From: Hormiphora californensis
Taxonomy: Eukaryota > Animalia > Ctenophora
Assembly (NCBI GenBank): GCA_020137815.1
Contig: CM035358.1
Span: 7,564,001-7,628,000, forward strand
Reading direction: 5' to 3'
DNA length: 64,000 nucleotides
Part shown: piece after piece, positions 1-64,000 of the stretch
Numbering within the stretch: the stretch's first letter is position 1
How the letters are laid out: each line of letters begins with the position of its first letter
Translations under genes and position numbers: made by a program
Notes under the pieces: generated by a model
Told to the model about the DNA's origin: nothing
Database searches by the model: none
Seen by the model: the letters and a program-made list of their open reading frames with translations, nothing else

Positions 1-1263
1 GCAAAGGAGAGGACTGAGGAATGCTTGTCAAGTGTGAAAGAGTGGATGAGTGAGCACTGGCTAAAGTGCAATGAGGCAAAGACTGAATTCCTGCTGTTAG
101 GCAAAAACAGCGCCCTGGATAAGATGGCCTATCAGCCCACGGTGGACTTTGGTGGAGTGGAGATAAGCCCAGTGGACTTTACGGGGAGTACAGGGAAAAC
201 ACTAGGAGTGTTCCTTGATAGCAACCTCTCTATGGAGAGGCAAATCAACAGTGTTAAGAGGCAATGTGGTTTGTTGTTGAAGAATCTATGGCAGGTAAAC
301 CGGTGTCTAGATAGATCGACGAAGATACTCCTTGTTAAGCAGCTCATCATTTCAAGACTGGATTATTGTAATATCCTTTACCAAGGCTTACCTAAGAAGC
401 TTCTCAACAGCCTTCAGAGAGTCTTGAACTCGTGTGTCAGATTTGTTTATGGCCTACACGGTCACCAAGACACCTACATGCCATACTTGAAAGAATTGCA
501 TGTTCTTCCTGTGGAACAACGAGTCACGTTCAAAGCATGCCTTATGGCGTACAAGATTGTACATGGATTGGCCCCTGACTACCTGCAAGATCAGGTCCCT
601 GTTGATGATGGACTTCATGTGATCCGGGCTACTAGAGGAAATGCTTGGCCTGATGGCCTCAAGCTGAAGTACCCTAAGCTATCAAGTGTCAACGCGACTT
701 CCAAGTTGAGAAGAAGACGTCCGTCGGTTTACCTGCCTGAAGTCTGGAATGGGCTTCCCCTTGATCTGAGAGCTGTTGAGTCTGTGGAATCTTTCAAGTC
801 TAAGCTCAAGACTAGTCTTTTCACTGAGGCTTTTGGTGAGACTGGACTGTCCTCTTAACACTCTCCTTCTTGCTGAGGTATGTGCTCTAGCTGGTACCCG
901 TTTTTAATTATTTTTCTGTATTTAAGCTCGTGGCGAGCAGAAGTGTGAAGCATAAATTGGGGTTTTTCATAGCACGAGTGTTTTTCTGTGTTTCCAATAT
1001 ACGGACTTTTAAATCATTTTTTAGAGTTCCAGGACTCTAACTCAGTCTGCTATGTAATCAGTCACCGATAGTTATGTGAGCCGATAGTAATGTGAGCCGG
1101 TGTAATTTTTCTTTATTATTTTTGTTCTATTAGGGATAAGTTGGCGAGGTCTTACCAGTATATTAACCGTTCAGATCATCCTTCAGTGACAGCAGCAGTT
1201 TCGCTGCTCTGTCCCTGTCGGATATGGGCGGAATATAAACATAGTTATTATTATTATTATTAT
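1..1263 (+). mobile_element. L2-clade LINE, 3' portion (RT C-terminus 25-858, 3' UTR, (TTA)n tail)
   Basis: ORF with L2/CR1-group RT C-terminal motifs (WLKCNEAKTEFL, LGVFLDSNLSM, SRLDYCNILY, WNGLPLDLR..FKSKLKT), then UTR, terminal stem-loop and (TTA)n at 1245-1263; runs off the window start. Confidence 0.92.
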
Positions 1264-1320
1264 CTTATTCCATTATCAATATGTATAACTAATCTCATTT
1301 TTATAGTTGCATGACACACA

Positions 1321-1466
<146 letters not shown>

Positions 1467-1587
1467 GGGGGAAGAAAGAAAGAGATTAGTATTACCTATT
1501 TTACCAAAATGAATTGTAATTTTATGAATTTATAATAATTTTAGTATTCATGCAATTACAGATATTCCAGTGTCAGTTAATTAATCA

Positions 1588-1719
1588 CAGTCAGACCCCG
1601 ATTTACCGAGAGAATAAACTTCCCCGATATGATAGGAATTGAACAGTATTTGACCCCAATATACCGACTTACAAAGCAAACCCATTTCCCGAGCATCCCG
1701 GTAAATCGGGGTCCGACTG
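1588..1719. mobile_element. MITE with CAGTCGGACCCCGATTTACCG-type TIRs (Tc1/pogo-like); other copies or fragments at 4693-4758, 13978-14011, 47399-47477
   Basis: cagtcagaccccgatttaccg ... cggtaaatcggggtccgactg inverted ends; CAGT termini, TA flank kept at 4691 and 14012. Confidence 0.85.
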
Positions 1720-1796
1720 TTTGTCTATATATGAGTCTCTCAGTATAATATCAGTAGCCCTTCACATTATATAATGCTATTTAGGTTCACTATGTA

Positions 1797-4316
1797 ATGC
1801 CATCGTGTGTAGTACACGGCTGCAACCGAAGAACGGGTGACAGCATCAGTCAGCTTAAACGTCCGTACCTGAGGTTCCTATCATTTCCTGATGGTGAACA
1901 AGGCGATCGTTGGTTGGAAACAATCGGGAGGAAAGATGATAAGCTAAAGCGGAAAAATATGAGCATCTGTTCTGATCATTTTCGGTGAGAATTTGTAACA
2001 AACCTAATCTGAATTGTTATTGTTTTAGCTACAGTATTCTTTTAGTACTTGAAATTATATTCCGTGACATTTCAGAGAAGAACAATATGACAAAGTTTCC
2101 CTGCTGGCAAATTTGAGGTATATCAAGAATGCCATTGAAGACAAATCCAGCTCCATTCGGCGCCCCAAGACACTAAAGCTGAAGCAGGGACAAGTACCAA
2201 GCATGTTATCAAAGTTTATCCCTGAGTGTGAGTATCTTTTAGATAACGGTATTAAAATATCTGGTCGACCTTCAGTCGACTCTAGCTCTCGTGGGGCGTA
2301 TAATTTCTGCCACAGAATATTATAATAAATGGGTTTATTTAGAAGCATTTGCCATTGATGCCTATGATGAATGAACTACGCCAATTATTTTACAGATCGA
2401 GGACCGGGTACTGCTGGAAAACATGTATGGCCTACTAAAGAAGCTCTTGATTATGTCGGTATGTTTGAGTAGTTGAATATTGTACGGAATATTTCTAGTA
2501 ATCCGTTTGTATACATACATACATATTCTATATTTGTGACGCTCCTCTCTGATCTCTCGTCCTTTTTTGGCGAATACACTGGAACGGGCACCCATCTTAA
2601 CATATAACCTCTTCCCACAGACAAAATGGAAAAGGATACCTTGGGAGATAGATTGTCAACCCCCGGACCGTCATCGAGAAATGAAGAGAGTGCCGGTATG
2701 TTTGTGTTGATCTGCATCCCATCGTACGGTTATAGTACATAAGTTGTATAAAACTTATAAATACATAATCTATTCCCCTCACAGAAACAGTAGACCTTCT
2801 ATAATAATATGATGTGTTTGTATTTGTTTGCATCTCTCTTTCTTTTCCCGCTGCACTATCGAAAGAGACAATAGTAACAGGTTGCCACTGACATTACCCT
2901 CTTTAGCAATGAATCACAGACGACACACGGCCGTGGTTAAGGAGAGAAAGCTCGACTACACGCCCCTGGATCAGGACCCCCTGCAGGGGAAAGAATTCCC
3001 TACAACACCAACAAACCTGACTCCACCACATCCGAGCCAGTCCACAGAACAGCAAGTAAGATATTCTAACAACCCTATAACTTACCCTACCAACTTTTCT
3101 TTAACGGTGGTGGATGTTAATTCTACCCTAGTAAAGGCCACACGGCAATTTCTGGTGAAAATGGGCCCATTTACGGCCACCAACTCGCCCATTCTCAACA
3201 ATATGGACCCATTTTACGGTGGATGTTAATGGAATGTTAACCGATATATTCTCAGGAAGGAGGGACTTCAGGAGCAGCATCCCAACCCTATCCTTCTCAG
3301 GAGGTGTTTCAGGTAAATGTGCTGCAGCTACTGCAGGAAATACGGGTCCCTGATTGGCTGATAACCAGTCATGTGACCCAAATAACGAGTTCTGATTGGT
3401 TCCTGTGTTTCAGGCAACTGTGCTGCAGCTACTGCAGGAAACCGTTGCGTCAAATGCACGATTAGAGAATGAAGTTAACGATCTGACTACCATCCAGTCT
3501 GAAACTCAAAAGGGAGTAGTGGCCTTGAAACAACAGGTCGCTGACCTACAAAATCAAATGAAAGGTAGATAGTTCACGGGATAATAGGAGTGTGATATCC
3601 AGTTAAACTGATTCATTTCAACATTGAAACCAATTCCTTTTCCTCAGCTTTATCAGAAGGACTGACGATTCCCGGGGCAAAATTTCAACCGGTCAAGCCA
3701 ACAGATACCTCCTGGGAGTTGGATCCCGATCCAGAAACGCGGGAAATACGGAGAGATCTAAAAGACACAACATCTCATAATGAGTTCCTTCGGTATGCAC
3801 TTGTCCCAATCTGAATCTGATGAACAAACAAGCACTTTTCCCAATCTGAATCTGATGAACAAACAAGCACTTGTCCCAATCTCATGGACACATTTTATTT
3901 GAAATATATCCACGGTTAAAAAATATCCGATCAGATCGGATCCCATGACCCTAGTGGCCACTATTAGTGACCCCAAACTGGGGAGTGGGGTCCTGGGGTG
4001 GTGGGACGTTTGGGTTACAATACATTCAATTCTCTTCTGACACATAACCACATTCAGTGTCGGCATGAAGAGGAAGTTTGGAGATGACATTGCCACCAAG
4101 AGGCTCTTCCGTGAATCCAGCAATATTCCCAAGGCAGCAAGGGTGGAGCAGGATGGATTACCGGAGGATGCCTTCTTTGACAGGAAGTGGACAAACACCC
4201 TACTGCGTGCAGCGGCAAACAGGTTTACTACAATCAAACCTGTTGTAATAAGGGGAACTCTCCGAAAACACCTCTCTTATTTGCACTCCAAGAACAACGG
4301 GCCGGACGCCGATTGA
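1797..4316 (+). CDS. THAP zinc-finger protein with coiled coil and BEN-like C-terminal domain; exons 1797-1984, 2076-2227, 2396-2458, 2621-2695, 2907-3055, 3256-3312, 3414-3564, 3648-3792, 4058-4316
   Basis: MPSCVVHGC...FLSFP...RW...ICSDHF/R...LKLKQGQVPS is the THAP C2CH signature; all 8 GT-AG introns join in phase with no stop; coiled coil ATVLQLLQETVASNARLENEVNDL..; C-terminus HNEFLRVGMKRKFGDDIATKRLF resembles BEN. Confidence 0.85.
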
Positions 4317-4788
4317 AAATGAATTTGAGACAATTTATATAACAATCTATTTTTAGGTTTATATACTTCATATCTTACTAATTAACTCTGCAGAACGGTG
4401 CGGGTGTGTAAGTCCTAACTTAATTTTATAGCGTGTGTCGTTGATTGGGATGAATTCAGAGCCTTCGAGAATCGATCAGGATCCAAGTTCACATCAAACA
4501 TAGCATGTGGAATGAGTTGGCAACTGTACGATTCCTTCAATTTGTTACCGTTTTTAACATTTTAACATTATTTTAATAATTTATCAACCCGTCTGCCGTT
4601 AATATAGTGCAGTGACAACCTAATTCAAGTGTTTTGACTCAATGGGGGGATTATCTAAACTCTTTATCATCCAAACTCACCCTGCTATAATACAGTCGGA
4701 CCCCGTTTTACCGGGATGCTCGGAGGAAAATGGTTTTGCCCGGTAATTCGGGGTCCAACTTTATATTCAAATCACCTAAATCACGTAC

Positions 4789-14189
<9,401 letters not shown>

Positions 14190-14503
14190 GTTTAGAGTTG
14201 ATGAAGGTAATTATTTAACACCATATTTGGTCATATTGTTTTTGTAGAGTACATGATGAGAACTGTAGGCTCTTCAGGCGACATTGGAAGCTAAAAAATA
14301 AATAAATTAAGTTTATTTTTATTGCATTTAGAATCTTATGACAGAACTTTTGAAAGCAAGTTATTTTCAGTAAATTTTTTCAAATAAATACGTGTCCGTG
14401 GTCATTATTAATTTTAAAGCCCAAAGATTTCATTAACATCTCAGTTCTCGCTTATTCCGAAGTGTTCCTCTTGTTTTGGCACGGGTCCCTATATTGATCA
14501 TCA

Positions 14504-15064
14504 TCATGACGGTTCACTGAAACTATTGGAATCCATGAGGCCGTCCAACTTTTGTTGCAGGATTTCCAACATGCCAGATATTATAAAGAGATGGGTGTCA
14601 TCCAGGTCTGAGATAATGAACCTGCAAAAGAGAGATATGGTAAATGGTGATGGTGGGGAGGGGTGGTTGGGGTAGGGGTGACCAACAATGAGAAGATATT
14701 GAGCAGGATCCGACCGAATTAAGTAAACAACCAATCAGAACTCGTTATTTAGGTCACGTGACTAGTTATCAGCCAATCAGGGACCAGTATTTCCTGATTC
14801 GGTCGGTTCCTGATATTGAGCGATCTGCGACATTATCACTGAGGTGCTCCATCATATAGCACAAATTTGAGACGTTCAACTAAAGCCACACTAAGTGATG
14901 ACGGAGTGCCACTGTCAGTAGGCTCTAAATCACATCTATTATACTTAGAACGAACAAATCCCAACTTACTTTTGACCGATAGCTCCAGTCTCGTCAAGAT
15001 GAACTAGGAATTGTTTGACAGGGGCATCACATGTTAGAAGCACTCCTTTAGTCACATTCACCAT
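14504..15064 (-). CDS. GTF2H5: TFIIH subunit 5 (TTDA/TFB5); exons 15064-14970 and 14621-14504
   Basis: [66 protein letters not shown] matches the GTF2H5 family. Confidence 0.95.
14704..14812. mobile_element. 109-bp hAT-type MITE in the GTF2H5 intron
   Basis: TIR caggatccgaccgaa / ttcggtcggttcctg; 8-bp TSD ATATTGAG at 14696-14703 and 14813-14820. Confidence 0.92.
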
Positions 15065-15755
15065 CCTACCATGAAAATATGGAATTACTGTCTGTGTTAC
15101 ATTAGAATTAGATAGATAAAAGCAAGAGTTATACAGTTATTGAAAACTAACAAGAATTATTGCATTATGTATTCATAATGCTGTGTTTCCCTGCCCTACC
15201 GTTTCACATGTCACTGTCAGTGACATTGTCACTGCCAACATGACAGGATCAAGGCTTGGTCATAATGTAATGTGAGATGCATACGATCTAGCTGTCAGTA
15301 TACTTCTCACATAGCTTAGAGTTAGCTAACTCCCAATCACATGACACTTGCTAACCAGCTTTTGACATTCCAACTTAACTACTTATCTAACATCTCACAC
15401 TCGACTCGCAAGATGAAAATATGTATGTAACACGCGAAACGCGCGGCAGAGCATTTCATGTTTTGTTGAGTGGCGCGCGCACACACGTCCATCAAACTGT
15501 GTCAATGAGGTGTTTGATGAAGGAGTAGCTCGTCACTGTGCGCGCGGCTCTAGTTGCTACACCGTTGCCCTCGCAACGAAAGTGTGACCAAAAAATGTCC
15601 CTCTACCGATTAGTTAGTATACCAAAATGTCGTTTTCGAATTCTAACCCTGCTATGCCTTTTTACAAAGTAAAAAGGCATCCGGGTGAATGCCTTCGGCA
15701 TTCACCCGGGCAGGGAAAAAATATTCGACAGTGCAGAACACACAAAACAGTAAAA

Positions 15756-16751
15756 CTACTTTGTAAATGGCCATTTCAAAACCTCAAAAAGACTCCAAGC
15801 ACCCTTTTTAACATATCCCACAGGGTCTCTCTTCACCTCCTTCAGCCCCTCCACAACCTCTTCTCTCCCAAAGAACATGAGCCAGGACAGTGCAATGTAA
15901 ACCACTGCAGTTCCTAGTGCAACCCTAAACACTGGTAAATTCTTGGCCGACTCAGGCTCCTCCCGTGTTGAACTTGTAAATGTTTCTGGTGAAGTTCGCG
16001 TGAATAACTTTGCGGCTAGATCGTGGTCCACATTCCTCCAAAACACCATGAACATTCCATTAGGAAAGCGGCAAATATTTCCATCTGATGTCAGGTAGCA
16101 CTCTCGAGCGCTCCATGTGTTGTTAACCCTCTCACCGTGTATTGTTAGATAGGATACCTTCACCCCACCCCCTACCATCTCCATACGTCCAACAATACGA
16201 GGCACCAACAGAAGTGGTATTGTAGCAGCCAGGGTCAGTAGAGAGAGGGCGTTAGTGATATAGAACAGAGTTAGATCCGTTACCTCGAACCCTGAGGTGA
16301 CACCCCACGTTACCATGGTAACAGAGTTAGCAACTGAGAGTCCAATAAGGGATAATTTGGAGAAAGTGAGGGAAGATCGGAGTGTTCTCATTGTCTGAGC
16401 TGAGAGGTGAGTTACTGTGCTTCTTCTGGACTGTGTTTTGGGTATTGCTGCTGCTGCTGTTGCAAAGTGTCGAATATTGTTGGGTGTTGCTGCTGCTGTT
16501 GCAAAGTGTCGAATATTGTTGGGTGTTGCTGCTGCTGTTGCAAAGTGTCGAATATTGTTGGGTGTTGCTGTTGAAAAGTTTCTGATAGAGATGGGAGCTG
16601 CTGAGAAGTGTTTCAAGGAGTTGGGAGTAGCAGTAAAGGAGGGAAGAAGGTCTGTTGTTGAACTAAACTGATATCTTGATGAAGTAGCAGAGTAATAACG
16701 GAGCGAGGCGAAACAGGAGCGTGTGATTTGATCTCTTAAACAAATCATCAT
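15756..16751 (-). CDS. Intronless mitochondrial membrane protein, TMEM186/TMEM70-like, with 39-bp repeats in the presequence
   Basis: 331-aa ORF; Arg/Ser-rich presequence with TPNNIRHFATAAA repeats; two TM helices then RIVGRMEM..VKVSYLTIHGERVN, as in TMEM186; extra C-terminal TM. Confidence 0.6.
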   Translation of the reverse strand: MMICLRDQITRSCFASLRYYSATSSRYQFSSTTDLLPSFTATPNSLKHFSAAPISIRNFSTATPNNIRHFATAAATPNNIRHFATAAATPNNIRHFATAAAAIPKTQSRRSTVTHLSAQTMRTLRSSLTFSKLSLIGLSVANSVTMVTWGVTSGFEVTDLTLFYITNALSLLTLAATIPLLLVPRIVGRMEMVGGGVKVSYLTIHGERVNNTWSARECYLTSDGNICRFPNGMFMVFWRNVDHDLAAKLFTRTSPETFTSSTREEPESAKNLPVFRVALGTAVVYIALSWLMFFGREEVVEGLKEVKRDPVGYVKKGAWSLFEVLKWPFTK

Positions 16752-16990
16752 CGCTAAAATATTAACAAATTGAGAGTTAATAACATGATTATATTAGAGT
16801 TGATTGAAAGATGTTCTTGTGTTGCTATTGTTTTTGTGTATTTAAATAAGTAAAATTTTAGCTTGTACATTTCAATAAACGGATTGCACTCTTTTTTACT
16901 GTCTCTTCAAACACATCCAGTTTGTCACGTTACTTCATATTTCGAGTATTCTCACCAACTTCCATACGATCATCATATTCCCCCTCTATC

Positions 16991-17836
16991 TCATGATGTT
17001 ACCATTTTCTCCACCCCCTCAATTCCACTCTCCCCATCCTTCTCCTCCTTCTTCTTCCTCCCATTAGCTGCAATATCCCTCGCAAGATTCTGTAATATCT
17101 CGTCCACACTATCAACTCGTGTTTTGTGTCCCTTGGCAATGGCAACGTACTGGCTGTAAGATGTAGCACGAGGATCACATGTCACCTTGCTGTGCTGAGC
17201 TAGGAGCATCGCTTGCCGGCGCTGTTTCTGTGGTGGAGAAAGAGGGTTTAGGGATTGTCGGCTGTCGCAAAAGTAAAAACTAAATTTTTAGTCACATTCT
17301 TCTTTTGAGGGAAGATGGTCTCTCAAAAGCTCAGTTTTTGATTGTTTTTCGTGAAATTGGTTTTCAAGTTTTTAACTACAGAATTCTACATACCAGTTCG
17401 GTTACAAGAACATCACAATAGTGTGAGAAATCCTCCAGACTCCTCTCAAAGGTGGGCACACCCTGTTCCCCTGATGGTCGAATTATCTGACTGTCGATGG
17501 CGGAGTTGATGGCGAAATTTACACCTGCACTCTTCATCAACAACTGGAAGGGGAGGATACAACTGTTACAATACAAGTTAATTATGGGAGGACCTGGGAT
17601 GGTACAAGTTATGGGAGGACCTAAATCACACAAAGCTGAATAAATAATCAACCGATTTATAACTCTTCCAATGACTGATCTGAGTGATCATTGAGGAAGG
17701 GAAATATAGGAATCTCTACAAGTACAGACAGATTGTTTCACAAACTGAAAGTAAGACAACTACCTACATGTAAGCTTCCTTTGACGTGATCCATTATAGG
17801 TTTCAGTTCCACGGACAAATCAGGGGATGAAGTCAT
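16991..17836 (-). CDS. MED29: Mediator subunit 29 (intersex); exons 17836-17768, 17543-17394, 17227-16991
   Basis: VKGSLH/LLMKSAGVNFAINSAID..VPTFERSLEDFSHYCDVL..TSYSQYVAIAKGH..VDEILQNLA follows the MED29 pattern; three phase-0 exons, 151 aa. Confidence 0.85.
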
Positions 17837-18324
17837 AGCTAATGTAATTCGTTGAAAATATCGAATTGTTGTAGATTAAATGTGAGCCAAAGTTAGTTAA
17901 AATAAATTAAAATAGCAAAACATAGAATATAGATAGCTGTGTGACATTGATATGTAATAGCTCTTATAATAAGAGTGCATTGAGCAGCCACAATCACTAC
18001 TAATATTACATGTTAACACAATATGTTAACACAGTTAACACAGGTTAACACGCGTTGTTAACACGTTACCACACAAATGTATAAAAATGATTTCTACTGA
18101 TCAATGCTACTATTGTAACTAACTCACAAATCGAGTCCTTCATATAACAACCCTTCATCACACACTCCAATGAGAAGTATCGAAAATAATCAACATTTCC
18201 TCTTCTAAAGACCTTGTGCCACGCTGATAGACGCTTCCCAAAGAGTTCAGGTGTCCTGATGTCTCATCAAATCATCATCTCCTCATGCCTCAGTGAGAAG
18301 TTCTCCTTGAATACCTCGCATTAT

Positions 18325-19263
18325 CTAGGAGGGTTGTACCAGGAAGAAGTATGCCCCCCGGAGCTGTACGCCAATGCAGCCGGGACAGAGCCCCAGGAAG
18401 ATGTCTGAGAGGATGCTGGAGGAGGTGGAGGGGGAGGAGCACGGGACGGAGCAGGGGTGCTCGGTGGGGGTGGTTGGTTCTTGTACGGTGAGGACTTGTT
18501 ATAGGATCCAGTGCTCGGTGGGGGAGGCTGTGTCTTGTAAGGTGAGGACTTGTAGGAGGAGGATGGTCCAGTGGGTTGGGTATGTGGTAGTGGTGTGCCC
18601 CAGCTGGAGGAACTGGATGATGCAGCGGCAGATGGGTCTGAAAATAGAGAAATCGATAAAACAAACGGTTTAATTACGGCTAAGTCGTAATCAGAAAGAA
18701 TATCTAAGTTACATTTTTTTTCGACTCTAAAAAGTTACAAAAAGTTACAATACGTACCGTAAGCTGAGTAGCTTGATGTAGCAGCAGGCTGTTTCTTGTA
18801 GCTTGAAGTTGCAGCAGGATGTGTTTTGTAGTAGTTGTAGTGTTCACTTGTTTCATACGCAGCACTTGGATCACGATAGTTCACACTTTCTTTTCCTTGG
18901 TAACCATGGTTACCACCTGCACTACTCTCCGTTGCTTGGTAACCATGGTTACCTGTAGTACTCTCCGTTGCTTGGTAACCATGGGTACCACCACCTGTAC
19001 TACTCCCAGTTGCTTGGTAACCATGGTTACTCTCGTTTCCTTGGTAACCACTCGGATCGTAACCACTTGTATAGTACTGATGCTCTGGATACGATCCTTG
19101 CTGGTGCTGCTCCCCATACCCTCCATGTACCGCTTGTTGAGGGTACCCTGCTGCTGGCTGCTGAGGGTATCCCGCAGCTGGTTGTTGCTGAGCACCGTAC
19201 CCGGCATGCTCCTGCTGCTGCTGCTCATATCCCTGATACTGCTGATAATACCCTGCTTCACCA

Positions 19264-19296
<33 letters not shown>

Positions 19297-20447
19297 CCTG
19301 TAGATACCTCCTCTCCCGTGTATGGATCTATGTAACTTTGGCCCTCTGGCGCTGCTACTGGAACCTGTTGTTTCTCAGTCAGGAGCTTCAGCTCGTTATT
19401 ATCCCGGAAACTGTCTGATAGGAATGCTATGATGCTCTTCCCATGGAATCTGTTGTACCCAAAGAACTTCGAATTCAGTGAAATCCTCAGGTAGGCCAGC
19501 CAGGGATAATCGCGGCTTCTGAAGATAGGGAAAGACCTTTCAGGATTAGAGATGTGGTACAGTGCTTGCGCTGGCTAGCGCAATATGTCAGTGTTTTTGT
19601 AGTGTTCATGTTGATAACAGTGGTGCTCCGTCATATTAGCTGCATGTATGCATCGCGACCCAAAGCGTTGTTTACGGCGTCTAAGACGCACAAAAAAGCA
19701 TTCATTCAATGTGAGCGAACTACGTATTAGACTAAGGCCTATGACGGAGCACCACTGTAAGACAGATCTGAATAAACAATGAACTGTTTGGTACTGGATT
19801 TAAAATGAGACTCCACTTACTGTTTTAGTAACCCTCACAATCAGGTTATCTCGCAACTCTGCCCTCTGTCGTTTCTTCTTGTCCCGCTTCCGAGGGGGTT
19901 CGTCCACTATACTCTGACCGAGCATCTCTTGGAACAACGGGATATTTTCCGGTCTGGGGCGGGCGGGGGGGACAGGTATTAGATAGGATGGATCGAGTAC
20001 AAAAATAAATTATGGAGGGACAGGTATTACATAGATATAATCGAGTACTTGTTCGACCCTCTTTCTCTCGGCACCAAAGTCCAAATGTAAAGGAGGGTTA
20101 GAATATCGAATATAAAGGTAGATTAGTAAATGTTGATCACTGAGATGAGAAAATTATTTACTATTTAGCGGTAATTTCTTACCTGATGATTATGTCCTTT
20201 TTCCAATTCATTGTTATCGGAGGATGGCCTTGTTTGAACCCAGAAAAGAGCACATTATTTCCATCCGAGGACCACACTTTTGGTTTTAACTAAAAAAGAC
20301 GAACCAAATTAAATTAAAATAATTCAGTCAAGGGATTAAAAAAGACGGCTTCTTAACAAAATATCTACCAAAAAGTAAAGGCTTAGATTAAATCATAACA
20401 ACAGTAACTTACTCTCTGCAAGACAAGGGAGTTAACGCCAGGTCCAT
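18325..20447 (-). CDS. Multi-exon protein of unknown function with a long Q/G/Y/S/P-rich C-terminus (may be the 3' half of the gene at 22383-24991)
   Basis: In-phase chain MDLALTPLVLQR/LKPKVWSSDG..KDIIIR/PENIPLFQEM..VRVTKT/PAQALYHIS..QQQQHGEAGYYQQY..NHGYQATES repeats/DPSAAASS..PPPPPPPASS..WYNPPR*. Confidence 0.5.
19618..19757. mobile_element. 140-bp MITE with 3-bp TAA TSD (PIF/Harbinger-like)
   Basis: TIR cagtggtgctccgtcata / tatgacggagcaccactg flanked by TAA on both sides. Confidence 0.75.
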
Positions 20448-20741
20448 ACCAACAGCAATAATATTTTCCAGTTACCAATCTACCTGCATTCTCAGAATCT
20501 GAAAATATACCGCATTAAATAACTTTAGTAGTTGTTCTATCTACTTGCCTAGCTAGACTCTGTTTCGTGCGCCCCGCCCGGGGGTTAACAACTGTCCACA
20601 TATAATAGATCTCTAGAAAGGAAGTTATTTCAATATCTCCTTCTGGTGCAGATTTACACATCTCTAAACACTACTAAAATCTAGCTGAACACCAAAAATT
20701 TAAAATAACTATCATTAAATAACTTTAGTAGTTGTTATATC

Positions 20742-22241
20742 AATCAATCAATCAATCAAAACTGCCGCTGGCAGTGGCTTGCGCCGCAATAAATCATATA
20801 ATGTCAAGAAAACCAGCCACACTGGACAAAACTGGGTGGGGATACAGGGTGGCGCATCATGGCTAATAACACGAAGACGGGTAAGGTCTTTTGTGTGCGT
20901 TTACCATGTTACCCCACCCTGGTACCCACCGTGTCCGAACAATTTGATTCACACGTCAAGGTAATTTTAATAATAGTAATATATAATGTGCTGTGAAATG
21001 TAGTGGTGAACAAGTATCAAGTCTCCCTCTCTCGTTCTCTTTCTCATCCGAACAAAAACTATACAAACACAGCTATCTCTCCCCTTCTCACATGTAATTC
21101 ACTCAATCTCTGATCTCAACAACAGAGCCTCTCCTGATTCTAAAAATCTTCTCTGGCTCTTGCTCCCTCTTCTCCTTCAATCTCGCAACGAGATCTCTTC
21201 TCTCAGTACGTTCCTCTACAGTTCTGTCTGGAGAAATAAACACTGATTGAAAATTCTCGGAGTCCCTCAGCTGAGCAGATTTCCCCAGAATGGTCCTAGC
21301 TGTTTCCCTGCTCCTCAGTACCACCCGAACAGGACGTACTCGCTCATCACTCCTCTTCCCCAGTCTACTGACCTCCGACAAAACAGGTGCCTCATCCAGA
21401 TGCTCGAACAATTCTTTCAATCTACTGGTGTCGTTACCATCAACATTCTCGGCTAACCCATGTACTATCAGATTTGCAGATCGGTCAACTGTAGCGCTGG
21501 CAAGGGCGGCACGGATTTTAGTTGGAGCTAATGCAGATGCACACGTCTGCTTCATGGTGGTAGCAGCGGTCTCAAGGACGGACGAATAACTGTTCATTTC
21601 CTCTTTTACGACAGTCTGGACAGCAGTAATGCTACTCTCTAGCTGAGAGTCCTTCATTGAGATAATGGTGTCTTTCAGTGCACTAACCTCTTCCTGAAGG
21701 GCGATCATTTTCCGGTCACGCTCCAGTAGCTCGTCCTTGACAGTGTCGAGACGGTTTCTGTTGTGCTCCAAATGTTCCAGAAGCTTCTCTACTTCCTCTC
21801 GGGACTGATCGAGTACAGGTACAGGTGTCTCCTCCACAGTCTCAAAATGCTTTCTAGCTACCTTTGACAGGGGCAGAGATCTGAACCAAAGGAGACCAGC
21901 CATGTCTGCAATCAACTTCACCTTCTTATTGGTATCAAGACTCGAAATTTTGCTGGTAGTGATTCTGCTCTGATCAAATTCAACAGCCTCCTTGTTGGAG
22001 TCAGGGTAGCCGCCGATTCTTCTCATGATAGCCAGGATTGTCTTCTCCAGCCGGATGAAGTCCGCTGCACCTGCATTATCGAAGGGAACTGAACGTTCCC
22101 ATGCTGAAAACGTCCGATCCATCTGGAACTGGTGGGGCCGGTACAGATGTACTAGGTCAGGAACACTAACAGTTGAACAAAGTATGCAGAGCGCTTGTAG
22201 AGATACAAAATAGATAAGTGAAATGTGAGAACTGAATAAAG
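20742..22241 (-). mobile_element. ORF1-only non-LTR retroposon (CR1/L2-type ORF1, ATG 22122 to stop 21103, no ORF2), (ATTG)n tail
   Basis: Coiled coil + RRM-like ORF1 motifs (NLIVHGLAE, RLGK..RPVRVVL, VFISPDRTVEER); 3' UTR ends in hairpin actgccagcggcagt and (ATTG)n; ends delimited by a duplicated host unit. Confidence 0.82.
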
Positions 22242-22382
22242 ATCTCTTGCATTGCTCGATCCTGTTTTCCCGCACCCCGAAAAATTAAAAGGGTTTGGAC
22301 AAAACAATAGATCTTTAGACACAAACATCTAGCTGAAAATCTAACATACCCCCCACCCCCCTAACAGAACTCTGAACTGTAC

Positions 22383-24991
22383 CTGAGCCACTATCCTCAT
22401 AAGCTACAACAGGCTGGTGTTGAACTTCACACTTAGAATCCTTCACATCATCAATAAAGTTGGCTGTGATGGCCTTGAACCCGCACTTTTGTACCAGCTT
22501 CCTGGTATCATCCTGGACCATCTGAGAAAGGAGTGTTTTAACTTTTAGTTTTTAATCAAATCGATAGTTCGAATTGTGATAAGTCGCAATAGAAGGAAAT
22601 ATTTTATTGTCCACTGTAGAAGTACAGTATTCAAATAACACAAGGAAAGTAACGCAATAACAACAGCCTCTATATTACCTGTTCGAGATGTTCCCCTAGT
22701 TGGTCCATGGCCCTTCTTATCGTGCCCCCGTCCACCCATGTAATCTCGGCACCCCTCTTTAACGGTAACACCCTTACCAGATCCCGCACCACCTCACTGC
22801 ACTGCCGGACCTTATCCACATCCATTACCCGATCAACAAGAGAGGCAAGGGTGGCATGGGTGTGTTGGTACAGAGGAGGGGTTAGGGGCCGGCCCTTACT
22901 TGGTCGTCCCAGGGGTGTCCGGGTGAAGTTTTCATCAAACTCAGCGGGTTTCTCCTCCGCCACAGCGGGAGGAAGCCCTGGGATGGGTTGGGGTGGTGGC
23001 CATATCCCCGGGGCAGCGGGGATGAAGTCGAAGGAGGTTCCTGCAACAGGGGCTGGAGGTGGAAGTGGAGGTGGTAAGACCATGCTAGGGGGTAGTTGCA
23101 CGGTCGTTGTTTTTCCAAGGGTTGTTATTGGTTTACCCTCCCCTTGGATAGGAGGTGGAGGTAATGTGATCGTGTTATTGGGGTGATTGATTATGATAGG
23201 TTTTATAGTTTTGATGGGCATATTTTTCTTGGCCCTTTTAGCGGCTTTCCGTTTTTGGCTCCTTGTCAGAGGCATTACGGAGACTTCCGGTTGAATTATC
23301 GGTGTTTTAGATACAGGTTCCTTTCCCTTACTGGCTGAGATAGGCGTGTTCATGCTGGCCGACACAGGCGCTTTTCCCTTGGTGGCTGAAACAGGCGCCT
23401 TCATCCCCATCGTCATTGAAATACACATCTCCGCAATTTCATCAGATGTCACAGCTTGTGTTGTCTTAGCTGGCGATGAAGCAGCAGTGGAGGAAGGAGG
23501 AGGTAGAGGGTTAGCCATCATGCTCATTGGCTGTCGAGCTGTTGTTGCAGGTTTCTGTTTGTTAGATAGCGGCTGATTTACTTGGGTTGAAGGTCCTGCT
23601 TTTTGAACTGGAGTTTGTTTAGACTCGACTGTGGGCTTAGGAGAAGGTTGATTTTTCGGAGGCACCTGAGATTTTGGTGGAGCTTGTGGTCCGATCATTC
23701 GAACGGCCGGGGCTGCTTTAGTTATAACTGCAGATTGTTTCGTCTGAGCACCACTTGGGTTAGCCGGGACCGGAGCCGTTTTAACTTGAGCCGCAGCTCC
23801 TGGCTGTGTTGGAATCTGTTTAGCCTGACCCGGAGTCTGTTTGCCCTGAGTGTGCCTGGACTGACCTGGATTCTGTTTCCCTTGGGCCTGAATCTGTTTA
23901 GCTTGAGCTGGAGAGTTCCTTCCTTGAGCTGGAGAGTTCCTTCCCTGAGCTGGAGAGTTCCTGGCCTGAGCGGGACCAAGTCGTCCACTAAACACTGAAG
24001 ATTGTTGCGGTGAACCACCTGCTTTGGTTGCCTGTATCATATCTTTCAGCTGAGCATTAGTAGGAACAGAGGGTGCAGCAGAGAATATCCTAGACGGGTC
24101 TGGTTTTGAATGGGACAGCATCATTCTTGATGGATCTGGTTTAGAATGGGATAGCATCATAGACTTCTTGTTAGGGTCAGCTGACTTCGGGGCAGTACTA
24201 CTTTGATCTGCCTCTGAAACAAAGTGATACCTTTCATACCATTCCGCAGAGTGCATGACTCTCTCCTCACCTGACTTTTGTCTCTTTTGACGTCTACCGG
24301 GACTTGGTCGCCTGTTTGCCGAGTTTCGGCCACTATTTTCCCGGGAGCGACGCCCATTAACTCGAGACAGGGGACTGGCACTTCTATTTCCACCGTGCTG
24401 GGGATAATGCTGATATTCCCGGGGTTGTTCCCTCATATATCGTTCATCCCGATACCTATCATGTTCCTGTTGTTGTGGAGGTGGGTCTGTACCAAGATAC
24501 TCGCGGCGATCGTACCCTTGGTGGGGATGATGAGGGTAGTGATCAACCTCCCCCGGGTGATGGTACGATCTTCGTGGGTCGTGGTGCTCCTCGCCTCTAT
24601 ACCTTGCATCCTTCAGAAACGAGTCAATTGATCTGGGTTCATTGTCCTCCTCACGAAACACAACCTTTCTCCCAAGACGAGAGGGTGGAGGGATGTGACG
24701 TGTAACTGTCAGTTGGAGAGGTGATATCTCCTGAGGTCGCTTTGTAAAGGGTGGCAAAGGATCTGTGTGCTTGGTGATCAATAGTCTCGGCGGTGGCTCG
24801 TTCGCCATGTGGGAATGGGCGTATCCTCGGTCTTCCCAGGCCTCTCCTCCTCCACCAGCTGCGTAGTAGGGTTGAGTGAATTCACCCAGGGAGGGTTCGA
24901 GGTCTCCAAAGGTTGGTATTTCAGCATAGTCTAGTTCTCCTGCACCGCGATTACGTTTTCCCTTACCTTTCCGATGCATTGACGCCGCCAT
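22383..24991 (-). CDS. Large low-complexity (P/Q/R-rich) protein of unknown function; exons 24991-22679 and 22521-22383, continues downstream
   Basis: 773-codon open frame with acceptor tttag|gt ATG, donor after EHLEQ, next in-phase exon MVQDDTRKLVQKCGF; internal GRNSPAQ and MMLSHSKPDPSR repeats. Confidence 0.72.
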
Positions 24992-26050
24992 ACCTAAACT
25001 GCATTCACAGGGGATTGTTAAAATGTATTTATGAGCCGATGAAATAGTTTAGATCGCGATAAACAGGCGTGCAACGGCGGTATTTGCCTCACAAACGAGC
25101 ATTTCAGAAGTTTAAAATTTAGCTTTCTGAACGGGTCGTGTTTGAGCATAAAATTTCAGAATTTGAACATGACGACGCGCTCGGACAAACGCGCAAAAAC
25201 AGTCCGCGCACCATCACTGCCAGTTCCCACGCTCTGCGCAAAAGAACCATGTGGCGTGTCATCGCGCGTTACAAACTTCTTCCAGCCGCGCAGTGGGCGA
25301 AGTGCCAGTGCAGATTTGAGATTTGTCTGGCTTCTGGATTCGGCAGTTGAGACGGTTTCGGTTTTCGAAATGGAATGGCCTGCCAGCTTGGGAGTTGGGC
25401 CTTGAAGTTCCACACTCTTATTGATGTTCAGCCTCTAACAGAATTCTGTCTGGCTAGTTATAGTGGAGGGGTTTATCAAGAGAAGATGGGAATTATGATA
25501 ATAAACGTATCCCCTGACCCCTTACTCAACAAATCGTATCCCCTTTCCACGCTAAACACCACTCCTACACCATGATACAGTTACACTAAGGAAGAGGCGA
25601 CACATTTCTAATGTAAAAGTAATGTGAACAAACAGTTAAATTAATTAAACCATCAAATATGAATTAGCTAATTTATAACCACACACTTTGTCAATCAACT
25701 GGCAAGTTGGTGACAAACGCTCGCGTGTACCAGTTGTCTCTATAACTACTCTCAACTGACAACTCTATACTACTTGTCTATCCGACTTGTCTATCCGACT
25801 CTATACTACTTGTCTATCCGGGCCGACGCGTCGGCCTTTTTTCACTCGACAATATTCGGTATTAGCTAATTTAAAAGCTACCATAAATTATATTGTTTTT
25901 CGGAAAATAACAGTCATTTGAACGCACCATGGTTCATGCCTAAATATACCCACAATTAATCACTTTGATTGAGTAATAACCACTGATACACAGCTGTTTC
26001 AATTGATCAATCTAACTGTGATCTGTCATCTAGTTGTTGTGATCTATAGA

Positions 26051-28461
26051 TCACCTAATGCTAGGTAGCAACTTGATTCTAGTCCTCCAAATTGCTTTAA
26101 AATTGAAGACCGAACTAGCAAATTGTTTCACATCGGACCCCTCCTCTTCCGTGACCATTAACTCCCCAATTTTCTGCCTTTTTTCCTCCTGTTGCTCCGA
26201 AAACAGACTCTCCTGACTCATCTCTTTGATAAGGGAAACCCGGGGTGTCTGAGCTGACTTCTTGAGGATACCTCGAAGGGGTTTGTCGGGGAGGCCACCG
26301 TCTGAGAGGGTTCGGGATCGGGGTACTTTCCTCTTGTTTGTACAGGACATCTGAGGGAGGGAGAAAGTGTTAAATTTGGACTGTTTTCATGAGACTCAAT
26401 CTAGTCTCAATATAAACTCAACTCTCAATCCACTCTCCTGGCCTAAAAACACAACTCAAATAGTCAAATACCATTATTCCATCTTCTTACCAGATCACTG
26501 TCGCTCATTCTCCTGTTCCCCAAGTTTGCCGGGTCATTCATGGAGGTTCTTCTCTGTAGCAGTCGGTTAATGTCTGGGGGAGGGAGGGGGTTATAATGAG
26601 GGGGAAGAAAGTTTCAGACGGTGCATACGGTAAACTGTATGGCACATACGGTACGTCGGTACAGACGTGACGTAAAATTTACATGTGTGATGGAAAATGG
26701 CAGCCAATAAACTATCAAATTGTACCAGTCAGTACCAGAACAGGCTATATTTTATTTTTAACTAACATTGGCAATTTCCAGTCAACACTTCCAATGTACA
26801 CTTTACAGCAGCTGTATCACTCTCGATATTTTACAGAAAACATACAATTATTTCTCAGTAATGAAACCCTAACTAACTAAGAATACTGCTATGTATTATT
26901 ACAAGGGAAGGTACTACACCGCATACTCTCTCTTGTTATGTTTAGAAACTCACCGGCCGCGGCCTCGAACAGTTTCTGATCAAGGAAGACCTTCATTTCT
27001 GAACTCTTGTACATTGAGGATGGGAGGATACCGTGATCATTCAATTGGAACAAATCAGCTCCTGAGAGAGGGGGAGAGGGGGTTAGAATATTAGGGCAAG
27101 CCCTCTTTTACTGAAACGTATTCAGGGTATAACAGATCATGGAATTTGGGGGGAAGGATGGTAAAAAGTAGGGCCCTACCTAATTACCATGATCAAGAGT
27201 TCATTAATTAATTACCGTGATCTAGAAGGAGGGTGGTGATAGGAAGGTTATCGTTAGCTACTGCGTAGTGAAGTGCCGTCTCCCCATCCTCATCCTATAT
27301 GGGAGGGAGGAGATGTTAGATGTTAGATAGATTGTGTCACAGAGATCAGAAAAAGCAAAACCGCCCGTAAATTACATGTTTCATGATGTTGTGAACTGAC
27401 AATGAAACAATGACGCTTTTCATGTTACCATCCCATTATATTTAGGTACCGGCAGGCACCTCCCACCCTGTCACCATGTTTCCAATACATACCTGCATAT
27501 TAATGTTGATTCCACTGATGGCAAGAATGCACCTGGTAGCCTCCAACCTGTCCTTCTTTACACACACATGCAGGGCGTGTTCCCCGTGAATACTGAGTTG
27601 TTGCTCCGCTGCATCCACCACTCCATCTAACACACAGGATAACTCGGCTAGGTTCTCTGGGGAAGGTATATGGTAGGGGGTTAGAGATAACAAATATCTG
27701 TCATAAAGTTTTTCTATAGCTATAGGTTCTTTAGCTTTTCTCTACTGCAGCTATATTAGGTTCGTTGGAAGCAGGACTTGAAGGAGTTAAAATAGTTAGT
27801 ATTTGCGTCTTGACATTACTAAGTGTGAATTAATTTTAGGAGCCTGAGAGACTGATATAGAGTTACAGAGTGTTACAAAATTTATTTCCGGTTAATTTTG
27901 GTGCCTAAATCTGTAACAAGCATTCTCAGCTAACAGTGCAGTAACTCTCTCCAGTTTCCTAACACAGTACCACACTGCACACTCCAGTCTCCTAACAGTA
28001 ACACACTGAGCCGAGAAGTAACCCTGAATAACTCGTATTGTATAGTTAGAGGCTGAGTTAGGTAACTCCCATGTTATAACATCCTAATAATAGGCGTGGG
28101 CTACGTTTATTGTCAACCTTATAAGGCTTTATAAACCTTACCCTAACAGAACCGAAATAAAACATTTACTTTTTGACGAACACACAAATCGACAAATCAA
28201 ATTACTGAACAAATCAAATCCCATACAACAACTAATTTTCTAAATTGTGCGTACGATACTGTATCATAAATTAGGACTACATGTTTACTACAACACTGCA
28301 CTCTACGTCTCTACTAATTGTCTATTCGACTGTAGTACCTGATTTGATAGCGTCTTCTAGGACGGTAACGTACCTGATTTGATAGCGTCCTCTAGGACGG
28401 TAACATCTGTAAAGGAAACCTTCCTGTCCCGGGGCAATTGTCCTCCCTCACACACAATCAT
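26051..28461 (-). CDS. Ankyrin-repeat PP1 regulatory subunit (PPP1R27/PPP1R12-16-like), 6 exons
   Basis: RKVSFTDVTVLEDAIKS (RVxF motif before ankyrins)/ENLAEL..GEHALHVCVKKDR/DEDGETALHYAVANDN/GADLFQLNDHG; C-terminal GILKK (SILK-type) then RVSL; phases consistent. Confidence 0.8.
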
Positions 28462-31400
28462 AGACTTGAGCTATAGATATTAATTGATTAATTGTATAAT
28501 TAATAAAACTAACATACACAACTAAAGTACAATTGAAGTAACTACAGCTGTGGTTGCTTTTTCCCCTATACTTAAAAAAAGATAAGTTTATAATGGTTGT
28601 GATGTAACCCCAGCTGTGACTTCCTAAGCTATTATACTAGGCTATACTAGGCTGTGTGGCAATTAAAGAATTACCGCAAACGAAGGCTACGGTTGGATAG
28701 GACAAAAGTTGTTTTCAGAATTTATCCGCACGCAAGATCCCAGTCAAACTAATCAAAGAGAGAATTTGGAATAAGAGATGGGATAGAGATTTTGTAAGGG
28801 CCGGACGGGGGCAACAGAGCAAATCTAAGTGGATACAATTATACACGCGTGGTGACTGTGTATTTACTCTCTCCCTCTCGGCTCTCTCTCGTCTTTGCAA
28901 TTCCGTACCTCTTGGCAACAAAAGTCACGATTTCGAGAACAGCAGGTCACGATTATTCAAGAGGAAAAAACTACAGGAAAACAAAATGTACAGCACGCAT
29001 TTCTCTGTGTAAGGGGTGAAATTAGAATTAGCGGGAAGACTGCCACGAACACAAAAAAGACCGGAAATTCTGTTTCTCTCTATTTCCCGTTTCTGACGTT
29101 CATCCGATATTCCCAACGACAGCAGCGACATGAATTGTACATTTTGAAGAAATGAACATTGGCCACGTGAGCCAGAGGTACACGTGGACTCACATGTGTG
29201 TAGACATAAAGCATTTACAGACAAAATGAAATGAGAGAAAATACTAAGAGCGGACAAGAGAGATAGAAAGAGACAAGAGAGCGAGTATATGGCTTGAATT
29301 CCTTCGACTAAGAGAAATGAAGTCCTAGGATGGACTGCTAGAGTGGAATTATACATTCTGAATATAAAATAGGGTACATCATATGAGGTATGAATCTGTA
29401 ATAACAGAATTAAAATCACGTCTCCTCATATTGAGACTTCACACTTTTATAGCAAGGTTTGTCTCAGGTTGTCTCAGGTTCCTTACTCCGTAAGGGTTGT
29501 CTCACAAAATACTGTCCTCTCCGAACAGGGACGCTGAGGTCCTGTGAGGAGAAGGAGAGCTGCGTACGCGAGTTTACAGTCATGCGGTATGACACAACAG
29601 GTCGATCTGCGTGACTAGCTATTGTAATGTATAATAGGAGGGCTCAATAAATGCCAGGTATATCTAAGATGAACTCTTGCATAAAGGGATAAATTATAAG
29701 ATGAGGTTAGGATAATTTTGTAGGGATAAATTGTAAGTTATAGACCACGGCATGGCATACCAAGATAATATAAAATTGCAGCTTCATGAGGCCTGTAGAT
29801 ATTTTCACAAAGGGGCTGGACCTAGTTTGGGCTTTGAGGCGATTTGTATCTAATCAAAGTGTCTCTAAACTGAATTCATGTTCGTGTTCTGACATATCAT
29901 GGCTAAAATAAAACATGTACCTACATGCATGTACCGTCCTATTGATAAACTATTCCCACGGTAAAGATAGACCCCACGTGGATAAGATAGTAAGATAGCT
30001 TGGAGTGGGTTAACGGGGAAGTTAAGTGTAGGAGGAAAGTGGAGCAATATGTGGATACGATCTTACCAGTCACATATAGTTCAAATGTGAAGACTATAAT
30101 AATTGCGAGGCAATCAAAGTCAAGTTTGAAAAGAAAGATGAGCCATCCAGAAATTGAACTCCAACTAGTGATTAACAAGATAAACAACAATATAATGGTA
30201 CTAAATCAATTAAAATTGACTGAAGCTTTCGAGAACACTATGTTTCACGTCTTCAGCTATCCAACCAGTGAGACTATAAAGCTTGTTCGTGTCGACAGCT
30301 CCATCTCTCTCATATCTTGATCAGTAGTCAACAAATGTAACAATTGTATTGACAGAGAAATGTCACAATTGATATCATAATTGTAGCCGCCATTGTGAAG
30401 AGGAAAAATCAACAACAGAATTGTTTGTCAACGCCGGTTTTTTCTCTCGCTTTCTCTCGCTCTTTCTCGCTATCACGCTTTCTCTCAATCCTGCTATCTC
30501 TCTATCTATCTTTTTTCATTATCATCCATCTGCCAAACCGCACGCTCAAGAAACCACACACATGTATCATCGACAACAACTGAAAACGTAGAGTGAAAGA
30601 TATATCAGACAATGCAGTGGACAGAGAAAGAAAAAGAACCAGCAAAGAGAGAAAAAGAACCAGCAAAGAGAGAAAAACTGGGCGTTTTGGTGTGGTTGGT
30701 ATAGTTAAAATGCAGTGTGTTATAGGGTGGTGACATGAGGCTGTAGTTGGGGGAGGGAGAGAGAAAGAGAGAGAAAGAGAGAGAGACAGAGAGAGAGAGA
30801 GAGACAGAGAGGGAGACAGAGAGAGACAGAGAGAGAGAGGCAGAGAGAGAGAGACACAGAAGAACATGGATCAGCCGGGATAGTTGTTTAACTTGAAATT
30901 GACATACAACGTGGCGTCTGCAATCTTGGTACGGGTAGGAACAGCTGATGACCTAGTCGAGTCTCGTACATTTTATTAGCAGAGACATGGGTGACGATTC
31001 CCTTGCTCGACCCTGTGACCTGTCTCACCGCGAAAAATAAAAAGGGTTTGAACAAAACAAGGTGACGATGGAGGAAGACATTTGAGAGAATCCTATCGAT
31101 AGAAACTAGATCACGATGAGCGATGTTACAGTTTGCAACACAAACTGAGAAGAGAGAATATCAAAGGATCATTATGACATTATATAGGGTTTTGATCACT
31201 GAGCTGTGATTTATAACTCCGGCCATCTACTCAGACTAAGTTTTGTCAGGAGCCCCCCCCCCCCCCCCCCCCCCGGATGTGGAAATATCACTTGCCACAG
31301 CTACTATAAATTTACAGGTTTCAGATGCAACAAAAAGAAAAGTCACTGCGAGGCGGCTGGGATATAAGAAAACGACCAGAAAGAAATCAACCCTAATCGT

Positions 31401-32324
31401 GTAATAAATGGCCACAAAAACTACGCTTGCACAAATCACAGGTGCCTATATAACAGATGCATGGGTATTACAATTAGGATATTTCTGTCACCTAAAGATG
31501 CATGGGTATATATCACAATTAGGATAATTTTAGCAAACAGACACTAAGAATTGTCTTTCCCCTGATTGAAGATATCACAGGATCTTGCATTCAAGGTGAT
31601 GTTACGATCACACCGCATATGTGATATTACTTCAGTCTATCATAGATCAAGTTTTATCAAGGAGCCCCCTCCTCCATCGTATCAAATGTGTTGGTGGAAA
31701 TATACTTGCATGCGGAATATTTAACTTTGCACAAAGGCCATGACGGTACTATCGTCTGGATATAAAAAACTCGAAAAACCGGAACCCCTAACTCGTATAA
31801 ATGGCCAAGTAGTTGCAACAGGTGCCTTATAACATCTGGTATATTACATGAATTCTTACTAATAATCATGGGGTGACTAATGAACTTTAGTGTGAACTAA
31901 ATGTTTCACGGTCATGTATGCATATATTGTCAATTCAGTTGGTGATGCTAACCAATGTGCCAGTACTTTTAGTCAATGTATATTGCATGTAGTGGCAATT
32001 GTAGATCATATATATACAATGGTTGTTGGATGAGATACTAATGTGGAATACTTGAGGCCATGCGGTATAATATGTATAAACTTTTGAAACCGGAACCCCC
32101 TACTATCAATGAGTGGAGTTAGACTAATGACTAATACTGGGGACTAGACTAGATGTATATTTTAACAGATGCATAATAATTCTGTCAAATTCACAATGGC
32201 CTGGCTGCATATTGCTGTGCAGTGCTGCTGCACACAATTGAATTGCAGTTAGTGAGCTGTCAAAGAAGAAGAGGCACAAATTTGTGGCTCATTCTAACTT
32301 GTTCTTCCTGCCATTATGTTTCCT

Positions 32325-32402
<78 letters not shown>

Positions 32403-35018
32403 GTGCTTTTGATACTCTGCTAATGCACCCTAGCTAGTGTTATTCTATTCATGCGAAATAATCTAATTAAATTCGAAGAGAGAAAGCAGCTGACAAGGAA
32501 AAGGCATTTGACAAGCTGCCGAGCACCCAGTTGTCGACAGTGTTGAACTGGAATACAGTGACATTGTGTAGCTCACACGGAGAGGGTTCGGCAGAGTGAC
32601 ACGGCATGAAGTTATTCGCCAGACTTCAGAAAATCAAGAATTCATGATAGTAGACATGTCGACAATGAACTGCTGCATTGAATTTAGTGAACGCGAGTAT
32701 AATTACAAGAAACACATGTGTTTCCTACCAATGACCACATGGTGTGTTTCATGTCTTTTGTATCCCGGATCCCCCCATTGTCTGTCCACACGTTCTGCCT
32801 CTTGTTCACATGGAAGACGCGGCAGAACAAAAGCGTGATGTTGATATGAAACAAACAGAGAAAGCACTGTCACGCACAGGCAATATGTGTCATGATATCA
32901 CCAAGATATTACTGTATGTGAATATGATGAAATATATCATATATGGCACCTTGAACTGCTCGCAAACAGTAGACGAACGAAAAACAAGGAGAACCATGAT
33001 GTAGACTGAATGCATTTCCGAGGATTTGTGACGCGTTATATATAAAACAGAGGCAGCTATATTGGACATGGAACTAAACGTCTAATAGGCCAGCGGTATA
33101 AGAATACAAAAGGAGAGACAACACGGTTATTATACGAGCTAGTTGACACAATTCGTACAGTTTGAGTAAAGTAGGTGTGAAACAGTAGCAGCTGAATGTA
33201 GAAGGGAATGAAAAGACAAAATAGCAGGATAATAGAAGATAAAGGAGGGGTAAAACTGACAAGTCATGAAGCTCAGATATCTGAGCTTCATGACTTGTTA
33301 TATACCCCGACGATATACACAACTGTCACAGCTATATGACGTGTTATCCTTCTCTTTCTTTATTCATCTGTTTAACTCTCTACTAAATCTAAAGCGCCTC
33401 CCTAGACGAGCCAAAAGCAAAAGAATACTCGAGAAAGTCCCCCTGAGAGGACTTCCAGACATTCCGCAACTTAAACGAGTGACGTCAAGACTCAAGAGCT
33501 GAAAAGATAAGAAATTGAGACTTTCGAGAGAGGTATGAAGTTGAACCGGCCACGACTGGACAAGGTGACGTATGCAAATAGAACCATCTAGAACTCGTTT
33601 TCTTCCACACATATAGCTTGGGTATAGTTTATCAGTTATCTCACAAGTAACGAATGGTATGATGATGTTATGTAATATATTGCTTTTAATAACTATCTAG
33701 CAGTGAGAGTTGGTATAGGATCACAGACTAGGATATTGCCTAATATATTACTATTTGGTGGGTCCTATAATAGGGTTATATTGGGCAACATCGAATAATG
33801 TAATGCTGTTCACATTCAATAGCGTCCCAGCCTATGTGATCCTAACATTTTGTACTGCTAGTGTATTCTTCAAGAGGGATCAGGGCTTCATTAAAACTAT
33901 CAAACATCAATTCCACGATATAGCTAAGAAATCTCAACATATAACATTAGGTGATACTCAGTAGGTCGAAACACACTAGCTGCACTACTCAGAGGATTTG
34001 GAGAGAACGCTAGGTGATATACTGGAGAGGATTTGGAAAGAATCCAGACTCCAATTGATCTGTCACCACGTCCAAGTTGTAGCAGCTCATACAGGCCGCC
34101 GTAACGTACTCCAGCCATGTAACAGCTTTGTAACAGTACTGTGTGACACGAATTATAGATATATGGACCTATGTTGGGCACGAAGTACCCCTGCTTGGTA
34201 TACTTGGTATATATTTCTTTCCACTCAAAGAAATTCGAAAGAAAGGAGGCAACAGTGGAAAAGGGGAAGTTGGGAATATGAATAGAACTACGTCGTAGAA
34301 GTATCGCGACAATCAACATGTGATGTAACACCGCGTCAAACAATCAAAACGTCACTTGAACACCAAGATATATCAGTGTCATCATTATCAGTGTGAATAT
34401 CACACGCTTACAAAATTCTTATTTTCAGTTTTCACACTACAAAACCCGGCTCAAAAACACCAGCCAACTCTAAAATAAATGGCAGCTTGTGTGTTTGTGA
34501 AAAAAACCGCATACAACTTCTGCCTGGAACATGTCCTAAAAATAGAGCTGCCGGGGGGGGGGACAGCTCATACAACAGAGCATTGTGTGTCCCGCATATA
34601 TCATCACACTATAATAGCAATAGGTTGCTGGCACTATATAGCATCCCGGAAACAGAGATATAGAGCCTCACAGCTAGCTGATCTTTACCAGAGACAACAA
34701 TTCATGCAGCACTGTAGTAAAAGATCTTCTGCATTTACCATTCATGTTAAAATATTCTCTCCTTGTAATTAATGCTGTAATTTAGTGGATATATGGGCGG
34801 GTGGTAATTCTTTAAATTATACACCAATTAAAAAGGAAGGCGAGATCTCTGCAACGGTTAATTTTCATCCTATTGGGAAGAAAAAAGACACGGGCGATCA
34901 CAACTTACAAACGGCAATACAAATTTGTGAAAATATATTTGCTTCAGAAATTAAGAATCGATTTATAAATTATGTGTTTTTACACTGTGGTTACATGGTG
35001 TGTGTGATTGTGTTACAT

Positions 35019-35383
<365 letters not shown>

Positions 35384-37109
35384 CCTTATCCACTGCTATG
35401 ATATAACCTGACTGTGTCACCCCTACTGCACCCAAGATGTCGTCAACATTTAGCAAGGGGGAGTACAAATTAGGAAATAATTGGAAAATCAGCTGTGCAG
35501 CTGCTGGAAATAGATTTGAACAGAGCCTAGCTGCCAATAGCTCCACATGTGGTACAGGTAGCCGCTAATAAAATGTAGCGAATGGAGTTTGTTGGCAGCT
35601 TGTCGACAAACTATGACTCGACGAACAGAGAGAGAGAGGCCAAAGGGAGAATACTCGAGTTTCCACACGCCCACACGTTTAGGTCAAGTGTTTACTTCCA
35701 CTGAGTTCCCAACAACCCGACAAACAACAGGGCGTTACCAATTCGTATGTTGAAAATCACAGAGTATAAAAACATATTATACAGAGACCGATTTGTATCT
35801 CTCTGTATTTTTCTGTGTCTCTCTGCTTTTTCTTCTCTCTCTCTGTCCTAATCCATAACTGGGCTAAGCGCCAGTCAATTAAATATACTCATAAAGCAGG
35901 CCTAACCACGTGATATTAATATAGCAGTTCTAAAAAATGGCGTACAGATTATAATTTAAATATTAGGCTCACTAGATAGATACTAGGAAAGCAGTACTGG
36001 TCGGTCTGATCATAAAGAAACCGACAAGCACGATGATGACTCAGATACGGCCTATTGCATGCATCGATTATCAATGATTCAAAAAGTTCTGAACGCATTC
36101 TCATTTAGCCTTAAAAAGTCTGAACAAATCAGTCATAGAGCGAGAATTGAAAGTTGAACATAAAGCACGAGGTATTTCTGAGAAAATCAAAGAGCTAGAT
36201 AGAGAAAGAAACGACTTCTCTACCATTTCACCCTACTGGAAATTCCGTCATCCCCACTTTTACATTCTACACATTCACACACCGTCACACCAACAGCAAT
36301 TACCACAATTTCCTGCCGTAAAAGAGTGAAACCATCGAACATCATATTATAACACCTCGAATACTGATCTGAAATAATACTAATAATGAGCCTTGAGTGC
36401 TAAACGATACCGTACGGACGTACGAATTTATGGGTTCAATAAAATGTCAGAGTTGTCAGAATTTTGTTTATAACAACCCCTGTGCTATATTTAGACGGTG
36501 GACGTGCTAAAATCGGAACATATATCTGTCTACTGTCAATTTATTGTCTCTCTCTTTAAATGGCTGGCTTCCAGCAGGAAAAGTGCGTCACTAAATTTGT
36601 GCATACAGTATAGCTTCCAGTCCGGATGCTGGATAGTTTGCCATTTAGCATAGAAAACAAATAGGAAAATCCAAGCTCGAGAGAGTCTTATAAATACAAC
36701 TCGAATAATAACGTTTACATAGGCCAAACATAACTGGTTTATTCACATTTCACAATGATTACACTGCAGAATATAGCAAGCTTCAATAAATTAGTGACAG
36801 AAATAAAACTCATATGACTAATGGATATATTTACTATCGAAATTCTCGGCTATACACCACGTCAAGGTAGTACCTAGGCATATTAAATATTTTGAGAAAT
36901 ATATTTATCACCTTGCAGTAAGCAGTTAAATGTTAATGTTCCACCTAGATCCCGCTTCTTTAGAAATTTATCATACAACAAATAGGACAACGTGTTTGGG
37001 TTCCAAGATATGGGTGGTCACTGCAGCACTGGTCACTTTTTACTTAATTAATTAGTCCACATTGCCCCTATATTTGGGACCAAATAGTAAGCTTACGTAA
37101 GTCCACTAG

Positions 37110-38454
37110 CAGGAAGCGACCGAATATTCGGTTCGGTTCGGTTCGGTTCGGAAATTCGGTGTTTTTTGGGCGGTTCGGTTCGGTTCGGTTCGGTAGGAAA
37201 TTTTGGCCGAACCACCGAATTTTTTGGTCAAAAAATGCCCAGAAATCGGGCTTTTTCATGCAAAATTTTTCAATTATTTCACGAAAATTGTATGGATTTC
37301 AATGTCAATTTCGGCGTATTAACCCTATTTCGAATCGGTGGTGCTATGTGGAAATGATTTCGCCTTCACATTAGATGGTTATGAAAATAAAATTGTCGAA
37401 TTCTAAACCCCTATGCCTTTTTACAAAAGGCATCCGGGTGAATGCCTTCGGCATTCACCGGGCGGGGAAAAAATTCATGGAGAGCACCGATCAAGGTGTT
37501 AAGAATCATTCTCTGAAATTTTGTAAAAAAGTTTGGAAAATATTTCTAAGTCAATTTTATGGAAAATTTTCTATGTCAATTTTTGCGTACGAATCGTGTT
37601 TCGAATCGGTATTGCTAAGCGGGAGTGATATTGCTAATTAGTGGGTCCGAGATGGATTATGCTGATACGTGATCCCCCATCAAATCTAATTAGTAAGTTT
37701 AGGGGAAACGATTCATGTTTCAATAAATCCTGCTAATTAGCGAGAGCACTGCCGCATAGCATCACCGATTCGCAACACGATTCGTACGGCAAAATTGACA
37801 TAGAATTTTTTTCCGAAATTGACTTTGAAATATTTTACAAAGTTTTTTCACAAATTAAATGTTTCTCTAAAAATTCATGGAGAGCATCGATCAAGGTATT
37901 GAGAATCATTACCTGAAATTTTGTGAAATTTTTTTGTGAAAAAATTTTAATAAATTATGGTATACGAATCGTGTTTCTAATCGACAATGCTAAACGGGAG
38001 TGATGTTGGTAATAGTGGGTCCGAGATGGATTGTGCTGATACGTGATCATCAAATCTAATTAGGAAATTTAGAGAGACACGATTCATGGTTCGTTTATCC
38101 TGCTAATTAGCAATACCATTCCCGTATAGCATTGCCGATTCGAAACACGATTCGTACGCAAAAAAGACATAGAAAATTTACGATAAAATTGACTTTGAAA
38201 TTTTTTTCACAAAATTGACTTTGAAATTTTTTCAAACATTTTTAACAAAATTTCAGAGAATGATTCTCAATACCTTGATCGGTGCTCTCCATGACTTTTT
38301 AGAGAAACATTTATACAGAAAAAGTTTTGTATGGTTCGGTTCGGTTCGGTTACCGAAATTCGGTTCGGTTCGGTTCGGTCTTCGGTCGGTAAAAAGTTTT
38401 CAAATTCGGTTCGGTTCGGTTCGGTGGAAAAAAAACCGGTTCGGTCGTTTCCTG
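37110..38454. mobile_element. 1.35-kb non-autonomous hAT element with (TTCGG)n subterminal repeats and internal palindromic modules
   Basis: TIR caggaagcgaccgaa / ttcggtcgtttcctg; 8-bp TSD TCCACTAG at 37102-37109 and 38455-38462. Confidence 0.92.
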
Positions 38455-39144
38455 TCCACTAGACTAAGTACTGTGGCCCAAATTGCCCCCGTCCTACTCA
38501 GCTCTAATCCGGACATGATCGAACCCCCGTGGACCAAAAAGCGTGAAAACTGAACAGTGAACACGTGATGCTATTGCTACTGATGGCTGAACGCAAGTAT
38601 TGGCATGGTGGAGGCCAGTAAAAAATTTCTGAAGTCGACCACATCGTTTTGAAATGTTTCCAGCTGTCTGGCGACGCGGACCCCCCGCACAATCTCGGTC
38701 GCACACGGTTGACGGTGTCTATGTCATGTCACCAAGGGCGACACTAGACAGTTCTCAGTCCGGCGGCTTAAGCGAACGACAGACTGCGGCCAAATCATGG
38801 CAAACATTGCATGACATTGCAAACCGGAACGTCAAGAAATGCTGTTGCTGCATTAGCACACTGTCAATTTGGTCGATGAGATCAAGTTGAGACTTTTTGC
38901 AGATTGTTTGCGGAGTAAAATTTCAGTGAACCGGCGGCGCGGCTGAAACAGTTATTTCGCGCGCTACACAAAATGCAGCGGATTTAAACTTTTCAACGTT
39001 CGCGCGCGTTGCATTTGAATTGAACTGTTTCTGGTTTTTTGACGGACGCAAAGTTTTAAAGTCGGATTTTTTGAAACTGTCACTCCCCTGGGTATTTTCA
39101 ATTTGTTAAATGACCAAAAAGCCGGTTCCTGACGAGATACGAGA

Positions 39145-39244
39145 NNNNNNNNNNNNNNNNNNNNNNNNNNNNNNNNNNNNNNNNNNNNNNNNNNNNNNNN
39201 NNNNNNNNNNNNNNNNNNNNNNNNNNNNNNNNNNNNNNNNNNNN
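39145..39244. other. Assembly gap (100 N)
   Basis: run of N. Confidence 1.
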
Positions 39245-39495
39245 TTATCACCCTCAACGCGTCTGTTTCTCGTCATTATCTTGTCTTTCTTTAGTCCGAG
39301 TGGCCGGTTACGCTGAGAACAGGAAAAATGTTGTTTAAATGTTCTAACCCACATTTACATTTCTGCGCACAAAATAGTCTAGCTAGGCAAGAAAATTGGT
39401 TAACAGATCGGTCAGCAGAACAACTTCCAATAGTTGGTCAACTACGCTTTTTATCCAAGGGATAGACGACAGTTTCTCCTCCTTCTTATACGACA

Positions 39496-40269
39496 CTAGC
39501 GCACCCATTGGGTGCGCCTCAAGTAAGGGCTTTTTGATAACCCACCCGGCTTCGCCGGGTGGTTCTCTTCGGCCCTTTCAACGTCAATAACACGGTTGCC
39601 ATGGCAACTGAATTGGTAACTATGGGGACTGGCATGTTAAAAGTCATTCGAAAATATCAACAAACTTCCACCGGAAGTTCCAAAAGTGTGAGCAACAGCT
39701 TTACAGCTTTGGGCACATAAAGTGTTTTATGAAGGAGCACTGTCGCGTAGAAACGCACTGAACGAACGACTTCGACGCGACAATGCGACATTTCCAAATT
39801 ATAATACACTAGCGCACCCATTGGGTGCGCCTCAAGTAAGGGCCTTTTGATAACCCACCCGGCTTCGCCGGGTGGTTCTTTTCGCCCCTTTCAACGTCAA
39901 TAACACGGTTGCCAAGGCAACTGAATTGGTAACTATGGGGACTGGGATGTTAAAAGTCATTCGAAAATATTAACAAACTTCCGCTGGAAGTTCAAAAAGT
40001 GTGAACAGCAGCTTTACAGCTTTGGTCATATGAAGTGTTTTATGAAGGAGCAGACTGTCGCGTAGAAACGCACTGAACGAACGACCATCACTTCGACGTC
40101 GTTCATCTCCAAATTATAATAGAGATATAGACTAGCGCACCCATTGGGTACGCCTCAAGTAAGGGCGTTTTGATAACCCACCCTTCCGCTGTACCCATCT
40201 GCACGTGCAGTATCAACCAACCCGCCCCTAACGACGGTTGCTAGCGACATCTCCAAATTATAATAGAGA
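39496..40269 (-). mobile_element. Three tandem non-autonomous Helitrons (39496-39806, 39809-40125, 40132-40269)
   Basis: Minus strand: A|TCTCTATTATAA 5' end (units 2 and 3), 3' hairpin gcgcacccaatgggtgcgc then CTAG|T in all three; internal hairpin cacccggc-ttc-gccgggtg. Confidence 0.78.
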
Positions 40270-40925
40270 TTAACTTTTTCATTAGTTTCTTCATTCATAA
40301 TTGTTGAGATTTAACACAACTCGGGGAAATGAAGAAAATTTATAGAGATGGGGAAATAAGGAATTTGCTCTCTAAATTTTCAGCTCGGCCCATCATCGCT
40401 TTACTCTGTTTTTTTGAAATTCTACGATTTGGGAATCTATAAATAATATAAATAAAAGGAGAGACAAGAGCTTGAAGCTTCGTTTATTCTACTAGGGAGC
40501 GAGGGAGAGCAAAACGAGAGATTGCTCGCTACACACGGTCAGCTTACAATAATCGGTTATAAATAAAACGCTATATCACGCAGCTGGAGGAGGGCAACAG
40601 ATATTATTTATATAAGGAACGATAAGATAAAAAAAGGAGAATAGCTAAATTAAGCTTGCTCAATGTGTATGTGTGTTTATTCTTTGATTTACGATAAGAA
40701 AACATTTTTACAAAAAGCAAATGTTTCACAGGTTACCCTGGTTACCGGACGAACCCCACTGACCTTGTGCTTGTGGTGAATGAAGTGAAATTTGTAAAGT
40801 TTCGGTTTTGGGGTAGTATTCAGAACAGCTGATATATGAGGGGCAAAACTAAATGTTGTATCTCAAAGCACACACACACAATCTCAAAGAAAAAACACAA
40901 AGTGTCACAACACACAGTACACACG

Positions 40926-41731
<806 letters not shown>

Positions 41732-42314
41732 CTATAGGGTCTGATGGCAGTGTAGATTAGGGGTTGGTGTGGGAGGTTCCCTGACTGGTCCTTTTTATCC
41801 TTGTCTCCATCCTCCTACCGTGCACTACTTCTGTTGGGAAAGTTTATTAGTATTTTTTAATGATTTGTGGCAGAGATAAAGATGTTTTGAAGACTGATTT
41901 AAATATGATGTATCCCAGTAATGTTTCTGGGTGAATGAAAATTAAGATATATCAATATCGCACAAGTCTCAAATCAAAATCCGAATTGCGCCATGTAATT
42001 AAAATGGAAGCATGTAGCAAGACTCACCATATTCTCGCCAGGGAAAGTTTGTAGTGATCAACATGAATCATGAAAATAACAGTAAAAAAACTCCGGCATC
42101 GACCCTCTCCCACAGAAACATAAGATCAACACAAGTACATATTATACATATTATTTGTGTACAATTTAGTTTGTCAAAACAAATTAGTCTGTCATTAGTC
42201 ACAAACAGATGCCAACTAAATCTACCCTGATACTTTTACTGTAATTCGAGTCTGTATAAAACAAAGGAAAAGGCACATGTGAATTTAGCTATGGAAGCGT
42301 GAATTATATACTTA

Positions 42315-43340
42315 CCAAAACACTGTGGTATATCACTTGACCATGATAGATCCTCCTGACATGTCAGTGTTGTGCTTCCCATTATAATACTGTTGGCAGC
42401 GCATTCGATGGTGGCAGTTGTCCCTGTTGGTGAGGCAGGCCAGTTTCCTTGTGTTGATCCTTCAACAGTAAAGGCGGGACACGCTGGTTCTGATTAGAAA
42501 GAGTGGATATCATATAAATAATATGATATTGATATGTCAACTTTATGTCAAATGATTAAACGTCTGAACCAAAATCTCCATCATGAGAAGTTTGAACCCC
42601 TCTGATCCAGCGACAACCCCGAACCCCCACACTTTGCAGTATAATAATAGTGGTACACCTAAAATACCTTTACCTGCTTTGTAGAAGTCAGATGCTGTGT
42701 CGGTACTGCCAAACATGATCTGCTCCACAACATCACCACCCCACGTTGTAACACAGCCGCTACGTGAACTATCTGCGAACAGGTAGTTCAGCACCTCAAC
42801 GTCATTACATGTGATGATGATGGCGGTCTCTGTTTTGGCAATCGTCCAGATCTTATCCACCTCCACTGGGGGTTGTACTGGCAGGTTTGTGTAGCTAGTG
42901 GTGCAGTAGGCTATCAGGTACTGCATTGTGGAGGAGAAACTTACAGCCACACCACCGATATAGCTGTTGTCCTTGTCGTACATAAACACCGTGATCTGCT
43001 CATAACTGCCCAGAGTAGAGTCCGTCTTTATCTGGAGAGGTGTTTCTTCCAGGTCCCAGGGTATCTTCACACCCCGCTCAACAGCTGTCAACCCTGAGAG
43101 AATTTAATTCAGGAATTTGGCTGCTTGATGTACTTGTTAATGATTGATGACGCGTATAAAACAGTCCCAAAGTAATCTTGATAACTGAATAAGTGAACTT
43201 GATATACTTGCTAGACCCTCTTTTACTGATTAGAACATATAAAATATATCGATTTTGATAATCATAGTTGCTTACAAATTTGTAACAAACCTGTAATGGT
43301 AGTGGTAGCTGGTCGCCACAAGCCAGCTACCGAAAGGTAA
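42315..43340 (-). CDS. Secreted protein: signal peptide + IPWDLE..PLQIKTDS domain + Sushi/CCP domain (3' end not resolved)
   Basis: MRLILVFYLSVAGLWRPATTTIT/GLTAVERGVKIPWDLEETPLQIKTDS..DFYKA/EPACPAFTV..TATIECAANSIIMGSTTLTCQEDLSWSSDIPQC, phase-1 introns. Confidence 0.8.
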
Positions 43341-43437
43341 AATACCAGAATCAAACGCATCGATGCATCATTTTCTTCACTAAAAGAAAGATTGCAAAGA
43401 TTCAACACAACTTTGGGAAATGAGGATTTTGCTCTCT

Positions 43438-46400
43438 CAGTTCAGATCACATTGCCGTTGCTGCGAGTTGATTTTTATCGCTCTGATTGTTATCTCTGTT
43501 TGCAACTGACCCACCGTTTGAGGATCACCGTTATTTCATGATGACGTTGCACAACGTCCCTGAAAAGGTTACCCACTTTATAAACCGTCTCATTACCCAG
43601 AGGCCCCCTACTGCATCGCCATCTAACAAGTATTCTTCGGATGAGATAGGAAGAGGATTGCATGTTGCTGATATCACTCCTGAGATGTTAAGTGGTAGGA
43701 AGTATTCGAAGAAAGGCTTAGCATTGTGTTTGTCGGAGGCATGCAAGTTACTAGTTGATCTTTCAGTCCCCAAGGGGAGTACTACCCCTAGTTCAAGTAC
43801 TACTCCGAGTAGGAGTCATCCACCTGAGGAATGGTGGCATTGTAAAGATGATGATAAGATCATTCTACATGAGGAACTAGCTGAGGCCCACCGAAAGGTG
43901 ATTGATCTTCAGGATCAAGTCATCAAGTTGAAGGACGAGATTAGAAACGTGGAGACCGCTGCAGTTACCAAGACTGTTCAACGTGATCTGAAGAGCTACT
44001 CAGCTATGCTCAGTCAGAACTGTGCAGCAGCTCTTGCTCCTATTAGGATCCAGCGGGCTGTCATCAAGGCATCTGTCCCGAAACCTGAGGAGGAGGACCG
44101 AAACAGTAATCTGATAGTATTTGGACTGCCGGAGGAACCTGCTGGAGTGACGGTTGACACCACTGTCGCGTCTTTGTTGGAGGAACTGGACGAGAAGCCC
44201 CCGATGAACAATTGTATGAGGTTGGGTACTCTAGCTGAGGGCAAGGTGAGGCCAGTGAAAGTGTCTTTAGAGTCTAGAGACAGTCTTCTTGTTTTATTGA
44301 GAAAGGCAAGTGTGCTGAGAAACAGTGAGAACTATAAGAGAGTGTATCTTGAGCCTGATCGTAGTTATGAGGAGAGACCCTAGTCAGAATTAAATACGTA
44401 TTTATTGCGCAAATACGTATTTAAATAGCGCGTAAATACGCTATAAATACGTATTTAATACGTATTTTTTGCTAATAAATAAGTAAAAGCCGCGCATTTT
44501 GCTCGTGCTGACAATACTAGCGGTGAGTTTTATGCCCAGATTGCATGCTTGAGCGCCTTACGTCGCGTAAAACGTCTCACCTTCCCTTTCCAGCCCTATC
44601 GCCAATTGCTACTCCCTTTCCCGTGCTGTAAACCTTCTGTGAAACATCTCACCTTCCCTTTCTAGCCCTATCGCCAATTGCTACTCCCTTTCCCGTGCTG
44701 TAAACCTTCTATAAAACATCTCACCTTCCCTTTCCAGCCCTATCGCCAATTGCTACCCCCTTTCCCGTGCTGTAAACCTTCTATAAAACATCTCACGTTC
44801 CCTTTCCAGCCCTATCGCCAATTGCTACCCCCTTTCCCGTGCTGTAAACCTTCTGTAAAACATCTCACCTTCCCTTTCCAGCCCTATCGCCAATTGCTAC
44901 CCCCTTTCCTGTGCTGTAAACCTTCTGTGAAACATCTCACCTTCCCTTTCTAGCCCTATCGCCAATTGCTACTCCCTTTCCGGCCGTGCTGTAAACCTTC
45001 TATAAAACCCTTGGTTCCCCTGCTACCACGACCCAAAAACTCTTGTAACAATACAAATTGGTCTGAACCAAGTGTTAGAACCCTTGGTTCCCCTGCTACC
45101 ACGACCCAAAAACCCTTGTAACAATACAAATTGGTCTGAACCACGAGTTAGAACCCTTGGTTCCCCTGCTACCACGACCCAAAAGGGCTGTAACAATACA
45201 AATTGGTCTGAACCAAGTGTTAGAACCCTTGGTTCCCCTGCTACCACGACCCAAAAACCCTTGTAACAATACAAATTGGTCTGAACCACGAGTTAGAACC
45301 CTTGGTTCCCCTGCTACCACGACCCAAAAGGGCTGTAACAATACAAATTGGTCTGAACCACGAGTTAGAGCCCTTGGTTCCCCTGCTACCACGACCCAAA
45401 AGGGATGTAACAATACAAATTGGTCTGAACCACGAGTTAGAGCCCTTGGTTCCCCTGCTACCACGACCCAAAAGGGCTGTAACAATACAAATTGGTCTGA
45501 ACCACGAGTTAGAGCCCTTGGTTCCCCTGCTACCACGACCCAAAAGGGATGTAACAATAAAAATTGGCACAAGTAGCAAGCAATAAATGATTTAAAGCAC
45601 GGGAAAGGGATTAGCAATTGGCGATAGTGCTAGAAAGGGAAGGTGAGATGTTTTACAGAAGGTTTACAGCACGGGAAAGGGGGTAGCAATTGGCGATAGT
45701 GCTAGAAAGGGAAGGTGAGATGTTTTACAGAAGGTTTACAGCACGGGAAAGGGGGTAGCAATTGGCGATAGGGCTGGAAAGGGAACGTGAGATGTTTTAT
45801 AGAAGGTTTACAGCACGGGAAAGGGGGTAGCAATTGGCGATAGGGCTAGAAAGGGAAGGTGAGATGTTTTATAGAAGGTTTACAGCACGGGAAAGGGGGT
45901 AGCAATTGGCGATAGGGCTGGACAGGGAAGGTGAGATGTTTTATAGAAGGTTTACAGCACGGGAAAGGGGGTAGCAATTGGCGATAGTGCTAGAAAGGGA
46001 AGGTGAGATGTTTTATAGAAGGTTTACAGCACGGGAAAGGGGGTAGCAATTGGCGATACGGCTGGAAAGGGAAGGTAAGTTGTTTTAAATCGGTCAAGGA
46101 CGATGTTACAAAAGAGATGTTACAAAAACAAGATGTGCCAGTCGGCTGGGGATTGATCAAATACAAATGGAAATTGGAGTCACAATGCGGTAAATCTGCT
46201 TCCTAGCATTGTGGTAACCGTTGCCGTGCATCCAACGCGACTTTCAGGCTCAGCTTTGGACGACAAATCGGCCAAAATGCGCGGCTTAACAAGCGCGTTC
46301 TTATTTATTAGCAAAAAATACGTATTAAATACGTATTTATAGCGTATTTACGCGCTATTTAAATACGTATTTGCGCAAAAAATACGTATTTAATTCTGAC

Positions 46401-46673
46401 TAGGGGAGTTGAGAGGAGAAGAGCGGTGAAGACTTTGAATGAGCTGAGACAGGCGCATCCCGAGAGAAAGTATGTTTTAAGGAAAGGTGTAATTGAAAGC
46501 ATCTGAACTCATTAAATTTGCCCCACAAGCTTGTGGAGATCCTTTTCCTGTTTTAAATGTTTTCACTGACTTGATTTGATCTCTTCGCACGGGGCGGGAC
46601 CCAGTGTGTTTGTCATTTATTTGATTTACATTGCTGTTCGTCCACCATCAAATTTTTCAATCCAAATCCAAAA
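43438..46673 (+). mobile_element. Second ORF1-only retroposon (ORF 43538-44377 + 46408-46506, 312 aa once the nested DNA element is removed)
   Basis: Same ORF1 family as 21103-22122; TSD TCTCT at 43433-43437 and 46674-46678; tail ..caatccaaatccaaa; no ORF2. Confidence 0.82.
44378..46405. mobile_element. 2.0-kb non-autonomous DNA transposon, CCC termini, 2-bp TSD (GA), CMC/EnSpm-like, filled with 72-bp arrays
   Basis: ~105-bp TIR ccctagtcagaattaaatacgtattt..; removal restores the host frame EER|VERRRAVKTL; inverted 72-bp arrays 44571-45006 and ~45590-46080; central 72-73-bp array 45007-45570. Confidence 0.9.
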
Positions 46674-47284
46674 TCTCTAATTTTCAGCTCTGCTAAAATC
46701 ATCTCCGTACGTTGTTTTTTTGAAAAGCTACGATTTGGGAATCTATAAATATAATAAGGAGAGACAAGAGCTTCGTTTACTCTTATACTAGGGAGCGAGG
46801 GAGAGCAATTATAACGAGAGATTGCTCGCTACACACAGTCAGCTTACAACAATCGGTTATAAATAAAACTCTAATACGAATACATTCACCCAGGCAGGAA
46901 AATATTATTACCTAACTTGAAAAAAAACTACTAACCACTTTATAACCACTTTATAACCTCTCACTTGATCTACCAATCACCACCACACCACCACTGGTTT
47001 ACATGTAATTAAGGGCTACATATTCTTCTTCTTATTTTGAGCAGCTGGGATATTGCATGTCCATAATTATGGGTATGACGTTTTACCATAAAGGCTTCCT
47101 CAAGTAGGGCTAGACATGTAATTAAGGGCTACACATGCAATGTAACAGGGCTACACATGTAATTAAGGGCTACACATGCAATGTAACAGGGGTAGACATG
47201 TAACAGATTCTGTTTACAGTACAACCCGTACAAATGTAAAGGAGGGAATTGGAACATGTGATTAACAGATCATCCTGTTTACAG

Positions 47285-47850
47285 ATATCCAGCTGTGTTT
47301 CTGTGTTGAAAGATGTGGGAACGTCAGACGTGGAACTGACCACTGTAACACTCTACCTTCTTTGGAACATTCTATCTCTCAGTAAGATTTCTATTGCATA
47401 GTCGGACCCCGATTTACCGGCCCCCGATATATACCGGATTATTTTCCCAAGCATCCCGGTAAATCGGGGTTCGACTGATTATTTAAAGTACATTCAATAA
47501 GTGCATTCAATAAGGCATCAAGTTGAAATCAAAACAAATATCTTTACGATATATTCTTCTGTTCCATAATTACTTGTATATAGAGTAAGGGGCTCTCCAC
47601 TCTCCTCCTCTAACTGAGTTAGTAACTCGGCAGTTAATGATTTCGCCATTTTGTTTGTGTAACCAACTGTATATTTTCCGTAGAAGTGCTCAAAGCTAGC
47701 GATGAAGAGAGGGATGTTCTGGTGGACGTTCTGACATCCCACCTCGAATCAACTGGAGATGGGGAGGTATGGGTGGGACAGGTCCACCCTCCCACCAAGA
47801 ACCTTCTTAACCTTCTATCTCATCCAGAGTCACAATATGAGCACTTGTAG
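47285..47850 (+). CDS. ARMC2: Last two exons (47285-47381, 47684-47850) of an ARMC2-like armadillo protein; upstream exons not identified
   Basis: ISSCVSVLKDVGTSDVELTTVTLYLLWNIL..DVLVDVLTSHLE..VWVGQVHPPTKNLLNLL..YEHL* parallels the ARMC2 C-terminus (LVDCLRDLGPTDWQL..KTLWNF..WETEFKPVAQQLL..LEPL). Confidence 0.62.
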
Positions 47851-48125
47851 AGCGGTATTGTTGATTAACTTCCCTCGTAATACTGGTCACGAAACATCGC
47901 ATCAAGTTCTTGCTATGAATTGTTCAGTTATAGTGAAAGTTGTGAACAGATGTACAGGTATTCAGAGTTCATAAATATTTTGGCTACTGTGTGTATTATA
48001 TATTGTTGAAAAATGTTTAGTTGAGACTATTTTTGCTGGTCAAATCGCATTGTTTATTTCAGTCCCCCTCTCTAAATCATGCCGAGTAATCATAACATTT
48101 TCTAAATTCTCAGTATTATATAGCA

Positions 48126-51100
48126 ATGGAAATATCAGCAGAGTACTACAATAATGGTGCAACACCCCTTCCCTCCCCCCGATCTGGGAAAAGGAGGAAT
48201 TGGGAGAATGATGCACCTCCCTCTTATGACCAACTGAAAGGTATCATTTTCTCATTCTTAGATCATTCATGATGTGGTTCTACCTGATTTATCTTGTTGT
48301 TTAGTAACCAGTAACAACATTCAGCTTATCGGTATTTTACAACCCCCCCAATCCCCATTATTTGGAGGAGGCCACACCTAACAACCCCCATTATCCACCC
48401 AGGGAAGTTGTTTAAAGGATGGTATCTGCCTGTTGAGGCAGTGAGTTACCCCATCTCTGAAGAGTGGTTGGCTGACAAGAGACGGATACACATGGTGACC
48501 GTGATAGAACGATTACCTGAGTTTATAGTGGAGACAACCCGAAACCAATCTCCCCCTGCTGCACCACCACCCATAGTGGTGACAGGTGAGATTTTGGTGG
48601 GAGGAGATTTGAGTTAAATGGGGTTGTTTGGTGATTTGATGGGGTTCAATTTAAGTTTTTTAAAGAAGAAAAACCAATCTAATCGACCTCCACGCTCAGA
48701 CTCGGATGGACCCACTTCCCTCCACTCCCCGCCTGATACAATGGATATTCTCCCAGTAAACCACTGGTGCGAGGACTGTGATGGTCGAGTTTCACCACCA
48801 ACTAACTTGTTTATACTGATGGAGTATCTGTTAGAATTATCTGTACCACAGCACCTACTCGGGCATTTCTCTGCATTCAAGGTATTTACATAACATTTCT
48901 AGCTTCTATCGTTTTCGGTGTAAACCCTCTCTAGGTCTCAGACAATCCCCCCTAGCCCCGCCTAATGTTTATCACTGACTCACCTCCCCAGGATCGCCTA
49001 AAAGACTCCTCGCCCCGGTACCGACCCCACTCCGCCAAGGCACCCCATCACTGGGTGTTCGTGGCATGTCATTGTGACGTATCTAGTTGTCGGGGGAACT
49101 TTTATCATAGTCTGACTAACTTTGTACCAGTTTTGGTTGTCCCATGGGAGCGATATAATACTTTTGTGAAGGTATAATAGCATCTTTCTATCTCTGTCTC
49201 TATGTCTTTCCATGCCTGTCTGTCTCTGTCTCCCCATGCCTGTCTGTTTCTGTCCTTATCTCTAGCTCTGTCTGATTACTCTCTACCCTTATTTGTCAGA
49301 CATGTGGGGGTAGTCATGTTATACTCCGACTACCCCAACACGGACCCAGAACTACTGGTCACACTAAATACTGGATCCAGCGTGTTGCCCAGAAGTTATC
49401 TCTTGGACATGTCTGGATTGTTGAGGACCAGGTTCGGGGGTTTTACAAAACTGAACCAGGACACCCCGTACCAACCCGGAGAGATGGTGAGTGGGTGTGA
49501 TCACACACTTTATTTAGACTTACATCTACTGAAAGTTGTGATCCTTCAATAAAATTGTGATGAACTGATACAAATGATTAGGAAGACTTCAATTAGTTAG
49601 TAAAGCATATATTTGAACATCAAGCTTCAGGGCACGTAGTTCAAACTCAAATCAAAGTGAAAATATACATATTACATGTAAGACGTCTACTATCTACTGT
49701 CTACTCTTTTATAGCAGTTGAATTATATCTTTGGCTCAAAAACGTTTGCCAATGGGGCAGCATAATCCATAGAACGATAATCCCAAGGATAAGTTTACAA
49801 AGATTTATGAGTACACATTTGATTTTGTGTAACACAAACTTGTCAGCAGTAATCATGAGTGAACAGATATCGCACTTGATTTTCCTTTTCTTGCACCGTT
49901 TTACGAGATGTCCAGAGAGACAGTTGGCAGGAAAAGTCTCAGGGCAATTGTTTGGGCAGTCTATAATCCGATAAGGGCAGCTGATCCGTAAGTGTTCAGT
50001 GATTGTGTCTTTAGCACCAACTTTACCACAGCCACAATGGACAATCCTCTTGGGGCAAAACAGCACCTTGTGATCTTCTAAACCCCTGAATTCCAATTTC
50101 TTCTGACACTTTTGACAAGTAACAAGACGATAGTTGCAAGATTGCATATGATCGCTGATGCGATTTTCAATTTGCTGACAATGTGGACATCTATCTTTTC
50201 GCTGGGCACATTTGGTTGATCGATGTTCGGCAAAGTCCTCTCTCCACACATTGATTTCACAGTCCGTACATCTTAGGACATCTTTTGGGCAAACGTGATG
50301 CTGGTACACCTTTACTGTCATCATTTTCTCGCACGTTCGACACTGAACACTTCTGTATAGGCATTCTGATCTGTCATGCCTATCCATTTCAGTCAATTTT
50401 AAAGTGACTGAGCATTTAGGACATTTAACTTGTCTTTCCGGGCATTTTGTTTCATGGAGGTCAATACTTCGATCAGGAAATGTATCTCCACAGTACTCAC
50501 ATTTGACTGGCCGCTCACGACAGGATCTTTTGTGGGGCACTAGTGTCTTTGCAGTAAACCTATTTTTACAGTGCTCGCAATCAGCTGGACGTTCCGGACA
50601 GAATCTTTTGTGATTTTCAACTTCTCGAGCAGGAAAACTGTATCCACAGTGCCCACATTTGACTGGCCGTTCAGGACATGAAATCTCGTGGAGCCCAATT
50701 CTCCAAGCAGGAAACTTATTCATGCAGTAATCGCAATCAACTTGACGTTCCGGGCAAGATCCTTTGTGGTCTTCAAGTTTTCGATCAAGAAATGTATCTC
50801 CACAGAGTTCGCAATCGACAGAACGTTCAGGACAGGATTCCTCGTGGGTTTGAAGTTCTCGGGCTTTAAATGTTTTGTCACAGTGCTCACAATCTTCTGG
50901 ACGTTCAGTACAAGACTCTTCATGGGGTTGAAGTTCTCTAACTAGCAATGATTTAAAACAGTACTCACAATATACAGACCGCTCAGGACAGGATCCAATA
51001 TGGGCTAGAAAATGTTGTACTTGAAATGTTTTTTTACAATAAATGCAATTGACAGGTCGTTCAGGACAGGATCTTTTGTGGGACACTATCGTCTGAGCAG

Positions 51101-53441
51101 TAAACCTGTTTTTACAGTAATCGCAATCAACTGGACGTTCCGGACAAGATCTTTTGTGATTTTGAATTTCGCAAGCTATAAACCATTTATTCCTGCAGTG
51201 CTTGCAATCGTCCGGACGTTCCGGACAAGATCTAATTATATCGACTAGAAAATGCTGGACTTGAAATGTATCTCCACAGAGCTCACATTTGGCTGGTCTT
51301 TCAGGACAGGATATTTCGTGGAGCCCTATTGTCCGAGCAGTAAACCTATCACTGTTACAGTAATCGCAATCAACGTGACGTTCCGGACAAGATCTTTTGT
51401 GATTTTGAATTTCTCGAGCAAGAAATTTATTTCTACAGTGCTCACATTTGACTGGTCGTTCAGGACATAGGAGTTGATGTGCCAAAACCTGGGGCATTGA
51501 ACCAAATCTTCTACAATATTTGCACGTCATTGGCCTTAGAGGGCAGGACTGTTGATGGGATTGTGTAACTTTTGCTGGGAAGTGAATCTCACAAAACTCA
51601 CACTCAACTGGCCGTTCTGCACAAGATAATTGGTGTAACCGAAGTGAGCTGGCTCTCATTTTTCCCTCACAGTGGTCACACTCAATCGGCCGTTCTGCAC
51701 AAGAATTCTCCCCGTGATCAATTAGCTGGCAAAACTGCAACTCCACTGAGCATAGCTCACAGTTCACAAGACGCCTTGGACAACGGCTCTCACTATGACT
51801 TGATAGGTTCTCAAAATTTAGAGTCGCCTCGCATTGGGTACATTTCACTGTTCGTTTTGGACAAACGCTCCGACTATGTTCCTTCCTATCACAAAGGGGA
51901 ATCATTTGCTTACATTTCTTACATGGAACAAGCCGCTTAGAGCACACCATTTCTATGTGGTGAGTTAGATCAGAATTCCGAATTGATAAAGAGCAATGAG
52001 GACAGTTCACCATTCTTCCCGGGCAGAGTTTATTAGTGTGGTTCGGCAGTGCGTCCAAAGTTATACTAATCTTACATTTGTTGCATATGACAAGGCGCTT
52101 CGGACAGGAGTCATCTAGATGGGGTTGTAGAGCATCCCAGGCCATTTCCCCATGACATTGATCACATTCCACGACCCTTTTCTCACAGTAGCTCTGCTGA
52201 TGTCGGTCCAAATCGCAACGTGTTACCTCTCGCCCACATAACTCACAGGGCACCTTCTGGTTTCCAATAATTCGTCGGACAGGAATTAGAATGTAGGTTG
52301 AAATGGGTCGATTTCTGCAGTTAGGACAGGAGGTACATCGGATGATACATCCTTCACAGTAGAGTTGGTGGCAGCAGTTGGTAGCGACTGCATCCTTGCA
52401 AACATCCAGACAGATTAGGCAGTTGAACTCATCTGACATCTACCTGTATAAAGATTGATAACTAAATAATAAATAAAAGATGTTGTACAGACAGTCACCA
52501 AGTTCCAACAGACAAGAAACAAAACAAGCAAAACATCACAGATATTTGAAACCTGGTCTGATAACAGCTCTCATGTGATATTTTAGTTATAAAATGTAAC
52601 ATGCGTCATGAGGCAGAATGAACAATATCATATTTGCTGTTATATGATATTATGATGGAGCAAAGGAAGGCACACTGCCACACTGGGACGTGTACCTACT
52701 GGGAAAAGACAATAGGAAGGGAAAATATTACGTTTGTCACGCGGCAATATGAAGCAAGGGAAGTGTTAGTGGGGTCACGATAATTAAGCTTCCAATAGCG
52801 CTAGCCAATAATTTAACAAACTACAAATCCCCCAGGAACGAAATGGAGTTTTGACAGAGAACAGGTGTCCTCACGTCAGGTATCTTTTGGGGAGATTGTG
52901 GGCTGTTTGGAGGAGGTGATGAGGGGAGAAGAGAGTAGTGATAACCCAATATGTGCCATCGGTCCTACCACTCAGGTGATTAAAATACAAGTTAATTTCA
53001 TTGTGTTGTTCAACAATTAGGAATTGAATCGAAAAGATATCACGTGATTAACCACAAAACATACGGTTCAATTGATCCCAAAACAGTTTTATAACACCCT
53101 TCATCTAGATAGGGGCAGCTGCGGACGCATACCACTACGATATACCCTGTGGGGTCCTCCTCCTAAACCTTAGAGCAATGGGGGATCTGAAGTTCCGCCC
53201 TGAGTTACATCAGATAGAAACACAGGTATTGTTTGATAACCATCAAACTGTGGGAATTTGAGAATAATTCACTCGATCGGAGGTGGAGTTTTGTGTCTTT
53301 TTGAGCCGTGTGATTAATTGATTTATTCAACTAATTACCGGGTTTTTATTTCAGGTTTTTGGATGCGAGGCTGTCAAGTCGGGTAAACGGGTTCTTGTGG
53401 CCAATTCGTTTGTCCTTCTAGACTCCACGTGGGACTCTTGA
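48126..53441 (+). CDS. GREB1/TAGT-like GT-A fold glycosyltransferase-domain protein, 396 aa; exons 48126-48240, 48403-48585, 48700-48881, 48992-49171, 49300-49486, 52836-52975, 53109-53225, 53355-53441
   Basis: Eight exons splice in phase to 1191 nt; VLVVPWERYNTFVK..HVILRLP..TGHTKYWIQ..VWIVEDQ..VSFGEIVGCLE..ICAIG..GVLLLNL..LKF..ETQVF..SGKRVLVANSFVL follows the GREB1 C-terminal domain order. Confidence 0.7.
49701..52439 (-). CDS. Intronless RING + 31 TRAF-type zinc fingers + C-terminal hydrophobic helix (no MATH domain), nested antisense in intron 5 of the GREB1-like gene
   Basis: CLICLDVC..CCHQLYCEGC..CPNCR RING; repeated CxxC-x11-12-H-x2-4-C-P-x-R units; C-terminal LILGIIVLWIML. Confidence 0.93.
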   Translation of the reverse strand: MSDEFNCLICLDVCKDAVATNCCHQLYCEGCIIRCTSCPNCRNRPISTYILIPVRRIIGNQKVPCELCGREVTRCDLDRHQQSYCEKRVVECDQCHGEMAWDALQPHLDDSCPKRLVICNKCKISITLDALPNHTNKLCPGRMVNCPHCSLSIRNSDLTHHIEMVCSKRLVPCKKCKQMIPLCDRKEHSRSVCPKRTVKCTQCEATLNFENLSSHSESRCPRRLVNCELCSVELQFCQLIDHGENSCAERPIECDHCEGKMRASSLRLHQLSCAERPVECEFCEIHFPAKVTQSHQQSCPLRPMTCKYCRRFGSMPQVLAHQLLCPERPVKCEHCRNKFLAREIQNHKRSCPERHVDCDYCNSDRFTARTIGLHEISCPERPAKCELCGDTFQVQHFLVDIIRSCPERPDDCKHCRNKWFIACEIQNHKRSCPERPVDCDYCKNRFTAQTIVSHKRSCPERPVNCIYCKKTFQVQHFLAHIGSCPERSVYCEYCFKSLLVRELQPHEESCTERPEDCEHCDKTFKARELQTHEESCPERSVDCELCGDTFLDRKLEDHKGSCPERQVDCDYCMNKFPAWRIGLHEISCPERPVKCGHCGYSFPAREVENHKRFCPERPADCEHCKNRFTAKTLVPHKRSCRERPVKCEYCGDTFPDRSIDLHETKCPERQVKCPKCSVTLKLTEMDRHDRSECLYRSVQCRTCEKMMTVKVYQHHVCPKDVLRCTDCEINVWREDFAEHRSTKCAQRKDRCPHCQQIENRISDHMQSCNYRLVTCQKCQKKLEFRGLEDHKVLFCPKRIVHCGCGKVGAKDTITEHLRISCPYRIIDCPNNCPETFPANCLSGHLVKRCKKRKIKCDICSLMITADKFVLHKIKCVLINLCKLILGIIVLWIMLPHWQTFLSQRYNSTAIKE

Positions 53442-53612
53442 GAGTTAGTCTCAAATAAGACGCAGTGAGGAGATGTGAGAGTCAGTGCCTGACAAGACAT
53501 CTGACATGAGTAACCAAAGGACAATGTCTGTCTGTCAGGCTGTACATAATATTTTGGACATCGGCAAAGTCCGACGGCAGAGTGTGAATGAATAGAAAGT
53601 TCAAAGAAATAG

Positions 53613-54300
53613 TAATAATAATAATAATAATATTCCGCGCTTATATACCGCCCATACCCGACAGAGACATGTCAAAATATTGACGATGTTCCGCCGAATC
53701 ATCAGAGCGGTATATCCTCGACTACTTATATGACACACTCGAACAGCTCTGGTTGAAAAACAATATATAGACGACTAAATAAACTTGACTTATAAAACTG
53801 AGGGAATAACTGGTCCCATAATCCTGTAGATATAAATTAAAACACACTATACTCACACCTGCTCGAAAAAAGGATACTAGGTAATGAATTAATAACATGG
53901 CTAGAGAGAGGATGACACTGATTGCCCGCAGGCCCCACAACTACAACAAACATTACAACTCAGCCATGGGTTCCCCATCACCCACTCCAAATGCACCAAC
54001 GAAGAGATGTGTTTTCAGCCGGGTTTTGAAAGTATCCACATTGGGGATTGACCTGAGCTCAAGAGGAAGCTCATTCCAGACAGAGGGCAGGAATACTGAT
54101 AACCTCCTACGTCTCAACTTAGAGTTGGCATTGATACTGGTCATCTTTGGATGTTTTAACCTATAGGGATCCGGAACATTAGTCATCCTCGTTGTCCTAG
54201 AGGTTCCCCAAGTCTCATCACGTGGCACCAAATCCTGGAGATAACACGGGGCTGTTCCATTGACTATTTTGTAGGCAATCAAACATGCTTTGAAGTCCAA
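53613..54300 (-). mobile_element. 5'-truncated L2 LINE related to the copy at 1-1263
   Basis: FKACLIAYKIV..NANSKLRRRRLSVFLPSVWNELPLELR..FKTRLKT; conserved 3' stem-loop and (TTA)n tail. Confidence 0.9.
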
Positions 54301-55638
54301 CCAATAGCAAAATTATTATACTTTAGGTTTATTTAGGCGAAATGGTTATAGATTTGTCAGATTTATGAATTTTATTTAGCCCTTTGAATACTTGAGTAGT
54401 CAGTAGATACAACTGATTTCTGAGATCTGAGACAGGTCATAGGATTTTCCGTTGTTTGAAATTGCATGTTTTATATGATGAAGTTTGAATATTTTAACTT
54501 TTTGTTCACTTACTGGACAGTGACCAGTAAAGTTCAACTAATGTATGCTCATTATTTGTCCTATCTCAGTTGATCGCTCCACACGGTTGCTCTTGGGAAC
54601 CTGATCTCAACATGTCTGTAACGCGCGAAGTGCCCAATACTGACAAAGCTCAAACTGTCATCCAGCAGTGTAACACTGCGCGCTGCCCAGATCTGAGAAG
54701 TCTCACGTTCGGTACGTGATGCGCGCCTTCACTCGCGCGGTGTGGTCTATGTTGAGGTACACGCGCGTTACGGTACCGTTTGCTACCCGATCGCCTAAAT
54801 TCCACACATCGATTGGAATTTGAATCAGATCATCATTGCATACGTCATAGCCGTGACGTGAGTGGGATTACACACAGCCTTGGTTATCACCACACCAAAC
54901 AATCTTGCATGGGGCTCGGTTAGAAAAAGATAAAACACGGTATTTTAATAAGTTGTAACAGCTAAATAAATTGATAATCATTCCAGTCAATAATAAAACA
55001 ACCACTCCTTTACATATCGAACAATTAATCTTAACATAATGCACTAAAAATATCCCGAGATGCTACGGTGGGTGTCTAAAAGCAAAGTCCCAAAGTTCTT
55101 GATCAAATCGAGACTACATCAAGGTTGCCTGAATATACAAACAAGTGTCCAGTATCCTCACATTCCGTTTGTTTTATCTTGAGAGAGGGTCAGCAAGTTT
55201 ATCCCCAACCCTGAAAGAATAAGCAAGTTATAATTTGGCTGTTAGAAACTCGTGACTGGGAACTGAAAGAAAAGAAAACCCGTTAATTATTATAATTTAT
55301 TATTATTATTAACGAAGAATCTCTTTCGCAAAACTCTCAGCAAACTAGCAAAATAATCTGGGTAAAATATTTACAGGACTCTGTACATTCTTGTTCGGTA
55401 ATAAAACTTATAAAAATATAATAACAATTTACAGTACACTTTTTTTCTAGTGTTTTTGTCACGACATATTTTCCTTGATCTTTGTATATATCTGTCTCAT
55501 TTTTGTTTTTTTCTCAGCATTACTCTATCTGTTTCCTTATTTTCACTATCTCTTTATCTCAACAAAATGTCTCTCTGAATCTCTGTCTCCCTCTGATTTC
55601 TCCTTCTCCCTAGTCCCTCTTTTTCTCTCTCTTTTCCT

Positions 55639-60875
<5,237 letters not shown>

Positions 60876-61086
60876 GGTAGGGGGAGAAAGGGAGTCGTGA
60901 GAATCGCGAAAACCAGTCATGAGTTGCATGATGTATGTGATCTCACTCTTTATGGCCAATTGTTGTTCTGGTGAGTGGTGATGTTTATTTAAGCCACTGT
61001 CATGGCGGTATACAGTGACACATGGTGTAACACATGTTGGTGTATACAATTGATATTGATTATGACAGCTGCACCAGCAGCGCAAT

Positions 61087-61830
61087 ATTCAATAGACAGT
61101 TGGAGCCACAGATACTAATTCATCCAAAATTCAATAGACAGTTGGAGCCACAGATACTAATTCATCCAAAATTCAATAGACAGTTGGAGCCACAGATACT
61201 AATTCATCCAAAATTCAATAGACAGTTGGAGCCACAGATACTAATTCATCCAAAATTCAATAGACAGTTGGAGCCACAGATACTAATTCATCCAAAATTC
61301 AATAGACAGTTGGAGCCACAGATACTAATTCATCCAAAATTCAATAGACAGTTGGAGCCACAGATACTAATTCATCCAAAATTCAATAGACAGTTGGAGC
61401 CACAGATACTAATTCATCCAAAATTCAATAGACAGTTGGAGCCACAGATACTAATTCATCCAAAATTCAATAGACAGTTGGAGCCACAGATACTAATTCA
61501 TCCAAAATTCAATAGACAGTTGGAGCCACAGATACTAATTCATCCAAAATTCAATAGACAGTTGGAGCCACAGATACTAATTCATCCAAAATTCAATAGA
61601 CAGTTGGAGCCACAGATACTAATTCATCCAAAATTCAATAGACAGTTGGAGCCACAGATACTAATTCATCCAAAATTCAATAGACAGTTGGAGCCACAGA
61701 TACTAATTCATCCAAAATTCAATAGACAGTTGGAGCCACAGATACTAATTCATCCAAAATTCAATAGACAGTTGGAGCCACAGATACTAATTCATCCAAA
61801 ATTCAATAGACAGTTGGAGCCACAGATACT
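61087..61830. repeat. Perfect 42-bp tandem array (17.7 copies) abutting the RTE 3' tail
   Basis: unit attcaatagacagttggagccacagatactaattcatccaaa. Confidence 0.97.
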
Positions 61831-64000
61831 TACTTACTTGTACTTGAAGGGGTCTCCTCAATCGTTAGAGTGGCCCGCGTCGGAATATCTCGCTCTTCTT
61901 GAAAATCGCCGCCACTCGTCACGATCTTGTGCTTTCCCCATCAAGTCCTCTTTGGTCTCATCAACTCCTGAAACAGCACAGGCATCCTCACGGACACACT
62001 TCAGCCAAGTCTTCCTAGGTCGTCCTCTAGATCTCTTCCCATGTCTAGGGACCCAGTTCATGAAGATCTTCGGGATCCGATGTTCTGGCATCCTGGACAC
62101 ATGACCAAACCATCGTAGCCGGTTCGAGGAGATGTATCCCTGCACTGTACTGATTCCCGCTCTCTTCAAGACCTTAACATTGCTCACTTTGTTGTACCAC
62201 CTGATTTTAAGGATACGGCGGAGACAGGTCTGGTGGAAAACCTCCAAACGGTGCATCTGTGCCTTGGTAGTGTTCCAGGTCTCACTCCCATACAGTAGGA
62301 TGGTCAGGATCGCAGCCTCATAAATACGAATTTTTGTTCGCTCCAGGATGTTACGATTGTTCCAGACCTTCCCCAAGCACCGGAATGCACCTGATCCCTT
62401 CCCAATTCTAGAAGCAAGTTCGCCATCCAGTTTCCCATCGTAACTTATCTTCGATCCCAGGTAGGTGAAATCTCTGACCTGACTAATTTCTGTGTCCCCT
62501 ATGGTAAGACTGACTTCTGGTGGAGGCTGTACACTAGATTTAGCAACAGCCATGGCCTCGGTCTTCCTGGTGTTCACCTTCAGCCCGGCATACTCAGAAA
62601 ACTTGCAGATTAAGTCAGTAGATTCCTGCAGCCCCGCCTCTGTGCTATCCATGACCGCCATGTCGTCAGCGTAGTCACAATCAAGTACCGTCTCTACTGA
62701 GTCTCCTTCCTGCCTCAGTACTAACCCTCGGGACGGACTTCCATGCGCCTCACTAAGCTCCACGGCCAGGTTCAGGCAGACATTAAACACCACAGGCCCC
62801 TGAATGTCACCCTGACCTGTGCCCGATAGAACCTCGAACCACTCCGACAGTCCACCAGCCCACCTAACCGCGCTGACAGTCCCATCAAAGAAGCTCCTGA
62901 GGATTCTGATGTATTTATCGGGGAGGCCATAGTACTTGAACGCAGCCCAAATGAACCCTCTGTTAATCGAATCAAAAGCAGCCTTAAAGTCAATAAAATT
63001 GACAAAGAGGGGCAGGTTATACTCTGAAGCCTGGTGGATGGCCATCCTCAGTGAGAAAATCTGATCAATGCAGGATCGGCCCCTCCGAAACCCACACTGG
63101 TTTTCTCGTAGAAGTCTCTCGAGCCCATCCTCCATTCTGCCCAGAAGTACCATTTGAAAGAGCTTAGAGGTGGTGGCTCTAAGGGTAATTCCGCGGTTGT
63201 TTCCACATACCGATGAGTCTCCTTTTTTCGGGAGAACGGTAATAACTCCCTTGAGCCAGTCAGATGGTACCTTCTCAGACTCCCACACCTCTCCAAACAG
63301 TGCCTCCAGTGGTCCCACAAGCACCGCACTACCAAACTTCAGCTCCTCATTTGAAACTCCGTCTAGTCCTGGACACTTGTGGTTCTTGAGACGCTTGAGA
63401 GCGGTGCTGATCTCAGTGATTGTTGGTGCAGCGTCGCTATCTTCAAGCTCCGAAAAACAAGGCCGCCCTGAAAGCTCCCCCAAATCCACCAGATTAACCG
63501 GAGATGCTTGGGGATTCAGAAGCGTCGTAAAGTGTTCCGCCCATCTTCCTCTCTGCTGGTCGACCTCGGAAAGGAGGTTACCCGCATTGTCCCGGACAGC
63601 AACACCCTTCGAATTCGCCTTACCAGCGATCTGTTTGGTAAGCTGCCAAACATCCCTCTGGTTACCACACCTTGCTGCACCTTCCAAATCATCAGCTAGT
63701 TTGTCCGCCCACAACTGCTCGTCCTCCCTACTGCTCCTCTTTGCCACCTTCCTTAACCTGCCGTAATCCTCACTAGCTGTTTCACCCTTCCTCTTAGCTT
63801 CAGCTCTCTGGCTAATAAGATCCTTGGTGGTATCAGACAGATGACACTGCCTCTTCTGGGCTGGTCGTTTCCCCAGAATTTCCAAAGACGTGTCAGTGAT
63901 GGTGTTCCTGAAGAAATCCCACCTAGATTCCAAATCTACTCCATCCTCCAGTTCTTCGAACCGGTTTTTGAGAGCAACCTGGTATTCTACGATCTTACTC
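61829..64000 (-). mobile_element. RTE-clade LINE with uninterrupted RT ORF (stop 61858), very short 3' UTR, (TAAG)n tail; runs off the window end
   Basis: NNRGITL, ENQCGFRRGRSC.DQIF, FIDFKAAFDSI, YADD, LLYGSETW, RLRWFGHVSRM, GKRSRGRPRKTW. Confidence 0.95.

What the first reader, a model, noticed from the sequence alone, without database searches (positions are those of the whole stretch)
48126..53441. Stand-alone GREB1/TAGT (base-J glucosyltransferase-like) domain with eroded catalytic motifs
Seen: a clean 8-exon 396-aa model that the ORF track does not show. Known: the GREB1 C-terminal domain belongs to the TET/JBP-associated glycosyltransferase family, which includes kinetoplastid JGT and phage DNA-base glycosyltransferases; these have an acidic DD motif after a hydrophobic strand and a later ED/DD..F motif. 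Inference: this protein follows that order but reads WIVEDQ and IETQVF, so it may be a pseudo-enzyme or have altered specificity. A short free-standing form in an early-branching animal bears on GREB1 origins and on possible hypermodified DNA bases.
Basis: partly seen in the sequence, partly recalled or inferred. Interest (0 to 1): 0.72.

Follow-up and report, generated by a model that had tools for sequence, protein, structure and literature searches.

The report
Comb-jelly pseudo-glycosyltransferase of TAGT family
An eight-exon gene, likely from a comb jelly, encodes a predicted free-standing copy of the sugar-transferase fold that decorates DNA in phages and trypanosomes, but it and its close relatives have lost most of the active-site residues, so it is likely a non-catalytic binding protein rather than a DNA-modifying enzyme.

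Summary
The 8-exon, 396-aa model is real. All introns are GT-AG, every exon is collinear with full-length homologues (37-41% identity, E to 3e-109), and a contig from a related run joins exon 3 to exon 4 at the predicted splice sites. The protein belongs to the TAGT (PF20691) GT-A family. A close homologue folds confidently (pLDDT 79) and matches viral TAGTs and solved GT-A enzymes. Of 8 active-site positions kept 7-8 times in 42 viral and 7 times in 7 coral-type homologues, the clade keeps 2-3 and this protein 1. Lost are the strand-1 Arg, the xED catalytic-base Asp (T367) and the C-terminal donor-closing loop; a C-x-C-x4-C motif replaces the donor loop. The metal-binding Asp (D263) stays. 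The clade is sister to intact stand-alone coral TAGTs, so the stand-alone form is not new and this is not a GREB1 by architecture. Best reading: a conserved GT-A pseudo-enzyme acting as a binding or scaffold protein (0.65). Nothing supports DNA hypermodification. No activity, partner or GREB1 kinship was tested.

The parts
48126..48240 (+). exon 1 (residues 1-38), start codon; no signal peptide
48403..48585 (+). exon 2 (39-99); part of an N-terminal region shared with clade and coral-type homologues; alternative upstream acceptor at 48325
48700..48881 (+). exon 3 (100-160); HxCxxC at 121-126 (present in P0010 and P0004, absent in P0001); 3' junction supported by a contig of run X1
48992..49171 (+). 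exon 4 (161-220); GT-A strand 1, where P-S/T-x-x-R reads A185-C186-H-C188-D189, with C193 (codons from 49064)
49300..49486 (+). exon 5 (221-282); K243 in place of the second Arg; E262-D263-Q264 in place of DDD (codons 49423-49431)
49487..52835 (+). intron 5 (3349 nt) holding an antisense nested 912-aa RING/zf-TRAF ORF
52836..52975 (+). exon 6 (283-329)
53109..53225 (+). exon 7 (330-368); E366-T367-Q368 in place of the ED-Y/F catalytic-base motif (codons 53217-53225)
53355..53441 (+). exon 8 (369-396) and stop; the protein ends before the family's C-terminal GG loop

Best explanation
This spliced, conserved gene encodes a predicted GT-A fold of the TAGT family that has lost most of its sugar-transfer residues, so it likely works as a non-catalytic binding or scaffold protein (a pseudo-glycosyltransferase) whose former donor loop is predicted to hold a structural metal ion. 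Shown: the gene model; family membership; clade-wide loss of the strand-1 S/T and Arg, the third acidic residue, the xED Asp and the C-terminal GG loop; three cysteines (C186, C188, C193) invariant in the four diverse clade members and absent from coral-type and viral relatives; retention of D263. Inferred: without a catalytic base and a donor-closing loop it cannot transfer sugar efficiently. The kept D263/E366 may still hold a metal or nucleotide weakly. The cysteines, in a protein with no signal peptide, bind zinc rather than form disulfides. The retained fold binds a protein partner (acceptor-like or a paralogous enzyme), as COSMC does for T-synthase. The partner is not identified.
For: Motif census: of 8 positions, 35 of 42 viral rows keep 8 and 7 keep 7; 7 of 7 coral-type rows keep 7; clade rows keep 1, 2, 2, 3, 3, 3 (window = 1). 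The published family signature is R...DDD...EDY/F (bioRxiv 10.1101/2023.12.21.572611, passages). The family profile aligns to TarS (E 2.8e-5), placing K243 on R75, E262/D263/Q264 on D91/D93/D94, E366/T367 on E177/D178, and the missing tail on the substrate-access loop. In TarS, R75A, D91A, D93A, D94A, E177A and H210A abolish activity, and D178N, R206A and S212A severely reduce it (PMC5156392, passages). The dead GREB1 mutant changes R1553, H1609, D1645, D1646, R1737 and D1742 (PMC7968844); by spacing only, these likely match the same sites. The fold is kept: AF2 of P0001 pLDDT 79.1, pTM 0.81; Foldseek viral TAGTs E to 5e-10; GT-A enzymes Z 10-12.6, rmsd about 3 A over 170-200 residues. The gene is maintained: 43-53% identity to clade members over the GT domain and silent-only differences at the one junction seen.
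Against: Loss of the xED Asp alone does not imply inactivity: retaining GT-As and several inverting families lack it (PMC7185993, passages). The metal-binding Asp is invariant in all 55 rows, 5 of 6 clade rows keep DD, the P0004 group keeps the second Arg, and E366 is kept in the window, so part of the site is under constraint. The 8 positions were chosen from viral conservation, so the viral score is high by construction (the coral-type score is not). The fold was predicted for a homologue (49% identical in the domain), not for the window's protein, with an alignment rich in viral TAGTs that biases it to GT-A; a first model without them was poor (pLDDT 48.5). The geometry of the cysteines could not be inspected. 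No active paralogue or partner was found.
Confidence: 0.65

Rival explanations
1. An active enzyme or nucleotide-sugar sensor with changed chemistry: the kept D263 (DD in most members), E366 and the new invariant Q264 and Q368 form a re-wired site, for example a retaining transferase or hydrolase with another donor or a protein acceptor.
For: D2 invariant in 55 of 55 rows; Q264 and Q368 invariant in 6 of 6 clade rows. The xED Asp is dispensable in retaining GT-As. A phage member is annotated as an alpha-glucosyltransferase, so the family spans stereochemistries. GREB1 acts on a protein (PMC7968844).
Against: The T-even alpha-type members also keep R, DDD, ED and GG. The xE position itself varies in the clade (E, H, D) and the xD position is T, F or M. 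The donor-closing loop is deleted. The window's protein has further lost D1 and the second Arg, which looks like relaxed catalytic constraint.
Confidence: 0.2
2. A base-J-like DNA glycosyltransferase, or a reader of glycosylated DNA bases, in comb jellies.
For: Family ties to phage beta-glucosyl-HMC-alpha-glucosyltransferase (phrog_842, E 1.6e-6 for P0004; profile probability 94%) and to JGT by the published motif.
Against: Catalytic motifs are lost. The GT domain is neutral to acidic (net -9 to +1, against -2 to +13 in coral-type rows) and lacks the 47-84-residue C-terminal tail of viral members. No TET/JBP domain in 177 window ORFs scanned, although the genome could not be searched. The one animal member tested, GREB1, modifies protein.
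Confidence: 0.06
3. The domain is not free-standing here but is the 3' part of a longer gene, spliced to the upstream + strand exons.
For: An internal donor at 47766 in the upstream exon and an acceptor at 48113/48114 would give an open frame into the ATG. No RNA covers the 5' end.
Against: The upstream exon runs on to its own stop at 47850. Homologues P0001, P0010 and P0004 are 396-464 aa and match nothing upstream in the window at E<=1. The transcript-like contig L002 has 4 in-frame stops before its ATG. No upstream ORF matches a GREB1 or helicase model.
Confidence: 0.06
4. A decaying pseudogene or a chance exon chain.
For: The window's copy is the most eroded member, with the longest end branch of its clade (0.54).
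Against: Open frame over 8 exons, canonical splice sites, homology in every exon, the same main substitutions in expressed relatives, and silent-only differences in a relative's spliced contig.
Confidence: 0.03

Closest known systems
Stand-alone coral TAGT proteins (Stylophora pistillata PFX29926.1/XP_022783436.1; Pocillopora CAH3035683.1, XP_066027755.1), database entries only
   Same: Same architecture (N-terminal region plus TAGT, 400-600 aa), 23-30% identity to the window's protein, sister group in the tree (100/99 against 42 viral rows).
   Different: Coral-type proteins keep PSFRR, R, DD, ED and a TGAS loop (7 of 8 sites), are mostly basic, lack the Cys triad, occur as several paralogues and appear intronless (inferred from whole ORFs called on long contigs).
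TAGT family, Pfam PF20691: phage TET/5mYOX-associated GT-As, T-even beta-glucosyl-HMC-alpha-glucosyltransferase (phrog_842), kinetoplastid JGT
   Same: GT-A fold and motif order; Pfam match above cut-off for P0001 (28.9 bits) and P0004 (36.1 bits); structural hits to viral TAGTs.
   Different: R...DDD...EDY/F reads D...EDQ...ETQ; no C-terminal GG loop or tail; an extra N-terminal region of about 175 aa; no TET/JBP neighbour seen in the window.
GREB1 / GREB1L
   Same: Animal protein with a TAGT-family GT domain (PMC7968844).
   Different: GREB1 is 1949 aa with an N-terminal Zn-binding domain and a circularly permuted SF2 helicase, and is an active O-GlcNAc transferase. This protein is 396 aa, has neither domain by Pfam and likely lacks the residues GREB1 needs. 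Phylogenetic kinship was not tested.
COSMC (C1GALT1C1), a GT-A pseudo-enzyme
   Same: GT-A fold kept, xED lost, non-catalytic role (PMC7185993). This is what the protein likely works like.
   Different: Different family (GT31, secretory pathway); COSMC has also lost DxD and has a known client. Here one metal-binding Asp stays and no client is known.

Membership tests
TAGT (PF20691) | Profile match above the curated cut-off (27.5 bits) | tested here: met
   Met for homologues P0001 (28.9) and P0004 (36.1); 16 of 17 members of A2 match at E<=10. The window's exon 5 alone gives 16.7 bits, E 0.007; the spliced protein could not be scanned.
TAGT (PF20691) | GT-A fold | tested here: met
   AF2 model of homologue P0001, pLDDT 79.1; Foldseek and VIA hits are GT-A proteins.
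TAGT (active enzymes) | Strand-1 P-S/T-x-x-R arginine | tested here: not met
   R in 41 of 42 viral and 7 of 7 coral-type rows; D, S or E in 6 of 6 clade rows.
TAGT (active enzymes) | DDD metal-binding motif | tested here: not met
   EDQ in the window, DDQ in 5 other clade rows, DDS in coral-type rows, DDD in 42 of 42 viral rows; the middle Asp is kept.
TAGT (active enzymes) | ED-Y/F catalytic-base aspartate | tested here: not met
   D in 42 of 42 viral and 7 of 7 coral-type rows; T, F or M in 6 of 6 clade rows; aligns to TarS D178.
TAGT (active enzymes) | C-terminal GG(C)S loop (my own feature from the alignment; maps to the TarS substrate-access loop) | tested here: not met
   G in 37 of 42 viral and 7 of 7 coral-type rows; clade proteins end 2-8 residues after the last aligned column before it.
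TAGT / JGT (DNA-base glycosylation) | A TET/JBP or hydroxymethylase supplying the acceptor base | tested here: inconclusive
   No such domain in 177 window ORFs; no whole genome is held.
TAGT / JGT / GREB1 | Sugar-transfer activity on hmU/hmC DNA or on protein | not testable with these tools
   Needs a bench assay.
GREB1/GREB1L | N-terminal Zn-binding domain plus circularly permuted SF2 helicase before the GT domain, about 1900 aa | tested here: not met
   396 aa; no GREB1-type Pfam model in 17 members at E<=10 or in 81 ORFs scanned from 26-48 kb; homologue L002 has upstream in-frame stops. An in-frame splice to an unrelated upstream gene is not excluded.
GREB1/GREB1L | Groups with GREB1 GT domains in a tree | not tested
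   No GREB1 or JGT sequence was returned by any search, so none is in the tree.
GT-A pseudo-enzymes (COSMC type) | Fold kept, DxD and xED lost | tested here: inconclusive
   xED Asp lost; DxD only partly lost, as D263 is kept.
GT-A pseudo-enzymes (COSMC type) | No activity; binds or chaperones an active partner | not testable with these tools
   No candidate partner was found.

The most novel reading that the evidence does not exclude
Non-bilaterian animals carry their own lineage of free-standing TAGT proteins, apart from GREB1. Intact members (corals) write a sugar onto a DNA base or a nuclear protein. The comb-jelly branch turned into a zinc-plugged pseudo-enzyme that reads or shields that mark, and gained its introns independently in different comb-jelly lineages.
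Probability: 0.08. Interest if true: 0.85.

Novelty: new variant of a known kind. Interest (0 to 1): 0.42.

Why it matters
It shows that the phage/trypanosome DNA-glycosyltransferase family has a second, short architecture in early-branching animals besides GREB1, with a near-intact coral branch and an eroded, still conserved branch that is likely comb-jelly. That gives a natural pair for testing what animal TAGTs glycosylate and how a GT-A becomes a pseudo-enzyme. The intact coral proteins, not this one, are the better candidates for any DNA or protein glycosylation. The finding is no evidence of hypermodified bases in this animal.

Tried and rejected
No whole genome is held, so paralogues and TET/JBP genes could not be sought genome-wide. 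No RNA holder of the locus was listed; the one run laid covers one junction only. The 422-aa model I first built was dropped for the 396-aa one. Word-index searches for longer proteins found nothing (exon 5: 0 of 105 candidates; alignment A3: 0 of 4322); this is weak evidence, and no GREB1 was retrieved. Pattern scans with animal alignments found no relative in viral contigs (0 of 26) or prokaryote genomes (0 of 15), and 1 of 234 in metagenomes. The first AF2 model (P0004, 17 rows) was poor (pLDDT 48.5) and its Foldseek search had no hit at E<=0.001; it is not used as evidence. A PDB sequence search with A1 gave only E 0.77 hits. Exact look-up of 6 window ORFs found none. A comb-jelly leader pattern had 0 matches in the window, which is uninformative. 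The N-terminal 175 residues were not folded or searched alone, so their fold is open. No complex prediction was run, as there is no candidate partner. [quoted passage not shown] Iyer et al. 2013 (PMC3763556) is not held, and Fig. S3A of PMC7968844 is a picture of which I saw only the legend; either may already list stand-alone cnidarian or ctenophore TAGTs.

Full report
Observation. The region yields an open 8-exon frame with GT-AG introns. My first build used an exon-2 acceptor at 48325 and gave 422 aa. WIVEDQ (259-264) and IETQVF (365-370) are as described. Intron 5 is 3349 nt and holds an antisense 912-aa RING/zf-TRAF ORF; nested genes are common in comb jellies (PMC8527503, passages). The one public run offered (X1, RNA by guess, sharing next to none of the window's words) has a 380-nt contig on exon 4 whose loose end is exon 3 joined at the predicted sites. 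Over 9 codons the residues are identical and all 6 differences are silent. This supports one of seven junctions, in a relative.

Organism. I have no direct test. Earlier unchecked notes on the same genome call it a comb jelly. The closest homologues are unnamed. One of them, L002, begins with 13 letters that match the 3' end of the published Hormiphora leader at 11 positions (compared by eye), which is suggestive only.

Homologues. phmmer with exon 5 over 1.84 billion representatives gave 7 hits at E<=0.001. Four (P0001-P0004) are unnamed proteins on short contigs (0.85-3.6 kb). Three are more distant, of which P0005 is named Stylophora and the P0006 cluster has named Pocillopora members. A profile search added paralogues of the second type and two exon fragments of the first (11 hits among 7994 candidates). 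I call the second type 'coral-type'; 5 of the 7 rows used are unnamed. The spliced model is 37-41% identical over nearly its whole length to P0001, P0010 and P0004 (E 3e-109 to 4e-94) and 22-30% to coral-type proteins. Every exon contributes.

Family and fold. P0001 and P0004 pass the Pfam TAGT cut-off. The family matches phrog_842, beta-glucosyl-HMC-alpha-glucosyltransferase, in 7 of 7 proteins tried. The ESM atlas gives viral TAGT clusters at 0.95. I collected 46 non-redundant viral TAGTs and aligned 42 with 12 animal rows. With this alignment P0001 folds at pLDDT 79.1, pTM 0.81. Foldseek gives viral TAGT-type proteins first (E 5e-10) and solved GT-A enzymes; VIA gives GT-A enzymes at Z 12.6-9.5, e.g. 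GnT I Z 12.5, rmsd 3.1, 183 aligned. The window's own protein could not be folded; P0001 is 49% identical in the domain, and the alignment leans the model towards GT-A.

Active site. The published signature is R...DDD...EDY/F (bioRxiv 10.1101/2023.12.21.572611, passages). In my alignment (residue numbers corrected by +1): strand-1 S/T, 42 of 42 viral and 7 of 7 coral-type, is Cys in 6 of 6 clade rows. The strand-1 Arg (41 of 42; 7 of 7) is D, S or E. The second Arg (40 of 42; 7 of 7) is K, H, N, R, R, R. DDD (42 of 42) is DDS in coral-type rows, DDQ in five clade rows and EDQ here; the fragment P0003 also has EDQ. The Asp of ED (42 of 42; 7 of 7) is T, F, T, M, M, M. The C-terminal GG loop is absent because clade proteins stop before it. 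Summed over 8 sites the window keeps 1, other clade rows 2-3, coral-type rows 7, viral rows 7-8 (sites were picked from viral conservation). The family profile aligns to TarS, which assigns roles: K243 to R75, E262/D263/Q264 to D91/D93/D94, E366/T367 to E177/D178, and the missing tail to the substrate-access loop. In TarS, D93 binds Mn, D178 is the proposed base, and mutation of these residues abolishes or severely lowers activity (PMC5156392, passages). So the base, the donor-closing loop and the strand-1 Arg are gone, while the metal-binding Asp and the sugar-binding Glu remain. In place of the donor loop the clade has C-x-C-x4-C (C186, C188, C193), invariant in the window, P0001, P0010 and P0004. 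The protein has no hydrophobic leader or membrane helix, so zinc binding is my inference, not a result. Against inactivity: many GT-As work without the xED Asp (PMC7185993, passages), and Q264 and Q368 are invariant in the clade.

Stand-alone or GREB1. GREB1 is 1949 aa with a Zn-binding domain, a permuted SF2 helicase and the GT domain, and O-GlcNAcylates a protein (PMC7968844, passages and supplement legends; review PMC6163654, passages). Pfam finds only TAGT in 16 of 17 family members and no GREB1-type model. Homologue L002 has 4 in-frame stops upstream of its ATG. In the window a separate + strand gene ends at a stop at 47850, but an internal donor at 47766 could splice in frame to an acceptor 12 nt before the ATG, so a fusion is not excluded. 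Searches for longer forms were blank, which is weak. The tree of 55 GT domains puts the window in a clade of 6 (100/98), sister to the 7 coral-type rows (100/99 for the 13 together). It holds no GREB1 or JGT and has a long-branch warning at its base, so origin from GREB1, from viruses or from an older animal gene is undecided. An earlier unchecked note reports a coral family of helicase-TAGT-ankyrin genes, so derivation by domain loss is a live option.

DNA link. Nothing supports it. The clade's GT domain has net charge -9 to +1 and lacks the viral C-terminal tail. No TET/JBP domain appeared in 177 window ORFs (81, 96), and the genome could not be searched.

Mechanism. I commit to a conserved GT-A pseudo-enzyme (0.65): the fold is kept as a binding surface, the donor loop is likely locked by a metal site, and sugar transfer is likely lost. 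An enzyme or sensor with re-wired chemistry has 0.2, a DNA-base writer or reader 0.06, a longer fused gene 0.06, a pseudogene 0.03.

Novelty. GT-A pseudo-enzymes are a known kind (COSMC) and stand-alone coral TAGTs are already in databases. I found no paper describing this eroded clade or stand-alone animal TAGTs in the search listings, but the key survey (Iyer et al. 2013) was not held and the alignment figure of PMC7968844 could not be seen. Searches were seen as listings; PMC7986045 was read as passages and added nothing. Verdict: real, a new variant of a known kind, interest 0.42.

Noticed in passing
window 49701-52439 (-), inside intron 5: Nested antisense single ORF of 912 aa: RING finger, 14 zf-TRAF Pfam stretches (28 CxxC-H-C units), no MATH domain hit, and a hydrophobic helix at 876-894 that may be a tail anchor; a splice acceptor lies just before its ATG. 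Contigs of run X1 match its RING region.
   Followed up: partly
P0040/P0041/P0067 against window exons 5-6: In the P0004/P0014 lineage a genomic exon appears to span window residues about 265-308, so at least three intron positions differ from the window's gene; coral-type genes appear intronless. This suggests independent intron gain (inferred from where homology starts and stops).
   Followed up: partly
P0005, P0006, P0007, P0033-P0038: Coral-type stand-alone TAGTs form a multi-copy family with near-intact active sites and acidic or repetitive termini; they are better candidates for real activity than the window's gene.
   Followed up: partly
window 47285-47381 and 47684-47850 (+): Last two exons of an upstream gene with no Pfam match, ending 276 nt before the ATG of the finding.
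   Followed up: partly
L002 1-19: The 5' end resembles the 3' end of the ctenophore spliced leader (11 of 13 letters).
   Followed up: partly
window 42239-43103 (-): Exons of a minus-strand gene with a Sushi domain (E 2e-6) and an unannotated 186-aa ORF.
   Followed up: no
window 43487-44383 (+), 21103-22284 (-): Two related LINE ORF1-like frames (recognised from recall, no Pfam match at cut-off), next to tandem-repeat arrays at about 44560-46080.
   Followed up: no
window 17379-17687 (-), 58711-59073 (+), 1-855 (+): Med29 exon (E 1e-4), HTH_psq (E 5e-6) and a reverse-transcriptase remnant (E 0.009).
   Followed up: no
L029, L016, L015, L046, L067, L072, L073, L077, L091: Nine of the viral loci carry two TAGT genes close together.
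   Followed up: no
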